In this document: positions 1 to 64,000 of the stretch, one piece after another | How the letters are laid out: the number at the start of each line of letters is the position of its first letter | Numbering within the stretch: the first letter of the stretch is position 1 | Source of the DNA: an uncultured Geobacteraceae bacterium | GTDB lineage: Bacteria; Desulfobacterota; Desulfuromonadia; Geobacterales; CAIOGM01 | Assembly (NCBI GenBank): GCA_903902345.1 | Contig: CAIUUR010000414.1 | Coordinates: 2,353 to 66,352, forward strand | DNA: 64,000 nt | Reading direction: 5' to 3' | Position numbers and translations under genes: made by a program | The notes under the pieces: generated by a model | Database searches by the model: none | Told to the model about the DNA's origin: nothing | Seen by the model: the letters and a program-made list of their open reading frames with translations, nothing else

Positions 1-78
1 GTCAGGGTTCTGGCCGCCGTACCGGGTGGGCTCGTCAGGGTATTGGACGCCATCAGGGTACAAAAAGAGGGTAACTAA
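1..78 (+). CDS. rplJ: 50S ribosomal protein L10, C-terminal end (partial; starts upstream of window)
   Basis: Frame 1 is open from base 1 to TAA 76-78 (...VLDAIRVQKEGN*). It lies 51 nt upstream of rplL, matching the conserved rplJ-rplL order. Too short to recognise on its own. Confidence 0.55.
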   Translation, partial: VRVLAAVPGGLVRVLDAIRVQKEGN

Positions 79-129
79 CCTCATTTAACCTTTTCACAAC
101 ATACTACCTACAAGAGAGGAATACGCACC

Positions 130-507
130 ATGGCTATTACCAAGGCTGAAGTCATCAGTTTCATCGAGAGCATGTCGGTTCTGGAACTCGCAGAACTCGT
201 GAAGGAACTGGAAGAGAAATTCGGTGTTTCCGCTGCCGCACCCGTGGCCGTTGCTGCCGCCGGTCCCGCCGCTGCTGCCGAAGTGGTTGAAGAAAAGACC
301 GAATTCGACGTTATTCTCAAGGTTGTGGGCCCCAACAAGATCAACGTCATCAAAGTTGTCCGCGCTCTCACCAGTCTGGGCCTGAAAGAAGCCAAGGATC
401 TCGTCGACGGAGCTCCCCAGGCTGTCAAGTCCGCTGTGCCCAAGGAAGAGGCTGATGCCGCCATGAAACAGCTGGTTGAAGTTGGCGCCGAAGTAGAAAT
501 CAAGTAA
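130..507 (+). CDS. rplL: 50S ribosomal protein L7/L12
   Basis: 125-aa [36 protein letters not shown]... with an Ala-rich hinge and a typical C-terminal domain ([22 protein letters not shown]). Confidence 0.97.
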
Positions 508-533
508 TATCGGATCACTCAAAGATCCTACTG

Positions 534-571
534 GCCAAGGCCGCCGTTGGCGGTCTTGGCTCTTCTTTTTG
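534..571 (+). terminator. rplL-rpoB intergenic hairpin plus T-run (attenuator/partial terminator)
   Basis: GCCAAGGCCGCC-GTT-GGCGGTCTTGGC (534-560) is followed by TCTTCTTTTTG. The position matches the known rplL-rpoB attenuator of other bacteria. Confidence 0.6.
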
Positions 572-678
572 TTGGCGGGCTTGTGCTTCGTGCTGCCAAC
601 TACTTGAAATCTTGACATTCAGGTAGTGCCCAAGAGCTTTATCCGGCCTGGGCCTTGCACCAAAGGAGACTCTCCATA

Positions 679-3600
679 ATGGCTTATTCTATTGCCAACA
701 ATCCCCTCTTGCGCAACAACTTCGCCAAGATCAAGAAAATCATCGACATTCCCAACCTCATCGATATCCAGAAGAATTCCTACAAGCGTTTTCTCCAGCT
801 CAATCTTCCCGCCGAATCACGGAAAAATTCCGGACTGGAAGCAGTCTTTCGCAGCGTCTTCCCTATCAGGGATTTCAGCGAGACAGCGTCCCTGGAATAT
901 GTCTCCTATTCCCTGGGACAGCCCAAATATGATGTGGAGGAGTGCCACCAGCGGGGGATGACCTTTGCCGCACCCATGAAGGTCAAGGTACGCCTTGTCG
1001 TCTGGGACCTGAATAAGGAAAACAGCGTCAGGTCCATCCGTGATATCAAGGAGCAGGAGGTCTATTTCGGCGAGATCCCGCTCATGACCGACAACGGCAC
1101 CTTTATCATCAACGGCACCGAACGGGTCATCGTCAGCCAGTTGCACCGCTCACCCGGTGTTTTCTATGACCACGACAAGGGGAAAACCCACTCCAGTGGC
1201 AAGATTCTCTACTCGGCCAGAGTCATACCTTATCGCGGTTCCTGGCTGGATTTCGAATTCGATCATAAGGATATCCTCTACGTCCGCATCGACCGTCGCC
1301 GAAAAATGCCGGCTACGGTGCTCCTCAAGGCACTGGATTTCTCCACGGAAGAGCTCCTCAACTTCTATTACCGGAGTGAAGAGATCCTGGTGCAGAGTGA
1401 CGAAAACGGTCTGCGCGTCTGCAAACAGTCGGACCCCGAGCTCCTCTCCACCCAGAAGGCTCTCACTGACATCATCGATCCCCTCAGTGGCGAAGTGCTG
1501 GTCAAGGCTAACCGCAAGTTTACCAAGGCTGCCATACGGAAGATGGCCGAGCATGGTATCAAGACCGTGCCTACTTCCCATGACGAGCTCATCGGTAAGT
1601 TCGCATCCCACGATATCGTCGATCCGGCCACGGGCGAAGTCGTTGTCGAGTGTAATGATGAGATCACCGTTGTCCGGTTGGAAGATATTCTTGGCCGGGG
1701 TATCCCCTCATTCAAGATTCTCTTCATCGATAATGTGCATGTGACCTCGTCCCTGCGCGATACGCTGCTGGCCGACAAGATCGATACCACGGAAAACGCC
1801 CTCATCGAGATCTACCGGCGCTTGCGCCCGGGGGATCCACCGACGGTTCGAAGCGCCACCATTCTTTTTGAGAACCTCTTCTTCAATCCCGAGCGGTATG
1901 ATCTCTCCGCCGTGGGTCGCTTGAAGATGAATCACAAACTGTCTCCCGAACTGAAAGATATCCCCCTGGAGACGCAGACCCTCACCAAGAAGGACGTCCT
2001 TGAGGTTGTCCGTTATCTCATCGACCTGAAGAACGGCAAAGGAACTATCGACGATATCGACCATCTGGGAAATCGGCGCGTCAGGGCCGTGGGTGAGCTC
2101 CTGGAAAACCAGTACCGTATCGGTCTGGTGCGGATGGAGCGGGCGATCAAGGAGCGGATGAGTCTGCAGGAGGTTGAAAACCTCATGCCCCATGATCTTA
2201 TCAACTCCAAACCGGTCTCCGCGGTGGTGAAGGAGTTCTTCGGATCCAGCCAGTTGTCTCAGTTCATGGATCAGACCAATCCGCTTTCCGAAGTGACCCA
2301 TAAGCGGCGTCTCTCCGCCCTGGGACCGGGGGGATTGACCCGGGAGCGGGCCGGTTTCGAGGTCCGTGACGTTCATCCCACCCACTACGGCCGTGTCTGC
2401 CCCATCGAGACACCGGAGGGGCCGAACATCGGTCTCATCGCGTCACTCTCCACCTATGCCCGAATCAATGAACATGGCTTCGTGGAAACACCGTATCGCA
2501 TTGTCAGCGAGGGACGAGTAACCAATGAGGTCCGTTTCTTTTCCGCTCTGGAGGAGGAGGGGCACGCCATTGCCCAGGCCAATGCCGAGATGGATGATAC
2601 GGGGCGGTTTACCAGTGATTATGTCTCCGCCCGCAAGTCCGGAGAGTTCATTCTAGTGAGCCGGGACGAGATTGAATTGATGGACGTTGCCCCCATGCAA
2701 CTGGTCTCCGTGGCGGCGTCACTTATCCCCTTCCTGGAAAACGATGACGCCAACCGTGCTCTCATGGGTTCCAATATGCAGCGGCAGGCGGTACCCCTTC
2801 TGAAGGCCGACTCGCCTCTGGTGGGTACGGGTATGGAGCGTACCGTGGCACGGGATTCGGGAGTCTCCGTGGTTGCGCGTCACAACGGTGTCGTTGAATC
2901 CGTGGACGCCTCGCGCATCGTCGTAAAAATCGACGAAGACGAGACCGACGAAACGGGTACCGGGGTTGACATCTATAACCTCATCAAGTTCGCCCGCTCC
3001 AACCAGAACACCTGTATCAACCAGCGCCCCGTGGTGGCGGTGGGTGACCATGTCATCAGCGGCGATGTCATTGCTGATGGTCCCTCCACCGACATGGGGG
3101 AACTAGCCCTTGGTCAGAACGTCATGGTCGCCTTCATGCCCTGGGGTGGGTATAACTTCGAGGACTCCATCCTCATCTCCGAACGGCTCGTCAAGGATGA
3201 CCGGTTTACCTCGATCCATATCGAAGAGTTCGAGTGTATTGCCCGTGACACCAAGTTGGGGAAAGAGGAGATCACTTCCGACATTCCCAACCTTGGGGAT
3301 GAAGCTCTGAAGAATCTTGACGAGTCCGGTATTATTCGCATCGGCGCCGAGGTCAAGCCGGGGGACATCCTCGTGGGGAAGATCACCCCCAAGGGGGAAT
3401 CCCAGCTTTCACCCGAGGAGAAACTCCTCAGGGCCATCTTCGGAGAGAAAGCCGGGGATGTTCGCGATACCTCCCTGCGGGTTCCTCCGGGAGTGGAGGG
3501 AACCATCATCGGAGCCAAGGTCTTCTCCCGCAAGGGGGCGGATAAGGACTCTCGCACCGAACTCATCGAACGGGCCGAGGAAATCAAGCTTCGTAAGGAT

Positions 3601-4812
3601 GAACAGGACGAAATCACCATCATCCGGAATTCGGCGAGGAGCAAGTTGAAGCGAATTCTCCTGGGTAAGACCGTGGTTGTCACCGTGGAAGACGGTGAAG
3701 GGCGTGTCCGGATTCCCCGGGGCGCCATCCTCACCGACGATCTACTGGATGGTATCGCCATGGATCGGTGGAGTGATCTCTCCCTGGAAGAGGGTGATGT
3801 CGCTGAAGAAAAAATCCGGTTGATCCTTGATACCTTGACCCAGCAGGTTGATATCATACACTATGTTTTCGCCGACAAGATCCAGAAGATGAAGCGGGGC
3901 GATGATCTTCCCCCCGGGGTCATCAAGATGGTCAAGGTCTATGTCGCCATCAAGCGTAAGCTCCAGGTCGGCGATAAAATGGCCGGTCGTCACGGTAACA
4001 AGGGGGTTGTTTCACGTATCCTCCCGGAAGAAGATATGCCGTACATGGAGGATGGCAGGCCGGTTGAACTGGTCCTGAATCCACTGGGTGTTCCGTCCCG
4101 TATGAACGTGGGACAGATTCTCGAAATCCATCTGGGATGGGCTGCCAAAGGAATCGGCTGGCAGATTGAGGAGTTTTTGGAAAAAAACTCACCATCGGAG
4201 CATATCAAGGACTATCTCAAGACTATCTACAGCGACGAAGCCATGGGCGTTTTTCTGGACACCCTGGATGATGACGAGTTGCACAAGGTTGCCCAGCGGT
4301 TGAAGCGTGGGGTGCCCATGGCATCTCCGGTCTTCGAGGGGGCTACGGAGGCCCAGGTCAAGGCGCTCATGGATAAATCCGGTTTTGCTAAGACTCGTCA
4401 GGTCACGCTCTTCGATGGCAAGTCCGGTGAACCGTTCAAGCATAAGGTCACGGTGGGGATCATGTATATTCTCAAACTCCACCATCTGGTCGATGACAAG
4501 ATCCATGCTCGTTCCATCGGACCCTACAGTCTTGTTACCCAGCAACCCCTGGGTGGTAAGGCTCAGTTCGGAGGTCAGCGACTGGGGGAGATGGAGGTCT
4601 GGGCTCTGGAAGCCTACGGTGCTTCCTATGCACTCCAGGAATTCCTTACCGTCAAGTCCGACGATGTGGCAGGCCGTACCCGTATGTACGAGGCCATTGT
4701 CAAGGGAAGGCACACTCTGGAACCAGGACTCCCCGAATCGTTCAACGTTCTCATCAAGGAGCTCCAGTCGCTCTGTCTCGACGTGGAACTGCTGGAGAGC
4801 GACGAAGAATAG
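679..4812 (+). CDS. rpoB: DNA-directed RNA polymerase subunit beta
   Basis: ORF 655..4812. Start moved to ATG 679 ([12 protein letters not shown]...), preceded by AAGGAG at 663-668. The ORF is of typical RpoB size with RpoB-like sequence throughout. Confidence 0.98.
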
Positions 4813-4899
4813 GCGTGTGACGCAGTACGTGCGGCGTGCGACGGGTTGCGACACCCCAGCACGCTGCACGCAACGCGTAGCACGAAGACCGTGACGTAG
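4813..4899. repeat. Imperfect palindrome of GTGCGAC-like short units in the rpoB-rpoC spacer
   Basis: GTTGCG 4845-4850 pairs with CGCAAC 4869-4874. CGTGC 4835-4839 pairs with GCACG 4880-4884 across a symmetric 5x5 internal loop. Confidence 0.45.
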
Positions 4900-4926
4900 T
4901 CCAGCTCCGTTGAAGGAGGATACACC

Positions 4927-9108
<4,182 letters not shown>

Positions 9109-9153
9109 CAACTCACCGACTAACGCTTTTTTATCAGCTGACGTCGAAAAGAC

Positions 9154-9182
9154 TTGACAAGCCGGACGGCTTTTGATATTTT
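9154..9182 (+). promoter_or_regulatory. Candidate sigma70-type promoter of the str operon
   Basis: TTGACA 9154-9159, 17-nt spacer, TATTTT 9177-9182, about 70 nt upstream of rpsL. Confidence 0.5.
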
Positions 9183-9252
9183 CGTCAGGTTTTTCGCTCC
9201 AGAAGGGGATATCTGTCCCCTGTGACCTTGTAGTACGGGAGAATAACGTACG

Positions 9253-9624
9253 ATGCCAACCATCAATCAACTCATACGAATCGGCCGCGAGAGTAGAAAA
9301 GACAAATCCACAGCACCAGCGTTGAAGAGCTGCCCACAAAAACGTGGGGTCTGTGTCAGGGTTTATACCACGACGCCGAAAAAACCGAACTCTGCGCTCC
9401 GTAAGGTGGCCAGGGTGAGGCTGACCAACGGGATTGAGGTTACCTCATATATCCCCGGCGTTGGACACAACCTTCAGGAGCACTCAGTGGTGCTGATCCG
9501 CGGCGGTAGGGTCAAAGACCTTCCGGGTGTCAGGTATCACATCGTCCGGGGCACCCTTGACTCCGTCGGCGTCAAGGGCAGGTTAAAGAGCCGTTCTAAA
9601 TACGGCGCGAAGAGACCCAAGTAA
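9253..9624 (+). CDS. rpsL: 30S ribosomal protein S12
   Basis: [34 protein letters not shown]...[10 protein letters not shown], the canonical S12 sequence. Confidence 0.98.
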
Positions 9625-9643
9625 GAGCAAGTGAGAGGTTGAC

Positions 9644-10114
9644 ATGCCAAGAAGAAGAGAAGTAGCCAAGCGCATCATAATTCCCGATCCTAAATATAAT
9701 GACAGGATCGTCGCCAAGCTGGTCAATGTTATCATGATCGGCGGTAAAAAGAGCACGGCAGAGAGGGCACTGTATGGCGCCCTTGAACTTGTAGCCCAAC
9801 GGGCCAACGAGGAGGCGATCAAGGTCCTCAAGAAATCCTTGGACAACATCAAGCCGATGCTTGAGGTTAAGTCGCGCCGAGTGGGAGGTTCTACCTATCA
9901 GGTTCCCATCGAAGTGCGTGCCGAGCGTCGTCTTGCCCTGGCCATGCGCTGGCTGACTCGTTATGCCGCCAAGCGCTCCGAGAAGACCCTGACTGACAAG
10001 CTGGCAGGTGAGATTCTGGATGCTTTCAATAACCGCGGTGCAGCCGTCAAGAAGCGTGAAGAGACGCATAAAATGGCTGAAGCAAACCGTGCGTTCGCTC
10101 ACTACCGCTGGTAG
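9644..10114 (+). CDS. rpsG: 30S ribosomal protein S7
   Basis: [28 protein letters not shown]...; follows rpsL as in the str operon. Confidence 0.98.
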
Positions 10115-10150
10115 ATCATAGGATTCTGCCGTACGCCGGAGGAACTGTTT

Positions 10151-12229
10151 GTGGCTCGTCAAGTATCATTAGAAAAAACCCGGAATATCGGGATCATGGC
10201 TCATATAGACGCCGGCAAGACCACGACGACTGAGCGGATTCTCTATTATACGGGTGTCTCTCATAAAATCGGAGAGGTCCATGAGGGTACCGCTACCATG
10301 GACTGGATGGAGCAGGAGCAGGAGCGTGGTATCACCATAACCTCTGCTGCTACCACGTGTCACTGGAATGATCACCGGATCAACATCATCGACACGCCGG
10401 GCCATGTGGACTTCACCATCGAAGTCGAGCGCTCACTGCGAGTTCTTGACGGTGCGGTAGCTGTGTTCTGTTCGGTTGGTGGAGTAGAGCCGCAATCGGA
10501 AACAGTATGGCGTCAAGCTGACAAATACTGTGTACCTCGTCTGGCTTTCATTAATAAAATGGACAGGATCGGCGCCGATTTCTTTCGCGGCGTATCGATG
10601 ATAAAGGACCGGTTGAAGGCGAATCCGGTTCCCATTCAGCTCCCCGTAGGGAAGGAAGATTACTTCAAGGGGATCATCGACCTCGTCACTATGAAAGCTA
10701 TCATCTGGGACGAAGAGTCCCTGGGTGCTACTTTTCATGAAGAGGATATCAGCGCTGAAGACCTTGATCTCGCCCAGGAATATCGGGAAAAGCTGATCGA
10801 GGAGCTCTCCAGTCATGATGATGCCCTCATGGAGAAGTATCTGGCAGGTGAAGCTCTGACCAATGAAGAAATAGTTGATGCGATCAGAACCTCAACCATC
10901 GCCATAAAGATCTGCCCGGTGGTCTGCGGCTCTGCCTTTAAAAATAAAGGGGTACAGAATCTGCTGGATTCCGTCATTGCGTATCTCCCTTCGCCTCTGG
11001 ATATTCCCCCCATCAAAGGTGTTATCGAGGGGAGTGATGAGGAGATTGAGCGCAAGGCTGATGATAAGGAACCCTTCTCGGCGTTGGCGTTCAAGATCAT
11101 GACTGACCCCTTTGTCGGGCAGTTGACTTTTTTCCGTGTTTATTCCGGCGTCCTGGCTTCAGGATCTTATGTATATAACTCAACCAAAGGTAAACGCGAG
11201 CGTATCGGGCGTATCCTCAAGATGCACGCCAACAAGCGTGAAGAGATCAAAGAGGTCTACGCCGGTGATATCGCCGCGGCAGTGGGGCTTAAATACTCCA
11301 CCACCGGCGACACGCTCTGTGAAGAAGCCAATCCGGTTATTCTCGAGTCCATAGAATTTCCCGATCCGGTTATCTCCATTGCCATCGAGCCGAAAACGAA
11401 GGCCGACCAGGAAAGATTGGGAATCAGTCTCCAGAAACTCGCCAGTGAAGACCCTTCGTTCCGGGTCAGAACTGACGAAGAAACGGGACAGACAATCATA
11501 TCGGGGATGGGAGAACTCCATCTGGAAATCATCGTCGACCGGATGATGCGTGAATTCAAGGTAGAGGCGAATGTGGGTAAACCGCAGGTAGCTTACCGTG
11601 AAACCATCACGAGAAAAGCCAAGGTCGAGGGAAAATTCGTACGTCAGTCCGGTGGTCGCGGCCAGTATGGTCATGTCTGGATCGAAATGGAGCCTCAGGA
11701 AGCCGGTAAGGGTTATGAGTTTGTTGATGCGGTCAAGGGTGGTGTCATCCCCCGCGAGTTCATACCTGCCGTTGACAAGGGAATTCGTGAAGCCATGGAT
11801 ACCGGGGTTCTTGCCGGATTCCCCATGGTGGATTTCAAAGTGACACTGATAGAAGGTTCATACCACGACGTGGACTCATCGGAAATGGCATTCAAAATCG
11901 CCGGTTCCATGGCATTCAAGGAAGGGTGCGCCAAAGCAGGCGCAGTGATCCTCGAGCCGATCATGTCGGTGGAAGTCGTGGTACCCGAAGAGTATATGGG
12001 TGATGTCATTGGTGACCTGAACTCGCGACGTGGTCGAATCATGGGTATGGAAGGACGGGCAGGAGCCCAGGTTGTCAATTCCATGGTGCCGCTGGCTCAG
12101 ATGTTCGGTTACTCAACCGATCTTCGTTCGGCTACCCAGGGTAGGGCAACCTACTCCATGACCTTTGATCATTACGAACACGCACCCAAGTCGGTGTCTG
12201 AAGATATTATCGCTAAAGTAAAAGGCTGA
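10151..12229 (+). CDS. fusA: Elongation factor G
   Basis: 692-aa ORF with GTG start after GGAGGA. GTPase motifs AHIDAGKTT and DTPGHVDF. Confidence 0.98.
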
Positions 12230-12246
12230 TAAGAAGGAGATATCCC

Positions 12247-13437
12247 ATGGCCAAGGCTAAATTTTCCCGAAACAAACCGCATGTTAATATCGGAACGATC
12301 GGTCACGTCGACCACGGCAAGACGACTCTTACCGCAGCGATAACGAAAGTTCTTGCAGGCAAGGGGCAGGCTGAATTCAAGGCCTTCGATCAGATCGATA
12401 ACGCTCCGGAAGAGCGTGAGCGGGGGATCACTATCGCCACCGCACATGTCGAGTACGAAACCGATAAGCGTCATTATGCCCACGTCGACTGTCCGGGACA
12501 TGCTGACTATGTCAAGAATATGATCACCGGAGCGGCGCAGATGGATGGCGCCATCCTGGTTGTCTCTGCGGCTGACGGTCCCATGCCTCAGACTCGCGAG
12601 CATATTCTCCTGGCTCGTCAGGTCGGCGTACCCTATATGGTCGTTTTTCTCAACAAAGCCGACATGGTTGATGACGAAGAACTGCTGGAGCTCGTGGAGT
12701 TGGAAATCAGGGAACTCCTCTCATCCTATGATTTCCCCGGTGATGATATTCCTATCATCAAGGGTTCTGCTCTGCAGGCCCTCAATGGTGACGCGGGCCC
12801 TCTGGCTCAGCCGGCCATTGAAGCACTCATGGATGCTGTGGACAGCTATATTCCGGAACCTGTTCGCGCCATTGATAAACCTTTCCTCATGCCTGTTGAA
12901 GATGTCTTCTCCATCTCCGGTCGCGGTACGGTCGCAACAGGGCGTGTGGAGCGGGGGATCGTGAAGGTCGGTGAGGAAGTCGAGATAGTTGGTATCAAGA
13001 AAACCGCTAAGACCACCGTTACCGGAGTTGAGATGTTCCGGAAACTCCTGGATGAAGGTCGTGCCGGTGACAATATCGGTGCTCTTCTCCGCGGCGTAAA
13101 GCGTGAGGATGTGGAGCGCGGACAGGTTTTAGCCAAGCCGGGAAGTATAACCCCACATACCAAGTTCAATGCCGAAGCTTACGTTCTGACTAAAGAAGAG
13201 GGCGGTCGTCACACCCCGTTCTTTAACGGGTATCGTCCCCAGTTTTACTTCAGGACAACTGATGTAACGGGAGTTGCCGAATTGCCCGAGGGAATCGAGA
13301 TGGTCATGCCTGGCGACAATGTGGCCATGATTGTGAAGCTGATCACACCCATCGCCATGGATGAAGGACTTCGCTTCGCTATCCGCGAAGGTGGCAGGAC
13401 TGTCGGTGCAGGGGTTGTCAGCGCCATCATCGAATAG
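12247..13437 (+). CDS. tuf: Elongation factor Tu
   Basis: 396 aa, [33 protein letters not shown]...DCPGHADY. Confidence 0.99.
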
Positions 13438-13444
13438 AAAATCG

Positions 13445-13495
13445 GTTCTAAGTTCCACGTTTAAAACCTGGAACCTGGGACATAGAACATAGAAC
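13445..13495. repeat. Hairpin built from heptamer units (NNRGRAC) in the tuf-rpsJ spacer
   Basis: Left arm GTTCTAA GTTCCAC (13445-13458) is the antisense of units in the right arm CTGGAAC CTGGGAC ATAGAAC ATAGAAC (13468-13495). The loop GTTTAAAAC is itself near-palindromic. Confidence 0.6.
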
Positions 13496-13514
13496 TACGA
13501 CTTTAAGAGGACTT

Positions 13515-13823
13515 ATGCAAACCCAGAAGATTCGTATCCGTTTAAGGGCCTATGACCACAAGCTGCTTGACCAGTCAGTCGGTGAAATTGTCGACACGGC
13601 CAAACGCACCGGAGCTCGGGTAGCAGGTCCGATTCCGCTCCCCACTGTCATCAATAAATATTGCGTCCTGCGTGGACCTCATGTTGACAAGAAGTCTCGC
13701 GAGCAGTTCGAGATAAGAACTCACAAAAGGCTGATTGACATCCTTGATCCGACGCAGCAAACGGTTGACGCGCTGATGAAGCTCGACTTATCAGCCGGTG
13801 TGGACGTGGAAATTAAGCTCTAA
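13515..13823 (+). CDS. rpsJ: 30S ribosomal protein S10
   Basis: [21 protein letters not shown]...; first gene of the S10 operon. Confidence 0.98.
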
Positions 13824-13846
13824 ATTCGACAATAGGAATTGCTGCC

Positions 13847-14479
13847 ATGAAGAAGGGTTTGATTGGAAAAAAAATTGGTATGACGCAGATATTTGCCGAC
13901 GACGGTCGCTGTATTCCGGTAACTGTTGTCGAGGCAGGTCCCTGTGTCGTAGTGCAGAAAAAAACTGCCGACAAAGATGGGTATAGTGCGCTGCAGATGG
14001 GATTTGGCAGTAAGGCCACTCATCGCGTCAACAGACCGCTTATGGGACACTGCCGGGCAGCCGGTAAGGGAGCTTTCGAGGCTCTTCGTGAACTTAAACT
14101 TGCTGACGCCGATTCGTTTGCAGTGGGTGATGTTCTGACTGCCGACCTGTTCGCTCCCGGTGACATCATTGATGTAACGGGCACGAGTATCGGTAAGGGT
14201 TTTCAGGGTGTCATGAAGCGTTGGGGATTCAAGGGTGGACGGGCGTCCCACGGATCACGTTTTCATCGTGCTCCCGGTTCCATCGGCTGCTCGGCGACCC
14301 CTTCGCGTGTCTTCAAGGGAAAGAAGATGCCGGGGCAGATGGGAAATGTCCGTGTGACTATCCAGAAACTACAGGTGGTACGGGTCGATGTAGCCGATAA
14401 TCTGATTCTGATCAAGGGTGCTATTCCCGGTTCAGCTAACGGAATCGTCCTGATCAAGAGCAGTGTCAAGGCCAAGTAA
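13847..14479 (+). CDS. rplC: 50S ribosomal protein L3
   Basis: [16 protein letters not shown]...; conserved operon position. Confidence 0.97.
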
Positions 14480-14493
14480 GTTCGGAGAGAGTT

Positions 14494-15114
14494 ATGGCGA
14501 TTGTAGATGTATTCGATATTAACAGGAAGATTGTGGGCCAGCTCGAACTGAGTGACGCCGTATTCAATACCGACGTGAAGGAATATCTCATTCACGAAGC
14601 GGTTAAGGTGCAACTTGCCAATCGTCGTGCGGGTACCGCAGCCGTGAAGAATCGTTCCGCGGTATCCGGCAGCGGAAAGAAACCGTTCAAGCAGAAGGGG
14701 ACCGGCGGTGCGCGTCAAGGTTGCAAGCGTGCGCCACAGTATCCGGGCGGTGGTGTTGCTTTCGGACCTCAGCCGAAAACCTATAATCTTAGGATGAATA
14801 AAAAGGCTCGCCGTGCGGCAATCTGCTCTGCACTCTCCATGCTCTTTAAAGAGAACAAGCTGACTGTCATGAATAATCTGGATTTGAGCTCCATCTCCAC
14901 GAAAGGTTTTGTCGATGTCCTCAACACCTTCGAGTTGAGCAAGGCTCTTGTCGTTGCAGATGCCGGTCGTAATCTGGAGCTTTCCGCACGTAACGTACGT
15001 GATGTGCGTCTGCTGAAGCCGGAAGCACTGACCATATTCGATATCATGAAATTCCAGAATCTTATGCTGACGCAGGATGCGGTCCGCAAGATGGAAGGAG
15101 CGCTCCAGTCATGA
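14494..15114 (+). CDS. rplD: 50S ribosomal protein L4
   Basis: 206 aa containing [15 protein letters not shown]; conserved operon position. Confidence 0.97.
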
Positions 15115-15395
15115 ACCCTTTTCAGGTCATAAAGAAGCCCCTCATAACGGAAAAAACATCGCTTGGCAAGGATGAGAACAATCTGGTTGCCTTCGTCGTA
15201 GACCGTGCGGCCACCAAGATCGAGATCAAGCAGGCAGTCGAGAGATTCTTCAAGACTGAAGTGAAGGGCGTTAATACCGTTAATGTCGCAGGCAAGCGGA
15301 AGCGCTTCGGCAAACGCGAGGGAAAACGTTCCAACTGGAAAAAGGCCTATGTAACCCTTAAAGAGGGCAGCAGCGTCGATTTCTTTGAAGTCTAA
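15111..15395 (+). CDS. rplW: 50S ribosomal protein L23
   Basis: 94 aa, [17 protein letters not shown]...; 4-nt overlap with rplD. Confidence 0.97.
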
Positions 15396-15419
15396 TACCC
15401 CTGTGGTGGAGTAACAAAA

Positions 15420-16244
15420 ATGGCAATCAAGAGTTATAAACCTACATCTGCCGGACGGCGGCACCAGACCTGTTCAACCTTTGAGGAGATAACGACCTCC
15501 ACTCCGGAGAAGTCGCTTCTCGAGACACTCAAAAAGAGTGGCGGTAGAAACAGCTACGGTCGAGTAACCGCACGGCACATCGGCGGCGGGCATAAGCAAA
15601 AGTATCGCATCATCGATTTTCGTCGCAATAAAACAGATATACCTGCTATAGTGGCCACCATCGAATACGACCCGAACCGTACGGCGCGCATCGCGCTTCT
15701 CAACTACGTCGATGGCGAGAAACGCTATATTCTTGCTCCTAATAACCTGAAGGTTGGTGACAAGGTCATTGCCAGCGCCGATGCCGATATCAAACCAGGT
15801 AATGCCCTGCCGATAAAAGCAATCCCGCTGGGTACGATCATCCACAACATCGAGTTGAAGATCGGCAAGGGGGGGCAGATGGCGCGCAGCGCCGGTACCT
15901 TCGCCCAGCTCATGAATAAAGAAGGGGCGTACGCACAGGTAAAACTTCCCTCTGGTGAAGTCCGGATGGTGCTCCAGGAGTGCATGGCTACCATCGGTCA
16001 GGTAGGCAATCTTGATTCCGAGAAAGTATGTCTTGGAAAAGCCGGCCGGGCGCGTTGGTTGGGCCGTCGTCCCAAGGTCCGTGGTGTCGCCATGAACCCG
16101 GTTGATCATCCCCATGGTGGTGGTGAAGGACGTACTTCCGGTGGCCGTCATCCGGTTACTCCCTGGGGTATCCCCACAAAAGGATACAAGACTCGGACAA
16201 ATAAGAGATCAACTCCCTTCATAATCAAGAAGCGGACTAAATAA
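15420..16244 (+). CDS. rplB: 50S ribosomal protein L2
   Basis: 274 aa, [14 protein letters not shown]...[13 protein letters not shown]. Confidence 0.98.
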
Positions 16245-16266
16245 TACTCGTTAAAGGACTGACACG

Positions 16267-16545
16267 ATGGCACGTTCGATCAAAAAGGGCCCCTTTGTCG
16301 ATGAACACCTCGCCAAAAAGGTAGAGGCTGAGCAGGTTTCAAAGAAGATCATCAAGACCTGGTCACGTCGCTCTACCATTACTCCCGACTTTATCGGCCT
16401 GAGCTTTGCCGTTCATAACGGCAAGAAGTTCATCCCGGTTTTCGTCAGCGAAAACATGGTCGGGCATAAACTTGGCGAGTTTTCCCCAACGCGGACTTTT
16501 TACGGTCACGCTGCCGATAAGAAGAGCAAGATGAAGAAGAAGTAG
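16267..16545 (+). CDS. rpsS: 30S ribosomal protein S19
   Basis: [15 protein letters not shown]...[10 protein letters not shown]. Confidence 0.98.
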
Positions 16546-16562
16546 GGTAAAGGAGCAAAAAC

Positions 16563-16898
16563 ATGGAAGCACAAGCCAAACTGACCCAGGCGCGTCTGTC
16601 GCCCCGTAAGACCCGTCTCGTCGTGGATATGATCCGTGGACGCGGCATCCAGGATGCTCTTACGATACTCAAGTTTTCCCCGCAACCCTCGGCAAAGCTT
16701 GTGGCGAAGTTGCTCTCTTCTGCAGTCGCCAATGCCGAGCAGAAAGGGGTTTCGGATGTTGACCGGCTTTTCGTGAAAACTGCTTTTGTGGACGGCGGCG
16801 CCGTTCTTAAACGCTTTACACCGCGAGCCATGGGCCGAGCAAGTAAAATTAGAAAACCGACAAGCCATATTACCGTGGTTGTGGCGGATACCAAATAA
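16563..16898 (+). CDS. rplV: 50S ribosomal protein L22
   Basis: 111 aa, [26 protein letters not shown]... Confidence 0.97.
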
Positions 16899-16923
16899 CG
16901 TACCAGAAGGTGGAGGTGAGGTT

Positions 16924-17553
16924 TTGGGCCAGAAAGTAAATCCGATCGGCTTCAGGCTTGGAGTAATCAAGACCTGGGATTCCAAATGGTTTGCCAAGGC
17001 GGACTATGCCAAGCTGCTTCATGAGGATCTCAAACTGAGAAACTTCCTGAAAAAGCGTTTGTATTTGTCAGGTGTCTCGAAGATAGAGATAGAACGGGCA
17101 GCCAACAAGGCGAAGATCAATATCTTCACCGCTCGTCCCGGCCTGATCATCGGGAAGAAAGGCTCCGAGGTTGAGACTCTGAAGAAGGATCTCGCCAAGC
17201 TAACCAGCACTGAGATCTTTCTCAACATTCAGGAAGTTCGCAAGCCTGAGTTGGACGCTCAGCTGATCGCTGAGAACGTTGCCATGCAACTGGAGCGGCG
17301 CATCGCCTTCAGGCGCGCCATGAAGAAAAGTGTTCAATCATCTCTCAAGTTTGGCGCCAAAGGGATCAGGATAACCTGCTCCGGTAGACTTGGAGGCGCT
17401 GAGATGTCTCGTACAGAGTGGTACCGTGAGGGGAGAGTTCCGCTCCACACGCTTCGCGCTGACATTGATTATGGATTTGCCGAGGCCAAGACCACCTACG
17501 GGATCATTGGGGTGAAGGTGCTCGTCTATAAAGGTGAGATCCTCACTACTTAA
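16924..17553 (+). CDS. rpsC: 30S ribosomal protein S3
   Basis: Track ORF 16786..17553 overlaps rplV. Trimmed to TTG 16924 ([13 protein letters not shown]...) after GGAGGTGAGG. Confidence 0.95.
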
Positions 17554-17576
17554 TACCGCACCAGGAGTTTGCAACG

Positions 17577-17999
17577 ATGTTAATGCCTAAACGCGTCAAA
17601 CATAGAAAACAGATGAAGGGGCGGATGAGCGGATCTCCCCAGCGCGGGGTCTCTCTCTCCTTCGGTCAGTTCGGCCTCCAGGCGACAGAATGTGGATGGC
17701 TGGATTCGCGCCAGATCGAAGCGGCGCGTATCGCCATGACCAGATATGTCAAGAGGGGAGGAAAGATCTGGATCAGAATCTTCCCTGACAAGCCGCTTAC
17801 GGCAAAACCTGCCGAGACACGCATGGGTAAAGGTAAGGGCTCTCCTGATTCATGGGTTGCTGTCATTAAACCGGGGCGGATGATCTATGAGATGGAAGGA
17901 GTCAGCGAAGAGGTAGCTCGTGAAGCACTTCGGCTGGCGGCTCATAAGCTCTCCATTGCCACTAAATTTGTAACGAGGAACCAGGCCAATGAAGGTTAG
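17577..17999 (+). CDS. rplP: 50S ribosomal protein L16
   Basis: [17 protein letters not shown]..., 140 aa. Confidence 0.97.
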
Positions 18000-18174
18000 C
18001 GAACTCAGAAAACTTGACAGGGAACAACTTGTGGCAAAGGAGTCGGAGTTAGCTCAGGAGCATTTTAACCTGAAGTTTCAGCTCCATACCGGGCATTTAG
18101 AAAACAGCGCCCGGATTGATTCCGTCCGGAAGAGCATTGCACGGGTGAAAACCATTCTCCACGAAACGGCATAA
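17989..18174 (+). CDS. rpmC: 50S ribosomal protein L29
   Basis: 61 aa, [31 protein letters not shown]. Confidence 0.95.
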
Positions 18175-18184
18175 GGTGACACAT

Positions 18185-18433
18185 ATGAGTGAAGAGCGCG
18201 GCAGTAGAAAGACTCTCGTGGGCGTGGTCGTGAGCGACAAGATGGACAAGACAGTTGTTGTCAAGGTAAACCAGCTCGTCAAACATCAGCTCTACAATAA
18301 GTATATCAGACGCACGGCCAAGTATAAGGCCCATGATAAGGACAATGCGTGCAAGACCGGCGACAGGGTCCTCATGGTTGAGACGCGACCGTTGAGCAAG
18401 GATAAGCACTGGAACGTGCGCGAGATTTTATAA
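18185..18433 (+). CDS. rpsQ: 30S ribosomal protein S17
   Basis: Track ORF starts at GTG 18176. ATG 18185 ([28 protein letters not shown]) follows AAGGTG. Confidence 0.95.
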
Positions 18434-18458
18434 GAACCGTGAGTCGAGGAGTATTCCG

Positions 18459-18827
18459 ATGATACAGATGCAGACTGTCCTGGATGTTGCAGACAATTCC
18501 GGGGCCAAAAAACTCTATTGCATCAAAGTGCTGGGCGGTTCCAAGCGGAAGTATGCCGGCATAGGTGATATTATTGTCGCTTCGGTTAAAGAGGCGATCC
18601 CGAATTCCAAGGTGAAGAAGGGTGACGTGGTAAAGGTTGTCGTCGTCCGAACAGCCAAGGAACTTGGCCGACCCGACGGCACTTATATCCGTTTTGATGA
18701 TAACTCCGGTGTTGTCATCAACAACAATAAGGAGCCAGTGGGCACACGTATCTTCGGTCCTGTTGCCAGGGAATTGCGGGCGAAGAAATTCATGAAGATC
18801 ATTTCCCTCGCACCGGAAGTACTCTAA
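18459..18827 (+). CDS. rplN: 50S ribosomal protein L14
   Basis: [27 protein letters not shown]... Confidence 0.98.
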
Positions 18828-18844
18828 TTCAGGGAGAATCGTCA

Positions 18845-19174
18845 ATGTTAGGCAAGAAGCTGCATGTGAAAAAAGGTGATACCGTCATGGTGATCACCGG
18901 TAAAGATAAGGACAAGACCGGAAAAATCATAGGTCTCGTTCCGAAAAAAGATGGCGTCCTCGTGGAAGGGCTAAACGTTGTAAAGCGGCATACCCGTGCC
19001 AAGGGTAATGAGGCTGGAGGCATCGTCGAAAAAGAAGCCCCGCTCCATATATCCAATGTCATGGTTTACTGCGAAAAATGCAAAAAGGCAGTCAGGACGC
19101 GCATAAACGTGCATGAAGACGGGACCAAAGAGCGTCTCTGTACAAAATGCGGCGACTCCTTTGACAATAACTAG
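18845..19174 (+). CDS. rplX: 50S ribosomal protein L24
   Basis: 109 aa with KOW motif [20 protein letters not shown]. Has a C-terminal Cys pair extension (CEKCKK...CTKCG). Confidence 0.95.
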
Positions 19175-19185
19175 CGAGGGCAGCG

Positions 19186-19728
19186 ATGGCACGGCTTAAA
19201 GAGTTGTACGAAACAGAGATGATCCCGCAGCTAACCAAGGAATTCTCCTATAAGAATATCATGGAGGTCCCGAAGATAGTCAAGATTATCATCAATATGG
19301 GGCTTGGTGAAGCCATTCAGAACGTCAAGATCCTTGACTCGGCTGCGGCAGAAATGACGTCCATCGCTGGTCAAAAGCCGGTAATCACCAAGGCCAGAAA
19401 ATCCATCGCCAGCTTCAAGCTCCGCGAAGGAATGCCCATTGGTTGCATGGTGACGCTTCGTAAAAACCGGATGTACGAATTCCTTGACCGTCTGGTCAAT
19501 GTTTCTCTGCCTCGGGTTCGAGACTTCAAGGGAATCTCACCCAAGGGTTTCGATGGGAGAGGCAATTACTCCCTTGGCATCAAGGAGCAGCTCATTTTTC
19601 CCGAGATCAATTACGACAAGGTTGACAAGATCAAGGGGATGAACATAACGATCGTAACAACGGCAAAAAGCGACGATGAAGCACGGCTCCTGCTTAAACT
19701 TCTCGGCATGCCGTTCAGAGCGCAATAA
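19186..19728 (+). CDS. rplE: 50S ribosomal protein L5
   Basis: [20 protein letters not shown]..., 180 aa. Confidence 0.97.
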
Positions 19729-19746
19729 TCAGGTTCGGAGGAACTC

Positions 19747-19932
19747 GTGGCAAAAACATCGATGATACTGAAGGCCCAACGGCCCGGCAAATTCAAGGTG
19801 CAGGAATACAATCGTTGTCCTATCTGCGGGAGGCCACGGGCCTATTACCGGAAGTTCGATATGTGCCGGATCTGCCTCCGTAAATATGCATCGGCAGGAT
19901 TGATTCCCGGCGTAACAAAATCAAGCTGGTAA
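19747..19932 (+). CDS. rpsN: 30S ribosomal protein S14, short zinc-ribbon (type Z) form
   Basis: 61 aa, GTG start, CPICG...CRIC zinc motif. Confidence 0.96.
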
Positions 19933-19968
19933 GCCGTACAGGCCAATGTCTACAGAGGAGTACATTCG

Positions 19969-20367
19969 ATGTCGATGACCGACCCCATAGCCGATCTGCT
20001 CACGAGGATCAGAAACGCCGCAGGCGCGAAACACCAAAAGGTTGATATAGCTTCTTCAAACCTCAAGGTTAATGTTGCTACAGTCTTAAGGACTGAAGGC
20101 TTCATTAAGAATTATAAGCTTATTGCTGATAACAAACAGGGAATTCTCCGGATCTATCTCAAGTATATTGACGAAAAGGATAGCGTCATCAACGAAATCA
20201 AGCGGATCAGCAAACCCGGCAGTCGCGTCTATGTCGGGAGCGACGATATCCCGCGCGTCAAGAACGGGCTGGGGATCGCTATCCTCTCCACATCCAAGGG
20301 CATTCTGACCGATAAATCGGCTCAGGAAGCAGGTGTCGGGGGAGAACTCCTCTGTACAGTCTGGTAA
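19969..20367 (+). CDS. rpsH: 30S ribosomal protein S8
   Basis: [17 protein letters not shown]... Confidence 0.98.
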
Positions 20368-20394
20368 TAACACGGAAAGCTAGGAGCAAAGCGT

Positions 20395-20934
20395 ATGTCC
20401 AGGATTGGTAAACTGCCCGTAGTAATTCCGAAGGGAGTCAAGATTTCCTTCGCTGAAAATGTCATAACCGTACAGGGGCCCAAAGGGACCTTGAGCCGGA
20501 CCCTGATGGACGAGATAAATCTCGACATTTCCGAGACCAGTATCGTTTTCTCCAAGAAAGTCGATGACCTGAAATCCCGGGCTGCTTTTGGCTTGACCAG
20601 GACCCTGGTGGATAACATGGTCGCCGGCGTCACCAACGGCTTCAGCAAAGCTCTTGAGATCAACGGAGTCGGTTACCGTGCTGAAGCCAAGGGGGATGTT
20701 CTGAACCTTGCCCTTGGCTATTCTCATCCCATCGTCTTTCCTCTGCCTGCCGGAATCACGGTGGAAGTAGACAAGATGACCAAGTTGTTGGTCAAGGGAA
20801 TTGACAAAGAGGTTGTCGGGGCGACTGCCGCTAAAATCAGATCTTTCCGCAGTCCGGAACCGTATAAAGGTAAGGGTATCAAATACGCCACCGAGACTAT
20901 ATTGAGAAAAGCCGGAAAGACCGGTAAAAAATAG
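20395..20934 (+). CDS. rplF: 50S ribosomal protein L6
   Basis: [19 protein letters not shown]... Confidence 0.98.
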
Positions 20935-20958
20935 TAACAACGGGTAAGGAGTGACACC

Positions 20959-21327
20959 GTGAGCACCATGGATCAGAAAAAGGTGGCCCGCCTCAAACGG
21001 CAAGTCCGCGTAAGGAAGAATGTACTCGGTACCGGAGAGAGGCCCAGATTGAACGTCTTCAGGAGCGCCAAGCATATGTACGCGCAACTCATTGACGATA
21101 CGACGGGGAACACGCTTGCGGCCGCATGCAGCAGAACCTTGAGTGATGATCCGGAAGTAACGTATACCGGGAACATCGTTACTGCTAAAAAAGTTGGTGC
21201 TGCCATTGCACAAAAGGCCCTCGCTTGTAATATTACGAAGGTCGTGTTTGATCGCAACGGCTTCCTGTATCACGGCCGAGTCAAAGCACTTGCTGATGCC
21301 GCCCGTGAGAACGGACTTTGCTTCTAA
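20959..21327 (+). CDS. rplR: 50S ribosomal protein L18
   Basis: GTG 20959 lies 7 nt after AAGGAG. Basic N-terminus ...[14 protein letters not shown]. Confidence 0.95.
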
Positions 21328-21349
21328 CGATCATAACAAGGAGAACTCG

Positions 21350-21835
21350 GTGGTGAAGATAAATCCTGCTGAATTGAATCTTACGGATAAAGTGGTGCAG
21401 ATCAATCGCTGCGCCAAGGTTGTCAAGGGCGGACGTCGTTTCAGTTTTTCGGCGTTGGTAGTTGTCGGCGACGGTAACGGTCATGTGGGGTACGGCCTTG
21501 GCAAGGCTAATGAGGTTCCCGAGGCAATCCGCAAGGGTGTGGAACATGCCAAAAAGAATATCGTGAAAGTACCGCTGCAAGGAAAATCCATCCCCTACGA
21601 ATCCATCGGGCATTTTGGCGCAGGAAGGGTTCTCATGAAACCAGCCTCGGCAGGAACCGGAGTGATTGCCGGTGGAGCTGCTCGTGCCGTCTTCGAGGCT
21701 GCCGGGGTCCATGATATTCTCTCCAAGTGTCTTGGGAGCAATAACCCTCACAACGTTGTCAAGGCGGTCTTCGAAGGTCTCAGGACCCTCCGTAGTCCCG
21801 AAGAACTGATGGCCAGACGTGGACTCGGCGAATAA
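21350..21835 (+). CDS. rpsE: 30S ribosomal protein S5
   Basis: Track ORF 21194..21835 overlaps rplR. Trimmed to GTG 21350 ([33 protein letters not shown]) after AAGGAG. Confidence 0.95.
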
Positions 21836-21863
21836 CCGGTATAAAGCCAGAGGGAGTAAATAG

Positions 21864-22043
21864 ATGTCAAACGTACTCAACATTACGCTGAAAAAAAGCC
21901 ATATCGGGCGTCCTGCCGCTCACAGAGCGGTGCTGAACGGTATGGGTCTCACAAAAATCAATAAAACTGTATCTTTAGCCGATACGCCGGAAATCAGAGG
22001 GATGATTCGTAAGGTCAGCCACATGATTTCTGTTGCCGAATAA
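21864..22043 (+). CDS. rpmD: 50S ribosomal protein L30
   Basis: Not in the ORF track (59 aa). My translation is MSNVLNITLKKSHIGRPAAHRAVLNGMGLTKINKTVSLADTPEIRGMIRKVSHMISVAE*. Conserved position between rpsE and rplO. Confidence 0.9.
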   Translation: MSNVLNITLKKSHIGRPAAHRAVLNGMGLTKINKTVSLADTPEIRGMIRKVSHMISVAE

Positions 22044-22055
22044 ACGAGGTATCTC

Positions 22056-22496
22056 ATGGAACTGAACACACTTAAACCGGCACTGGGCGCAACAAGAGAT
22101 CGGAAACGGATTGGGCGTGGTCCCGGGTCCGGGCACGGCAAGACCTCGACCAAGGGTCACAAGGGTCAGAAAGCGCGCAGCGGCGGAAGTATCAAAGCCG
22201 GCTTTGAAGGCGGCCAGATGCCCTTGCAGCGTCGTTTACCCAAGCGCGGCTTTACCCCTCTGAGCCGCACTGAATATGCAGTGGTAAATCTCAAGCAACT
22301 CAATGTCTTTGAAGACGGGGCAATTATTGATATCCAGGTTCTTATGGAACGGGGCATTGTCAAGAAGGGTCTGGACGGATTGAAGATTCTGGCGGATGGT
22401 GTTCTTGACCGGAAATTGACCGTTAAGGCGGATAAATTCAGTTCCGTGGCCAAGGAAAAAATCACCGCAGTCGGCGGAACTGTCCAGGAGATCTGA
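22056..22496 (+). CDS. rplO: 50S ribosomal protein L15
   Basis: [38 protein letters not shown]... Confidence 0.97.
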
Positions 22497-22498
22497 CC

Positions 22499-23806
22499 TT
22501 GCTAGAGACCTTTCAGAACATATTCAAGATTCCTGAGCTGAAGAAGCGAGTACTCTTTGCCCTGGGAATGCTGGCCGTCTACAGGATAGGGTGCCATATT
22601 CCGACACCAGGTATCGATGGACAGGCTCTTGCGCATTTCTTCAAGCAGGCACAAGGGACCCTTCTGGGGATGTTCGATATGTTCTCCGGTGGCGCCCTGG
22701 AGAAACTGACGGTCTTTGCACTGGGGATCATGCCGTATATCTCCTCTTCCATCATCTTCCAGTTGTTGACTGTCGTGGTTCCGGCCATTGACAAACTCTC
22801 CAAGGAGGGTGAAGCTGGTCGGAAGAAGATCGTACAGTACACACGATACGGCACGATTGTGCTGAGCGTTGTACAAGCCATGGGAATCAGTATTGGTCTG
22901 GAGAGCATGAGAGGTCCGGCGGGTGAACTGGTTGTACCCAGTCCTGGTTGGGGTTTTCGTCTGATGACAATTATAACCTTGACTGCCGGGACCGCCTTTA
23001 TCATGTGGCTTGGCGAGCAGATGTCAGAGAAGGGGATTGGTAACGGTATCTCGCTGATCATTTTTGCGGGAATCGTCTGCCGGATACCATCAGCCATTGG
23101 TACCTCCATTCGTCTTCTCTCAGTCGGGCAATTGTCCCTCTTTGCTCTCCTTCTTGTGCTGGTGGTGATGTTTCTGGTTATTGCCGTCGTTGTTTATGTG
23201 GAACGTGCGCAGCGGAGGATGCCGATCCATTACGCCAAGCGAGTCGTTGGGTTGAAGACCTACGGAGCGCAGACTTCTCATTTGCCTCTGAAAATCAACA
23301 TGAGTGGTGTCATCCCCCCCATCTTCGCGTCATCCATCATCATGTTTCCGGCGACCATTGCTAATTTCATAAATATTCCGTGGGTACAGCGAGCTGCCAA
23401 GAGCCTGTCCCCCGGGAATTGGGCCTACGAGATTTTTTATGTTGCATTTATTGTCTTCTTCTGTTACTTCTACACGGCTGTAACTTTTAACCCGATAGAT
23501 GTCGCAGAAAATATAAAAAAACATGGTGGCTATATTCCGGGAATTCGCCCCGGTAAAGAGACCTCCGAGTATCTGGACAAAGTTCTTACAAAGCTGACCT
23601 TTGTCGGTGCCATCTACATATCTGCAGTCTGCGTTCTTCCTTCGCTACTGATCGGTAGATTTAATTTGCCTTTCTATTTCGGTGGAACTGCACTTCTTAT
23701 TGCAGTGGGCGTCGGGATGGATACGGTGTCACAGATCGAATCGCATTTAATTACCCGGAGTTATGAAGGTTTTATGAAGGGTGTCAGAATTAAGGGGCGT
23801 CGATAA
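22499..23806 (+). CDS. secY: Preprotein translocase subunit SecY
   Basis: 435 aa, TTG start, multi-TM protein. Conserved position after rplO. Confidence 0.97.
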
Positions 23807-23822
23807 CCAGAGCGAGAGTATC

Positions 23823-24476
23823 ATGAACCTCATTCTTCTCGGACCGCCTGGGGCCGGTAAAGGCACCCAGGCGAAAATGCTTATTAGGAAGTTTGGTCTT
23901 CCTCAGATATCCACTGGTGACATCCTTCGTGCTGCGGTAAAAGAGGGAACACCCATGGGTATCAAGGCCAGAGAATTCATGGATGCCGGCTCACTGGTTC
24001 CCGACAGTGTTGTGGTCGGAATTGTTGAGGAACGTCTGGCTTTTTCGGATTGTCACCGCGGATATATACTGGATGGTTTTCCACGGACGGTGGCGCAGGC
24101 TGAATCGCTTTCTGCGACACTTCTCTCCAAGGGTTCCGATATCGACCATGTTCTTGCCCTGACGGTGGATAAGGAAGAACTGCTGTTGAGAATCACCGGT
24201 CGACGAACCTGTAAAGTATGTGGCGTGGGATATCATACGCTCTATGATCCTCCCACAGAGTCTGGTACCTGCAGGGCCTGTGGCGGAGAACTGTATCAGC
24301 GAGATGATGATCGAGAAGAGACCATGCGACGTCGCCTTGAGGTCTATGACCTGCAGACATCACCATTAGTGAACTATTACGCCGAACGCAATCTCCTTCG
24401 CACGGTGGATGGTATGGGTGATATGTCTGAGATACAACAAAAACTTGTAACCATAATAGAAAGTAAACAGGGGTGA
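23823..24476 (+). CDS. adk: Adenylate kinase (zinc-lid type)
   Basis: Trimmed to ATG 23823 (MNLILLGPPGAGKGTQA). Lid cysteines CKVCG...CRACGG. Confidence 0.97.
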   Translation: MNLILLGPPGAGKGTQAKMLIRKFGLPQISTGDILRAAVKEGTPMGIKAREFMDAGSLVPDSVVVGIVEERLAFSDCHRGYILDGFPRTVAQAESLSATLLSKGSDIDHVLALTVDKEELLLRITGRRTCKVCGVGYHTLYDPPTESGTCRACGGELYQRDDDREETMRRRLEVYDLQTSPLVNYYAERNLLRTVDGMGDMSEIQQKLVTIIESKQG

Positions 24477-25219
24477 TAATCCTCAAATCGCCCCAGGAAA
24501 TAGAAAAAATAAGAGTTTCTGCACGCATGGTGGCGGAAATACTCAGTTTTCTCAAGAGTGAGGCCAAGCCCGGAGTAACTACACTAAGGCTTGACGAGCT
24601 TGCCGAGAGTGAGGCTTTGCGTAGGGGCGCCAAGCCCGCATTCAAGGGATACAGTGGTTTCAAACATGCCATTTGTGCCTCGGTCAACCGTGAGGTTATT
24701 CACGGAATCCCCGGTAAAAGGGCACTTGTTGACGGTGACATCCTGAGTATTGATTTCGGCATTCTTTACGATGGCTTTTATGGTGACGCTGCTGTGACCA
24801 TCCCCATCGGCAAGGTATCGTCGGCGGCAGAAAGGTTACTTACCGTCACCAACGAGTCTCTACAGGTAGCGATACAGTTTGCTCGACCGGGAAACAGGCT
24901 TTCCGATATCTCTCATGCCGTGCAACAGTATGTAGAAGCACGAGGTTATTCGGTGGTGCGTGAATTCGTTGGTCACGGTATTGGTCGTAACCTCCATGAA
25001 AATCCACAGATACCGAATTATGGACCACCCGGCAAGGGAGTTCGGTTGAAACCGGGGATGGTTCTCGCGATAGAGCCCATGATAAACGAGAAGGGTGCTG
25101 CCGTCTACACAATGGAAGACGGGTGGACCACGGTAACCAGTGATGGCGGGTTGTCGGCTCATTTCGAACATACGGTTGCCGTAACCGGGGATGGACCGGA
25201 TATTTTGTCAAAATTGTAG
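24473..25219 (+). CDS. map: Type I methionine aminopeptidase
   Basis: 248 aa, GTG start overlapping the adk stop. Sequence includes VCHGIP-like (VIHGIPG), HFEHTV. Confidence 0.95.
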
Positions 25220-25250
25220 TCGCAGCTATCTGCAGCGAAAGGAAATGAAG

Positions 25251-25364
25251 ATGAAAGTAAGGGCATCGGTTAAGAAAATTTGTGTAAAATGTAAAATTGT
25301 CAAGAGAAAAGGTCACGTAAGAGTCATTTGTGACATTCCGAAACATTCCCAGCGGCAGGGATAA
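25251..25364 (+). CDS. rpmJ: 50S ribosomal protein L36
   Basis: Not in the ORF track (37 aa). My translation is [37 protein letters not shown]. Canonical L36 with a Zn ribbon. Confidence 0.93.
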
Positions 25365-25389
25365 GCATCTTTAACAGGAGGAACGGGCT

Positions 25390-25758
25390 TTGGCACGTAT
25401 CGCGGGTATTGATTTACCGAAAAACAAAAGAATTGAGATTGCACTGACCTATATTTACGGTATCGGTCGTTCCGCGTCTCAGACAATCCTCACCGGCGCA
25501 AATGTTGATTTCAACACTCGCACCGAAAATCTCACCGAGTCCGAGGTTTCTCGGATACGTGAGAGCATTGATAAGAATGCCAAGGTGGAAGGCGATCTTC
25601 GTCGTGAGATCTCCATGAACATCAAACGTCTCATGGATCTTGGTTGTTATCGCGGACTTCGCCATCGTAAAGGTCTTCCTGTCAATGGCCAGAGGACTAA
25701 AACCAACGCCCGTACGCGTAAAGGCCCTGCCAAGACCGTGGCCGGTAAGAAGAAATAA
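25390..25758 (+). CDS. rpsM: 30S ribosomal protein S13
   Basis: TTG start; [26 protein letters not shown]... Confidence 0.97.
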
Positions 25759-25785
25759 TACGTAACGTACAACCCCGGAGGAGTC

Positions 25786-26181
25786 ATGGCAAGCCCTGCA
25801 AAAAAAGTCGTCAAAAAGAAAAAAGAGCGTAAAAATATTCCCATGGGGATAGCCCATATTCAAGCTACTTTTAACAATACCATGATCACGATTACCGATC
25901 CGGTCGGTAATGTCGTTTCATGGAGTACATCCGGATCCAAGGGGTTCAAGGGATCCCGTAAGAGTACCCCTTTTGCTGCTCAGATCGCTGCTGAGGATGC
26001 TGCTAAAAAGGCACAGGAACATGGCATGAGAAGTGTGGAGGTCCTCGTTAAGGGGCCCGGTTCGGGACGTGAATCCGCTCTGCGCGCACTTCAAGCTGCC
26101 GGCTTCATCATCAGTATGATTCGTGACGTGACACCCATTCCGCATAACGGTTGTCGTCCCCCCAAGAGAAGAAGAGTCTAA
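25786..26181 (+). CDS. rpsK: 30S ribosomal protein S11
   Basis: ...[22 protein letters not shown]... Confidence 0.97.
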
Positions 26182-26214
26182 GACTTACAGCTTATAACGT
26201 TAGGAGGTTGTACA

Positions 26215-26841
26215 TTGGCACGGTATACAGGACCTTCATGCCGGTTATGTCGCAGGGAGAACATGGAATTATCCCTGAAAGGCGAACGCTGCTTCACCGA
26301 TAAATGCGCTATCAAGCGGAGAGCCTACCCTCCGGGTCAACATGGCCAGGGGAGAACCAAGGTAACCGATTACGGGACCCAGCTCCGTGAAAAACAGAAG
26401 GTGCGTCGCATCTACGGGATTCTGGAGAAACAGTTCCGTGGTTACTTTGAAAAGGCGGATCGTATGAAAGGAGTAACTGGCGAAAATCTGCTGGTTCTTC
26501 TGGAAACTCGTCTGGATAATGTCGTATATCGTCTTGGTTTTGCTTCTTCACGTGGCGAAGCGCGGATACTGGTGAGACACGGACATTTCATAGTTAATGG
26601 TCGGAAAGTCAATATTCCCTCCTTCCAGGTTCGCCCTGGTTCCGTTATCGAGTTACGCGAGAAGAGTCGCGCCATAGCCTGTATCAATGAGTCTTTGGAC
26701 GCCGTTGTTCGTCGTGGCACCCCACAATGGCTGGAACTGGATAAGGTAGCCTTTAAAGGTGTTATGAAGATACTTCCTGTGAGAGAAGATATTTCGATTC
26801 CGATTCAGGAGCAGTTGATCGTCGAGCTATACTCCAAGTAG
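26215..26841 (+). CDS. rpsD: 30S ribosomal protein S4
   Basis: TTG start; [31 protein letters not shown]... Confidence 0.97.
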
Positions 26842-26941
26842 ACCATGGACCTCTGACACAGGGGGACACCGGTATGAGCGCCGGTAATGCGCCACCCTGT
26901 CGGTGGTACCTGCACCGTTAAACGGAGTACGGAGGAGATAG

Positions 26942-27964
26942 ATGCACAAGAACTGGCGCGACCTGATAAGACCGAAACGGCTTCAGGTCGAAGGTGACAG
27001 CTATACCGATACGTATGGAAAATTTATCGCCGAGCCCTTTGAACGTGGCTTCGGTACGACTCTGGGCAACTCCCTCCGGCGCGTGCTCCTGTCTTCTTTG
27101 CAGGGGGGTGCGATAACATCGGTAAAGATCAAGGGTGTTCTTCACGAGTTTTCTTCGATACCTGGAGTTACAGAGGATGTTACGTCCATCATTCTCAACC
27201 TCAAGGGAGTCAGACTCAAGGTACATGGTCAGGAACAACGGACCATTCGGATACTCCACAAAGGCGCCGGAATCGTTACTGCAGGCGATATTATCACCGA
27301 TCACAATGTGGAAATACTCAACGCTGACCATCATATTGCTACCTGCTCTGCAGATGCGAATCTTGAAATGGACCTCACTGTCAAGATCGGTAAGGGGTAT
27401 GTTCCTGCAGATCGGAACCGGGATGAAAAGGCCTCTGTTGGGACCATTCCCATAGATTCCATTTTTACACCGATCACGAAGGTCAATTTCGTGGTAACTA
27501 ATGCCAGGGTCGGTCAGATGACCGATTATGATAAGTTGAGCCTGGAAGTCTGGACAGATGGTAGTGTCAAACCTGATGATGCCGTTGCTTACGCCGCAAA
27601 GATTCTCAAGGAACAGCTTTCCATATTCATAAATTTTGATGAGGAAGCAGAACCGTACGAGGAAGCGGAGAACGAAGAAGATCGCGACAAAATAAATGAA
27701 AATCTCTACCGGTTGGTGGATGAATTGGAACTCTCGGTCCGTTCCGCCAATTGTCTTAAAAATGCCGGAATAAAGCTTATTGGCGAGTTGGTCTCCAAGA
27801 CTGAAGCGGAGATGCTAAAGACGCAGAATTTCGGCAGGAAGTCGTTAAACGAAATCAAGGATATTCTAGGGGATATGGGGTTGACCCTGGGCATGAAACT
27901 GGATGGTTTTCCCGACCCGGAAGTGCTCAGACGTCTGCGCGGCGAGCGCAAGGAAGAGCAATAG
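26942..27964 (+). CDS. rpoA: DNA-directed RNA polymerase subunit alpha
   Basis: 340 aa, ...[26 protein letters not shown]...; C-terminal domain [14 protein letters not shown]. Confidence 0.98.
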
Positions 27965-27998
27965 CGTTACCGGCAGCGGTCAAGAAAGGATTTAACTC

Positions 27999-28487
27999 AT
28001 GCGTCATGCAAGTACGGGCAGAAGGCTCGGTAGGAAGACCAGTCACCGGATTGCCATGTTCAGAAACATGGTAACCTCTTTTTTCATCCACGAGAAGATC
28101 ACAACCACCGACTCCAAGGCAAAAGAGATCCGCCCCATTGCGGAAAAACTCATAACCTTGGCCAAACGTGGCGACCTTCATGCGCGTCGTCAGGCCGCTG
28201 CCTACATCCGGGACACGAAAACGGTGGCCAAGCTCTTTACTCAGATTGCACCCCGGTACCAGGAGCGAGACGGCGGGTATACCAGGATCATAAAGCTGGG
28301 TGTACGTCCCGGGGACAACGCCGAGATTTCCATCATCGAGCTGGTGGAAGAGGCGCTAGTGAAGAAAACGCCAAAGAGTAAGCCGGTGAAGAGTGCAACT
28401 CCTCCCGTTGCAGTCGTGCAGGCTGCCGTCGAGGCGCCCGCTGTCACTGCGGTAGCCGAAGAAGCGTGTGAAGCTTCAGCCGATTAA
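27999..28487 (+). CDS. rplQ: 50S ribosomal protein L17
   Basis: [29 protein letters not shown]...; has an Ala/Val-rich C-terminal tail. Confidence 0.97.
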
Positions 28488-28509
28488 AAACAGTGCTTGA
28501 AAAGTAACG

Positions 28510-28541
28510 AAAGGCGGGGGAACAATCCTCCGCCTTTTTTT
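28510..28541. terminator. Bidirectional rho-independent terminator between rplQ (+) and the bioH-bioC fusion (-)
   Basis: AAA-GGCGGGGG (28513-28520), loop AACAAT, CCTCCGCC (28527-28534), then TTTTTTT. The A-run on the other side serves the - strand. Confidence 0.75.
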
Positions 28542-30213
28542 AGTTTTTACAGCACTCTCCGTAGATAACCTCATAGGTCGCCGGAATACCCTCTTTACCG
28601 CCATACCTCCCTTCGTAGGTACGCATCATGGTAACCATCGTTCCCCTTTCTGACAATCCTTCGTCGCGACGATGAGCTGCATTTCCAGCACCGATCTTTT
28701 TCAGGCTCCGGAGGAGGATTCGTACGGACGTATGGTATTCGGTTTCGTCCTCATTCCATACCTTGATGCCCCTGAATCCGGCGACTGTCAGCTGCTCTTC
28801 CACCTCTGATTTGGTGAGGAATCGATGGGTCCGGTCGGATTCCAGGCGATTATGATGAGTCAGGGCCGTTCGGTAGGAATCCTTGAGTTCGCGGAGCGTT
28901 CCTGCGCCGAAGAGAGCGAAGCGGAAACTCCCACCGGGAGTGAGGGTACGATATACCTCCCCAAAGGCCCCCTGCAGGTGCTCAAGCCATTGGAAGGTTG
29001 AGGTGGAGAGGATCAGATCGAACAGTTCTCCACCGAAGGGGAGATGCTCGGCGTCGGCGATCAGCACCTCTGCCTGACGTGACCCTAATGCTTCTTTGGT
29101 CGCGGCCACCATGCCGGGTGCAAGATCGATACCCGTCAGTTTTGCGGAGGGAAACCGTTGTCCTACGCTACTCAGAAGCATTCCGGTGCCGCACCCCACA
29201 TCCAGGACGGAGGTAGGCTGATTGTCCTCCACGTTCAGGGAAGCCATGATACGTTGGACTATGCGCCTCTGCACCCTTGCATGACTCTCGTATTCGTCCG
29301 CATGCAGATGGAAGGAGTTTCGGACTCGTCGACGGTCTATTCCCGGTGATGGTGAGTGATGAGACGTGTCCGGTGACTTGTGGTGTACAAGGTTGATTGA
29401 CGGCGTAATCCTGAGGTGCTCCCTGAGGAGGCGGTTGAACTCCTCCGGGCGTGAAAGAAAGGGCGCATGACCTAGGCCCGGAAGGAGTGTCAGTCGAGCC
29501 CCGGCTATCTTCCCTGCCATATATGAGGAGGCCTCCGGCGGACAGATGAGATCATCACTACCATGTATGAGGAGTGTGGGGATAGTGACTCCTTGCGTCA
29601 GATGTCGGAAATCTGCAGACGCCAATGATTCAAGAGAAGCCAGCGCCACCTGTTGTTCAGGAAGATTTCCCCCCTTGACGATATCGCGAACGATCTGGCG
29701 ATACTGATTATCATCCGCCTCGCTTGAGGTAAACATACCTCGAAAGAATTCTTCCATGGTCCGAGCGTAGTTTCGACGTAGCCGAAGTGCCATTCCTCTG
29801 ATCTCTTCAGAGGGGAGCCCGTGGGGGAAGTCGTCATCGGCGGTAAAGTGCGGGGTCCCCCCCACGAAGACGACTCCGGCGAGGCGGTCCCTGATGCGGG
29901 AAAAAGCCCGGAGAGTCGCGCTAACCCCCATGGACCAGGCGACGATGGTCACCTCTCGTAGATCAAGCGCCGTGAGAATCGTCTCGATGTCCGTAGCGAA
30001 ATCATCCATTGTCGGTCCGGATTCGTGGGTGTCGGATAATCCGTGTCCCCGGAGATCCAGGGCTATGACCCGGTTGGTGGTGGCGAACTCCTCCTGTTGA
30101 TACTGCCAGACCCGGTTGGACATGGCCCAGCCATGAACGAAAAGAAGAGTCGGGCCGGAGCCGGTTTCCTTGTAGGAAATACGGCAGTTGTCGTTCGTAA
30201 AGATCTCAGCCAT
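28540..30213 (-). CDS. Fusion protein: BioH-like pimeloyl-ACP methyl ester esterase (N-terminal) plus BioC-like malonyl-ACP O-methyltransferase (C-terminal)
   Basis: 557 aa. The N-terminal half is an alpha/beta hydrolase ([10 protein letters not shown]...VAWSMGV...GHAPFL). The C-terminal half is a class I SAM methyltransferase ([11 protein letters not shown], ...[12 protein letters not shown]). It overlaps bioF by 8 nt. Confidence 0.8.
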
Positions 30214-31393
30214 GGCGGTTCACCACTCCCAGTTCCTTTCCCACCTCACTGATCGTCTTCACCGCCTGTACCAGATCCTGTCGGGAGTGGGGCGCCATGA
30301 GGGTGCAGCGGAGACGGGATGTCCCCTTGGGAACCGTGGGGGGGCGGATGCCCTGGACAAAGATTCCCCGTTCCAGGAGGAGCCGGGAAAACGCCATGGT
30401 CTTCTTTGCGTCACCCACGAGGAGCGGCACGATCTGGGTGGCGCTCCCCAGGGTGTCAAAGCCCGACGCACGCAGTGATTCTCTGAAAAAATGCGAGTTG
30501 TCGGCCAGGCGGCGGCGCAACTCCAGCCCCTCGGAGGAATCGACGATATTCAGGGCGGCCAGGGAGGCTGCCACAACTGCCGGTGGCAGCGATGTGGAGA
30601 AGATGAAGCTTCGGGCGTTATTGATGAGCCACTCCACAATATCCCGTGAGGTCGCCACATAGGCGCCGAAACTTCCCAGCCCCTTTCCCAGGGTTCCCAT
30701 CTGAATTTCCACCTCCTCCAAAACCCGACAGAGTTCCACGCTACCGCGCCCGCTTTCACCCAGTATCCCCACGCCGTGGGCATCATCCACCATGAGGAGG
30801 GCATTGAATTCATTCTTCAGTGACACCAACTCCCGGAGTCGGGCGATGTCGCCATCCATGCTAAAGACGCCATCGGTGATGATAAGTCGTATCCCCTTGG
30901 TGGGATGGGATTCCAGTAACCGGCGGAGGGCTGTGGGATCATTGTGCGGATACCGGATCAGGGTTGCCGTGGAGAGGCGAGCTCCGTCCACGATGCTGGC
31001 GTGATTGAGCTTGTCGGAGAAGATCATGTCTCCCCGTCCCGTCAAGGCGCCGATGATGCCGGTATTGGCCGCATAACCCGAGTTGAAGGCCAGAGCCGCC
31101 TCGGTTCCCTTGAAGGCGGCGATCCGTTCTTCCAGCTCTTCATGCAGCGCCATGCTCCCCGAGACCAGGCGGGATGCACCGCTGGATGTCCCCCATTGCG
31201 CCACTGCCCGTTGAGCTGCGATTTTCAGCGCGGGATGCCCCGCCAGCCCCAGGTAATTGTTGGAGCAGAGGAGGAGCGCCTCCCGCCCCTCCAGGGTAAC
31301 TTTTCCCGGAGCAGTTTCCTCCACGATCCGAAGTTGCCGGTATAGTCCCTCTTCTTTCAGTCGCTGAAGTCGTGCGGAATAGTTCGGGGGCAT
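30206..31393 (-). CDS. bioF: 8-amino-7-oxononanoate synthase
   Basis: Track ORF 30206..31486. Start moved to ATG 31393 ([21 protein letters not shown]), 5 nt after GAGGA. PLP-family sequence (...[15 protein letters not shown]..., [10 protein letters not shown]). Confidence 0.88.
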
Positions 31394-31584
31394 GGGTTCC
31401 TCGGGAAAAGATACAGGGAGTCGGAGATGATTTCTTGTATCACGGGCAATGCTGTTCGTCAACCAGGAGTGCCGCAAGGTTGACAACTCGGCTTGAAAAG
31501 GATTTGGGTCGACGGCAGCAATTTGTGTGCAATGGAGCGCGATTCCTTTACATCCCCGAAGTATTTTGCTAAGTTTACCAACTT

Positions 31585-34227
31585 ATGAAAGCAGAGATCG
31601 CCACACAGCCGAACCTCACGCCGATGATGCGCCAGTATCTGGAGATCAAGGCGGAATATCCCGATGCCATCCTCTTCTTCAGGCTCGGCGACTTCTACGA
31701 GATGTTCCTGGACGACGCCCTCAAGGCGTCCCGGATTCTCGACATCGCCCTTACCTCCCGCAACAAGAATTCTGACGGCGAGGACGTTCCTTTCTGCGGT
31801 ATCCCCTACCATGCCTGCGCCCCCTATCTCGCCAAGCTCATAGATGCGGGAGAAAAGGTGGCGATCTGCGAGCAGGTGGAAGATCCGAAGGCCACCAAGG
31901 GGATCGTCAAGCGAGCGGTGGTGAAGGTCATCACACCGGGGCTTGTGGCGGACCTGGAAAACCTCTCCCCCAAGGAAAATAATTTTCTGGTTTCTTTGGC
32001 TGTCTGCGGAGGTACATGGGGTGTCGCCTCACTGGATATCTCCACCGGCCAGTTCCGGATGACCGAGTGCCAGGACCGGAATAGCGCCCTGGCGGAGGTT
32101 GAGTGTCTTGCCCCCCGGGAACTGCTTCTGCCTGGGGAGTGGCGCGGGCGCTTCGATCTCCGTGACTTTACCCTCCGCAACGACGCCAGAGTCATTACTC
32201 ATATCGCCGACTGGGTCTACGACCTGGAGTACCTTGGGCGGCAGCTCATCTCCTTTTTCGGGGCATCCTCTCCCGAATCCATGGGGTGCGCCGGTTTTCC
32301 CGCCGGACTCATGGCTGTCGCCGCGGTGCTTCACTATCTCCAGGAGACTCAGAAAGGGGAGGTCCGCCACCTGACGGGGATCACCCCCTACAGCACCGCC
32401 GAGTTTCTCGTCATGGACGACTCCACGCGGCGCAACCTTGAACTGATTGCAACCATGGGGGAAGGAAGGAGAAAGGGTTCGCTCCTGGGGCTCATGGACC
32501 GGACTGTCACCGCCATGGGGGGGCGTAAGCTTCGCCAATGGATCAGTTATCCTCTGGTCTCCATGGCTCCCATCACCCAGCGGCTGGATGCCGTGGAGGA
32601 ATTCCTGACGAATGGAGATGTTCGGCGACGGATCGTCACCCTGCTGGACGGTGTCTACGACCTGGAGCGGCTCAACGGCCGGATCAGCCTTGCTTCGGCC
32701 TCGGCCAAGGATCTGGCGTCTCTCCGCTTGTCACTCCTTCGCATACCGGAGCTTCGGGGTGTGCTTGATGGCGTGGAGTCACCGCTTCTTTGCCGACTCC
32801 GGGAGGAGATCGACCCGCTGGAGGATCTGGCCGGACTCATCAGCCGGGGAATCGTGGAAAACCCTCCCTTTATCCTGCGGGAAGGGGGGATAATCGCGGA
32901 CGGGTATCATGGCGAATTGGATGACCTCAGGGCGATCAGCCGGGAAGGGAAGGGCTTCATCGCCCGACTGGAGGCCCAGGAACGGGGACGCACCGGTATC
33001 TCTTCCCTCAAGATTCGCTACAATCGGGTTTTTGGTTACTACATCGAGGTGACCAAGAGTAACCTGGGGGGGATTCCCGAAGAGTATCAACGGAAGCAGA
33101 CCCTGGCCAACGCCGAGCGGTTTATTACTCCGGAGCTGAAGGAGTACGAAGAGAAGGTCCTGGGGGCCGAGGAGCGGATCGCCGAGCTGGAGTACTCCCT
33201 CTTCCAGGAGATTCGGGAACTGGTGGCCGGTCAAGGTGAGCGGCTTGCCCGGACCGCCGACCGGCTGGCGGTCCTGGATCTGCTGGCAGGGCTGGCGGAG
33301 CTGGCCCACGATGGAGGGTACTGCCGTCCTACCGTTGACGAAAGTGACCGCCTGATCATACTGGAGGGGCGGCATCCGGTGGTGGAGTCTCTGAACCTGG
33401 GGGAGCGGTTTGTGCCCAACGACACGGAGCTGGATGGAAACGACAACCAGCTTCTCATCATCACCGGGCCCAACATGGCAGGTAAATCCACCTATATGCG
33501 ACAGGTGGCCCTCATCACTCTCATGGCTCAGATCGGGAGTTTCGTCCCTGCCGCCGAGGCACGTATCGGCATCGCTGACCGGATCTTTACCCGGGTGGGG
33601 GCCGCCGACAACCTCTCCCGGGGCCAATCCACCTTCATGGTCGAGATGATGGAAACGGCGCATATTCTCCGACACGCAACCCCTCGTAGCCTCGTGATCC
33701 TGGACGAGATCGGGCGGGGGACCTCCACCTTTGACGGGGTCTCCATCGCCTGGGCCGTGGCCGAATATCTGCACGACACGGCGTCATGCACTCCCCGGAC
33801 CCTCTTTGCCACCCACTACCACGAGTTGACCGATTTGGCGCTGACCCGCCCCCGGGTGAAGAATTTCACGGTGGCGGTAAAGGAGTGGAACGACCAGATT
33901 ATTTTCCTGAGGAAGATCATCGCCGGCGGCGCTTCCCACTCCTACGGTATTCAAGTGGCGCGGTTGGCGGGACTCCCTCGCGATGTCATCGATCGGGCCA
34001 AGGAGATCCTGCGTAATCTGGAGAAGGGGGAATTCGAAGAGGGGGGGATGCCCCGTCTGGCGGGGGGGAGAAAGGCACCACCGAAGAAGCCGTCGCCTCA
34101 GTTGTCGCTCTTTGCCCCGGCAGACGATGACCTTCGTTTGAGACTTCGGGAGATCGATATCGAGACACTCACCCCGTTGGGAGCGCTCAATCTCCTGGCG
34201 GAGCTGAAACGGATGGCGGTGTCATGA
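31585..34227 (+). CDS. mutS: DNA mismatch repair protein MutS
   Basis: 880 aa, [31 protein letters not shown]; Walker [10 protein letters not shown]. Confidence 0.97.
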
Positions 34228-35531
34228 TGGCGAAGACCAAGAAAACAGCACTGCTCTTCATGGTCGTGGTACTCTGTATCCTGACCATGTTCTCCCTGCC
34301 GCTCCTCGCCGCGCCTCCCATCGCCTCTACCGACAGGGGGGGATATCACCAGGCTATGGTCACCGAACTGAAACATTGGTCAAACCCCGACTATACCCGC
34401 ATCGCCATCGCGATGGATCATGAGGCCGAGTTCGAGAGCCACACTCTTACTCCCAACCGGGAGGCCAGGGCGCCGTCGCGGATTTACATTGACATCAAGG
34501 GGGCGAGGGTCGCCAAGGGGGTGAAGGATGTCCCCATCGGGGACGGACTCCTGAAGACTGCCCGGGTGGGACAGTACCGGCCGACTGTGGTGCGGATCGT
34601 GCTGGATGTGGAAAACATTAAGGATTATAAGGTTTTTTCACTCTCCGAGCCGTTTCGCATCGTTATTGACGTTAAGGGGGAGCGAAAAAGCGAGATTTCA
34701 AGGCTGGATGCGAGCATCACATCCCTGCCCCGGGAAAAAGAGCGGGCGCCGGAGTCCAAGGGAGAGCCGTCGACAGCGGTTGAACCTGGTGTGAAGAGGG
34801 AGCCCTCCCCCCTGGGGGAGAAGGGGGAGCAGAAGGGGCCCGTCAAGTTCAAATTGGGCCGAATCCGTCGCATCGTGGTGGATCCGGGGCATGGGGGGCA
34901 TGACCCCGGCGCCATCGGTGCGGGAAAGAGCATGGAAAAGGATATCGTGCTTGCCATCGGCCTCAAGCTGGCGGAGAAGCTCCGGAGCGAGCTGGGGATG
35001 GACGTGGTCATGACCCGCTCCACCGACGTCTTCATCCCTCTTGAGGAGCGGACCGCCATTGCCAACAAGGTCAACGCCGACCTCTTTATCTCCATTCACG
35101 CCAACGCCTCGCTGAACCGGCACACCACCGGTATTGAAACCTATTACCTGAACCTGGCCAAGACCGACAAGGCGAAACAGCTTGCGGCCCGGGAAAACAA
35201 CACCAGCCTGGAAAAGGTGAGTGTGCTGCAGGGGATACTCTTCGACCTCATGGCCAACTCCAAGATTAACGACGCGGCACACTTGGCGGACGAGGTACAG
35301 AAGGGGACCGTGAAGCGGGTCAGTGGGCGTTACCCGGGAATCAAGAACAACGGGGTGAAGCAGGGGCCGTTTTATGTGCTCGTGGGGGCAACCATGCCGA
35401 GTATTCTGGTGGAGACTGCTTTCCTCAGCAACGAGGCGGAGGAGAAAAATCTCAACGACCCCGCATACCAGGAGACAACGGTGGAGGGGATCGTTGACGG
35501 TGTCCGAAGTTATGTTTCATCCGTAAAGTGA
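34224..35531 (+). CDS. N-acetylmuramoyl-L-alanine amidase with N-terminal signal and AMIN domain
   Basis: 435 aa. Contains a signal-like helix, an AMIN-like region ([18 protein letters not shown]...RIVLDV) and an Amidase_3 region ([14 protein letters not shown]...SIHANA). The ATGA start overlaps the mutS stop. Confidence 0.88.
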
Positions 35532-35536
35532 AATCC

Positions 35537-35599
35537 CTTGGCCTTTAGCCCATAGCCCCTGGCCCTTAACCCCGCGCCCAGCGCCGAGAACCGCGAGCA
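35537..35599. repeat. Nine-unit heptanucleotide-periodic tract (NNNRRCC)
   Basis: CTTGGCC TTTAGCC CATAGCC CCTGGCC CTTAACC CCGCGCC CAGCGCC GAGAACC GCGAGCA, lying between the amidase stop and the glnD start. Confidence 0.7.
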
Positions 35600-35605
35600 C
35601 CTACT

Positions 35606-38341
35606 ATGACCACTCTGCCGGTGATTACCTTTGATATCGACCGTTACTTCCCTGACAGCAGTTATGATTCAGGGGACTCGGGAAAAGCCTCCTTTGAGGA
35701 AAAACGGTCGCTTTATCTGGCCGCAAGCAAGCGTTACCTGGCTCACTACCGGGAGGTTATCCAGGGTGAGCATCGGGGAGGGGCCTCCGGTGATTGGGTC
35801 GTGGCCAATGTCACTGCCATGACCGACCTGCTCCTCAAAAAACTCTATCGGAGCATCTGCCGTGATATCGGGCCGTCGGGTAACGCGCCGGAACAACTTA
35901 CCCTCGTGGCTCTGGGTGGGTATGGACGGGGTGAACTCAATCCCTATTCAGACATCGATCTCATGTTCCTCCATAACGGCAAGGCGTCCCGGAGGGTGGA
36001 GGATATTGCCAATAAAGTCCTCTATTTTCTCTGGGATATGCGTCTTGACGTGGGGTACTCGGTCCGGACCCCCGCCGACTGTGTGGAGATGTCCCAGGCG
36101 GACTCCACGGTGAGGACCGCTCTTCTTGAGTCCCGGATGATCATCGGGAGCAAAATCCTTTATGGCGAGTTCGAGAAGGTTCTGTTCAGTCAGATCGTCG
36201 CCAAGGGGAGCGATAGTTTCATCAAGAACAAGGTAGAGGAGCGGAAGAAGCGGCTGGAAAAATACGGCGCTAGTATCTATATCCTGGAGCCGAACCTCAA
36301 AGAGGGGGAAGGGGGGCTACGGGATCTTCATACCGCACTCTGGGTGGCCAAGATCAGGTATAAGGTCATTGATCCCCAGGAGTTGATCGTCAAGGGGATC
36401 GTCTCCGAGGATGAGCTTCTGGCCTATTCCCAGGCGCTTTCCTATCTTTGGCGCATTCGTAACGAACTCCATTACCTGGCAGGGCGGAAAAACGACCAAC
36501 TCACTTTCGAAGCTCAGATTAACCTTGCCTCGTTCTTCAGCTACCGCGATGAGGGGAAGTCCCTGGCGGTGGAAGAGTTCATGCGGGACTATTACCGGCA
36601 CGCCACCAGGGTTGAGCATTTAGCTTCGTCCATTATCTCCCGTTGCGCCCTTCGTGACGAAGGGCCCATGAAATTTCTGGGCTACTTTACCCGGCGTCCC
36701 ATCGGCGAAGGGTTCTACGTCCTCAAAGGGGAACTGGTTATTCCCAACGAGGCTGTGCTGACTGAAGACCCGACCCGGTACATGAAGATTTTCGAGTACG
36801 CCCAGAAGCAGGGGGTGAAACTCAACGTCAAGGTGAAGGAGCTTGTCAGGAAAAATCTGGACCTTGTGCATGACCGTTTCCGGCGAAGCAAGGAGGTGAG
36901 CCAATCTTTCGTCAATATCCTCAACTCCAGGAAGGGGGTGCCGGAGACGCTGCGGCTCATGCATCACCTGGAGTTTCTCAACCACTATATCCCCGAGTTC
37001 GAACGGACCTACTGCAAGGTTCAGCACGACCTGTACCACATCTATACTCTGGATATCCATTCCCTCTTTGCCGTGGAAGAGCTCGTCAAACTCTGGGATG
37101 GCGCCCACCGGACCGATCTGCCGCTTCTCACCAAATTGGCCTCAGAGGTGGAGAATCGTACCGTTATCATTCTTGCCGTTCTCTTTCACGATATCGGCAA
37201 GGGGGAGGGGAGTCGCCACGCCGAACGGGGCGCCGACATGATGCCGACGATCTCCCGGCGACTGGGGCTCTCCAAGCAGGAGAGTGAACAGCTGGAATTT
37301 CTCGTCAGAGTTCATCTGGAAATGGCGCACATCGCCCAGCGCCGGGATCTCAATGACGAGAAGATGATCATCGAGTTCGCCCGAAAGATGGAGACCACGG
37401 ACAACCTGAAAAAACTCTACCTTCTGACCTATGCGGATATCCGGGCCGTGGGACCCGATGTCTGGACCAGCTGGAAGGCAATGCTGCTTCAGGAGCTCTA
37501 CGAAAAAGCGTTTCATATTCTGGAGCGGGGGAATTTCAAGCTGGAGGCCAGTAGTGAACGGACCCGGAACGTAAAGAAGAAGGTGACAAAGCTCCTGGAG
37601 GACGAACTCCCCCTGGCCGCCATCAAGCAGGAGCTGAAGGGGATGACCACCCGGCACCTCCTCTCCAATCCACCGGAGCTTCTGGCGGCCCATGTCCGCC
37701 TTCTTCACGAATTGACCGGCTCTACTCCCCTGGTGATGAAGGTGCTTCACGACAAGCTGGACGAGGACAAGGGGTATTCCAACTTCACCATCTGCACCTT
37801 CGATCATCCCGGTCTCTTTGCGCGGATCACGGGTGTCATGGCGGCCAACGGCATGAACATCCTGGGCGCCCAGATCCATACAGGGAGTAACGGCAAGGTG
37901 CTGGACATCCTTCAGGTCAACTCCCCCAAGGGATTCATTATCACCGACGAGAATCGCTGGAAGCGACTGCGGGAAGAGATGGAACAGGTGCTCACCGGCG
38001 TGTTCAACGTCAAGAGCCTGGTTGAGCGGCAGATGCAGCCCTCTTCCCTGCTTGTTCAAGGGGTGAAACCACGGTTTCCCACCCGGGTGGAGATAGACAA
38101 CGATGTCTCCGTGGATTACACGGTCATCGACATCTATACCCATGACAAGGTAGGGCTTCTCTACCGGATTGCCAGCACCATCACGGAACTTGGTCTCTAT
38201 ATCGATGTTTCCAAGATCTCCACCAAGGTGGACCAGGTGGCCGACGTCTTCTACGTGAAGGATATCTTCCGACAGAAGATCATGGAACCGGCCAAGTGCG
38301 ACGAGATCAAGGCCCGGCTTCTGACGGCTATCGAAGGCTAA
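35606..38341 (+). CDS. glnD: [Protein-PII] uridylyltransferase/uridylyl-removing enzyme
   Basis: 911 aa. Has a nucleotidyltransferase motif (LVALGGYGRGELNPYSDIDL), an HD domain (LFHDIGKG) and two C-terminal ACT-like repeats. Confidence 0.92.
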   Translation: MTTLPVITFDIDRYFPDSSYDSGDSGKASFEEKRSLYLAASKRYLAHYREVIQGEHRGGASGDWVVANVTAMTDLLLKKLYRSICRDIGPSGNAPEQLTLVALGGYGRGELNPYSDIDLMFLHNGKASRRVEDIANKVLYFLWDMRLDVGYSVRTPADCVEMSQADSTVRTALLESRMIIGSKILYGEFEKVLFSQIVAKGSDSFIKNKVEERKKRLEKYGASIYILEPNLKEGEGGLRDLHTALWVAKIRYKVIDPQELIVKGIVSEDELLAYSQALSYLWRIRNELHYLAGRKNDQLTFEAQINLASFFSYRDEGKSLAVEEFMRDYYRHATRVEHLASSIISRCALRDEGPMKFLGYFTRRPIGEGFYVLKGELVIPNEAVLTEDPTRYMKIFEYAQKQGVKLNVKVKELVRKNLDLVHDRFRRSKEVSQSFVNILNSRKGVPETLRLMHHLEFLNHYIPEFERTYCKVQHDLYHIYTLDIHSLFAVEELVKLWDGAHRTDLPLLTKLASEVENRTVIILAVLFHDIGKGEGSRHAERGADMMPTISRRLGLSKQESEQLEFLVRVHLEMAHIAQRRDLNDEKMIIEFARKMETTDNLKKLYLLTYADIRAVGPDVWTSWKAMLLQELYEKAFHILERGNFKLEASSERTRNVKKKVTKLLEDELPLAAIKQELKGMTTRHLLSNPPELLAAHVRLLHELTGSTPLVMKVLHDKLDEDKGYSNFTICTFDHPGLFARITGVMAANGMNILGAQIHTGSNGKVLDILQVNSPKGFIITDENRWKRLREEMEQVLTGVFNVKSLVERQMQPSSLLVQGVKPRFPTRVEIDNDVSVDYTVIDIYTHDKVGLLYRIASTITELGLYIDVSKISTKVDQVADVFYVKDIFRQKIMEPAKCDEIKARLLTAIEG

Positions 38342-38367
38342 AGGTTCGCACCTAGAACCTTGAATTT

Positions 38368-39255
38368 ATGTTCGACCATCGCGATCTTTTCATGCAGTAC
38401 CTCCTGGTGGAGCGGGGGCTCTCGGGTAACACCGTGGAGGCCTATGGCAGGGACACGCTCCGGTATCTGACCTTTCTCCTGGATGAGAAGTGCCATCAAC
38501 CGGGCCAGATTACCCCCCACCTGGTGGCGTCGTTCATTGTCCGTTTGAAAGCTGAGGGGTTGAGCCCCCGAAGCCGGGCCCGGACCCTGTCGGCCCTCCG
38601 GATGTTTCACCGATTTCTTCTCGTTGAGGGGTACGCTGAGACTAATCCCACCGCGCTCCTGGAATCCCCAAAAATCGGCGGCAAGCTCCCCACGTTTCTC
38701 TCTTCCCGGGAGATAGAGCTGCTGCTGGCGGCTCCTGTCGGGGACGGTCCGACCGAGGTGAGGGATCGGGCCATGCTGGAGCTCCTCTATGCCACGGGGT
38801 TACGGGTCTCGGAGCTGGTGAACCTGACGGCCCGCACGGTGAACCTGGACGCGGGATATCTCCTGACCTTCGGCAAGGGGGGAAAAGAGCGGCTCGTTCC
38901 CCTGGGAGATGCCGCCATCGGGGCGGTCCGGCGTTATCAGCTGGAGGTTCGTCATAAGATGGAGCGGAGCGGGGGAAGGGATGAACTCTTCCTTACGCGG
39001 CTGGGGGAGGGGATGAGCCGGCAGGCGTTCTGGAACATGGTTAAAAAGCGGGCGAGTCAGGCGGGGATCAGTCGGAGCATCTCGCCGCACACACTGCGTC
39101 ACTCCTTTGCCACCCATCTCCTGGAGAACGGCGCCGACCTGAGGAGTGTCCAGATCATGCTGGGGCACGCGGACCTGTCGTCCACGCAGATCTACACCCA
39201 TGTCACCCGGGAGCGGCTCAAGCGTATTCACGAAGAATGTCATCCGAGAGGATAG
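38368..39255 (+). CDS. xerD: Tyrosine recombinase XerD
   Basis: 295 aa, ...LLVERGLSGNTVEAYGRDTLRY...; catalytic region HTLRHSFATHLLENGADLRSVQIMLGHADLSSTQIYTHV. Confidence 0.9.
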   Translation: MFDHRDLFMQYLLVERGLSGNTVEAYGRDTLRYLTFLLDEKCHQPGQITPHLVASFIVRLKAEGLSPRSRARTLSALRMFHRFLLVEGYAETNPTALLESPKIGGKLPTFLSSREIELLLAAPVGDGPTEVRDRAMLELLYATGLRVSELVNLTARTVNLDAGYLLTFGKGGKERLVPLGDAAIGAVRRYQLEVRHKMERSGGRDELFLTRLGEGMSRQAFWNMVKKRASQAGISRSISPHTLRHSFATHLLENGADLRSVQIMLGHADLSSTQIYTHVTRERLKRIHEECHPRG

Positions 39256-39268
39256 AAAGGATAGGGAA

Positions 39269-40471
39269 ATGAAATACATAGTACTCCTTGGCGACGGGAT
39301 GTCCGATGAACCGCTGGATCAGCTGGGTGGCAAGACTCCCCTCCAGGTCGCCCGGACCCCCAACATGGACTTCATGGCGAGAAACGGGCTCCTCGGCCTG
39401 GCGGCTACGGTGCCGGAGGGGCTTCCTCCGGGGAGCGACGTGGCCAATCTGTCGGTCTTCGGCTACGATCCTCGGACCTGTTACACCGGTCGCTCACCCC
39501 TGGAGGCGGCCAGCATCGGTGTGGCGCTGGCGCCCGATGACGTAGCCTTTCGGCTGAACTTCGTAACCCTGCATCCCCAGGGAAGCAAGATCTACCTGCA
39601 GGACTTTTCCGCCGGGCATATTTCCACACCGGAGGGGGGAGAGTTAATCACTGCGTTGCGGGAACAACTGGAGGACCATGAGTTCCAGTTCTTTCCCGGG
39701 GTTGGCTACCGTCACCTCATGGTCTGGCGCAAAGGCCGTTCCGCCATGAAGACGGTCCCCCCCCATGATATCACCGGGAAGAGCATTCTGGATTACCTTC
39801 CCAACGGTGAGGGGGCTGACCGAATCGTCAATCTGATGAACAGTTCCCAGATGATCCTCCACGGACATCCTCTTAACAAGAAGCGGGAGACGGAAGGTCA
39901 TCTCCCGGCCAATTCCATCTGGCTCTGGGGGCATGGGCGCCCCCCGCGAATCAGCAGCTTCCGGGAGAGCTACGGCCTTTCCGGCGCTGTCATCTCCGCA
40001 GTGGACCTGTTGAAGGGGATCGGCATCTATGCCGGACTGGACAACATCTCCGTGGAAGGGGCGACGGGATACATCGATACCAATTACCGGGGAAAAGCGG
40101 AAGCCGCTCTGGAGGCGCTCCGGAGCAGGGACTTTGTCTATCTCCACGTGGAGGCTCCCGACGAGGCGTCCCATGCCGGACGCTTGGACCACAAGATCCA
40201 GGCCATCGAGGATTTCGACGCCCAGGTGGTGGGGACGGTGCTGGAGGGGATCAAGGAGCTGGGGGAGTACCGGATTCTCTGCATGCCCGACCATCCCACC
40301 CCGGTGAGTATCATGACCCATACCTCCGACCCGGTTCCCTTCGTCATCTACGGCGGGGAGGGGGTCAAGGGGAACGGCGGGGGAGCCTATGACGAGGCGT
40401 CGGCCAAGGCCACAGGCTACTTCGTTCCGGAAGGTTTCCGGCTCATGTCGCTGATGATGGGTCGGGGTTGA
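39269..40471 (+). CDS. apgM: Cofactor-independent phosphoglycerate mutase family protein (archaeal-type iPGM; some members of this family are proposed alternative homoserine kinases)
   Basis: Track ORF 39146..40471 overlaps xerD. Trimmed to ATG 39269 (MKYIVLLGDGMSDEPLDQLGGKTPLQVA...). Family recognised from the N-terminal metal-site motif and overall length. Confidence 0.85.
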   Translation: MKYIVLLGDGMSDEPLDQLGGKTPLQVARTPNMDFMARNGLLGLAATVPEGLPPGSDVANLSVFGYDPRTCYTGRSPLEAASIGVALAPDDVAFRLNFVTLHPQGSKIYLQDFSAGHISTPEGGELITALREQLEDHEFQFFPGVGYRHLMVWRKGRSAMKTVPPHDITGKSILDYLPNGEGADRIVNLMNSSQMILHGHPLNKKRETEGHLPANSIWLWGHGRPPRISSFRESYGLSGAVISAVDLLKGIGIYAGLDNISVEGATGYIDTNYRGKAEAALEALRSRDFVYLHVEAPDEASHAGRLDHKIQAIEDFDAQVVGTVLEGIKELGEYRILCMPDHPTPVSIMTHTSDPVPFVIYGGEGVKGNGGGAYDEASAKATGYFVPEGFRLMSLMMGRG

Positions 40472-41613
40472 CAGGGAAGCAGCAGAATGATACCCCCATG
40501 AACTGTCCGACCACCTCGAATAATCCGGACTATCTGCTCCGGATGGCTGGCGACGCTTGTTTCGACCTTTCCCTCGATCCGTTGCTGCTGCTGGATGGCG
40601 CCGGACGACTGGTCCGGGCCAACGGGGCCGCCCGTCGGGAGTTCCTTTTACCAGAGGAGAGTCCGGCGCTCCCGGTAACCGAACTTTTTGCCCGATATCC
40701 CCGAATCAGGGAAGAAATAGCCGATTTTGATTCTGCGAACGATTGCGTGGTCCAAGACGGGCGGGGACGGAGTTGGCGGGTGGTGAAGAGTCTTCTCGGA
40801 CCGGAAGTGAGTCGTTTGGGGCTTCTCGTCACCTTGCGGGAGGTCACGGAGTCCGTCCGGGATGAAGAGCTGCGGGAGCGTGCGGAACGGTGGCAAGCGC
40901 TGGAGCAGGCCGGAGTCGCTACGGTGTACAAAAATCATGAAACCGGCATGGTCCATTTTTCCGACGGTTTGAAGCGGATGCTGGGGTATGCCGCTGATGA
41001 GATCGACAGCCTGCAGACCGTTGACGCCTGGCACGGGATGCTCCATCCCCATGAACTTGAGCAGATCCTCTCAACCTTTCAGGCCGATGGGAAAGAGGAG
41101 GTATCCTACACCCATGTTGTGCACAGACTGTGCTGCAAGGATGGCGGCTGGAAGTGGATACATGCACTGGGAGCGGTCATCAGGCGCGATGCCGACGGTC
41201 GTCCGTTGCGGGGTGCCGGGGTTGTCACCGACATCACCTCCCTGAGAGAGGTCTGCCGGACAACCGGCGTCTCATTTGACTCTCCCGAGGATGCAGTGAG
41301 GACCACCTGCGACACCTGGAGATTACAGGAGATCCCCCTGCAGGTGGTAACCCCCGGTGGCGCCATTCTGCGGCTCAACAGCAGAGAGTCTCAGTTTTTC
41401 GGGATGTTGGCCGATGCCGCCCCGGTCATCCTTCCCCGCATGGATGCCATCACCGGCATCTACGGCCGGTTTGACGAATCCTCCGCCCACGCCTTTGACG
41501 TCCTCATCTCCCGTCTCCGGAAGAAGGTGGAGATGCTTACCTCTGCACCCTTTCCCCTCCAGACCCTCTACGGTCTCGGCTACCTCTTCGCGGCCCGCCT
41601 CACCCGGCGCTAA
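40468..41613 (+). CDS. One-component regulator: PAS domain(s) plus C-terminal OmpR/PhoB-type winged-helix, no receiver domain
   Basis: 381 aa. Central PAS region (…HFSDGLKRMLGYAADEIDS…WHGMLHPHE…GGWKWIHALGAVIRRDADGRPLRGAGVVTDIT). C-terminus …FDVLISRLRKKVE…LQTLYGLGYLF is typical of trans_reg_C. The start is TTG 40468 (overlapping the apgM stop) or ATG 40498. Confidence 0.7.
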   Translation: MTGKQQNDTPMNCPTTSNNPDYLLRMAGDACFDLSLDPLLLLDGAGRLVRANGAARREFLLPEESPALPVTELFARYPRIREEIADFDSANDCVVQDGRGRSWRVVKSLLGPEVSRLGLLVTLREVTESVRDEELRERAERWQALEQAGVATVYKNHETGMVHFSDGLKRMLGYAADEIDSLQTVDAWHGMLHPHELEQILSTFQADGKEEVSYTHVVHRLCCKDGGWKWIHALGAVIRRDADGRPLRGAGVVTDITSLREVCRTTGVSFDSPEDAVRTTCDTWRLQEIPLQVVTPGGAILRLNSRESQFFGMLADAAPVILPRMDAITGIYGRFDESSAHAFDVLISRLRKKVEMLTSAPFPLQTLYGLGYLFAARLTRR

Positions 41614-41744
41614 GGTAAAACATCCCCCTCTGTTGTTCCACCAAGAAACAAAAAACCCCATTTGACAGGGACGTACAGGATGGACCGGTGCGACCTGGGT
41701 ATTCGTATGTCATTGTCCTTTACATCCTTTATCATAAGCATTTG

Positions 41745-41870
41745 CACGCGGAGACGCGGAGAAACCAAACAAAACAAGTTAATTGCAATAGCATCACCTT
41801 AACCTGATTGGTGTAGACTTCGTCTGTCCCAACGTCTTGATTTTCTCCGCGATCTCCGCGTCTCCGCGTG
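41745..41870 (+). repeat. Hairpin element copy A (tandem-octamer arms, unit CGCGGAGA)
   Basis: Left arm CACGCGGAGACGCGGAGAAA (41745-41764). Right arm TTTTCTCCGCGATCTCCGCGTCTCCGCGTG (41841-41870). 18 nt are perfectly complementary. The inner motifs AACC, GTCTGT and TGATTTTCTC are shared with copies at 47685 and 63584. Confidence 0.8.
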
Positions 41871-41930
41871 ATACACGTCTCTCTTTGTTGCTCCACTCCG
41901 AACTCTTCCGGCATCTTCCAAACGTAACCT

Positions 41931-41968
41931 GTGAGAATTGGTGAGAATTGGTGATAATTGGTGAGTAG
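41931..41968 (+). repeat. Tandem 10-mers upstream of the first PEP-CTERM gene
   Basis: GTGAGAATTG GTGAGAATTG GTGATAATTG GTGAGTAG, i.e. 3.8 units with one helical-turn periodicity, about 57 nt upstream of ATG 42025. Confidence 0.8.
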
Positions 41969-42024
41969 CTTTCTTCCCGGTTTTTCAGGATACTGGCCGC
42001 TCATCAATAAACCGGGAGATGCAT

Positions 42025-42798
42025 ATGAAAAAAAGCATCATGTCATTACTCACGTTGGCGGCACTCACTTTTTCCCTGACCGGTTTGGCCCAGGCAAGCG
42101 TCATAACCTACAGCGTTCAAAGTAACGGAACCATAGCCCATACGTTTAGTAATGGAAATGCTGGCACGAGACCCTCCATCGGTGACTATCTTGCCACCGA
42201 TGGAACCACGTATACGGGGGGGACAACGTTACCGAATCTTTCCGGGGCCATGACTGTTGGTGACACCTTTGAGATCGATTTCCTTGCACCTGTTGGGAAG
42301 CAGTTCACTATTAACCCGACTCCTGGTTGGACGAGAAACAGGAGTTTGGAAATATACCTCGGCCAACCGTACATAAATTCCGGTCCTTCTTCATCTCTGG
42401 GTAGTATGACCTTTGAATGGTTGAACCCGACCGGTACGGCAACACCTGTGACATCTGAATACGAAGCTTTTTACTTTGGTGCGAACCCTTCAGACATGAG
42501 AATACAACTCAATATAAGCAGTACCATTCCCTCTGATTTCAGTTTCACGGGGTTCAAAGCATCATTTGTCGTTCCCAGCGGTTTTAGCGCCACCTATACC
42601 AATTCACCGTGGCAGAGTAGCTACATAGAGTTTTATAATAGAAATTCGGCAAATGGCAGTGTCACTGACCCGGGCGTTGCCGTGACGCTGGGTAATGCTC
42701 CGGCCACCGTACCCGAACCCTCAACGTATGCCCTCCTCTGCATCAGTCTTGGCGTGGTGGGGTATGCACGGAAGAAGCATATGAAGAGTGCGGCATAA
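42025..42798 (+). CDS. Secreted PEP-CTERM-anchored protein
   Basis: Signal peptide MKKSIMSLLTLAALTFSLTGLAQA. C-terminus VPEPSTYALLCISLGVVGYARKK is a PEP-CTERM sorting signal. ATG 42025 lies 6 nt after GGGAG (the track ORF starts at 42019). Confidence 0.8.
   Translation: MKKSIMSLLTLAALTFSLTGLAQASVITYSVQSNGTIAHTFSNGNAGTRPSIGDYLATDGTTYTGGTTLPNLSGAMTVGDTFEIDFLAPVGKQFTINPTPGWTRNRSLEIYLGQPYINSGPSSSLGSMTFEWLNPTGTATPVTSEYEAFYFGANPSDMRIQLNISSTIPSDFSFTGFKASFVVPSGFSATYTNSPWQSSYIEFYNRNSANGSVTDPGVAVTLGNAPATVPEPSTYALLCISLGVVGYARKKHMKSAA
42712..42776 (+). repeat. 65-bp PEP-CTERM tail cassette, copy 1 (copy 2 at 43982-44046)
   Basis: CCCGAACCCTCAACGTATGCCCTCCTCTGCATCAGTCTTGGCGTGGTGGGGTATGCACGGAAGAA differs from the copy at 43982-44046 at 2 positions. 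The rest of the two proteins is unrelated by eye. Confidence 0.9.
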
Positions 42799-43457
42799 TG
42801 GGCAACTTGCATTCGTTCATTGACCGTCTTGGTCCAGCTGCTCCTCAAAGGAACGTAATTATAAGACTTGCCTTCACGAGGATATTCTCAGTTATTCTGA
42901 CGGTATTCTTTACGACTCTTTGCCTAACGACCGTAGCGACGGCCGCCATCAGCAGGGTTCAGTACACTACCGGCAACAGTGGCGGAGATAACGGTATCAA
43001 TGCCATTCCCCTGACATCATTAACCACAACTCCGGTAAATGGTAACACTCTGATAGCTGCTATTTCCTACTTTGGCGCTGCATCGAATATGATTTCTTCC
43101 ATCGACCAATCCGGCGTATCCTGGTCGCGGGTGACCCAGTCTCTCAATAATTTGGGTATCGGGACCGAAATCTGGTATGCCCCGAATGTTTCGGGTGCCG
43201 GTAAGGATATCACGGTCAACCTGCTTGCGTATACGGGCGCTTCTGCGGTAGTGGCCGAATACCAGGGACTCCTGACCGCAAATATGGTTGATCTCACGGC
43301 CGGAGCCACCGGTAGCACCACTCCTGCCACGACCGGTGCCACGGCAACCACTGCCCAGGCCACGGAACTCTGGTTTGCCGGGGTGGGCTTGAACAGCAGT
43401 ACCGCTACGTTGGGCACCTACACGGGGAGCGACAGCTTTTACAATATGTTGCGTTGA
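42798..43457 (+). CDS. Hypothetical membrane-anchored/secreted Thr/Ala/Gly-rich protein
   Basis: 219-aa ORF whose ATG overlaps the upstream stop (TAATG). Has an N-terminal hydrophobic helix (IFSVILTVFFTTLCLTTVATAA). No recognisable domain. Coding status rests on coupling and position only. Confidence 0.5.
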   Translation: MGNLHSFIDRLGPAAPQRNVIIRLAFTRIFSVILTVFFTTLCLTTVATAAISRVQYTTGNSGGDNGINAIPLTSLTTTPVNGNTLIAAISYFGAASNMISSIDQSGVSWSRVTQSLNNLGIGTEIWYAPNVSGAGKDITVNLLAYTGASAVVAEYQGLLTANMVDLTAGATGSTTPATTGATATTAQATELWFAGVGLNSSTATLGTYTGSDSFYNMLR

Positions 43458-43486
43458 ACATCTCTCGGCCCCAAGGAGGCTGTATC

Positions 43487-44071
43487 ATGTTTAAACAGAT
43501 CATTACCCTCTGCACTCTGTTCCTCTTTCTCGTGGCTCCCGCTGCCCGGGCGTCGGTCCTGACCTTGGACAACCAAGAGCTGTTCGGCGCTCCGGGGAAC
43601 AGCGTCGGTTGGGGCTTCTCCATCTATAACGATTCGGCTTTTGACCTCTATGTTTTGCGGGTCTACTCCGACGGCACCCTCTTTGGCACCAGTGGAGTCA
43701 GCGTCCTGGGGGCCTTTCGCGATGACATCGCCTACGAGACCAGCAATAACGGTATCATTGTGGCGTCACTGGCCACGGCAAACGGAGCCTTCCCCGTTGA
43801 CGGTTTGGCCAGCTTTGTCGTTAACTCTGGTGCTCCGGTGGGTGGGTCGGTAAACGGCAAGATCTATCTGGATTATGAACTGTATGACAGCAATGTGGAT
43901 TTTCAAGGAGCGGGGAAATTGACGGCTCAGTATAGCAATCAGGACGCCTTGGCCTCCATCACCGTTACCAGTTCCGTCGTCCCCGAACCCTCAACGTATG
44001 TCCTCCTCTGCCTCAGTCTTGGCGTGGTGGGGTATGCACGGAAGAACGTGGCGAAAAACCGAAGAGATTAA
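43487..44071 (+). CDS. Secreted PEP-CTERM-anchored protein
   Basis: Trimmed to ATG 43487 after AAGGAGG. Signal peptide MFKQIITLCTLFLFLVAPAARA. C-terminus VPEPSTYVLLCLSLGVVGYARK. Confidence 0.8.
   Translation: MFKQIITLCTLFLFLVAPAARASVLTLDNQELFGAPGNSVGWGFSIYNDSAFDLYVLRVYSDGTLFGTSGVSVLGAFRDDIAYETSNNGIIVASLATANGAFPVDGLASFVVNSGAPVGGSVNGKIYLDYELYDSNVDFQGAGKLTAQYSNQDALASITVTSSVVPEPSTYVLLCLSLGVVGYARKNVAKNRRD
43982..44046 (+). repeat. 65-bp PEP-CTERM tail cassette, copy 2
   Basis: 63/65 identical to 42712-42776. Confidence 0.9.
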
Positions 44072-44137
44072 ATGCATGAATATTCCTGTTTTCTCAAGCC
44101 GCCGGGTGAGCCGTCGAAACAAAAAACGGGAGACGGG

Positions 44138-44233
44138 AAGGGGGGAAGGGAACGGAGGGGAGCCTGCGATGAGATTTCGGCCAAGGGCGCCGGCTACTTT
44201 GTTTCGGAAGGTTTCCGGCTCATGTCACTCTGA
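44138..44233 (+). pseudogene. Displaced, decayed 3' end of the apgM-family gene (direct repeat of about 40358-40471)
   Basis: The core 44176-44229 matches 40399-40452 at 47/54 positions. It reads CDEISAKGAGYFVSEGFRLMSL*, against YDEASAKATGYFVPEGFRLMSLMMGRG* in the intact gene. The upstream part is frameshifted by a 1-nt deletion. Confidence 0.75.
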
Positions 44234-44712
44234 TGGGGCAGAGCCAGCTTTTTTTTGAGCCGGGGATCGAAGGGCAAAGGGACCGCTTCAATAAGCCGAA
44301 CCTCGGCGTAACCAGGATGTGCCGGATTCAGAACCAGATTCCACGCTTTGCCGTAGGGGAGCATGACCGAGGGGACTCTCAGGGCAACCGTCTCTTGTTG
44401 CCTGAGCCATTCCATCCCGATCCGGATGGTGGAGAGGTCCGGCGGTCGGGCGGACCACATGGCGGGGAGACGATCGGCCGTCAATTCCCGCACTGACAGG
44501 TTGTCCGGCGCTTCCAGTGTCACCAGCATGAGATCCGGGGGGGCGCCGGTTTCCGGGAAATGGGGTAGATACTCAAGGAGCGCCTGGGACGGACTTTCCG
44601 CCGTATAGAGAGCGGCCATCCCTTTCGGGTTCCATCGGCCACCGTACCGTTGAGCGCCGAAGCCGCTCACATCATGAGCAAACCGCTCCGCCGCAACCCG
44701 ATAGATGAGCAT
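44194..44712 (-). CDS. RES-domain toxin (NAD+-targeting RES family of type II TA systems)
   Basis: 172 aa, ...QRYGGRWNPKGMAALYTAESPSQALLEYL...LRVPSV... gives the R-E-S signature. Its ATGA overlaps the upstream antitoxin stop. Confidence 0.85.
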   Translation of the reverse strand: MLIYRVAAERFAHDVSGFGAQRYGGRWNPKGMAALYTAESPSQALLEYLPHFPETGAPPDLMLVTLEAPDNLSVRELTADRLPAMWSARPPDLSTIRIGMEWLRQQETVALRVPSVMLPYGKAWNLVLNPAHPGYAEVRLIEAVPLPFDPRLKKKLALPHQSDMSRKPSETK

Positions 44713-45194
44713 CAGATGAAGACCCCCTGTTCGATCCTCCCCAACTCGTCCAACACCAGCTCCATGCCGGGAATGGTGTCCAGCAATGTTGTCGGTGAAA
44801 TGCCACCCAAGGCGTAATTGGGACTTTTCAGCCAGACGGCGGCCTGAACTTCATCTTGAAAAACTTCTAAGGCGCGACAGTAGACCCGGATCAACTGAGC
44901 CACCCGGTCGGAGAGATGGGGGCTGAGGTTTGATCCGGCTTCGATGTGACGCTGCAGGGTTCGGGGCGTGGTGTGCAGCCACCCCGCCAGATCCTTTTGG
45001 GGAACGTTCATCTTTCCTGCCAAGGCGGCTACAGCCCCTCCGGGGAGACCTTTCCTGATACGGTCAATTCGGGCGGCTTCGGGGCCGGTTCCCCAGGAAC
45101 AGCACTCCCCCGCAGTTCTCCCCTCCCCGCAGAGTAGCGCCATGAGGGAATCATTCTCCGTTATTGTCAAAAGATTGGTCTTATTCGAGTTCAT
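44712..45194 (-). CDS. Xre-type antitoxin with C-terminal RES-toxin-binding domain (DUF2384/MbcA-ParS like)
   Basis: Trimmed to ATG 45194 after AAGGAGG. HTH region (…QKDLAGWLHTTPRTLQRH…). C-terminus …AVWLKSPNYALGGISPTTLLDTIPGMELVLDELGRIEQGVF is typical of the family. Confidence 0.85.
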   Translation of the reverse strand: MNSNKTNLLTITENDSLMALLCGEGRTAGECCSWGTGPEAARIDRIRKGLPGGAVAALAGKMNVPQKDLAGWLHTTPRTLQRHIEAGSNLSPHLSDRVAQLIRVYCRALEVFQDEVQAAVWLKSPNYALGGISPTTLLDTIPGMELVLDELGRIEQGVFI

Positions 45195-45216
45195 GGCAGC
45201 CTCCTTGGTCAAGTTA

Positions 45217-45245
45217 ATTGTCGCACGGTCAGCGACAAATAGCAA
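45217..45245 (-). promoter_or_regulatory. Candidate TA-operon promoter with overlapping palindromic operator
   Basis: On the - strand: TTGCTA, 17-nt spacer, GACAAT. The perfect inverted repeat TTGTCGC-N7-GCGACAA (45218-45238) spans the spacer and -10 region. Confidence 0.4.
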
Positions 45246-45361
45246 CTGCTGCCGAGAAGATCTTTTTGCGCATTGGATGAAAACTCAAGGGTAGGACAAG
45301 GGTGAAACGCTCAAATAGTAGGGGGGCGTTCATGCTCACGGTGTAAAGAAATCCGAACTCC

Positions 45362-45961
45362 TCAGCGGTTGGACGAGGCGATGTAAACCGTGAAGCTCTG
45401 GCCGTTCCGGGTGAACCGGATCTGGTCCTGTCGGATCTCCGTGATCGTGGCCCCGGCCACCAGAGCTCCTTCCCCCAGGAGGGCGCCGTTGACCACGGCC
45501 CGCCGTGCGCCGTGCTCTTCCAGCCAGGCTATGCCGGTCACCTGGAAGTCGGCGGGAGGTGGTGTTGTCGTTTCCTTCAGCGCGCTTCTGGTCCGTTTCA
45601 GCTCGGGCGGGGGGCGTTTTGCCGGAGCGCGAAGGGGGGGATCTGCCGGCAGTTCAGGTACTGCCGCCGCCATCGGTAAAGGGGAGGGGAGGGAAGGCTC
45701 AGGGGGGGGGGGACTCTCCGCTCTGGCCTGAACTTGTGGGGGCGCCACGGGCGCGGGCTTGCTCGAGAGTCGCCCCATGACCCCCAGGGTTGCACCGACG
45801 GCAAGAGTGATGGCTCCCAGGAACAACAGCGGCAGCCGCCACGGGGGGGGAGGGGGTGCGCTCTTTCTCCCCGTGACCGCCGGACGGAGGTCAACTTTCC
45901 GGCCGAGGCGGGTCGCCTTCTCCTGCTCCAGTTTTTTCAGGGCGTCGAGGATGAGGCTCAT
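45362..45961 (-). CDS. GspB/ExeB-like type II secretion accessory protein
   Basis: 199 aa with MSLILDALKKLEQEK N-terminus, one TM helix and a Pro/Ala-rich linker. The C-terminal motif …VTGIAW…AVVNG…GA…I…IRFT… resembles the T2SS-B domain. ATGA overlap with the upstream ATPase gene. Confidence 0.7.
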   Translation of the reverse strand: MSLILDALKKLEQEKATRLGRKVDLRPAVTGRKSAPPPPPWRLPLLFLGAITLAVGATLGVMGRLSSKPAPVAPPQVQARAESPPPPEPSLPSPLPMAAAVPELPADPPLRAPAKRPPPELKRTRSALKETTTPPPADFQVTGIAWLEEHGARRAVVNGALLGEGALVAGATITEIRQDQIRFTRNGQSFTVYIASSNR

Positions 45962-47610
45962 CTTTTTTCTCCACCGTCATGAACCAGGGACGGGTTTGTG
46001 AACGCCTTACTTGTCCGGTAGAGGAGAAACAGGGTCTGCCGACCGATGGTTCCGTCCGGGCTGACCCCTTTGGCATTCTGAAATGACTTGACGGCGTCAA
46101 GGGTCTGTTTGTCCAGAACACCGGAGAGCGCCCCCTTGTAGACTCCGGCCTCCTGGAGGAGAGTCTGCAGTCGGGTAACCGTTTTTCCCCGTGATCCTGT
46201 CTTCATGCCGGGAGGGATGTCCAGATGATTCTTCCAGGGGAGATACGCTCTGCCGGACCAGATCCCTTCCAGTTCCGCCCCGCTGAGGCTCGTCCGCCCG
46301 GCAAGGGGGGGAGTGATGGTGTAGCGTCCATTGTCCGTACCCAACAGGGCCAGGTAGTGCCTGCCGGTGACGCCGGGAAGGGCCAGTTCCAGAATTGCGG
46401 GGGAATTGTACCGGAGGAGCCCCCCCAGGTTTCCACTGAAACGCAAGGTTTCCACTCCCCGTTCACGGGCCAGGACCTCCGGGAGGTCCGGCTGGGGCGA
46501 TGCCCAGGTTGCTGGAGGGACGTGCCAGCTTTCCGCCAGGGCATTGAATACGGCCAGGGCATTATCTTTCTCGCTTTCCGCCGCCATCGCTCGTGTCACG
46601 CTTTGGATGGAGAGAGGAATCGGAGTCGGCCGGCTGAGGTGACCCTTGGGGCTCTGGGGATAGGGTGAAATTGTTGCCACAGTTCTCTTCTCCGGTTGCA
46701 GTGCCTGCTCCCAGGTGAAGTAGAGGAGTCCTCCCCCCAGGAGCGCCGCGGCAAGAAGCGCCAGGGCTACGGCAGGTATCCGGCGGGGAGTTCCGTTTCC
46801 CGATGTGAGGTGGAGATCGGTGATGGCGGTTCTGGCCATTGCTCCGGTGAGGGGAATCTTTCCTCGGGTGTATCCCAGAAGAAGTGCCCGGTCGCAGGCC
46901 AGGTTGATCAGCCGGGGGAGCCCGCCGGAGAAACGATAGATCCGATGGAGTGCCCTTGGCGTGAAAAGGTTTGAATCTGCGGCTCCGGCCACCTGAATTC
47001 GGTGGGCGATGTAGTCGCGGGTGTCGGCGAGATTCATGGGACGGAGATGATAACTGACACCGACCCGTTGCCCCAATTGGCGCAATTCCGGACGGGCAAG
47101 GAGATCTCGCAGCTCCGGTTGTCCCACGAGCACGATCTGGATCAGCTTGTCCTGCTCCGTTTCCAGATTGGAGATGAGGCGGATCTGTTCCAGCACCGTG
47201 CTCCCCAGGTTCTGTGCCTCGTCCACCACGAGTACCACCGTTCGCCCGGCTCCGTTTTCCTCCAGGAGAAAACGATTGAGATCGCCTAGCAGGTCCGCCG
47301 TATCGGTATGTTCCACCGGGAGTCCGTACTCCCGATTGATGGATTGCATGAGTCCGAGAGAGGAGAGGCAGGGATTGAAGATGAGGGCGGTCCGGTACTG
47401 ATCGGGAGAGAGTTGTCCCAGAAGAGTCCGGATCACGGTGGTCTTCCCCGCGCCGATCTCGCCGGTAAGGGCGATGAATCCCACATGGTTGTCGATGCCG
47501 TAGAGGAGGTGGGCAAAGGCCTCATTGTGGTGGGCGCTGAGGAAGATGAACCCCGGGTCGGGGGTTATGTTGAACGGTTTTTCTCGAAATCCGTAGTAGT
47601 CGCAGTACAT
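45958..47610 (-). CDS. ExeA/GspA-like AAA ATPase with TM segment and C-terminal peptidoglycan-binding domain
   Basis: Track ORF starts at TTG 47634; ATG 47610 (MYCDYYGFREKPFNITPDP) is preferred. Walker A GEIGAGKTT and Walker B VLVVDEAQ. C-terminus …LQTLLQEAGVYKGALSGVLDKQTLDAVKSFQNAKGVSPDGTIGRQT is PG_binding_1-like. Confidence 0.8.
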   Translation of the reverse strand: MYCDYYGFREKPFNITPDPGFIFLSAHHNEAFAHLLYGIDNHVGFIALTGEIGAGKTTVIRTLLGQLSPDQYRTALIFNPCLSSLGLMQSINREYGLPVEHTDTADLLGDLNRFLLEENGAGRTVVLVVDEAQNLGSTVLEQIRLISNLETEQDKLIQIVLVGQPELRDLLARPELRQLGQRVGVSYHLRPMNLADTRDYIAHRIQVAGAADSNLFTPRALHRIYRFSGGLPRLINLACDRALLLGYTRGKIPLTGAMARTAITDLHLTSGNGTPRRIPAVALALLAAALLGGGLLYFTWEQALQPEKRTVATISPYPQSPKGHLSRPTPIPLSIQSVTRAMAAESEKDNALAVFNALAESWHVPPATWASPQPDLPEVLARERGVETLRFSGNLGGLLRYNSPAILELALPGVTGRHYLALLGTDNGRYTITPPLAGRTSLSGAELEGIWSGRAYLPWKNHLDIPPGMKTGSRGKTVTRLQTLLQEAGVYKGALSGVLDKQTLDAVKSFQNAKGVSPDGTIGRQTLFLLYRTSKAFTNPSLVHDGGEKR

Positions 47611-47684
47611 GAAAACCTTAAGAAATCGGGACAAGCCGGATCTAAAAAAAGATTGCCGGCGCTACGAAGAGCAAACACCTTTTT

Positions 47685-47810
47685 ACCGCAAAGACGCAAA
47701 GGACGCAAAGGAACCGCTAAGAAAAACCAACAGCCTTGGGGTAAACCGGAACGGGTTCGGTCTGTGTCGATTCCTTTTCGTTTTCTTCGCGTACTTTGCG
47801 TCTTTGCGGT
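47685..47810 (+). repeat. Hairpin element copy B (unit CGCAAAGA/CGCAAAGGA)
   Basis: Left arm ACCGCAAAGACGCAAAGGACGCAAAGGAACC (47685-47715). Right arm …CGCGTACTTTGCGTCTTTGCGGT (to 47810). 17 nt are perfectly complementary. By my coordinates it has the same 126-bp length as copy A. Confidence 0.8.
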
Positions 47811-47834
47811 TCAAAGGTTCGTCTTGTGTTGTAT

Positions 47835-49229
47835 TTAGTACCGGTACTGCTCCGTCTTGTACGGCCCTTCCTGGGGGACGCCGATGTAGGCGGCCTGCTC
47901 GGGGGTCAGCAAGGAAAGCTGGGCGTTAAGTTTTTTTAGCTGAAGTCGGGCCACCTTCTCATCAAGATGTTTGGGGAGAGTGTAGACCCCCACCGGATAT
48001 CTCCCCGGATTGGCGAAGATCTCCATCTGGGCGATGGTCTGGTTGGCGAAGGAGGAGGACATGACATAGCTGGGGTGGCCGGTGCCGCAGCCCAGATTGA
48101 CGAGCCGCCCCTTGGCCAGGAGGATAATCCGTTTGCCGTCGGGGAAGATGACATGGTCCACCTGGGGCTTGATCTCTTCCCACTGGTACGCTTCCAGGGC
48201 CGCCACTTCAATCTCGTTGTCGAAGTGGCCGATGTTGCAAACGATGGCCTGATCTTTCATTTTCGCCATGTGGTCATGGGTGATAACGTGGTAGTTCCCC
48301 GTGCAGGTGACGAAGATGTCGGCCTTGTCGGCGGCATATTCCATGGTCACCACCCGGTATCCTTCCATGGCGGCCTGGAGGGCACAGATGGGGTCGACCT
48401 CTGTCACCCAGACCTGGGCGGAGAGAGCTCGCATGGCCTGGGCCGATCCTTTCCCCACGTCGCCGTAGCCGCAGATCAGGGCCACTTTGCCGGCAATCAT
48501 GACGTCGGTGGCCCGTTTGATGCCGTCCACCAGGGACTCGCGGCAGCCGTAGAGGTTGTCGAACTTGGACTTGGTTACCGAATCGTTCACATTGATGGCC
48601 GGGAAGCGGAGCTCGCCCCGCTCATGCATCTGGTAAAGGCGGTGCACCCCGGTGGTGGTCTCCTCGGTGACTCCCTGAATATGAGCGATGCGGGTGGAGT
48701 ACCAGGTGGGGTCAATGGCCAGCTTGGCCTTGATGGCGGCGAAGAGGATGGTCTCCTCTTCGGAACCGGGGTTGGCCAGGACGCTGAGGTCGGTTTCTGC
48801 TCTGGTCCCCAGGTGAAGAAGGAGGGTTGCGTCGCCGCCGTCATCCAGAATCATGTTGGAGAAGCCGCCATCGGGCCACTCAAAGATCCGGTGGGTGTAA
48901 TCCCAGTATTCCACCAAGCTCTCTCCCTTCACGGCGAAGACCGCCGTGCCGCCGTCGGCGATGGCGGCGGCGGCATGGTCCTGGGTGGAGAAGATGTTGC
49001 AGGAGGCCCAGCGGACTTCCGCTCCCAGAGCCTTGAGGGTTTCGATGAGGACTGCGGTCTGGATGGTCATGTGAAGGGAGCCGGTGATTCGCGCCCCCTT
49101 CAGTGTCTGGGCGGCGGCGAACTCTTCGCGGATGGCCATGAGCCCCGGCATCTCGGTCTCGGCGATCCTGATCTCTTTGTTTCCCCAGGCGGCCAGGGAA
49201 AGGTCGGCGACGATGAAATCCTGTGACAT
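47835..49229 (-). CDS. ahcY: Adenosylhomocysteinase
   Basis: Track ORF extends to 49451. Trimmed to ATG 49229 ([31 protein letters not shown]…) after AAGGAGAAA, giving 464 aa. NAD-binding motif GYGDVGKG. Confidence 0.96.
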
Positions 49230-49272
49230 CTGTTTCTCCTTGTGTGTTGTGGTGATGATTTTGATGGATGGC

Positions 49273-49521
49273 TTAGGGGCGATCCTTGCCTTCGCCCGGT
49301 TTGTGATTTCCCGGTTTGTTAAAATCAGAGCGAAGACAAGATTCGCCCCTACGGTCGGACAAGACGATGATGCCATGGAAGTGGTTCGGCATGAGCCTAA
49401 AGGCGTCCAATTCCATCCCCGGAAACCGTTCCGGCAGTGACAGCCAAACATTATCGGCTCCCGCCCCTTCCTTTCGTTCCGCCTCGTTCCCTCTAACCTC
49501 GCACTGCGTTCCTATTATCGA
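49273..49521 (-). pseudogene. Remnant of an HUH (Y1, RAYT/IS200-like) transposase-family gene
   Basis: The - strand frame reads …[65 protein letters not shown] is the HUH motif in its usual context (…LD.F..MPNH.HGII…). The N-terminal part and the C-terminal Tyr-bearing part are missing. Confidence 0.6.
49274..49352. repeat. REP-like long palindrome inside the transposase remnant
   Basis: TAGGGGCGATCCTTGCCTTCGC (49274-49295) faces GCGAAGACAAGATTCGCCCCTAC (49330-49352). In either frame it encodes the GANLVFA / RA.ARIAP type peptides commonly produced by such palindromes. Confidence 0.6.
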
Positions 49522-49874
49522 GCATTATGGCGATCCGCTGTTGAAGCGAGATAACTTACCAATCTATGCAAAAGTTTACGGTGGCGGCTGCAAGAGATGG
49601 TTCCTATGCATCCGATAAAACTTGAAACAGGGAGCACCGCCAGAAAACCAAGACGAATAAGTGAAGGTGCTTTGAGGCCACTGCCCGTATAGTCCGAATG
49701 ATTTGGCTCGATGAGATCATCAAAACCGACAACCTGATGATGAAGTTGGGTGCTTACTCCGCAAACCAAAAGATCGCCAAAAGGAGGCATTTGCCGCAAT
49801 ACGATTGCCGGACGATTTTTCACTTGTCCGTTAGACTGTGGTAGTGGGGTCAGAACGACATTGCCCTCGTTCAT
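49515..49874 (-). CDS. PemK/MazF-family type II toxin (mRNA interferase fold)
   Basis: 119 aa, GNVVLTPLPQSNGQVKNRPAIVLRQMPPFGDLLVCGVSTQ…GL.APSLIRLGF matches the PemK-like pattern. ATGA overlap with the upstream small gene. Confidence 0.75.
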   Translation of the reverse strand: MNEGNVVLTPLPQSNGQVKNRPAIVLRQMPPFGDLLVCGVSTQLHHQVVGFDDLIEPNHSDYTGSGLKAPSLIRLGFLAVLPVSSFIGCIGTISCSRHRKLLHRLVSYLASTADRHNAR

Positions 49875-50083
49875 AATCGTACATCCGTAGTTTCGTATTC
49901 CGGTTCAACATCGCTGAAGGCCAAAGCCAGACCTTGTGCAGCCAGCACAGACCAAGTAGTGCGCTCAGGAATCGGTTCCGGAAGTACCGTCACGAGTAAT
50001 TGCGCATTAACCGGCAGGATATATTCTTCGTCCAACAGTATTTGGTTACCATCGTAATGGGCACGTAAGGCGACGGAAGGCAT
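49871..50083 (-). CDS. Putative cognate antitoxin
   Basis: 70-aa ORF translationally coupled (ATGA) to the MazF-like gene, with an acidic C-terminus. Assignment rests on position and size only. Confidence 0.55.
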   Translation of the reverse strand: MPSVALRAHYDGNQILLDEEYILPVNAQLLVTVLPEPIPERTTWSVLAAQGLALAFSDVEPEYETTDVRL

Positions 50084-50404
50084 AATTCACCCCTCTACAA
50101 TAGTTATGATAGTGCAGCTTACCGGCAACGTAGTATTGATTCAACAAGTTTTCAGATGCTTGAACTGAGGAAATGAAGGAAAAGTACGAGGTATTGAGTG
50201 CGGGCAGATCCTTGGTAAATGTCCGAAAATCGAACCTGGCCCGCGCCTCCCCGGTCCTTCACCCATGCCTTTACTTACACAACTTACCAGAGTCCTTGCG
50301 GTCTTCCCGTGATGTTGTCGGGCTACCCGGTGAGACGCCCGATTACTGAAATATGGCTTCATTAGATTCTGTTGTGTGCATAAAAAGGCAAGGGGAGGGT
50401 TTCC

Positions 50405-51316
50405 CTACGATGCTCGTACCACCAGCACCGTCTCTTCTCCCGCATTCCCCTCTACCCGCCGGGATTCGATACGGGTAAAACCTCCCGTTTTCAACCAACC
50501 CCTCAGCTCCACCTCGTCGAAGCCAAGCCACTGGTCCGCCAGTCGTTCCCGCACCCATTCCCGCTCGTGGCGGGCCAGATCGGCCAGCAGCAGTATGCCG
50601 CCGGGTACAAGTATCCGCCGGATTTCCGCCAGTACTGCAGCCGGATCGGCTGCGTGGTGGAGCACCATGGCAAGAAGCGCGCAGTCGGCGCTGTTGTCCG
50701 GCAGTGGCAGGTGAGTCATCTCCCCAAGACGGAGCTCTACGCCGCTCACCTTCCCCTTGGTCAACCGTCGACGGGCTTCATCCAGCATGGCGGGAGAATG
50801 GTCAACCCCGATGACCGTGGCGGATCTGGCTGCCAGGGCCGGCAGGAGACCTCCGGTCCCCAGCCCGATTTCCACCACGTTCTTTCCCTCGGGAACATAT
50901 GACAGCACGATATCCCGATATTCGGGCGCCGGGAGAAGGGTTCGCGCCAGATCATCCCACTGCCTTGCATGCTTGTCAAAGAACTCCCGGCTCCGGTTTC
51001 TTCGCTCTTCCAGCACCAGCGCCACGGCGCTGAGATCCTCTTCCCGCCGGGGGAGTTCCGTCAGCCCCTGCTCCAGCGCCGGACGGATGGCGGTAAAAAA
51101 GGGGGATTCCCCGCCGACACGGTAATAGCTCCAAGTCCCCTGCCGCTTTACGGAGAGCACTCCCGCCTCGGTGAGGACCTTCAGGTGATGGGATACTCGG
51201 GACTGTCCCGTTCCCATGATCCTGGTCAGTTCCTGTACGGTGAACTCACCCCGCAGCAGGATAGCCGCCAGACGGAGGCGGGAGGGGTCGGCAAGGGATT
51301 TCAGGGTATGAAGCAT
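50405..51316 (-). CDS. sahR: ArsR-family wHTH fused to SAM-dependent-methyltransferase-like domain (SahR-type regulator of the SAM cycle)
   Basis: 303 aa. ArsR HTH (LADPSRLRLAAILLRGEFTVQELTRIMGTGQSRVSHHLKVLTEAGVL) plus a methyltransferase fold (VVEIGLGTGG…GVDHSPAML). Lies between ahcY and metK, as described for SahR. Confidence 0.65.
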   Translation of the reverse strand: MLHTLKSLADPSRLRLAAILLRGEFTVQELTRIMGTGQSRVSHHLKVLTEAGVLSVKRQGTWSYYRVGGESPFFTAIRPALEQGLTELPRREEDLSAVALVLEERRNRSREFFDKHARQWDDLARTLLPAPEYRDIVLSYVPEGKNVVEIGLGTGGLLPALAARSATVIGVDHSPAMLDEARRRLTKGKVSGVELRLGEMTHLPLPDNSADCALLAMVLHHAADPAAVLAEIRRILVPGGILLLADLARHEREWVRERLADQWLGFDEVELRGWLKTGGFTRIESRRVEGNAGEETVLVVRAS

Positions 51317-51338
51317 AGATCACGTTTGCCCGTTACTT

Positions 51339-51382
51339 GAATCAATATTAGTTGATATAGCATGATGGGCCAGTGCAGGCAA
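51339..51382 (-). promoter_or_regulatory. Candidate sahR promoter with overlapping palindrome (possible autoregulatory operator)
   Basis: On the - strand: TTGCCT (51377-51382), 17-nt spacer, TATATC (51354-51359). The palindrome ATCAA-N6-TTGAT (51341-51356; - strand TATATCAACTAATATTGATTC) covers the -10 and start region. Confidence 0.4.
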
Positions 51383-51383
51383 G

Positions 51384-51417
51384 AAAAAACGGCCTGCCGG
51401 TGGATACCGGCAGGCCG
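51384..51417 (-). terminator. Rho-independent terminator of the NPD-family gene
   Basis: Perfect 11-bp stem CGGCCTGCCGG / CCGGCAGGCCG (51390-51400 / 51407-51417) followed on the - strand by TTTTTT. Confidence 0.8.
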
Positions 51418-51446
51418 TGGGCGGAAAAAGATGGTCACCGAAAAGG

Positions 51447-52532
51447 TCAGGCGGCTTTTGCCGTGATGACCTCTTTTTCGCCGAACAGTTCGTCAAAAAT
51501 CTCCTGCACCGTGGAGATCCGGTCGGCCTTCCAGGCATTGGTCCCGCAGAAAACGAGACCGGTTTCCACATCACCTCTCTGCGCCCGATCCAGAGAGTAG
51601 ACGATGCAGAAACGTTCGCCGTTCTCCTTGAAACTGCATTTCTTGAGGCACCCGCTCTTGCACCTGGAATTGTTTTCCCGGTCATACCTGACGATGTTTT
51701 CCTGATTCTTGAGTATGGCCCGGCCGGGGAGTCCGGCGGGACTCATGATAAGACCGATATCTTCCTTGGTGCAGTCAAGGTACATCTGCTTGAAGCTGTC
51801 CGCGGCGTCACACTCCACCGTGGGGACAAAGCGACTGGCCATCTGCACGGCGTCGGCCCCCTGGGCCAGGGCATTTTCCAGGTCGGCTCGATCCCAGATC
51901 CCACCGGCGGCGATAACCGGCATCTCCACCCCGTACTCGCTCCGGAAGAACTCCTTGATGGCCCGGATCGTGCCGTAATGGTCATAATTACCGTTGCCGA
52001 TATTCTCCATCTTCTCACCCAGATGCCCTCCCGCGGTATCCGGGTCTTCCACCAGCACGGCATCGGGCAGGCGATGGTACCCCTTGTCCCACTTCTTGGC
52101 GATGAGTTGGGCTGCTCGCACCGAGGAGACGATGGGGATCAGCGCCACATGGGGGGCATGGGCGGTCAGTTCCGGGAGGGAGAGAGGGAGGCCGGCGCCG
52201 CAGATGATGACCTTGGCGCCCCCTTCGATGGCGGCCTTCACCAGGTTTTCGAAGTCGGAGAGAGCCACCATGACATTGACGCCGACGATTCCGTCCGGAG
52301 CGATGGCATAGGCTTTTCGGAGCTCGTTCTTCATGGCATCCTGTTCGGCCTGCAGATAATTCTTGCCGTTATAAAATTCGCTATTAAGAGCGATGCCGGC
52401 GGCGGCGACGATGCCGATTCCGCCGCACCTGGCAACATGACCTGCCAGTGATCCGGCCGAAACCCGGACTCCCATTCCCCCCTGAATCAGGGGATATCGA
52501 ACCTCGTACGCGCCAAGTTTGAATGGTTTCAT
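51447..52532 (-). CDS. NAD(P)H-dependent flavin oxidoreductase, nitronate monooxygenase (NPD/FabK-like) family, with Cys-rich C-terminal extension
   Basis: Trimmed to ATG 52532 (MKPFKLGAYEVRYPLIQGGMGVRVS…), 5 nt after GAGGA. Has the family TIM-barrel motifs. The C-terminus carries CKSGCLKKC…C…C. Confidence 0.75.
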   Translation of the reverse strand: MKPFKLGAYEVRYPLIQGGMGVRVSAGSLAGHVARCGGIGIVAAAGIALNSEFYNGKNYLQAEQDAMKNELRKAYAIAPDGIVGVNVMVALSDFENLVKAAIEGGAKVIICGAGLPLSLPELTAHAPHVALIPIVSSVRAAQLIAKKWDKGYHRLPDAVLVEDPDTAGGHLGEKMENIGNGNYDHYGTIRAIKEFFRSEYGVEMPVIAAGGIWDRADLENALAQGADAVQMASRFVPTVECDAADSFKQMYLDCTKEDIGLIMSPAGLPGRAILKNQENIVRYDRENNSRCKSGCLKKCSFKENGERFCIVYSLDRAQRGDVETGLVFCGTNAWKADRISTVQEIFDELFGEKEVITAKAA

Positions 52533-52664
52533 CAGTTCCTCGATGGGGATTTTCGATAGTTGTCGGACAGGTGACACTTTACCAGAATCGGTCAAGGTGC
52601 AATGTAATAGAAGTGTAAAACCATTCCCCTTGCAAAAGCGGGTTCCCGGTGGTACACAGGGGGC

Positions 52665-53630
52665 ATGAAGTGGTTACGGATGTTTTTTACCCCTCTCTCC
52701 GCCCTCATCGGCATTCAGTTGGTCTGGGTTCTGGTGGTAGTCCTCTGGATCTACTGGTTCATCGGCCGTCACCAGGAGCTCCGGCGACTGGCGCAACAGT
52801 ACAAGCCGGACCTGTTGGCCGGCTACTCCTTCGACTGGCTTGTTCTGGCGGAAGGTCTGGCGCTCCTGGTGGCCATCCTCGTGGGGGTGTACGTCATCTT
52901 CCTCTACTGGCAGCGCCAGTCCGCCCTCAATCGCCGGCAGCGTGATTTCATCTCCCAGGTCACCCACGAACTGAAATCTCCCCTGGCTTCCATCCGGCTC
53001 CACCTGGAGACCCTTCGTCTCCGGAAGCCTTCTCCGGAGCGGGTCGAGCGCTTTCTCGACACCATGCTGGATGATACGACTCGCCTGGAAAACCATATCA
53101 ACAACCTCCTCATGACCGCCAAGCTGGAACGGGGCTTTGGCGGAGGTGAACGCCATATTCACGACCTCTCCCGGTTCCTTACCCTCTTTCTGGAGCGGAA
53201 ACGGCGAAAACTTCCCGAGGGGGGAAGTCTGACCTGGCGGATAGAACCTGACATACGGGTTGAGTTCGATCCCGAGGGGATGGAGATGGCGCTGCGAAAC
53301 CTTTTTGAAAATGCCATCCTCTACAGCTTGGCCTCACCGGAAATCGAGGTGACCTTGAACCGGGAAGGGAGTAAACGGTGTGCCCTGACCTTTGGTGATC
53401 AGGGGCGGGGGATGGATAAGGAAGACCTGCGCAAGGTTTTTCTCATGTTTTACCGAGTCAGGACCACTGATGAGAATATCAGGGGGACCGGTCTTGGTCT
53501 TTATATCGTCAAATCGATCATCGACCGGCACGGCGGGTTGATCCGCGTGACGAGTCCCGGTGCGGGGAAGGGGACGGTGTTTCACGTCACCCTGCCGTTG
53601 GCCAAGTCCAAGGGGAGTAGTCATGAGTGA
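52665..53630 (+). CDS. Sensor histidine kinase (two TM helices, HisKA plus HATPase_c)
   Basis: 321 aa with H-box FISQVTHELKSPLASI, N-box NLFENAILYS and G-box GTGLGLYIV. Confidence 0.9.
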   Translation: MKWLRMFFTPLSALIGIQLVWVLVVVLWIYWFIGRHQELRRLAQQYKPDLLAGYSFDWLVLAEGLALLVAILVGVYVIFLYWQRQSALNRRQRDFISQVTHELKSPLASIRLHLETLRLRKPSPERVERFLDTMLDDTTRLENHINNLLMTAKLERGFGGGERHIHDLSRFLTLFLERKRRKLPEGGSLTWRIEPDIRVEFDPEGMEMALRNLFENAILYSLASPEIEVTLNREGSKRCALTFGDQGRGMDKEDLRKVFLMFYRVRTTDENIRGTGLGLYIVKSIIDRHGGLIRVTSPGAGKGTVFHVTLPLAKSKGSSHE

Positions 53631-54357
53631 GGACCGTCCGCATATCCTCCTGGTGGAGGACGAGCTGCATCTGGCTCGGGGGATGACCTTTAATCTGGAG
53701 GAGGAGGGGTACCGGGTGAGTCATGCCGAGACCGGTGAGGCGGCTCTGGAACTCCTCGCCTTCAACCGCTTCGCCCTCATTATCCTGGATGTGATGCTGC
53801 CGGGGAAAGACGGCTTCACTGTTTGTCGCGAGGTCCGGGGTGCTGACCCGCGGGTCCCCATCCTGATCCTCTCCGCCCGGTCCGGGGAGAGTGACCGTAT
53901 CTCCGGTCTGGACAGCGGCGCCGACGACTATCTGACGAAGCCGTTCAACTTGAGCGAGTTTCTCCTCCGGGTGAGGGGGATGCTTCGCCGGTCGTCATGG
54001 TACCGGCCGGAGCCGGTGGAGGAGGGGTACCGTTTCGGCGACAACGAGGTCTTTCTCCTTTCCTACCATGCCCGTGCCGCCCAGGGGGAGATCGACCTCA
54101 CGGAACTGGAGATCCGGATGTTGGCCCTCTTCTTTCGCAACGAGGGGAAGACCGTGGCTCGTTCTACCCTTCTGGAGACGGTCTGGGGTTACTCTTCCGA
54201 GACCGAGACCAGGACTCTGGACAATTTCATCGTCCGGCTCCGGAAATACTTCGAACCCGATTCCTCTCATCCGGTTTACTTCCGGACCGTCCGGGGGGTG
54301 GGGTACCGGTTTGTCCGGAACGGGATTGGGGCGCACGGCTCCGGGCGCGAGGCGTGA
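53623..54357 (+). CDS. OmpR-family response regulator
   Basis: Trimmed to ATG 53623 (MSEDRPHILLVEDELHLARG…), overlapping the kinase stop. Has a receiver Asp context (LIILDVMLPG) and a C-terminal wHTH (…VRGVGYRF). Confidence 0.9.
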   Translation: MSEDRPHILLVEDELHLARGMTFNLEEEGYRVSHAETGEAALELLAFNRFALIILDVMLPGKDGFTVCREVRGADPRVPILILSARSGESDRISGLDSGADDYLTKPFNLSEFLLRVRGMLRRSSWYRPEPVEEGYRFGDNEVFLLSYHARAAQGEIDLTELEIRMLALFFRNEGKTVARSTLLETVWGYSSETETRTLDNFIVRLRKYFEPDSSHPVYFRTVRGVGYRFVRNGIGAHGSGREA

Positions 54358-54386
54358 GGATTAATTTACAGGGCACGTTTGCTTCT

Positions 54387-56111
54387 TTACCTCACTGCCA
54401 ACCGGTTCACCTTGAGACTCCCCTTGGCCACGGTCAGCTTACCCTGTAGAGACGTCATCCCCGTGGGGAGGGGCGAGTACGGGGAGTCATACCCACCGTT
54501 GATGGCGAAATCGAACCCCTGGTCGAGCATCAGCTCCCCGGTGAAGGTGGTTCCCTGGGCCTCGATTACTGCGCCATTGAAGGCTGCGGTGCAGGCGTTG
54601 GCGAGTGTTTGGAAATAGGTTGTGCCGATTCGTGCCGGAAGGAGTTTGCCGATAACGTCCACCGGGGGAGCGTAGGTAGCGGTTACCGTCCGATTGGAGC
54701 CCATGGTTACGGTGCATCGGAATTCGGCGCGGGGCCACGATGGTGTGGCGTTGTCGCACCCCTCCCACCCCAGAAACCAGTTCCCCTCGCTGCTCAGGGG
54801 AGGGGCCGCAAGTGTAACGGTGGTATCGGGGAGGTAGATCAGAGAAGACGAGTTGGAGATGAGATAGCTCTGGGCGACCGCTGGGGGGGCATACATGATG
54901 CCGGCAGCGTTGCCGACGGAGTAGTCTTGTATGTAGACGAAACCGCCGGTGGAGGCGGCCGTTAAGGTGGTTGTCTCCACGAAGCTGTACAGAAATGCCG
55001 TTCCTTCCTCTCCGCCGACAAGAACCCTCCCGTCCTGGAGTTTTACCGCAGGAGAACCGGCGCCCCTGGCCAGAGGTGCATTGACGGAAAAGGTCGCGGT
55101 GAGGGGATCGTAGAGCTCGCCATATCCGCCGGTGAAGAGCGTGGCGTTGTCACTCCCGCCACTGATCAGCACCTTTCCGTTGTCCAGAACTGTCGCCGCA
55201 TGCCCCACATGTCCGTTGTTCATCTTTGAAATTGCCGTAAACTTCCCCGTGGCTGGATCGAACAGTTCCGCGAGGAGGTTGCCAAAGGGAGAAACGTTGC
55301 ACCACCCCGAGCAGATCTGGGTCCCCCCCGCCAGGAGGAGTGTGCCGTTGTCCAGCAGTGTCGCGGTATGATAGGCCCTGTCGGTGGTCATGAAGCCAAT
55401 GATTGAGCAGGTTTTTTGGGCAGGGTCGTATCTCTCCACCGTCGGTATGGATTGCAATCCGATACTATTCATGGTCAATCCTCCCGCCATGAGGACCGTA
55501 CCGTCCTGCAGGAGCGTGGCGGTGTGGCCGTAGCGGGCAAGGGTCAGTTCTCCCGCCGGAGCGAAGCTCCCTGTGACGGGGTCGTACTCCTCCATGCTGC
55601 CGTCGCTGTAGATCCCGTCAGGACTCCCCCCCGCCACAAGGACCCTGCCGTCCGGTAATCCGGTCGCAGTGTGGTTCATGCGAGGCGTCCCCATATCACC
55701 GGTGCGGGAAAAGGCGCCGCTTTGAGGATCGTACAGTTCCGCACTCCCCAGGACCCTGGAGGAGAAGTTGTCCCCCCCTGTGATGAGCACCTTGCCGCTG
55801 GTCAGCAGGGTCGCTCCATGGTGATAACGAGCCGTTCCCATACTCCCGGTGGTGGTGAATGTTCCGGAGGCCGGGTCGAACAGTTCCGCACCGTTGAGAA
55901 CGTCACTCCCGCTTATCCCTCCGGTGATGAGCACCTTGCCGCTGGGGAGGAGGGTGGCTGTCTGCAGCGTCCGCGCCGCCGTCACCATGCTCCCCGTGGG
56001 GGTGAACCCGGCGGCTTGTACCGTCGCCACTCCCGTTCCCGGAAACAGGGCCACGCCGAGTAACATAACCATATATCGCGCGATGCAAAGCGCTTCGAGC
56101 CGCCTGATCAT
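54387..56111 (-). CDS. Secreted Kelch-repeat beta-propeller protein with C-terminal extension
   Basis: 574 aa. Has a signal-like N-terminus and seven L..G.VL..GG Kelch signatures (LPSGKVLITGG, LTSGKVLITGG, LPDGRVLVAGG, LQDGTVLMAGG, LDNGTLLLAGG, LDNGKVLISGG, LQDGRVLVGG). GGGAGG RBS. Confidence 0.8.
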   Translation of the reverse strand: MIRRLEALCIARYMVMLLGVALFPGTGVATVQAAGFTPTGSMVTAARTLQTATLLPSGKVLITGGISGSDVLNGAELFDPASGTFTTTGSMGTARYHHGATLLTSGKVLITGGDNFSSRVLGSAELYDPQSGAFSRTGDMGTPRMNHTATGLPDGRVLVAGGSPDGIYSDGSMEEYDPVTGSFAPAGELTLARYGHTATLLQDGTVLMAGGLTMNSIGLQSIPTVERYDPAQKTCSIIGFMTTDRAYHTATLLDNGTLLLAGGTQICSGWCNVSPFGNLLAELFDPATGKFTAISKMNNGHVGHAATVLDNGKVLISGGSDNATLFTGGYGELYDPLTATFSVNAPLARGAGSPAVKLQDGRVLVGGEEGTAFLYSFVETTTLTAASTGGFVYIQDYSVGNAAGIMYAPPAVAQSYLISNSSSLIYLPDTTVTLAAPPLSSEGNWFLGWEGCDNATPSWPRAEFRCTVTMGSNRTVTATYAPPVDVIGKLLPARIGTTYFQTLANACTAAFNGAVIEAQGTTFTGELMLDQGFDFAINGGYDSPYSPLPTGMTSLQGKLTVAKGSLKVNRLAVR

Positions 56112-56168
56112 GGTGCCTCCCGTCGTTGATTGCGGTTGGATGAGCCCCGGAAGGGGGTTGAAACGGAC

Positions 56169-56197
56169 GAAGGCCGGATGGTTTCCATCCGGCCTTC
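56169..56197 (-). terminator. Perfect 13-bp hairpin downstream of metK
   Basis: GAAGGCCGGATGG-TTT-CCATCCGGCCTTC. The trailing U-run on the - strand is weak (GUCCGUUUC). Confidence 0.55.
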
Positions 56198-56203
56198 ATC
56201 CGT

Positions 56204-56238
56204 AATTATCAATTTTCAATTATCAACTGTCAATTGCC
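56204..56238. repeat. Five-unit heptanucleotide tract (AAYTNYC) abutting the metK stop
   Basis: AATTATC AATTTTC AATTATC AACTGTC AATTGCC. Confidence 0.7.
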
Positions 56239-56239
56239 G

Positions 56240-57418
56240 TTACAGTCCTGCCTTCTCCCTGAGGATCTCCACCTTGTCGGTTCGTTCCCAGGTGAACTCG
56301 GGGAGCTCTCGACCGAAGTGGCCGTAAGCTGCGGTCAGTTTGTAGATGGGACGGAGCAGATCAAGTTGTTCGATGATGGCCCTGGGTCGCATGTCGAAGA
56401 CCTCCCGGACGATCTCGGCAATGCGGGCCGAGGGGATCTTCCCTGTGCCGGCGGTGTCCACCAGGATGGAGACCGGTTGGGCCACGCCGATGGCATAAGC
56501 CACCTGGATCTCGCACTTATCGCAGAGACCAGCCGCCACCAGGTTCTTTGCCACGTAGCGCCCCATATAGGCGGCGGAGCGGTCGACCTTGGAGGGATCC
56601 TTGCCGGAGAAGGCGCCGCCGCCGTGGGCGCCGTGGCCGCCGTAGCTGTCCACGATGATCTTCCGGCCGGTGAGGCCGCAATCCCCCATGGGGCCACCTA
56701 CGACGAAACGGCCGGTGGGGTTGATGAGGTAGCGGGTCTTGTCGGTGATCATTCCGGCGGGGATGATCTTCTTCACCACCTCTTCGATGATCCCTTCTTC
56801 GATCTGCTTGTGGGTGACCTCGGGGGTATGTTGGGAGGAGATGACTACCGTATCCACATAGGCCGGTTTGCCGTCGACGTACTGGATGGAGACCTGGGAC
56901 TTGGAGTCGGGGCGGAGGAAATTGAGCAGACCGCTTTTCCGGACGTCAGCCAGTTTCTTTACCAGTTGGTGAGAAAAGAGAATCGTCATCGGCATCAGTT
57001 CTGCCGTCTCGTTGCAGGCGTAGCCGAACATGAGTCCCTGGTCGCCGGCCCCCTGCTCCTTGAAGAGCCCTTCACCTTCGGTGACCCCCTGGGAGATGTC
57101 GGGAGACTGCTTGTCTATGGAAATCAGTACCGCGCAGGTCTCGCCGTCAAAGCCCATCTGGGAGTCGTTGTAGCCGATTTCCAGGATGGTTTCACGGACG
57201 ATCTTCGGGTAGTCGATGATGGCGTTGGTGGTAATCTCTCCGGCAACAACAGCCATGCCGGTGGTGACGAGTGTTTCGCAGGCGACCCGCGACCGGGGGT
57301 CCTGGGTCAGGATGGCGTCAAGGATCGAGTCGGAGATCTGGTCGGCGACCTTGTCGGGGTGTCCTTCGGAGACCGATTCCGAGGTGAAGATGTAGTTATC
57401 CATTTCCAATGCGCTCAT
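56240..57418 (-). CDS. metK: S-adenosylmethionine synthetase
   Basis: …[29 protein letters not shown]… plus other canonical MetK motifs. The start is ambiguous among ATG 57436, 57418 and 57403; 57418 follows GGAGG. Confidence 0.96.
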
Positions 57419-57482
57419 AGGTGCTGAAACCTCCATGAAGAGATGAGATTGCCGTATCGGTGGCGGTATAAAGACCGGTCAA

Positions 57483-57510
57483 GATATACGGTGACCTGTA
57501 CGACTGTCAA
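57483..57510 (-). promoter_or_regulatory. Candidate metK promoter
   Basis: On the - strand: TTGACA (57505-57510), 16-nt spacer, TATATC (57483-57488). About 65 nt upstream of ATG 57418. Confidence 0.45.
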
Positions 57511-57598
57511 GAAAAAAGCCGTCATGACTCTTGACGATCAGGGGGAACGGTGGAAGTCCAACGCCGTTTGAGGGGGATGGGGATATTCGGGATATCCC

Positions 57599-57627
57599 TT
57601 GACATTCAGGGTGATATGCCCTAATAT
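57599..57627 (+). promoter_or_regulatory. Near-consensus sigma70 promoter facing the ORF-free region upstream of the 5-formyl-THF cyclo-ligase gene
   Basis: TTGACA 57599-57604, 17-nt spacer, TAATAT 57622-57627. The palindrome GGATAT-N5-ATATCC (57581-57597) abuts the -35. Confidence 0.6.
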
Positions 57628-57633
57628 GCGCCC

Positions 57634-57800
57634 TCTTACGTATCCGGGAGAGCCTTCGTCACGTAAAAGGTTCGACACTCCCCCGCATACTTTTTGATAG
57701 GAATTGCTAGGCTCGAGCGGTTTCGGCCGTGAGGGGTGGAGGGGAAGTCGTCCCGCCCAAGGATCCTGCTGGTACAGCAGATTGATATATATGCCTTTTT
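57634..57800 (+). ncRNA. ssrS: Candidate 6S RNA (ends uncertain)
   Basis: About 300 nt without a credible ORF between a strong promoter and ygfA. The ssrS-ygfA linkage is conserved in many proteobacteria. I can draw an irregular long hairpin (CGAC..UCCCC 57673-57683 with GGGGA.GUCG 57741-50) with A/U-rich unpaired segments on both sides. A small hairpin CTGCTG-GTA-CAGCAG (57766-57780) precedes a U-run at 57796-57800. Not verified against a covariance model. Confidence 0.35.
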
Positions 57801-57935
57801 AGAGGTTTCGTGGGTTATCGCCCGGTTAGCCTGCCGCGCATTACGGTTCCCTCATATCATCTGCCCCGTCTTGGACCTCCCTCTCGCCGTCGCCCCCCCC
57901 CGGCACCTTTTTTTGCGAAAGAGTCATCTACGTGT

Positions 57936-58496
57936 ATGCCAAAAAAAACTCTCCGACGCGTCATGCTGGAGCGGCGCTCCGCGCTTTCTCCCGACTTGTG
58001 GCTATCGCTGAGTTCCCTCGTTCAGCAGCGCTTTCTGGCATCGGAACTGTTCGCACGGGCCATGACTCTTGCCCTATATGTTCCGGTGCGGTGCGAAGTG
58101 GATACGGCGGACGTCATGGGTGCGGCGCTTGCCGGAGGGAAAAAGCTCATCCTGCCCGTGGTTCACGGGGAGGGTCTCCTCTTCCGGGAGATCACGGGGG
58201 TGCATGACCTGGCAGTGGGGGCGTTCGGGATTGCCGAGCCGGTGGCGTCTTGCCCGGAGCGACTTCCTGAAGAAGCCGACTGTATTGTCATTCCGGGAGT
58301 TGCCTATGACCGGAGCGGCCGACGGATCGGCTACGGGAAGGGGTTTTACGACCGAACGTTGCATCACCTGGAGGGGATGGGACGACTGGTCGGCTTTTGT
58401 TTCGATTTCCAGTTGGTGGAAGAGATCTTCGGCGAACCACACGACGTGGCGCTGGATCTGATCATAACCGAACGACAGGCTCTGTCGGTTCGGTAA
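57936..58496 (+). CDS. ygfA: 5-formyltetrahydrofolate cyclo-ligase
   Basis: Track ORF starts at 57810. Trimmed to ATG 57936 ([18 protein letters not shown]…). Family motifs …[12 protein letters not shown]… and …[23 protein letters not shown]. Confidence 0.88.
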
Positions 58497-58518
58497 CTAT
58501 AGAAAGGGGGTAGGTGCA

Positions 58519-60087
58519 GTGAAAATTGATATCATGTTTGTCGTGATCCTCCTCGCGGTTGCCGGTGGAATCGGCTATTTCGTCGGGAACCTGTTGAGAA
58601 AGAAGTACTCGGATTCGTTGCTGGCGCGGTCGGAGGAGCTCGCCGCAAAAACCATCGAAGACGCCAAGCGTCAGGCTGAGACCATTGCCAAGGAGGCGAC
58701 TCTCCAGGCAAAGGATGTGGTTTATCAGGCCAAGGCCGACTTCGAACGGGAGTGCAAGGAGGCGCGCTCCGATCTCCAGACCCAGGAGAAGCGTCTGCAG
58801 CAGAAGGACGAGCACCTGGAAAACAAGATGAACCTCTTCGACCAGCGGGATGCGGAACTGGTGAAGAAAGAGCAGTCGGTAATCTCCCGTGATCAGGCGC
58901 TGGTGACGAAGGAGCAGAAGATCGGCGAACTTCATGAACAGGCGCGTCTGAAGCTGGAAGAGGTTTCGGGGCTGACCGCCACGGAAGCCAAGCAGATCCT
59001 CATGGATGGCATGATTGACGAGGCGAAGTTCGATGCCGCCAAGAAGATCAGGGTGATAGAAGAAGAGGCGCGGGAGACCGCGGACAAAAAGTCCAAGGAG
59101 ATCCTGGCCCTGGCGATTCAGCGGTACGCAGGCGAATACGTCGCGGAGCGGACCGTCTCCGTCGTGGCGCTTCCCTCCGACGAGATGAAGGGGCGGATCA
59201 TTGGCCGGGAAGGGCGCAATATTCGGGCTCTGGAGGCGGCCACCGGGATCGACCTCATCATCGACGACACTCCCGAGGCGGTAATCCTCTCCGGATTCAA
59301 CCCCGTCCGGCGTGAGGTGGCCAAGCTCTCTTTGGAAAAACTCATCGCCGATGGTCGGATTCATCCCGGCCGCATCGAAGAGGTGGTGGCTAAGGCCACC
59401 GAAGAGGTGGAGCAGGCGATCAAGGAAGCAGGAGAGCAGGCAGCCTTCGATCTGGGGGTTCACGGCATTCATCCCGAGATTCTCAAGCTCATCGGACGGC
59501 TTCGCTATCGGACCTCCTACAGCCAGAACGTTTATCAGCACTCTCTGGAAGTTGCTTTCATCTGCGGGATCATGGCGGCCGAACTGGGAATCAATGTCAA
59601 GCAGGCCAAGCGGGCCGGTCTTCTGCACGATCTGGGGAAGGCGGTGGACCACGAGGTGGAAGGGTCCCATGCCGTCATCGGGGCCGATATCGCCCGGAAG
59701 TACGGCGAATCGCCCAAGATCATTCACGCCATCATGGCGCATCATGAGGATGAGAAGCCGGCCACCGTGCTGGCGGTGCTCGTTCAGGCGGCCGACGCCC
59801 TCTCCGGAGCCCGTCCCGGCGCCCGGCGCGAGATGATGGAGACCTACGTCAAGCGGTTGGAGGACCTGGAGCGGATCGCCACCTCCTTTGGCGGTGTCAC
59901 CAACTCCTTCGCCATCCAGGCCGGCCGGGAGATTCGGGTCATGGTCTCCAGCGAAGAGGTGAGCGACGATCGGACCCTCATCCTGGCCAAGGACATCGCC
60001 AAGAAGATCGAGGCGGAGATGACCTACCCCGGCCAGATCAAGGTTCATGTCATCAGGGAAACGCGGGCAGTGGATTATGCCCGTTAA
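58519..60087 (+). CDS. rny: Ribonuclease Y
   Basis: 522 aa, GTG start. Has an N-terminal TM helix, a coiled coil, a KH domain ([13 protein letters not shown]) and an HD domain (LLHDLGKA). Confidence 0.95.
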
Positions 60088-60865
60088 GGTTCTTTTTATC
60101 GGGGACCTGGTGGGTAAGCCGGGACGTCAGGCGGTATCGCGGGAGCTGCACCGTCTGGTGGACCGTCACGCCGTGGATCTGGTGGTGGCCAATGGAGAGA
60201 ATATGGCCGGCGGCTTTGGTATCACCGAGGAGACCGCCCGGGAGCTTTTCGATCTGGGGGTACACGTCCTCACCAGCGGCAATCATATCTGGGATAAGCG
60301 GGAATCGTATGCCTACCTGAACCGTGAGACGCGGATTATCCGGCCGGCCAACTACCCGGAAGGGGCTCCGGCGCGGGGGAGCATCGTGGTGAAGACCTCG
60401 GGGGGGGTGAAGATCGGCCTCCTCAATCTGGAGGGGCGGGTCTTCATGAATAATCTGGAGTGTCCCTTTCGAACGGCAGACCGGGAGGTCGCCCGTCTTC
60501 GGGAGGAAACACCGATCATCCTCGTGGATTTTCATGCCGAGGCCACATCGGAAAAGGCATCCTTGGGATGGTACCTGGACGGGCGGGTAAGCGCGGTCAT
60601 CGGCACCCACACCCATGTCCAGACTGCGGATGAGAGAATCCTTCCGGGGGGGACCGCCTACATCACCGATGCGGGGATGACGGGGAGCTTCGATTCGGTG
60701 ATAGGGGTTCGTAAGGAAGAGCCGATTCAGAAGTTTCTGACCCAGCTCCCCGCCAAGTTTGAGGTGGCCAAGAGAGACATCCGGCTGAACGGAGTGGTTG
60801 TCACGGTGGACAACGGGACGGGGCGGGCCTCGGCCATCGAGCGGGTTAACGTGGCCTGTGGGTAG
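60077..60865 (+). CDS. ymdB: YmdB-family (TIGR00282) metallophosphoesterase
   Basis: Trimmed to ATG 60077 ([17 protein letters not shown]…[11 protein letters not shown]…GNHIWDK). The rny-ymdB linkage is conserved. Confidence 0.9.
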
Positions 60866-60870
60866 TTTGT

Positions 60871-60905
60871 TTAATCGGACTGATCTGGCCGATCAGTCCG
60901 ATTAA
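60871..60905 (+). terminator. Perfect 15-bp hairpin between ymdB and tyrS (no U-run)
   Basis: TTAATCGGACTGATC-TGGCC-GATCAGTCCGATTAA, followed by AAAACG rather than a T-run. Its function as a terminator is uncertain. Confidence 0.4.
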
Positions 60906-60923
60906 AAACGAAGGAGAAAAGCA

Positions 60924-62132
60924 ATGACTGTTGCACAGCAGATGGAGATCATCAAGAGGGGTAGTGTGGAGATCTTGGTGGAGAAGGAGCTCCTGGAGAA
61001 GCTGGAGAAATCCGCCAGGAGCGGGATTCCCCTGATCATCAAGGCAGGGTTCGACCCCACGGCGCCGGACCTTCATCTGGGACATACGGTACTGATCCAG
61101 AAGCTGCGGCAGTTTCAGTTGCTGGGTCACCATGTTCATTTCCTCATCGGCGATTTCACCGGGATGATCGGTGATCCCACCGGCAAGTCCGAGACCCGTA
61201 AGGCGCTGACCCGTGAGGATGTCCTCCGGAACGCCGAGACCTACAAAGAGCAGGTGTTCAAAATCCTCGATCCGGAGAAAACGAAGGTCGTCTTCAATTC
61301 CGACTGGCTCCTCCCGCTCTCCGCCAGCGACATGATCGCCCTGGCTTCCAAGTATACCGTGGCCCGGATGCTGGAACGGGAGGACTTCAGTAACCGTTTC
61401 GCCAATCAGCTCCCCATCAGTATTCACGAGTTCCTCTATCCGCTGATTCAGGGGTACGACTCGGTAGCATTGAAGGCCGATGTGGAGCTGGGGGGGACGG
61501 ACCAGAAATTCAACTTGCTGGTGGGTCGGGAACTTCAACGGGAGTGGGGGCAGAGTCCCCAGTCGGTCATTACCATGCCGCTTCTGGAAGGGCTGGACGG
61601 TGTCAACAAGATGTCCAAGTCGTTGGGAAATTATATCGGCATCAACGAACCGCCGGAGCAGATCTTCGGCAAGATCATGTCGATCTCCGATGACCTGATG
61701 CTTCGCTACTATGAGCTCCTCAGTGACCTGTCGCTGGACGGGCTGGCGACCCTGAAAAACGAGCTGAAGGCGCATCTGGTTCATCCCATGGATGCCAAGA
61801 AGCAGCTGGGGCGTGAGATGGTGGCCCGTTTTCACGGCGCCGCCGCTGCCGAGTCTGCCCAGGAGGAGTTCGTTCGACGTTTTCGGGACAATCAGGCTCC
61901 CGAGGAGATGCCCGAGGTGACGGTGGCGTCCGAGGAAGGGAAGATTCTTCTCAGCAGGCTGCTGGCCCAGGCCGGACTGGTTGCTTCCAACAGTGAAGGG
62001 CGCCGGGCCATCCAGGGGAGCGGAGTGAAGATCGACGGGGAAAAGATCTCCGACGACACCCTCGAACTACCCGCCGGCACCTACGTCATCCAGTTCGGCA
62101 AGCGGCGTTTCGCCCGGATCATTCTCACCTGA
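60924..62132 (+). CDS. tyrS: Tyrosyl-tRNA synthetase
   Basis: 402 aa with HIGH-type motif (APDLHLGH), KMSKS, and a C-terminal S4-like domain. Confidence 0.95.
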
Positions 62133-62140
62133 TTCGGGCC

Positions 62141-63214
62141 ATGAACCACCAACCACCCCAGGAGTCCGAGTCACCAGTCACCAGTCACCAGTCACTGTCT
62201 CCGAGTCACCTGTCACCGGTCACTGCCTCCGACTCCCCACTCCCACAGTCTCCGAGTCACCAGTCACCAGTCACCAGTCACGGTCTTCCGCTTCCCCGCA
62301 TCATCATCATCCAGGGTCCCACCGCCACCGGCAAGAGCGAGCTGGCGGCCCGTCTTGCCGAGGAGTTTAACGGTGAGATCGTCGGAGCCGATTCCCTGCA
62401 GCTCTATCGGGGGATGGAGATCGGCTCGGCTGCACCCGGTCCGGAGCTCAGGGGGCGAGCGCCACACCACCTCATCGGAATTCTTGACCCGGACGCTCCT
62501 TTTACTGCTGCCGATTATGCCCGGGAGGCAGGGGAGGTCATAGCAGGGATACTTCGTCGGGGGGGGATTCCCTTTGTTACCGGGGGGACCGGTCTCTACC
62601 TCCGGGCGCTTCTGGGGGGGATGATAGAGTCGCCGGCAGGGAACGACGGCCTCCGTCGTGAACTTGCCCAACGGGGTGAGCTCCATGGATTTGCGTCCCT
62701 CCTGGAGGAGCTGAAGCAGGTTGATCCGGAAACCGGAGCGCGGCTTCATCCAAACGACCGGCTGCGGATCGTCCGGGCGCTGGAAGTTTGCCGAGCCACC
62801 GGTGTTCCCTTCTCACAGATGACCCGTGAGCACGGCTTCAGGGAAGAGCGGTACTCCGTCCTGAAGGTCGGGATCACCCGGGAGCGTTCCCAGTTGTACC
62901 GGCGAGTGGAAGAGCGGGTAGAGGGAATGCTGGTCGACGGATTGGTGGATGAGGTCAGGGGGCTGTTGGCACGTGGATATTCTCCGGATCTCAAGAGCAT
63001 GCGCGCCATCGGCTACAAGGAGATTTGCCGCCATCTCTCCGGCGAAATAACTCTTCATGAGGCGGCTGAGCTGATCAAGCGGGACACCCGGCGCTACGTG
63101 AAGCGGCAACAGACATGGTTTTTTAGGGACAGCGCAACGAAATGGTTTGAATATCCTGAAAATTTTGCTAGTATTCGGTATGCTGTTGAAGAATTCATCG
63201 TCTCGCCGCGGTAA
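62141..63214 (+). CDS. miaA: tRNA dimethylallyltransferase with ~50-aa repeat-encoded N-terminal extension
   Basis: 357 aa. The P-loop GPTATGKS begins about residue 59. There is no in-frame ATG/GTG/TTG between ATG 62141 and the P-loop. The miaA-hfq order is conserved. Confidence 0.88.
   Translation: MNHQPPQESESPVTSHQSLSPSHLSPVTASDSPLPQSPSHQSPVTSHGLPLPRIIIIQGPTATGKSELAARLAEEFNGEIVGADSLQLYRGMEIGSAAPGPELRGRAPHHLIGILDPDAPFTAADYAREAGEVIAGILRRGGIPFVTGGTGLYLRALLGGMIESPAGNDGLRRELAQRGELHGFASLLEELKQVDPETGARLHPNDRLRIVRALEVCRATGVPFSQMTREHGFREERYSVLKVGITRERSQLYRRVEERVEGMLVDGLVDEVRGLLARGYSPDLKSMRAIGYKEICRHLSGEITLHEAAELIKRDTRRYVKRQQTWFFRDSATKWFEYPENFASIRYAVEEFIVSPR
62165..62286 (+). repeat. Heptanucleotide repeats (GTCACCA and variants) in two blocks inside the miaA 5' end
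   Basis: Block 1 is TCCGAGTCACCAGTCACCAGTCACCAGTCACTGTCTCCGAGTCACCTGTCACCGGTCACTG. Block 2 is GTCTCCGAGTCACCAGTCACCAGTCACCAGTCACGG. About 11 GTCAC-containing units in total. Confidence 0.85.
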
Positions 63215-63273
63215 AGCGATGAGGCTCAACATTGAGGCCCCCATGGGACCGATCATAATCCAAGGAGAGGGAA

Positions 63274-63498
63274 ATGGCGAAAGCACCGTTCAACATCCAG
63301 GACCAGTTTCTCAATCAGTCGCGTAAGGAGCACATCAGGGTCGTCATGAAGCTGATGTCCGGAGAGAAACTTGAGGGGTTCATCAAGTCCTTTGATAACT
63401 TTTCCGTGCTGATGGAAGTCCATGGCGATATCCTCATCTACAAGCATGCTATCTCGTCATTAACTTCGGTTGACGGCGCCTTCAAACTCCATCCTTAA
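63274..63498 (+). CDS. hfq: RNA chaperone Hfq
   Basis: 74 aa, …[39 protein letters not shown]…IYKHAIS. AAGGAGAGGG RBS. Confidence 0.93.
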
Positions 63499-63512
63499 AT
63501 CGTTGGAACAGG

Positions 63513-63563
63513 CGGCAGAGGTGAGTCGGGAATGGTGACACTTCCGCCCTCTGCCGTTTTTTT
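63513..63563 (+). terminator. hfq rho-independent terminator
   Basis: CGGCAGAGG (63513-63521) pairs with CCTCTGCCG (63548-63556), followed by TTTTTTT. Confidence 0.75.
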
Positions 63564-63583
63564 GCATCAACAACGGCAAATTC

Positions 63584-63736
63584 ACCACGGAGACACGGAG
63601 ACACAGAGGAAAACCCTCATTGCCGCAGATTGTTATAGCTCTTCTGTCTGTTGGACTGCAAAGCTGATCTTTTTTGGTGAAAACTGCGCATCTGATTTTC
63701 TCAGTGAATTCCTCCGTGTCTCAGTGCCTCCGTGGT
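63584..63736 (+). repeat. Hairpin element copy C (unit CACGGAGA)
   Basis: Left arm ACCACGGAGACACGGAGACACAGAGGA (63584-63610) and right arm TCCTCCGTGTCTCAGTGCCTCCGTGGT (63710-63736) are 24/27 complementary. Inner AAAACC, TGTCTGT and TGATTTTCTC motifs as in copies A and B. Confidence 0.8.
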
Positions 63737-63785
63737 TCAACTTCCCTTTCAGATTTCTGCCCTTCACTTTCGATATGGAGTTGTC

Positions 63786-64000
63786 ATGAAACGTGGTTTG
63801 CTCATCAGTGAGGTTCTTTCCGGCGCCCTTGCCCAGGAGTTGGAGCTGGAACCGGGGGACCGGCTCGTGGCGGTCAACGGTCAACCGTTGCGTGATCTCA
63901 TCGACTATGAGTACCACATCTCCGACGATCCGCTCACCCTGGAGGTCCTGCGCGGTTGCGGCGAGACGTGGGAGATCGAGGTGGAACGGGACGAGGGGGA
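63786..64000 (+). CDS. PDZ-domain protein, N-terminal part (partial; runs off window end)
   Basis: ATG 63786, open to the window end: MKRGLLISEVLSGALAQELELEPGDRLVAVNGQPLRDLIDYEYHI… is PDZ-like. It resembles the N-terminus of PDZ-radical-SAM-related (DUF512/COG1625) proteins, but too little sequence is present to be sure. Confidence 0.5.
   Translation, partial: MKRGLLISEVLSGALAQELELEPGDRLVAVNGQPLRDLIDYEYHISDDPLTLEVLRGCGETWEIEVERDEG

Follow-up and report, generated by a model that had tools for sequence, protein, structure and literature searches.

Introduction

A direct repeat of a gene 3' end, a reconstituted gene and an empty site in relatives are the typical topology of integrase-borne islands. 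Islands and ICEs that rely on a tyrosine recombinase insert at the 3' ends of tRNA, tmRNA or protein genes, where the original gene end is displaced to the far junction. The identical topology is explained without an integrase by a RecA-type single crossover or by homology-facilitated illegitimate recombination (HFIR), the latter known from naturally transformable bacteria. RES-Xre (ParT/ParS, MbcT/MbcA-type) type II toxin-antitoxin modules are about 1 kb long, occur in varied contexts and place the antitoxin gene first, with a one-base overlap between the genes. In E. coli, single crossovers of circular DNA carrying the end of lacZ gave direct duplications of 109–950 bp of that gene end, leaving the gene intact on one side and requiring no dedicated recombinase (PMC3240628). 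PEP-CTERM/exosortase cargo proteins are secreted and carry a C-terminal PEP-CTERM sorting signal, their genes have long non-coding upstream regions with a conserved cis-element, and their known control is through PrsK/PrsR and sigma-54 (Haft et al. 2006, PMC1569441).

The locus described here lies in a 64,000-nt stretch of DNA (the window) from an uncultured Geobacteraceae bacterium. An earlier note had interpreted it as an integrated cassette at the 3' end of an apgM-family gene, which had lost, or never carried, its own integrase, and took the copy antisense to the end of a RES toxin ORF as probably the ancestral gene end. The insertion and the displaced original end were supported by our analysis, whereas an integrase-type element was not, and RES-Xre is not the ancestral neighbour.

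Results

A duplicated 3' end of apgM

The apgM-family gene (39269–40471, plus strand) is a core gene for a 400-aa cofactor-independent phosphoglycerate mutase (PF10143/PF01676), matched over residues 1–397 by the ApgM profiles NF003242 (602 bits) and TIGR00306 (538 bits). The GlnD-XerD-ApgM synteny is conserved in L001–L004, L007, L009 and other relatives. Local alignment of 40300–40480 against 44080–44260 gave a score of 108 for 40354–40461 versus 44134–44237 (81–84% identity, four 1-nt gaps in total), compared with 16.95 ± 2.4 and a maximum of 26 for 300 shuffles, and blastn of 43400–44300 against the whole apgM gene returned 81% identity over 106 columns (E = 2.8e-21). The duplication reported earlier is thus confirmed, and the count of 47 identical bases out of 54 between 40399–40452 and 44176–44229 is exact; a longer ungapped core, 40380–40452 versus 44157–44229, is 84% identical. 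The left copy (40354–40465, plus strand) completes the live gene, which ends in YDEASAKATGYFVPEGFRLMSLMMGRG-stop, and the right copy (44134–44247, plus strand) reads ...CDEISAKGAGYFVSEGFRLMSL-stop, both peptides as previously given. The right copy is decayed, with three 1-nt indels: two gaps lie within its G-rich 5' part, and a further one (CT-CTGATG versus CTGATGATG) creates a premature TGA at 44231–44233.

The left copy is 89% identical to the apgM ends of L001 and L002 over 82 nt, and the right copy is 77% identical to those of both relatives and 83% identical to the left copy. When the right copy was aligned with the apgM end of L002 (11100–11203), the identity was 80% and the homology reached 44247, 6 nt before the L002 stop. 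Outside the RES ORF, the divergence of the two copies amounts to 23%, and the window and L001/L002 are separated by a dS of 0.76–0.86; therefore, the insertion event would be old, and younger than that split.

The window is part of a contig assembled from a metagenome, and a chimera of reads from two strains might in principle have produced the repeat. We find this hardly credible, since copies only 83% identical make a collapsed or mis-joined repeat impossible. Moreover, the order from apgM to RES-Xre, including a 53-codon remnant ORF, is found on a 100.7-kb contig (two samples) and in three further similar places, and the left junction is 100% identical in an independent assembly (L081; also L115 and L116).

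The empty site in relatives

In the closest relative, L002, the site is empty: only 77 nt, containing a terminator hairpin, separate the stop codon of apgM from that of the convergent gspB-like/exeA genes. The same interval measures 4.9 kb in the window; L002 runs collinear with the window as far as 40465, and collinearity returns at 45362. The right-hand core flank is the gspB-like gene (45362–45961, minus strand): synteny with both L001 and L002 is restored precisely at its stop codon, and its product gives a weak match to PF16537 (T2SSB) under the cut-off. L001 and L002 (ApgM 91% identical), as well as L024, possess a single apgM end, and the cassette is missing in all three. Among 80 related loci there was no second apgM end and hence no cassette-less relative with both copies, and no second occurrence of the cassette at an apgM end was found among the loci of other genomes. 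These comparisons with close relatives support the view that the two copies enclose inserted DNA.

RES-Xre is also missing from L001, L002 and L024, so the 4.9 kb of extra DNA is composite. One part is the RES-Xre toxin-antitoxin module (44254–45245), which adjoins the old apgM stop and is itself an insertion, probably the earlier one, rather than an ancestral neighbour; the other, flanked by apgM ends, consists of a PAS/OmpR-type regulator, an operator and a PEP-CTERM module (about 40470–44133). The apgM/gspB-like interval is a variable chromosomal spot, and we read the arrangement as a recombination scar of the ordinary sort rather than as a novel type of mobile element.

The RES-Xre module and the RES tail

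The RES (ParT-type) toxin gene (44194–44712, minus strand) encodes 172 residues, of which 4–152 match NF049844 with 153.5 bits (cut-off 110; profile 1–147/147), so that residue 152 completes the domain. The Xre/ParS-type antitoxin gene (44712–45194, minus strand; PF09722, PF20432; NF049845, 111 bits) and the ~50-nt palindromic operator region upstream of it occupy 44712–45245 and form the right-hand part of the transferable module. As in other modules of this type, the antitoxin comes first, the genes overlap by one base and both products score above the NCBIfam cut-offs. The window module is 77% identical in DNA to two independent modules (L113 and L114), from 44254 to 45245 only. Since this homology stops at 44254 and apgM-derived sequence runs to 44247, module and remnant abut. 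Unlike in the known modules, the toxin has no stop codon of its own and ends in a tail of ~17–20 residues read antisense from the remnant of the neighbouring gene; its homologs have 152–162 residues. The final ~14–17 RES codons and the stop are the antisense of the right copy, in agreement with the overlap proposed earlier. The part of the remnant overlapped by RES showed an excess of conservation that was not significant (Fisher p = 0.20).

The closest RES homolog, P0036 (83% identity), also carries this tail, in a shorter form with the C-terminus KLAPPHHQ-stop. Its last eight codons, stop included, are all antisense-compatible with the ApgM end SLMMGRS-stop, compared with at most four in the other tested homologs, and the contig of P0036 carries a convergent ORF, at least 168 codons long, that shares exactly 24 nt (8 codons) with RES. 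From the antisense compatibility and the overlap length we infer that the convergent ORF is apgM; a search with the ApgM C-terminus returned no 168-aa fragment. An intermediate with apgM against RES and no cassette thus appears to exist, and because P0036 is read in this way, the right copy, which is contiguous with RES, most probably represents the original end of apgM, pushed aside by the insertion, as had been suggested. The 1-nt deletion that breaks the apgM frame in the right copy also removes the RES stop present in P0036. Upstream of Xre, the P0036 contig contains 492 nt with no called gene, so its right flank may differ from that of the window.

The contiguity of the right copy with RES, and the equal apgM/RES junction deduced for another genome, could also mean that the remnant arrived together with RES-Xre. 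A P0036-type fragment would then have integrated downstream of a pre-existing cassette (prior state apgM-regulator-PEP-CTERM-gspB) by illegitimate joining at 44133/44134 and another join further to the right, and ~105 nt of the donor apgM end would have been carried along. In that case the left copy would be the native one and the right copy of foreign origin. It would fit that the right copy has Gly like L001 (SAKG), at a residue that is Ala in both L002 and the left copy, and that the 17% divergence of the copies is close to the 16% between species. Other toxin-antitoxin insertions also lie in intergenic regions nearby, e.g. a PemK-like pair at 49.5–50.1 kb that L001 lacks, and a PIN gene lies behind apgM in L079. 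However, three events instead of two and an unobserved precursor (the cassette without RES-Xre) would be needed, and a cassette at apgM was seen in no relative. The repeats bracket the cassette and not RES-Xre, which is the topology expected for an incoming cassette, and both copies have common derived bases (GGAGCC, GTT) absent from L001 and L002. We therefore regard this course of events as conceivable but doubtful.

Proposed order and mechanism of the insertions

On balance, we favour two successive insertions into the apgM/gspB-like spot, RES-Xre first and then the regulator cassette by one crossover. In the first step, the RES-Xre module would have landed right at the apgM stop codon and lost its own RES stop, so that the RES frame came to end antisense within the last apgM codons. 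Later, a self-contained regulatory module, comprising the PAS/OmpR-type regulator, an operator of 10-bp direct repeats and the genes for three secreted proteins, of which two are PEP-CTERM proteins, would have been joined into apgM ~105 nt before the gene end by one reciprocal crossover, the incoming DNA bringing its own apgM end. This DNA may have been a piece of chromosome, circularised and derived from either the same lineage or a close relative (Campbell-type, RecA-dependent integration); alternatively, the join may have been an equivalent HFIR event. The incoming left copy would now complete apgM, and the original right end, displaced 3.8 kb downstream, would have decayed while still providing the last codons and the stop of RES. 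Single-crossover integration, either Campbell-type or homology-facilitated, is the most likely mechanism, and we infer both the mechanism and the order of the insertions from one genome. As in the E. coli lacZ events, a direct duplication of a homologous segment (~105 nt) brackets the insert and the gene is intact on one side. Here, however, the event would be natural and old (17% divergence), and the donor and circular intermediate are hypothetical; no other genome examined had this regulator behind apgM, the arrangement expected of the donor.

The regulator module and its relatives

The one-component regulator (40498–41613, plus strand) starts 27 nt 3' of the apgM stop and contains two PAS domains and an OmpR/PhoB-type winged helix (Trans_reg_C) but no receiver domain (PF08447, 9e-17, and PF00486, 9.9e-9, both above cut-off; also TIGR00229). 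No terminator was predicted between 40471 and 40498, and the gene is probably transcribed by read-through from apgM. Its family comprises only seven members among 5.8 billion clustered proteins. All seven have 10-bp direct repeats behind the regulator gene, and in six of them one or more PEP-CTERM genes follow, the seventh (L083) being on a contig that ends first. The six other regulator/PEP-CTERM modules occupy at least four other chromosomal contexts, with a fifth cut off by a contig end.

A paralogous module is present in the same metagenome assembly (ERZ1426845), which does not imply the same genome. Together with the derived states common to both copies, it would be consistent with replication slippage or unequal exchange that duplicated the apgM end locally in tandem, followed by insertion of the cassette between the copies, or with template switching that copied in the paralogous module. 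This would take an extra step, however, and if the duplicated stretch began 105 nt inside apgM, downstream sequence, including the RES end, should have been doubled as well. No such trace follows the left copy, where homology to L002 ends at 40465 and the regulator starts at 40498. The cassette proteins are only 52–65% identical to those of relatives, so the cassette is not a recent intragenomic copy. We consider such a duplication very improbable.

The 3'-end direct repeats, the reconstituted gene and the empty site would also be expected of a site-specific integrative element at the apgM 3' end, with the substitute end as attL, the original end as attR and an integrase lost later; the GC content of the PEP-CTERM genes (0.49–0.55) is under that of the flanks (0.60–0.61). 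However, that of the regulator gene is host-like (0.605), and the six ORFs between apgM and gspB include no recombinase, excisionase, transfer or mobility gene. The adjacent XerD is a conserved housekeeping gene that also precedes apgM in about 20 relatives lacking the insert. With 3.7 kb, the insert is far below typical island size, and an island with an apgM-end repeat was found in no other genome. The cargo is a small chromosomal module with sisters in ordinary chromosomal contexts and a paralog in the same assembly, perhaps in another genome; the four sister modules checked (L117/L118 left out) had no flanking gene-end repeats, and no recombinase genes were called on the visible stretches around the six other modules. 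An integrase-type element, as envisaged in the earlier note, is therefore unlikely.

Operator and secreted-protein genes

The 18-nt inverted repeat and the 10-bp tandem array noted previously are both present. The former, perfect and with a 90-nt spacer (41745–41762/41853–41870), delimits a hairpin element (41745–41870; DNA fold −30.3 kcal/mol, z = −5.5), which gave no match in Rfam and has no counterpart in the corresponding spacers of L082 and L083; it is a piece of lineage-specific filler that separates the regulator gene from the operator. The conserved promoter/operator block (41916–41996, plus strand) carries 3.5 direct repeats of GTGAGAATTG at 41931–41965 and has 85% identical counterparts 3' of the homologous regulators in L083 (4779–4855) and L082 (1518–1590). 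Variant 10-bp repeats occupy the equivalent position in L084, L085 and L117 (GTAACAATT-type) and in L118 (GTGAGTATTT-type). The GTGAGAATTG repeats are probably the binding site of the winged-helix regulator, and this putative pair would control the PEP-CTERM operon. In contrast to PrsK/PrsR-controlled cargo, the repeats lie beside a dedicated one-component regulator; no sigma-54 −24/−12 match with at most 2 mismatches was found upstream of the cargo genes.

The regulator and two PEP-CTERM proteins expected between the copies were confirmed by Pfam and NCBIfam, and, like known exosortase cargo, the latter are secreted proteins with a C-terminal sorting signal encoded behind a long non-coding region with a conserved cis-element. 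The first (42025–42798, plus strand) has 257 residues, a signal peptide ending in GLAQA/SV and a PF07589 match at residues 228–250 (26.6 bits, cut-off 20.7; also TIGR02595). A further ORF (42798–43457, plus strand), between the two PEP-CTERM genes, is family-less, with no match in Pfam and NCBIfam searches, and encodes a membrane or secreted protein of 219 residues with an N-terminal hydrophobic segment and no PEP-CTERM tail. The second PEP-CTERM protein (43487–44071, plus strand) has 194 residues (PF07589, 27.4 bits) and is barely related to the first outside the sorting signal, whereas the 69-nt segments encoding the two signals (repeat D1, 42708–42776 versus 43978–44046) are 96% identical.

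Insertion site compared with related loci

Scanning one genome per species yielded 80 apgM loci, all from Geobacteraceae and their allies. The apgM gene of the window (39269–40471; label confirmed by Pfam and NCBIfam) was closest to those of L001 and L002 (91% identity in ApgM and 84% in the DNA of the gene body), and in all three loci the site is flanked by GlnD-XerD-ApgM to its left and by gspB-like/ExeA to its right. Collinearity between L002 and the window extends to 40465 and resumes at 45362, which bore out the insertion proposed in an earlier note made from the sequence alone. Since the apgM and gspB-like stop codons of L002 are just 77 nt apart, a distance that includes a terminator hairpin, the window carries 4.9 kb of extra DNA. 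The sole L002-like piece of this DNA is a second, decayed copy of the apgM end (44146–44247 versus the L002 gene end, 80%). The empty target site is present in L002, L001 and L024. At the apgM 3' junction, L001 (11219–13360) and its close variant L112 (4544–6684) carry genes for a TPR protein and FxsA, L024 has another short filler, and in L079 a PIN-domain toxin gene lies downstream of apgM. At least 12 distinct downstream neighbours were found among the ~17 loci with the XerD-apgM arrangement; therefore, the apgM 3' flank is a recurrent variable spot. Three strain variants of the window ApgM (L081, L115 and L116) have the left junction in common with it, and an empty site was thus not found at strain level. 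In two of these, the read assemblies L115 and L116, the eight-C run inside apgM (39750–39757) is one base shorter and splits the gene into ORFs of 188 and 211 aa. The same split apgM gene calls occur in a third assembly, ERZ1426839; the difference could be a homopolymer sequencing error or genuine length variation.

The insertion site is adjoined by a minus-strand gene for an ExeA/GspA-like ATPase with a peptidoglycan-binding domain (45958–47634). It scored 299 bits on TIGR03015 (XrtA/PEP-CTERM system-associated ATPase), just under the cut-off of 324.5, and may connect the site functionally with PEP-CTERM biology.

Duplicated apgM end

Local alignment paired 40354–40461 with 44134–44237 at a score of 108, against 17 ± 2.4 (maximum 26) in shuffled sequences, and blastn of 43400–44300 against the whole apgM gene confirmed the repeat (E = 2.8e-21). 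The two copies are 83% identical, with an ungapped core of 73 nt at 84% identity; the earlier count of 47/54 identical bases in the core was exact, as were both peptide readings, of the right copy and of the live gene. The apgM gene is reconstituted on the left side, where the live ApgM fits its family models up to residue 397 of 400. The right copy has three single-base gaps relative to the left one, the third of which (CT-CTGATG versus CTGATGATG) leads to a premature TGA at 44231–44233. The 53-codon ORF recorded here by gene callers (44072–44233, MHEYSC...FRLMSL) is the decayed apgM end in frame, and annotators should treat it as a pseudogene fragment, not as a real gene. Neither an earlier tandem duplication of the apgM end nor an assembly chimera is likely; identity between the copies is only 83%, and independent assemblies show the arrangement again.

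The similarity of 44118–44141 to apgM 39875–39897 (21/24; the search space was tiny, with E = 0.023) was judged a purine-rich chance likeness, and a larger rearranged pseudogene was dismissed. JGI metagenome contigs scanned for the conserved apgM-end pattern GGNTTCCGGCTCATGTCNCT gave 25 matches, all due to chance since none encodes an ApgM relative.

The RES-Xre module and the tail of the toxin

To the right of the decayed copy, on the minus strand, lie genes for a RES toxin (44194–44712; PF08808; NF049844, 153.5 bits, cut-off 110) and an Xre/ParS antitoxin (44712–45194; PF20432 and PF09722; NF049845, 111.1 bits, cut-off 90). They are arranged in one operon, antitoxin first, with base 44712 common to both genes; domain content and gene order mark the pair as a putative RES-Xre type II toxin-antitoxin system. 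Independent RES-Xre modules (L113 and L114) match only 44254–45245 at the DNA level (77%), and the apgM-derived sequence stops at 44247. The pair is a separate insertion abutting the former apgM stop, and the earlier view of RES as the ancestral neighbour of apgM did not hold.

The RES family model is complete by residue 152 and the homologs have 152–162 aa; the RES protein of the window has 172. Its closest homolog, P0036 (83%; from metagenome assembly ERZ1426817), ends in ...KLAPPHHQ*, where 8/8 codons, including the stop, are antisense-compatible with the ApgM end ...SLMMGRS*; in the other RES homologs tested, at most four codons are. On the P0036 contig (1,948 nt) RES shares 24 nt, exactly eight codons, with a called convergent ORF that is 168 codons long or longer. 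Judging from the gene calls and the codon compatibility, this contig most likely represents an intermediate, in which RES overlaps an undivided apgM and the cassette is absent. For the ORF beside P0036, searching the protein collection with the C-terminal 168 aa of ApgM, together with cluster look-ups, returned no 168-aa fragment. The earlier proposal that the right copy is the old gene end was upheld as most probable by its contiguity with RES and by the compatibility of the P0036 tail.

A one-base deletion in the right copy abolishes the RES stop seen in P0036, and the loss lengthens the window RES by 11 codons, to a TAG at 44194. The last ~17 RES codons are second-hand sequence from the displaced apgM end, a point that also concerns annotators. 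That a displaced gene end can persist inside a neighbouring gene, here as a toxin tail antisense to the dead apgM end, is modestly interesting; conservation of the RES-overlapped part of the remnant was not significantly higher than that of the rest (p = 0.20).

Regulator and operator-like repeats of the cassette

Pfam and NCBIfam confirmed each of the gene labels that had been assigned between and beside the two copies. The product of the first cassette gene (40498–41613) is a regulator that combines PAS domains with a Trans_reg_C domain of the OmpR type (35.6 bits, cut-off 26.2); the PAS domains take the place of the receiver domain that is a hallmark of response regulators. Among 5.8 billion clustered proteins it has only six relatives, itself excluded. 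All seven family members have direct repeats with a 10-bp period downstream of the regulator gene. In the window, these repeats (41931–41965, GTGAGAATTG x3.5) are part of a conserved operator-like block (41916–41996), which is 85% identical in the sister modules L082 (1518–1590) and L083 (4779–4855). The repeats are of the GTGAGAATTG type in three members, of the GTAACAATT type in another three and of the GTGAGTATTT type in one, the latter two types belonging to the intergenic regions of the more distant members (L084, L085, L117 and L118). Since the winged-helix domains of the OmpR/PhoB family bind direct repeats with a spacing of about one helical turn, the array is best read as the probable operator of the regulator, with a sequence that varies from one family subgroup to another.

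Upstream of this block lies a hairpin (41745–41870) with an 18-nt perfect inverted repeat (CACGCGGAGACGCGGAGA), a 90-nt spacer and a DNA fold z of -5.5. It has no Rfam match, it occurs only once in the window and in none of the other loci examined, and L082 and L083 lack it in their corresponding spacers. Rfam gave zero matches in 40300–45500, and the whole window has zero tRNA or tmRNA genes. A 27-nt, 74% inverted repeat around the cargo genes (41596–41622/44087–44113) was discarded, being no better than 17 further chance pairs within 7 kb.

PEP-CTERM cargo and sister modules

The three genes downstream of the repeats encode PEP-CTERM protein 1 (42025–42798), a family-less protein without the PEP-CTERM motif (42798–43457) and PEP-CTERM protein 2 (43487–44071). 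PF07589 and TIGR02595 matched above their cut-offs at residues 228–250 of 257 in the first and 165–185 of 194 in the second PEP-CTERM protein. Both have N-terminal signal peptides as read from the sequence and, with these and a C-terminal sorting signal (PEP motif, transmembrane helix and basic tail), are predicted to be exosortase cargo. The sorting-tail DNA of the two genes (42708–42776 and 43978–44046) is 96% identical over 69 nt, and outside the tails the proteins are hardly related, which suggests gene conversion or tail swapping. Six of the seven family members have one or two PEP-CTERM genes downstream with a near-identical sorting tail (VPEPSTYALLCISLGVVGYARK); the contig of the seventh, L083, stops before any cargo gene could appear. 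Sigma-54 control of PEP-CTERM genes by PrsK/PrsR has been described (PMC1569441). In contrast, the cargo genes here are preceded by GTGAGAATTG direct repeats and a candidate PAS/OmpR-type one-component regulator, and no sigma-54-like site was found upstream of the cargo genes of the window. This candidate regulator-operator pair for PEP-CTERM cargo is a modestly interesting by-product of the analysis. GC content, which the earlier note had proposed to compare with the flanks, is lower than theirs in the cargo genes (0.49–0.55) and equal to theirs in the regulator gene (0.605).

The six sister modules occupy at least four other chromosomal contexts: downstream of an RNase D-like gene (L084 and L117), of an ABC transporter (L085), of a CdhD-like gene and small ORFs (L083) and of a 68-aa ORF, antitoxin-like by eye (L118); the upstream side of L082 is lost at the contig end. 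One paralogous module occurs in the metagenome assembly of the window contig itself. No recombinase gene was called on the visible stretches of the sister modules, and a search for flanking direct repeats around four of them (L082–L085) gave only short, chance-level matches.

Mechanism of integration

Where a gene end is directly duplicated on both sides of a piece of DNA, the topology is the signature of a single reciprocal crossover with DNA carrying that end. An integrase can yield this topology; a circularised fragment that recombines by a RecA-type single crossover, or a homology-facilitated illegitimate event, leads to the same product. The earlier note had favoured an integrase-type cassette, in line with the attL/attR-like direct repeats derived from the end of the target gene, the reconstituted gene and the empty site in relatives (L002, L001 and L024). 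However, Pfam and NCBIfam found no tyrosine or serine recombinase among the ORFs between apgM and gspB-like, and the upstream XerD is a housekeeping protein conserved in relatives without the insert. The insert is tiny, the six other relatives of the regulator are located elsewhere, and the site is not reused: a self-search of the 80 apgM loci found no second apgM end (0/80), the sole match being a 17-nt hairpin in L031. An integrase-mediated element is thus unsupported. The repeat of ~105 nt exceeds the minimum for RecA pairing. In Escherichia coli, single-crossover or homology-facilitated events gave gene-end duplications of 109–950 bp (PMC3240628), compared with the ~105 nt of the apgM-end repeat.

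The favoured order of events comprises three states. The starting point would be an L002-like site, with apgM followed by gspB-like and nothing inserted; RES-Xre would then have arrived at the apgM stop, giving a P0036-like arrangement; finally, the cassette would have crossed into the last ~105 nt of apgM and displaced the original end. We favour this order, with an integrase-free single crossover as its last step, because an integrase is unsupported and a RecA-type or homology-facilitated crossover gives the same product. The main rival holds that a P0036-like donor supplied both the remnant and RES-Xre to a lineage in which the cassette was already present. It predicts the same map, but it requires an unobserved precursor and one extra event, and does not account for the cassette being what the repeats enclose. 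For the favoured crossover, a donor with apgM followed by the regulator was not found in other genomes (genome contigs and the protein collection, in which close relatives are thinly sampled). In the unconstrained part of the remnant, 23% of aligned positions differ from the left copy, gaps counted; dS between the window and L001/L002 is 0.76–0.86, and both copies share bases absent from L001 and L002. The insertion is therefore old, yet younger than the split from L001/L002.

The whole arrangement is an ordinary scar of chromosomal plasticity. It leaves the current understanding of integration and PEP-CTERM biology unchanged, and offers a clean, datable case of a small accessory regulon joining a bacterial chromosome without mobile-element machinery. 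Far more speculatively, and in our estimate improbably, the regulator-operator-PEP-CTERM unit might spread among Geobacteraceae chromosomes as a 'hitch-hiking' module without a recombinase. Uptake with a piece of a neighbouring core gene would be followed by integration through one homologous crossover, the RES toxin having gained and kept its antisense tail here; if so, the apgM scar would be the first case in which this route has been caught.

Compared with L001, the window has another small insertion at 49266–50405, between the genes for AdoHcy hydrolase and an ArsR-methyltransferase. It contains, on the minus strand, a PemK/MazF-like toxin ORF (49515–49874) and its 70-aa upstream partner (49871–50083).

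Follow-up and report, generated by a model that had tools for sequence, protein, structure and literature searches.

Three hairpin elements with tandem-octamer arms in a Geobacteraceae contig, and their relatives across bacterial phyla

What kind of object is an intergenic hairpin whose arms are each built of short tandem repeats, with a repeat unit that changes from copy to copy and is shared by the two arms of one copy? The question is raised by three elements in the window analysed here, a stretch of 64,000 nucleotides from an uncultured Geobacteraceae bacterium. On the whole, our analysis favours, with a probability of about 55%, a proliferating non-autonomous palindrome of the REP/BIME or MITE kind, whose arms are putative protein-recognition arrays and whose reader or mobiliser is not encoded nearby.

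A sequence-only reading of the window had described three hairpin elements with arms of tandem 8-9-mers, and all three are recovered. They rank I5, I1 and I2 among the 19 inverted repeats that the window shows within 250 nt, and the two-arm pattern matches exactly these copies, A, B and C, with no match in 100 shuffles. Copy A (41745-41870, no strand assigned; rank I5, also supported by folding and by the two-arm pattern) begins with a left arm at 41745-41762 (+), formed by CA and two units of CGCGGAGA (Tandem Repeats Finder 41746-41762, period 8), which is followed by an AT-rich, non-conserved core of 81 nt at 41763-41843 (no strand assigned). Its right arm at 41844-41870 (+) holds three units of TCTCCGCG, one of them 9 nt long, and a final TG (Tandem Repeats Finder 41844-41869, period 8, 3.1 copies), giving two units on the left and three on the right. 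Copy B is an extended imperfect palindrome at 47677-47818 (no strand assigned; rank I1 and folding). Its left arm at 47685-47712 (+) reads AC, CGCAAAGA, CGCAAAGGA, CGCAAAGGA (Tandem Repeats Finder 47687-47712, period 9) and its right arm at 47784-47810 (+) reads TCTTCGCG, TACTTTGCG, TCTTTGCG, GT (Tandem Repeats Finder 47784-47808). Copy C lies at 63584-63736 (no strand assigned; rank I2 and folding), with a left arm at 63584-63611 (+) consisting of AC, CACGGAGA, CACGGAGA, CACAGAGG and AA (Tandem Repeats Finder 63586-63608, period 8). Its right arm at 63709-63736 (+), found by the inverted-repeat search and the arm search, is made of TTCCTCCGTG, TCTCAGTG, CCTCCGTG and GT, which are decayed units of the TCTCCGTG type. 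The gap between the arms of the window copies is 74-111 nt, and a looser single-arm search allowing at most 2 mismatches finds no fourth copy in the window.

The unit flavour is CGCGGAGA in A, CGCAAAG(G)A in B and CACGGAGA in C, and each is mirrored by the copy's own right arm, just as had been claimed. The perfect pairing described for A and B is also found: 41745-41762 is complementary to 41853-41870 at 18 of 18 positions with a separation of 90 nt, and the 48-nt inverted repeat of copy B (47677-47724 versus 47771-47818, 81%) contains a perfect run of 17 nt. In copy C, 63584-63611 pairs with 63709-63736 over 28 nt at 89%. The sequence-only reading had further given the three copies a shared inner architecture and a common orientation, and neither claim holds. 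In neither orientation do the three cores resemble one another more than shuffled sequences do (they score 13-19 in local comparison, where shuffles average 12.6-13.7 with sd of about 2.2 and a maximum of 22-23), the left AACC and the right TTTTCT are mirror images of one another and weakly continue the arms inward, and GTCTGT falls inside decayed arm units. From these inner motifs we infer that the elements are essentially symmetric at the DNA level, and "the same orientation" carries no measurable meaning for them.

All three copies stand between genes. Copy A is placed between the gene of a regulator with PAS and Trans_reg_C (OmpR-type) domains (40468-41613, +) and that of a PEP-CTERM protein (42019-42798, +), and copy B between ahcY (47835-49229, -) and a GspA-like AAA_22/PG_binding gene (45958-47634, -). 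Copy C is preceded by a terminator-like hairpin (63512-63563) and followed by an ORF starting at 63787 (+). One flanking protein is 100% identical to a database entry, and the next relatives are at about 75%. These relatives keep the surrounding synteny and differ in content at the sites of copies A and B: a polysaccharide deacetylase gene stands in place of the regulator, copy A, the PEP-CTERM genes and a RES-Xre pair, and a 2.35-kb CTI gene occupies the site of copy B, which accordingly stands in place of a gene rather than interrupting a conserved spacer. The elements are present in the window and missing from related DNA, with no octamer arms in 10.6 kb of syntenic sequence from a relative at 75% protein identity. 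No clean pair of filled and empty sites exists for the window copies, as contigs of the same strain do not differ from one another and the nearest relative has diverged too far, with different genes at both places. An association with PEP-CTERM or polysaccharide loci, hinted at by copy A and by the kds rows of G. bemidjiensis, gains no support from the mixed gene contexts found elsewhere.

We then present the distribution of the arms in bacteria. A collection holding one genome per species was scanned with the pattern AGACRCRRAG-N(85-115)-CTYYGYGTCTYYGYG, and at least 120 loci in at least 20 bacterial phyla were detected, while about 17 chance matches are calculated for the whole collection at equal base frequencies. 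Among the matches listed, 58 of 80 match on both strands, which is unlike the behaviour of chance matches. The hosts among the matches listed include Planctomycetota, Acidobacteriota, Verrucomicrobiota, Lentisphaerota, Chlamydiota, Desulfobacterota, Myxococcota, Cyanobacteriota, Bacteroidota, Chloroflexota, Gemmatimonadota, Nitrospirota, Nitrospinota, Spirochaetota, Bacillota, several candidate phyla, and the Alpha-, Beta-, Gamma- and Zetaproteobacteria; no archaeal host is among them. Scanning viral contigs with the same pattern yields 66 further loci, several of which are gene-transfer-agent (GTA) or prophage clusters of the alphaproteobacterial kind.

The arms obey a common rule, (TTCAC)(CRCRRAGR)2-4 reading inward, in which C, C, A and G of the octamer are invariant and the other four positions are purines only in the left arm. 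Part of this rule is imposed by the search pattern, which prescribes C, C, A, G and the purines for two of the units of each arm and leaves free the third units and unit position 8. The outer ends follow the consensus TT(C/T)A(C/A). Within 400 nt, 470 of 597 arms find a partner at a median spacing of 93 nt, and many of the remaining arms have a decayed partner, like copy C. Three units in each arm is the commonest arrangement (63 loci), with (2,2) in 32 and (2,3) or (3,2) in 39, so the REPIN- or MITE-like palindromic family with differing unit numbers that had been suspected from three copies is borne out. The core, about 60-135 nt long, is lineage-specific; it is AT-richer than its own locus in 192 of 217 elements, and a search for a core motif conserved across phyla returned only A/T-rich words.

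Within single genomes the elements are multiple and paralogous. The clearest case is locus L005, where four copies, 83% identical through a family-specific core, occupy four successive gaps of a pilin and ABC-transporter row. They are also found nested or clustered. A clean nest is seen in L104, where CGCAAAG arms enclose CACGGAG arms and these in turn surround a 9-nt loop. The arms of L075 are stacked, and L070 has three left and three right arms of which the inner two pairs are crossed instead of nested, an arrangement that a single simple insertion cannot produce. The intergenic placement, according to mechanical ORF calls, comprises 40 co-directional, 19 convergent and 13 divergent gaps, which is the pattern of REP/BIME repeats and not that of promoter elements. 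Three sphingomonads have a copy upstream of the GTA portal gene; these copies were considered as evidence of vertical conservation and are uninformative, their flavour and core being different.

Signs of a mobiliser were sought around these loci. Flanking direct repeats of 2-9 nt are no commoner than with permuted flanks; with target-site duplications at chance level, the element ends cannot be placed by them and a classical DDE MITE is unlikely. The loci collected, about 1.5 Mb in all, contain neither a gene-carrying version between matching arms nor a parent insertion sequence with the same ends. Two loci with arm pairs 0.7-2.5 kb apart, L149 and L157, were considered as autonomous parents and rejected, since they enclose ordinary phage genes (ParB-like, terminase neighbours) and no transposase. 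Clustering of 1290 flanking ORFs reveals no recurrent transposase family: the recurrent proteins in clusters with Pfam annotation are GTA or phage structural proteins, ABC-F ATPases and a sigma-54 activator, and among ten cluster representatives scanned against Pfam four have no hit and none is a transposase.

For the preferred reading of a proliferating palindrome, the following mechanism may be proposed. Each arm would consist of serial sub-sites recognised by a protein that reads or mobilises the element, as suggested by the invariant C, C, A and G together with purine-only freedom at the other positions, and movement by such a protein would be the cause of the dispersal. The flavours may go back to different master copies from which the elements descend, with slippage and conversion from arm to arm keeping the tandem units of an element alike, and the hairpin potential would then be a consequence of the inverted arms. 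A co-transcribed stem could in addition act on mRNA, for example as a barrier to 3' exonucleases or as an RNase III site. Against the palindrome reading count the flank searches that revealed no mobilising enzyme, the chance-level target-site duplications, the replacement of a gene at the site of copy B, the crossed arms of L070 and the part of the arm rule that the search pattern imposes; a host function, too, could account for an 8-nt rule kept in more than 20 phyla.

There is a bolder version, which we hold only tentatively: the elements might form an orphan super-family of mobile DNA throughout Bacteria, with one common candidate enzyme reading C-R-C-R-R-A-G-R arrays in more than 20 phyla. 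Such an enzyme would not be a RAYT or DDE transposase with its gene close to the elements, and the tandem arms would be rebuilt or homogenised in each round of copying, giving a single flavour per element.

An unlikely rival is that the octamer arrays are operators of a host architectural or regulatory protein, arranged around a bendable AT-rich core and serving to shape the nucleoid or to regulate genes. Ribbon-helix-helix proteins do read tandem sub-sites of 7-8 bp, such as the metbox AGACGTCT of MetJ in 2-5 copies and the sites of ParG and omega. AGACG may resemble a MetJ box, and the element ends (GGTTCACG) may resemble a parS half-site. Four invariant positions per 8 bp across phyla and the AT-richness of the cores agree with this rival, and protein-binding sites are what Aklujkar et al. 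themselves proposed. Several observations speak against it. The IHF consensus WATCAANNNNTTR is not enriched, with 2 matches in 217 cores versus 0.8 expected, so that a RIP- or BIME-1-type IHF palindrome is not found here. The elements reside in operons and convergent gaps instead of divergent promoters, the flanking genes have no common function, and the promoter scan detects no internal sigma-70 promoter. Moreover, cores are conserved within a genome, which an operator would not need, and copies are missing from the syntenic DNA of relatives and present in phage and GTA contigs. Promoters of the sigma-54 or sigma-70 kind were also looked for in the cores by eye, with nothing consistent, and the scan places none inside the elements.

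The matching of the two arms bears on a function at the RNA level. The sequence-only reading had taken the compensatory changes between copies as selection for the hairpin, and this could be examined at the variable unit positions 2, 4, 5 and 8, which are purines in the left arm and pyrimidines in the right. At these positions the two arms of an element agree with an identity of 0.80, and arms taken from different elements with one of 0.53. In the true register, 82 gap-free elements give 95.5% paired cells, 198 double-sided changes and a covariation score of 0.380, which none of 500 shuffles reaches. Sliding the right arm by one whole unit, into a register incompatible with the true one, still gives 94.0%, 177 and 0.348, which once more no shuffle attains. 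Identity between the arms is also about the same as that between neighbouring units of one arm (0.93 vs 0.93, 0.80 vs 0.83 and 0.87 vs 0.93 by position). Since the slid register is nearly as strong and since identity between arms equals that within an arm, the covariation, although significant, is not base-pair-specific and reflects one unit flavour per element; the argument from compensatory change to a selected hairpin is accordingly unsupported. A small register-specific signal is confined to unit position 8 (0.59 for the true partner vs 0.53 slid vs 0.42 within the arm), where A and G tend to alternate along the arm, and is what true mirror copies would give.

A structured small RNA family, or a hairpin acting in cis on mRNA as stabiliser, RNase III site or terminator, is for these reasons improbable, and other evidence points the same way. 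It is true that the predicted stems are strong (-48 to -59 kcal/mol and z from -3.1 to -6.8 for copies A, B and C), that many copies lie inside operons and are hence co-transcribed, that the arms vary by transitions only, a path that runs through G.U, and that some sphingomonad cores contain a terminator-like hairpin followed by a T run. The folding is, however, equal on both strands. Mismatches number 171 G.T versus 153 A.C overall, and 72 G.T (that is, G.U) versus 66 A.C once oriented by the gene strand, without bias; were an RNA stem selected, A.C should be avoided on the transcribed strand, and the lack of such avoidance counts against it. The cores differ between lineages with no conserved core among them, no sigma-70-like promoter or intrinsic-terminator consensus is found inside copies A, B and C, and a search of Rfam returns nothing for the window at the gathering score and, even with E relaxed to 10, nothing for the elements. 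Neither a curated model nor pair-specific covariation or a strand signature thus places the elements in an RNA family, and the structured RNA offered by the sequence-only reading is not sustained.

Still less probable is that the elements are REPINs mobilised by a RAYT, the HUH tyrosine transposase, with a fragment at 49.3 kb as its remnant. The sequence-only reading had offered this link. The fragment lies on the minus strand, 1.5 kb from copy B, carries an HUH-like motif and has REP_Tyr_transpos as its sole NCBIfam hit; the absence of target-site duplications would fit single-strand HUH transposition, and an inverted doublet is the architecture of a REPIN. The hit, however, has E=0.088 and 12.7 bits against a cut-off of 80, and the fragment sits among GTAG-type hairpins (GTAGGGGCGA...TCGCCC, 49274-49351), not among octamer arms. 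The same GTAGGGGCGAC..GTCGCCC doublet is present in a relative that has no octamer arms. The surrounding hairpins and this doublet together indicate that the remnant goes with classical REPs and not with the octamer family. No HUH motif was found in 1.5 Mb around 186 other elements, where the REPtron arrangement, a RAYT flanked by its own repeats, would predict several cases. A single arm, finally, is a direct tandem repeat and no hairpin tagged with GTAG or CGTC.

That the elements are integron attC-like sites or remnants of gene-cassette arrays is very unlikely: although they form imperfect palindromes with a variable centre and about the size of an attC, although some end in ..TAAC / GTTA.., and although the L005 copies separate single genes at steps of about 1.1 kb, most copies lack the R'' RYYYAAC and R' GTTRRRY boxes and the composition of the ends does not fit, tandem octamers are not a feature of attC sites, the L005 copies are separated by genes of an ordinary pilin and ABC-transporter row, and no integrase adjoins any window copy, the sole tyrosine-recombinase gene of the window (Phage_int_SAM_1 + Phage_integrase, 38368-39255) lying about 2.5 kb from copy A and being syntenic in arm-less relatives. 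Alphaproteobacteria, which are rich in octamer elements, are reported to lack integrons.

The palindromes are of practical as well as biological concern. A sequence rule that holds across many phyla is rare among repeat families, the GTAG and CGTC REPs being the main precedents. The octamer elements are outside Rfam and, where annotated at all, appear as putative regulator sites in Geobacter. They also generate spurious ORFs: the peptides HHGDTETQRK and LRVSVPPW, rightly suspected of arising from the arms, result from translating the arms of copy C directly, and LRVSV.. peptides in general are a product of these elements. The arm rule supplies a one-line masking pattern for annotation and a handle on the reader protein, and the elements may mark variable regions. 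Real interest would attach to the family if the reader proved to be a mobilising enzyme of a new kind; otherwise it would be ordinary selfish DNA.

How do the elements compare with systems already described? The sequence-only reading had named a match to a known repeat or RNA family as something that would count against it, and such a match to a repeat exists in Geobacter. The "class 2" paired sites of G. metallireducens comprise 21 pairs, each site with three tandem repeats of the consensus TCTCCGTS[Y], lying on opposite strands at variable distance; they were called unique to that genome, IHF or HU binding was guessed, and the original annotation reads "putative global regulator / IHF-HU binding sites" (Aklujkar et al. 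2009, PMC2700814). The "Octanucleotide repeats" of G. bemidjiensis, Gbem_R8001-R8034, have the consensus YTT[TCTTTGCG]3TGAGG, and many of them stand in successive gaps of the pyrG-kdsA-kdsD-kdsC row and of guaB-guaA (Aklujkar et al. 2010, PMC2996986). No function is known for either in the two papers (PMC2700814, PMC2996986). Both are the same objects as the window copies, since TCTCCGTS[Y] matches A and C and TCTTTGCG matches B, and they share three tandem 8-9-mers, pairing on opposite strands, and an intergenic place, mostly 3' of genes or in operons. The window copies in turn have 2-4 tandem units of 8-9 nt (TCTCCGCG three times in A, the TCTCCGTG type in C, TCTTTGCG in B) and lie intergenically, with arms on opposite strands at variable distance. 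In that part of the G. metallireducens record where both flanks of a pair are listed (n = 13), 10 pairs are co-directional, 3 convergent and none divergent, the co-directional ones including the gaps between pdh E1 alpha and beta and between ntrY and ntrX. Gmet_I216A/B have no counterpart in G. sulfurreducens. The literature searched, by sequence string or by description, contains no other paper that mentions octamer-arm elements. Whereas the Aklujkar papers remain at the level of annotation, without the cross-phylum range, the general CRCRRAGR rule or the one flavour per element, the present analysis supplies these. The objects are already on record, uncharacterised, and the breadth is what is new.

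REP doublets, or REPINs, have reportedly been the subject of work by Bertels and Rainey. With REPINs and BIMEs the octamer elements have in common that they are intergenic multi-copy inverted doublets which form one long hairpin, prefer co-directional and convergent gaps, lack target-site duplications, occur in several phyla and cluster. In the GTAG and CGTC REP super-families the units are hairpins with a stem of 5-13 bp, a loop of 2-20 and an unpaired tag (Di Nocera et al. 2013, PMC3733652), and the CGTC REPs, like the octamer elements, have no dedicated transposase (PMC3733652). A REP unit of 20-40 nt is tagged, self-complementary and folds by itself, whereas an octamer arm, being a direct tandem array, has no fold of its own and bears no GTAG or CGTC tag; the octamer elements, moreover, have a spacer of about 90 nt and no RAYT association was found for them.

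Bacterial MITEs, such as Chunjie of G. uraniireducens, Nezha and Correia (Delihas 2011, PMC3184786), are likewise similar: about 120-160 bp long, with terminal inverted repeats, an AT-rich interior, no coding capacity, many copies, a stable fold and insertion into operons without destruction, all of which the octamer elements show. They differ in that MITEs are flanked by target-site duplications (9 bp for Chunjie) and usually have a parent IS sharing their ends, neither of which was found for the octamer elements in the loci collected, and in that MITE families are restricted to a genus while the octamer arm rule spans phyla. The comparison with Chunjie covers architecture and behaviour.

A more distant likeness may be seen in viral hairpin ends, where tandem Rep-binding repeats are known from the (GAGC)4 element of the AAV ITR and from the iterons of CRESS viruses. 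By analogy, short tandem sub-sites within the stem of a long palindrome might offer a platform for a multimeric protein in the octamer elements too. The viral systems differ in having a defined nick site and an adjacent Rep gene, to which nothing found here is comparable, and the likeness is one of analogy.

The window segments 41614-45361 and 47635-47834, which hold copies A (41745-41870) and B (47677-47818) of the octamer element, were set against L123, a locus from a relative without octamer arms; the relatives share about 75% protein identity with the window. These ~75%-identity relatives have neither the PAS regulator nor the RES-Xre toxin-antitoxin pair, and they also lack the two PEP-CTERM genes; the position of copy B is occupied in them by a gene for CTI (fatty-acid cis/trans isomerase). 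Because the relatives thus differ in gene content at both places, this comparison of the window with L123 shows that the octamer elements lie at the edges of variable segments.

In the first segment, a 10-bp tandem repeat, GTGAGAATTG x3.5 (41931-41965), is located 60 nt past copy A and 54 nt ahead of the start of a PEP-CTERM gene, and directly upstream of the repeat is the gene for a regulator with PAS and OmpR-type winged-helix domains. OmpR-type winged-helix regulators bind direct repeats at ~10-bp spacing. The repeat also contains a sigma-70-like match, GTGAGA-16-GATAAT.

On the minus strand (49230-49470) the window further carries an HUH/Y1 (RAYT-like) transposase fragment with a stop at its end, whose match to NCBIfam REP_Tyr_transpos reaches E=0.088 only. 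A pair of REP-type hairpins with GTAG tags, GTAGGGGCGAATCTTGTCTTCGC.. and GGGGCGATCCTTGCCTTCGCCC (49274-49351), overlaps this fragment. A classical GTAG REP doublet, GTAGGGGCGACCCACCGGGTCGCCC ... followed by its inverted copy, is present in L123 as well (L123:5230-5305, in the T2SSB-deacetylase gap), that is, in the relative without octamer arms.

Within the arms themselves, alignment A5 of 82 gap-free elements drawn from many loci, in which arms were compared in register and slid by one unit, shows that position 8 of the unit tends toward A/G alternation between neighbouring units, with an identity of 0.42 between neighbours within an arm vs 0.50 between unrelated arms. This alternation hints at a super-period of 16 nt in the arms. 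As for the cores, many of those at six viral-contig loci (L150, L153, L165, L167, L171 and L177), some with GTA or phage structural genes, contain a terminator-like GC hairpin, e.g. GGCGGCTTTGCCGCC, and the T run after this hairpin merges into the right arm. In the window, a terminator-like hairpin with T7 after it (63512-63563) lies shortly before copy C (63584-63736), and its stem arms, GGCAGAGG / CCTCTGCC, are similar to a single octamer unit.

Two further loci show unusual arrangements of arms. At L070:366-636, three left arms, with flavours (unit types) GGAG, AGAG and GAAG, precede three right arms that run AGAG, GAAG, GGAG; the two inner pairs cross instead of nesting, so that a single insertion cannot produce the arrangement. 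At L055:1060-1780, in a Flavobacterium, a tandem unit of ~157-184 nt that includes a left-type arm (TTTTCTCGCAAAGACGCAGAGGCGCTAAG) brings this arm back four times, and a decayed right-type arm is present after the last unit only, a layout that departs from the usual pairing of octamer elements.

Other repeats occur in the window too. A near-perfect 19-bp hairpin (95%, 3-nt loop) with AATTATC x4.6 immediately after it (56163-56235) forms a further junction of hairpin and tandem repeat. Inside the mechanical ORF 62141-63214 lies a heptamer array, AGTCACC x16 or alternatively of 28-nt period (62169-62281), which recalls the intragenic heptanucleotide repeat families of G. metallireducens described by Aklujkar et al. 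(PMC2700814).

Follow-up and report, generated by a model that had tools for sequence, protein, structure and literature searches.

A heptanucleotide array ahead of miaA in Geobacteraceae: probably a tolerated, frame-constrained spacer translated as an N-terminal tail

Introduction

In the 64,000-nucleotide stretch of DNA from an uncultured Geobacteraceae bacterium that was analysed here (the window), the gene for the tRNA dimethylallyltransferase MiaA contains a run of GTCAC-based heptanucleotides between the first start codon of its open reading frame (ORF) and the P-loop of the enzyme. As seven is not a multiple of three, any change in the number of these units raises the question of how the gene is kept in frame and of what the repeats are doing there. 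An earlier note, made from the letters of the window, had offered two answers, the tolerated insertion of a genome-wide heptamer repeat and a contingency (on/off) switch on a tRNA modification gene. Here we weigh both of these against other readings of the locus, using the encoded protein, the neighbouring genes, related loci and known heptanucleotide systems.

Results

The enzyme encoded at this locus is an ordinary MiaA, with a core that begins at about residue 50 to 53. The ORF product matches the Pfam family IPPT (PF01715) over residues 87 to 328 with E = 4.4e-82 (bit score, 275.8; curated cut-off, 23.6), and the MiaA chains 2qgn, 3d3q, 2zm5 and 3crm of the PDB match residues 50 to 340 with E values of 1e-67 to 1e-54. 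Compared with the structures from E. coli (2ZM5/3FOZ), B. halodurans (2QGN) and P. aeruginosa (3CRM), the core aligns end to end, with residues 3 to 8 of the solved chains aligned to residues 50 to 53 of the query. Whereas the solved proteins thus begin 3 to 8 residues ahead of the aligned core, the window protein adds a tail of about 50 residues, rich in Ser, Pro, Thr and His, that is predicted by AlphaFold2 (AF2) to be disordered: pLDDT is <50, with no secondary structure, for residues 1 to 46 and >90 for the core. The P-loop fits the pattern G-x-T-x-x-G-K-S/T, follows strand β1 (residues 53 to 58 of the AF2 model) and is invariant at G59, P60, T61, G64 and K65 in an alignment of 40 sequences. 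The claim of the earlier note that it is displaced to about residue 59 was borne out, as it occupies residues 59 to 66, compared with a usual distance from the start of 9 to 14 codons (median, 10) in 37 related loci. Some distant MiaAs have N-terminal extensions of 27 to 35 residues, none of them repeat encoded.

Table 1. Features of the tyrS-miaA-hfq locus, in coordinates of the window
Feature	Coordinates	Strand	Remarks
tyrS (tyrosyl-tRNA synthetase)	60924..62132	+	Stop codon TGA 62130-62132; Pfam tRNA-synt_1b, E = 2.3e-84
8-nt spacer TTCGGGCC plus ATG 62141	62133..62143	+	Proposed start of miaA by re-initiation (coupled); lacks a Shine-Dalgarno sequence
miaA ORF (tRNA dimethylallyltransferase)	62141..63214	+	357 aa; Pfam IPPT, PDB chains, AF2
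Heptanucleotide array region	62165..62286	+	Encodes low-complexity tail, residues ~9-49
Perfect tract 1	62169..62195	+	(AGTCACC)x3.9, 27 nt
Imperfect block	62205..62225	+	GTCACCT GTCACCG GTCACTG
Degenerate C-rich block (GACTCCCCACTCCCACAGTC)	62229..62250	+	Encodes DSPLPQ segment, common to P0002
Perfect tract 2	62255..62281	+	(AGTCACC)x3.9, 27 nt
Four ATC codons (Ile54-57, strand β1)	62300..62311	+	Sole near-cognate start candidates 3′ of the array
P-loop GPTATGKS	62315..62338	+	Residues 59-66
hfq	63274..63498	+	Own Shine-Dalgarno sequence (GGAGAGGGAAATG); 59 nt 3′ of the miaA stop codon; Pfam Hfq, E = 1e-23
Terminator-like hairpin (GGCGGCAGAGG...CCCTCTGCCG) plus T7 run	63511..63563	+	After hfq; read by eye

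The gene upstream of miaA is tyrS, as it is in all of the related loci, and hfq follows directly 3′ of miaA, an order of these two genes that is also that of E. coli. The earlier note had suggested that a frameshift in miaA might also affect hfq. This gene has a Shine-Dalgarno sequence of its own and lies 59 nt past the miaA stop codon, and a search for a promoter of hfq found only a weak promoter-like site at 63232 to 63259, with 9 of 12 matches. The hairpin after hfq is absent from the output of a consensus terminator scan, probably owing to its long loop, and likely marks the end of a tyrS-miaA-hfq unit.

The array sets in 33 nt 3′ of the tyrS stop codon, within the 5′ end of miaA, and holds 11 GTCAC heptamers between 62170 and 62283 (starts at 62170, 62177, 62184 and 62191; at 62205, 62212 and 62219; and at 62256, 62263, 62270 and 62277). 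The earlier note was right about this number, but it had assigned the heptamers to two blocks, and there are three; a further block, of degenerate CTCCCCA, spans about 62229 to 62250. Tandem Repeats Finder reported 62169 to 62281 with a period of 7 (15.9 copies; score, 92) and also with a period of 28 (score, 121). Tract 2 with its flanks (62251 to 62286) is a 36-nt direct repeat, 97% identical, of 62165 to 62200, the two copies lying 86 nt apart, and all three frames of the plus strand are open across the array.

A 13-mer of the repeat, allowing ≤2 mismatches, matched at eight places in the window (expected, 1.8), all within the array, so the window holds a single copy of the array. None of 100 shuffles reached eight matches, which speaks against a chance low-complexity stretch. 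That the array is an artefact of assembly or sequencing might be suspected from its source, metagenome assemblies, in which repeats are prone to mis-assembly. However, the arrays (≤122 nt) and tracts (27 nt) are much shorter than the reads or the k-mers used in assembly, two independent assemblies agree fully with the window, and homologous arrays were found in 13 loci from many samples; we regard chance and artefact alike as having next to no credibility. At the level of nucleic acid signals, an Rfam scan of 60800 to 64000 (E up to 1) gave no match, folding of 62120 to 62330 gave no RNA structure signal (z = −0.06), an inverted-repeat search found no inverted partner of the array, and a promoter and terminator scan gave nothing convincing at or close to it.

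Where translation of miaA begins is central to the meaning of the array. As the earlier note had stated, there is no ATG, GTG or TTG in frame between ATG 62141 and the P-loop, where the only near-cognate codons in frame are CTG 62195, CTG 62210 and the four ATC codons at 62300 to 62311. In relatives, the codon equivalent to these ATC codons is TTG, CTG, TTA or ATC and is thus one for Leu or Ile rather than a start that is conserved. Because ATG 62141 has no Shine-Dalgarno sequence, we infer that initiation there would be coupled. Simulated gain or loss of one or two units gave products of 71 to 138 aa that lacked the P-loop and had no canonical rescue start, whereas gain or loss of three units kept the frame. 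Simulated loss of the 86 nt that separate the two direct-repeat copies shifted the frame, too. The arithmetic of the earlier note, by which a single-unit change would frameshift miaA, was thus correct.

For comparison we used 13 related tyrS-miaA-hfq loci (a metagenome locus search had given only about five close relatives). A heptamer array is present at the same junction in these 13 loci of a sub-clade of uncultured Geobacteraceae, in which MiaA identity is 67 to 82%, and its units include GTCACCA, TTCACCA, GTCACGA, GTCCCCA, GTCCCGA, GTTACGA/AATTACG and GGTCCCC. These units are related by descent, and the array has persisted at the junction while the sequence of the unit turned over. The encoded peptides diverge widely (SPVTSHQ, SPFTIHH and NYELRIT), so there is no conservation of a peptide or of a fixed motif in the DNA.

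An ATG or GTG 8 to 9 nt past the tyrS stop codon occurs in 10 of the 13 array-bearing loci, including some in which its frame is not that of miaA. It shares the frame of miaA, with no stop codon before the P-loop, in seven loci verified at the DNA level (the window, L121, L122, L202, L204, L208 and L214), with tails of 58, 35, 53, 44, 54, 51 and 37 codons, respectively, and likewise in frame, by gene call, in P0002 and P0005. The differences between the seven tail lengths are divisible by 3 but, for the most part, not by 7; the chance of a shared frame in seven loci is roughly (1/3)^6, a value that is approximate only, the loci being phylogenetically related. Furthermore, two strain-level indels inside 90% clusters, +21 nt (P0122 versus P0121) and −27 nt (P0133 versus P0132), are both in frame. 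The keeping of the frame over seven spacer lengths, together with these indels, suggests that the array is most likely translated.

The remaining loci are more varied. Besides the 7 of 13 in which the +8/+9 start is in frame, there are 3 with a mini-ORF or with alternative starts and another 3 that have no canonical start, which is a lineage trait. In the lineage of L206, L207 and L213, no ATG or GTG occurs anywhere 5′ of the P-loop, implying that a noncanonical start must operate in that lineage at least, and since L206 has no usable start near the P-loop, translation there begins within or upstream of the array. A downstream or noncanonical start of miaA is conceivable for the window, too.

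Two candidate signals were rejected in the course of this comparison. The in-frame status of ATT or ATC codons after Shine-Dalgarno-like GAGGA or AAGGA in L206, L207 and L213 was discarded as independent evidence of translation because three AATTACG units put ATT in every frame. Codon −5 or −7 was discarded as a conserved start, being TTA in L206 and L207 and CTG where a proper ATG with a Shine-Dalgarno sequence is present (L124). The starts of miaA are also inconsistently called: P0020, P0021 and P0024 lack the P-loop, and P0011 and P0123 bypass an intact upstream ATG.

The same loci bear on the reading in which the array is a noncoding intercistronic or 5′-untranslated region element, acting on transcription, mRNA stability or coupling through an antisense G-quadruplex (G4) or protein binding; MiaA would then start at ATC 62300-62309, and the long ATG ORF would be fortuitous. 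Such a reading would accommodate the lack of ATG and GTG in L206, L207 and L213, the TTG at −5 or −7 picked by gene callers in several relatives and the exact (AGTCCCC)n of L122 and L214, and Aklujkar et al. term the arrays of G. metallireducens predicted regulatory elements. It would also accommodate the retention of about four perfect units per tract, a number that is near constant whatever the unit sequence and that hints at a function depending on unit number, which a purely neutral spacer would not predict. Yet it leaves both the conservation of frame over seven spacer lengths and the in-frame strain indels unexplained, and L206 permits no start near the P-loop. Moreover, the codons at −5 and −7 vary (TTG, CTG, TTA and ATC) in the manner of a Leu/Ile position of strand β1, none of them with an upstream Shine-Dalgarno sequence, the antisense unit of the window (TGGTGAC) has no G3 tracts, a G4 motif occurs in only 5 of the 13 spacers, and the folding gave no structure signal. 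We therefore consider a noncoding element unlikely.

That the array can slip is real in a sister species, two assemblies of which (L209 and L210) are one 7-nt unit apart with no mismatches in 3,640 nt; this change also shows that the frame is not always preserved. In the strain of the window, three assemblies are 100% identical, and no second member was found in its 90% cluster.

The architecture of a slipping heptamer in a 5′ coding region is described for neuO, the O-acetyltransferase gene of the E. coli K1 CUS-3 prophage, with (AAGACTC)n (Deszo et al. 2005, cited in PMC13001214). In neuO, 3 to 53 perfect units are found (20 to 21 being common), switching is measurable (~7% of cells in culture are off-length), and 65.6% of genomes are OFF (PMC13001214). 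As at miaA, the repeat separates the start codon from the catalytic domain, a full-length product is made only in frame (PMC13001214), and the NeuO repeats are translated as an N-terminal heptad-repeat tail, with which the predicted MiaA tail may be compared. By analogy, miaA might be a contingency (phase-variable) locus in which slipped-strand mispairing alters the number of heptamers and MiaA is produced only when ATG 62141 is in frame, turning i6A37 tRNA modification, translational fidelity and stress responses on or off in subpopulations. A unit length indivisible by 3, placed between start codon and functional domain, fits such a switch, as does the lack of a canonical rescue start after gain or loss of one or two units. 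The L209/L210 change, which came without a point substitution, indicates that the array mutates faster than substitutions arise, and the fresh perfect tracts of about four units in each species imply ongoing slippage.

However, the miaA tracts have ≤3.9 perfect units and are interrupted, in-frame (ON) states dominate, and there was no clearly OFF allele among the 13 loci, in contrast to the neuO genomes. The assemblies of the window's strain are identical, the one natural 7-nt variant is buffered by an in-frame TTG right after the tyrS stop codon and a TTG at −5, and the remaining strain-level indels are in frame. Finally, whereas neuO is phage cargo with a surface function, miaA is a housekeeping gene with neither a surface nor a restriction-modification function. 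A literature search on miaA, simple sequence repeats and frameshifts found nothing. Of the contingency switch in the earlier note, the frameshift arithmetic and the single-unit slippage between L209 and L210 hold, but an adaptive on/off switch does not follow from them; a NeuO-like switch at miaA is possible, though we think it quite improbable. The array could instead act as a stochastic dial, with slippage moving miaA among three frames (coupling to tyrS, a mini-ORF relay or neither) and subpopulations differing in i6A37, a reading to which we give only a slim chance.

Is the array peculiar to this locus? An exact 20-mer, (GTCACCA)x2.9, has >120 matches listed, across many phyla including cyanobacteria, so the GTCACCA unit is a generic simple repeat and no lineage marker. 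Among the matches listed, Geobacter argillaceus has the 20-mer twice, and there the same element, flanked as in the window, sits in frame within a gene for an ABC-F ATPase (in a linker), with a second copy between two genes. In G. metallireducens, Gmet_H4 comprises four tandem heptanucleotides, (GGGACCR)x4, in 49 copies (Aklujkar et al. 2009, PMC2700814), mostly 3′ of one gene and 5′ of the next in codirectional pairs, or in genes or linkers (PMC2700814, Table S4). The miaA array resembles these elements in having about four units of 7 nt, in the same family of organisms and at a junction of codirectional genes or within a gene, and in L206, L213 and L122 the unit at the same miaA junction is YGGTCCC, the reverse complement of the Gmet_H4 unit. 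It differs from them in that the unit of the window, GTCACCA, is off the consensus GGGACCR at 2 of 7 positions, the copies listed for G. metallireducens include none associated with miaA (PMC2700814), and many Gmet_H4 copies are inverted pairs, whereas the array of the window has no inverted partner. The copies in G. argillaceus and the arrays of G. metallireducens lend good support to the other proposal of the earlier note, by which a heptamer repeat of dispersed occurrence inserted here and was tolerated, although the 64-kb window holds but one.

Heptamers that form G-quadruplexes are GGGAATC in Xanthomonas and GGGGA(C/T)T in Nostoc (Rehm et al. 2015, PMC4692102), and in these two genera, too, comparable arrays of four units are known from within genes or from junctions of codirectional genes. 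L122 and L214 resemble these in having (GGGGACT)n on the antisense strand; in contrast, the array of the window has no G3 tracts, so that a canonical G4 is impossible, and its spacer has no G4 or C4 motif. The TAACTGA heptamers of marine Beggiatoaceae and cyanobacteria are dispersed, in 2 to 6 copies, just 5′ of start codons and with a patchy phylogeny (PMC4679880). Unlike these, GTCACCA can be read through in each of the three sense frames and is located inside an ORF.

Discussion

Taken together, these results suggest that the array is probably a tolerated, frame-constrained and mutationally unstable spacer, a dispersed heptamer array that is translated as an N-terminal tail of MiaA, and not a dedicated switch. 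A dispersed array of about four heptanucleotide units, as in Geobacter and some other bacteria, would have settled at the tyrS-miaA junction. Initiation of miaA would most likely take place at ATG 62141, 8 nt past the tyrS stop codon, through translational coupling, and ribosomes would read through the array to produce a disordered tail of about 50 residues, the sequence of which would be irrelevant. The array would evolve through slippage and homogenization of units, with selection for MiaA expression holding the net length of the spacer to multiples of three.

If the array did act as a stochastic dial, it would vary the fidelity of UNN-codon decoding, stress regulons and possibly the mutation rate, and would amount to a “phasevarion” of a free-living environmental bacterium, with the epitranscriptome as its route of action. 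The locus is a natural experiment in how a heptamer can be accommodated, by frame-constrained expansion, by a mini-ORF relay and possibly by noncanonical starts. It also links the H4 elements of G. metallireducens with the G-rich heptamers of Xanthomonas and Nostoc, and about four units are retained at miaA even after the loss of G-quadruplex potential. In E. coli, MiaA dosage is described as affecting translational fidelity, frameshifting and stress responses (PMC9303304, PMC4836647). Because dosage of this enzyme is a known lever there, a hypermutable tract ahead of miaA would be a plausible source of phenotypic heterogeneity.

A heptamer array at the 5′ end of miaA

The repeat finding at miaA is real. 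Tandem Repeats Finder reports a period of 7 with 15.9 copies at positions 62169 to 62281, and the 13-mer GTCACCAGTCACC, with up to two mismatches allowed, has eight matches in the window, every one within the array, against 1.8 expected and a count attained in 0 of 100 shuffles. A 36-nt direct repeat, with copies 97% identical and 86 nt apart, contains two perfect tracts of 27 nt (3.9 units) each. Downstream, the MiaA P-loop (GPTATGKS) occupies residues 59 to 66 of the open reading frame (ORF), and no in-frame ATG, GTG, or TTG occurs in the window from ATG 62141 to the P-loop. The earlier note had described the eleven GTCAC heptamers, the P-loop position, and the start-less stretch accurately; our sole correction is that the heptamers form three blocks and not two, with a degenerate C-rich block between the second and the third.

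Features of the window and of related loci (L206 and similar handles denote DNA of relatives)
Feature	Coordinates	Strand	Unit or sequence
tyrS	60924-62132	+	
miaA ORF, 357 codons	62141-63214	+	
First GTCAC block	starts 62170, 62177, 62184, 62191		GTCACCA
Second GTCAC block	starts 62205, 62212, 62219		GTCACCT, GTCACCG, GTCACTG
Third GTCAC block	starts 62256, 62263, 62270, 62277		GTCACCA
Weak promoter-like site	63232-63259		
hfq	63274-63498	+	
Terminator-like hairpin at hfq	63511-63563		
Three tandem octamers	63586-63608		CACGGAGA type
Their inverted partner	63709-63735		CCTCCGTG TCTCAGTG CCTCCGTG
Intergenic inverted arrays	41746-41762 with 41844-41869		ACGCGGAG x2 + TCTCCGCG x3
Intergenic inverted arrays	47687-47712 with 47784-47808		CGCAAAGGA x3 + TCTTTGCG x3
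Decamer array	41931-41965		GTGAGAATTG x3.5
Heptamer array	56204-56235		AATTATC type x4.6
Array, L204, L208			TTCACCA/TTCACCC
Array, L122, L214			AGTCCCC
Array, L121, L202			GTCACGA
Array, L209, L210	L209:1918-2001, L210:643-719		GTCCCGA
Array and start-less spacer, L206, L207, L213	L206:1860-1970, L207:876-960, L213:1400-1525		AATTACG/GTTACGA, then GGTCCCC
Element in G. argillaceus, L004 (NZ_VLLN01000001.1)	~1800-1840	-	GAGTCACCGGTCACCAGTCACCAGTCACCAGTCACTGTTTCC

The core of the protein is that of an ordinary MiaA, with a Pfam IPPT match of 275.8 bits, PDB matches with E values of 1e-67 to 1e-54, and a pLDDT of >90 in the AlphaFold2 model. Alignments to solved MiaA chains begin at residues 3 to 8 of those chains and at residues 50 to 53 of this protein, and strand β1 begins at residue 53 of the model. 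Residues 1 to 46 have a pLDDT of <50 and are modeled without secondary structure, so that the N-terminal extension, which contains no hydrophobic stretch, looks like a disordered tail.

Reading frame and probable translation of the array

The DNA comparison covered tyrS-miaA-hfq loci with (13) and without (2) an array. The nearest homologues (67 to 82% identity) have called lengths of 304 to 360 amino acids, the difference being wholly N-terminal, and in all array-bearing loci the stretch from the tyrS stop codon to the P-loop contains repeats of period 7. Because three tandem heptamers encode an identical cyclic heptapeptide in any frame, peptide likeness among relatives shows conservation of the DNA repeat only, and the informative quantity for translation of the array is the reading frame. 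An ATG or GTG located 8 to 9 nt past the tyrS stop codon is in frame and open through to the P-loop in seven loci, namely the window, L121, L122, L202, L204, L208, and L214 (58, 35, 53, 44, 54, 51, and 37 codons, respectively), and the gene calls P0002 and P0005 agree with an in-frame start near the tyrS stop. The spacers of these seven loci differ in length by multiples of 3, mostly not of 7; the chance that six independent length changes would all keep the frame is ~(1/3)^6, or ~0.001, a figure that is approximate, the loci being related. Since the loci were chosen by core similarity, short gene calls included, the sample is unbiased toward long ORFs. Frame was also kept within 90% protein clusters, where P0122 has 7 residues (21 nt) more than P0121 and P0133 has 9 residues (27 nt) fewer than P0132. 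The array-encoded peptides (SPVTSHQ, SPFTIHH, NYELRIT) have unrelated physicochemical properties. These comparisons are most simply read to mean that ribosomes must traverse the array and that the identity of the encoded peptide would be irrelevant.

The array might instead be purely noncoding and regulatory, with MiaA starting downstream at a noncanonical codon, which we consider unlikely. The only near-cognate in-frame codons before the window P-loop are CTG 62195, CTG 62210, and four ATC codons at 62300 to 62311; the start-to-P-loop distance in related loci is normally 9 to 14 codons (median, 10). The window yielded no Rfam match over 60800 to 64000 and, for the array itself, no significant RNA structure, no inverted partner, and no convincing internal promoter. 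Codon -5 from the P-loop was rejected as a conserved start; it is TTG, CTG, TTA, or ATC, depending on the locus, and is a Leu/Ile codon of strand β1.

Initiation of miaA translation

ATG 62141 lies 8 nt past the tyrS stop codon and has no Shine-Dalgarno sequence. The ATG at +8 is retained even in loci where it is out of frame with miaA, and it is the start of a 10-codon mini-ORF in L123 and L209, where the TGA that ends the mini-ORF overlaps (GTGA) with a GTG in the miaA frame. A stop codon overlapping a start codon in this way is the classic termination-reinitiation arrangement. From the retained ATG and this overlap, we infer a coupling chain in which miaA translation would be coupled to that of tyrS, through the mini-ORF where one is present. 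In the array-free loci L124 and L125, the ATG lies 14 codons ahead of the P-loop and is accompanied by a Shine-Dalgarno sequence (GGAG/GGAGG). In three related species (L206, L207, and L213), the stretch from the tyrS stop to the P-loop lacks any ATG or GTG. The best candidate for the miaA start there is an in-frame ATT or ATC that follows a Shine-Dalgarno-like motif (GAGGA or AAGGA) at the tyrS stop, the in-frame ATT being expected by construction. Because this lineage lacks an ATG or GTG, gene callers gave it MiaA models without the P-loop (P0020 and P0024). Elsewhere, the called starts of P0011, P0021, P0123, and P0126 are at an internal TTG or GTG, and public gene calls skip an intact in-frame ATG 8 nt past the tyrS stop in L208, L214, and L122.

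Origin and instability of the array

The array units of the 13 loci are linked by single substitutions, and intermediates are found together within arrays, which points to one evolving array and not to separate insertions. In a neighbor-joining tree of MiaA cores, the array-free L125/P0023, P0022, and P0025 are basal, and the array-free L124/P0014 is nested within the array-bearing group. L124 shares a 90% protein cluster and a sample series with the array-bearing L123, so the cassette can be lost or replaced quickly. The entire tyrS-miaA spacer differs between the two as a cassette: in L123 it is a heptamer array of 88 nt that includes a mini-ORF, and in L124 a conventional 47-nt leader bearing a Shine-Dalgarno sequence and ATG. 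This difference points to a recent replacement or recombination.

Two samples of one species (L209 and L210) align over 3,640 nt without a mismatch, the only difference being one 7-nt gap, (GTCCCGA)x3 versus x2. The array therefore varies by single units on a shorter timescale than point substitution and is subject to mutational instability in one sister species at least, bearing out the suggestion that the region is frameshift prone. The effect of the one-unit change is buffered in that species, where the GTG following the mini-ORF is in the miaA frame in L209, a TTG abutting the tyrS TGA is in that frame in L210, and both have TTG at -5. Such back-up starts are absent from the window. There, simulated gain or loss of one or two units, or loss of the 86 nt that separate the two copies of the direct repeat, gave products of 47 to 138 amino acids without the P-loop and no canonical rescue start; changes of three units kept the frame. 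We saw no array variation in the window's strain (three assemblies, 100% identical), and its MiaA is the single member of its 90% protein cluster.

For heptamer repeats that are translated at the 5′ end of a coding region and vary in phase, the precedent is NeuO of Escherichia coli K1, which has 3 to 53 perfect units and switches measurably, 65.6% of genomes being OFF (PMC13001214). The window array is built like an ON/OFF switch of miaA, but the shortness of its tract, the predominance of ON states, and the absence of OFF alleles among the loci compared argue against a dedicated contingency locus and make one quite improbable. Of the two alternatives in the earlier note, the tolerated insertion is the better supported, and the contingency switch fares poorly.

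Likeness to dispersed heptamer repeats

An exact 20-mer from the array occurs in at least 120 places in many phyla among the matches listed. G. argillaceus carries a nearly identical GTCACCA element, whose flanks match those of the first block of the window. It lies in frame within an ABC-F ATPase, in the linker that joins the second ABC domain to the C-terminal coiled-coil domain, and encodes SESPVTSHQSPVT; another copy (L048) is intergenic, with codirectional genes on either side. G. metallireducens has 49 elements of four tandem GGGACCR heptamers, most “3′ of X/5′ of Y” or inside genes and linkers (Aklujkar et al. 2009, PMC2700814); the GGTCCCY unit of L206, L213, and L122 is this heptamer in reverse complement. 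The G-rich heptamers of Xanthomonas and Nostoc, including (GGGGACT)n, are reported in the position and strand seen at the tyrS-miaA junction (Rehm et al. 2015, PMC4692102); unlike these, the window spacer lacks a four-tract G-quadruplex (G4) motif, which is kept in only 5 of the 13 spacers. The longest perfect period-7 tract is 27 to 34 nt (~4 units) in 10 of the 13 array-bearing loci, whatever the unit sequence and in spacers with or without antisense G-quadruplex potential.

A Shine-Dalgarno sequence of its own precedes hfq, and a search for an independent promoter gave a weak match; an effect of a miaA frameshift on hfq, which the earlier note had raised, would act through polarity and is conjecture. 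Between the hfq terminator and a DUF512/radical-SAM gene lies an octamer pair, its partners ~100 nt apart, that matches the “class 2” paired sites (TCTCCGTS x3) of G. metallireducens, proposed global-regulator binding sites (PMC2700814). The two intergenic inverted arrays are tandem octamers or nonamers with partners ~80 to 100 nt apart, and the window also holds a decamer and a second heptamer array.

Both components, the heptanucleotide arrays and the NeuO-like architecture, are known already. On balance, we favor the reading that a heptamer repeat of the dispersed type has been accommodated at the tyrS-miaA junction and that its translation probably yields an N-terminal tail that is disordered and constrained in frame. 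For the family, start annotation is inconsistent across these miaA genes.
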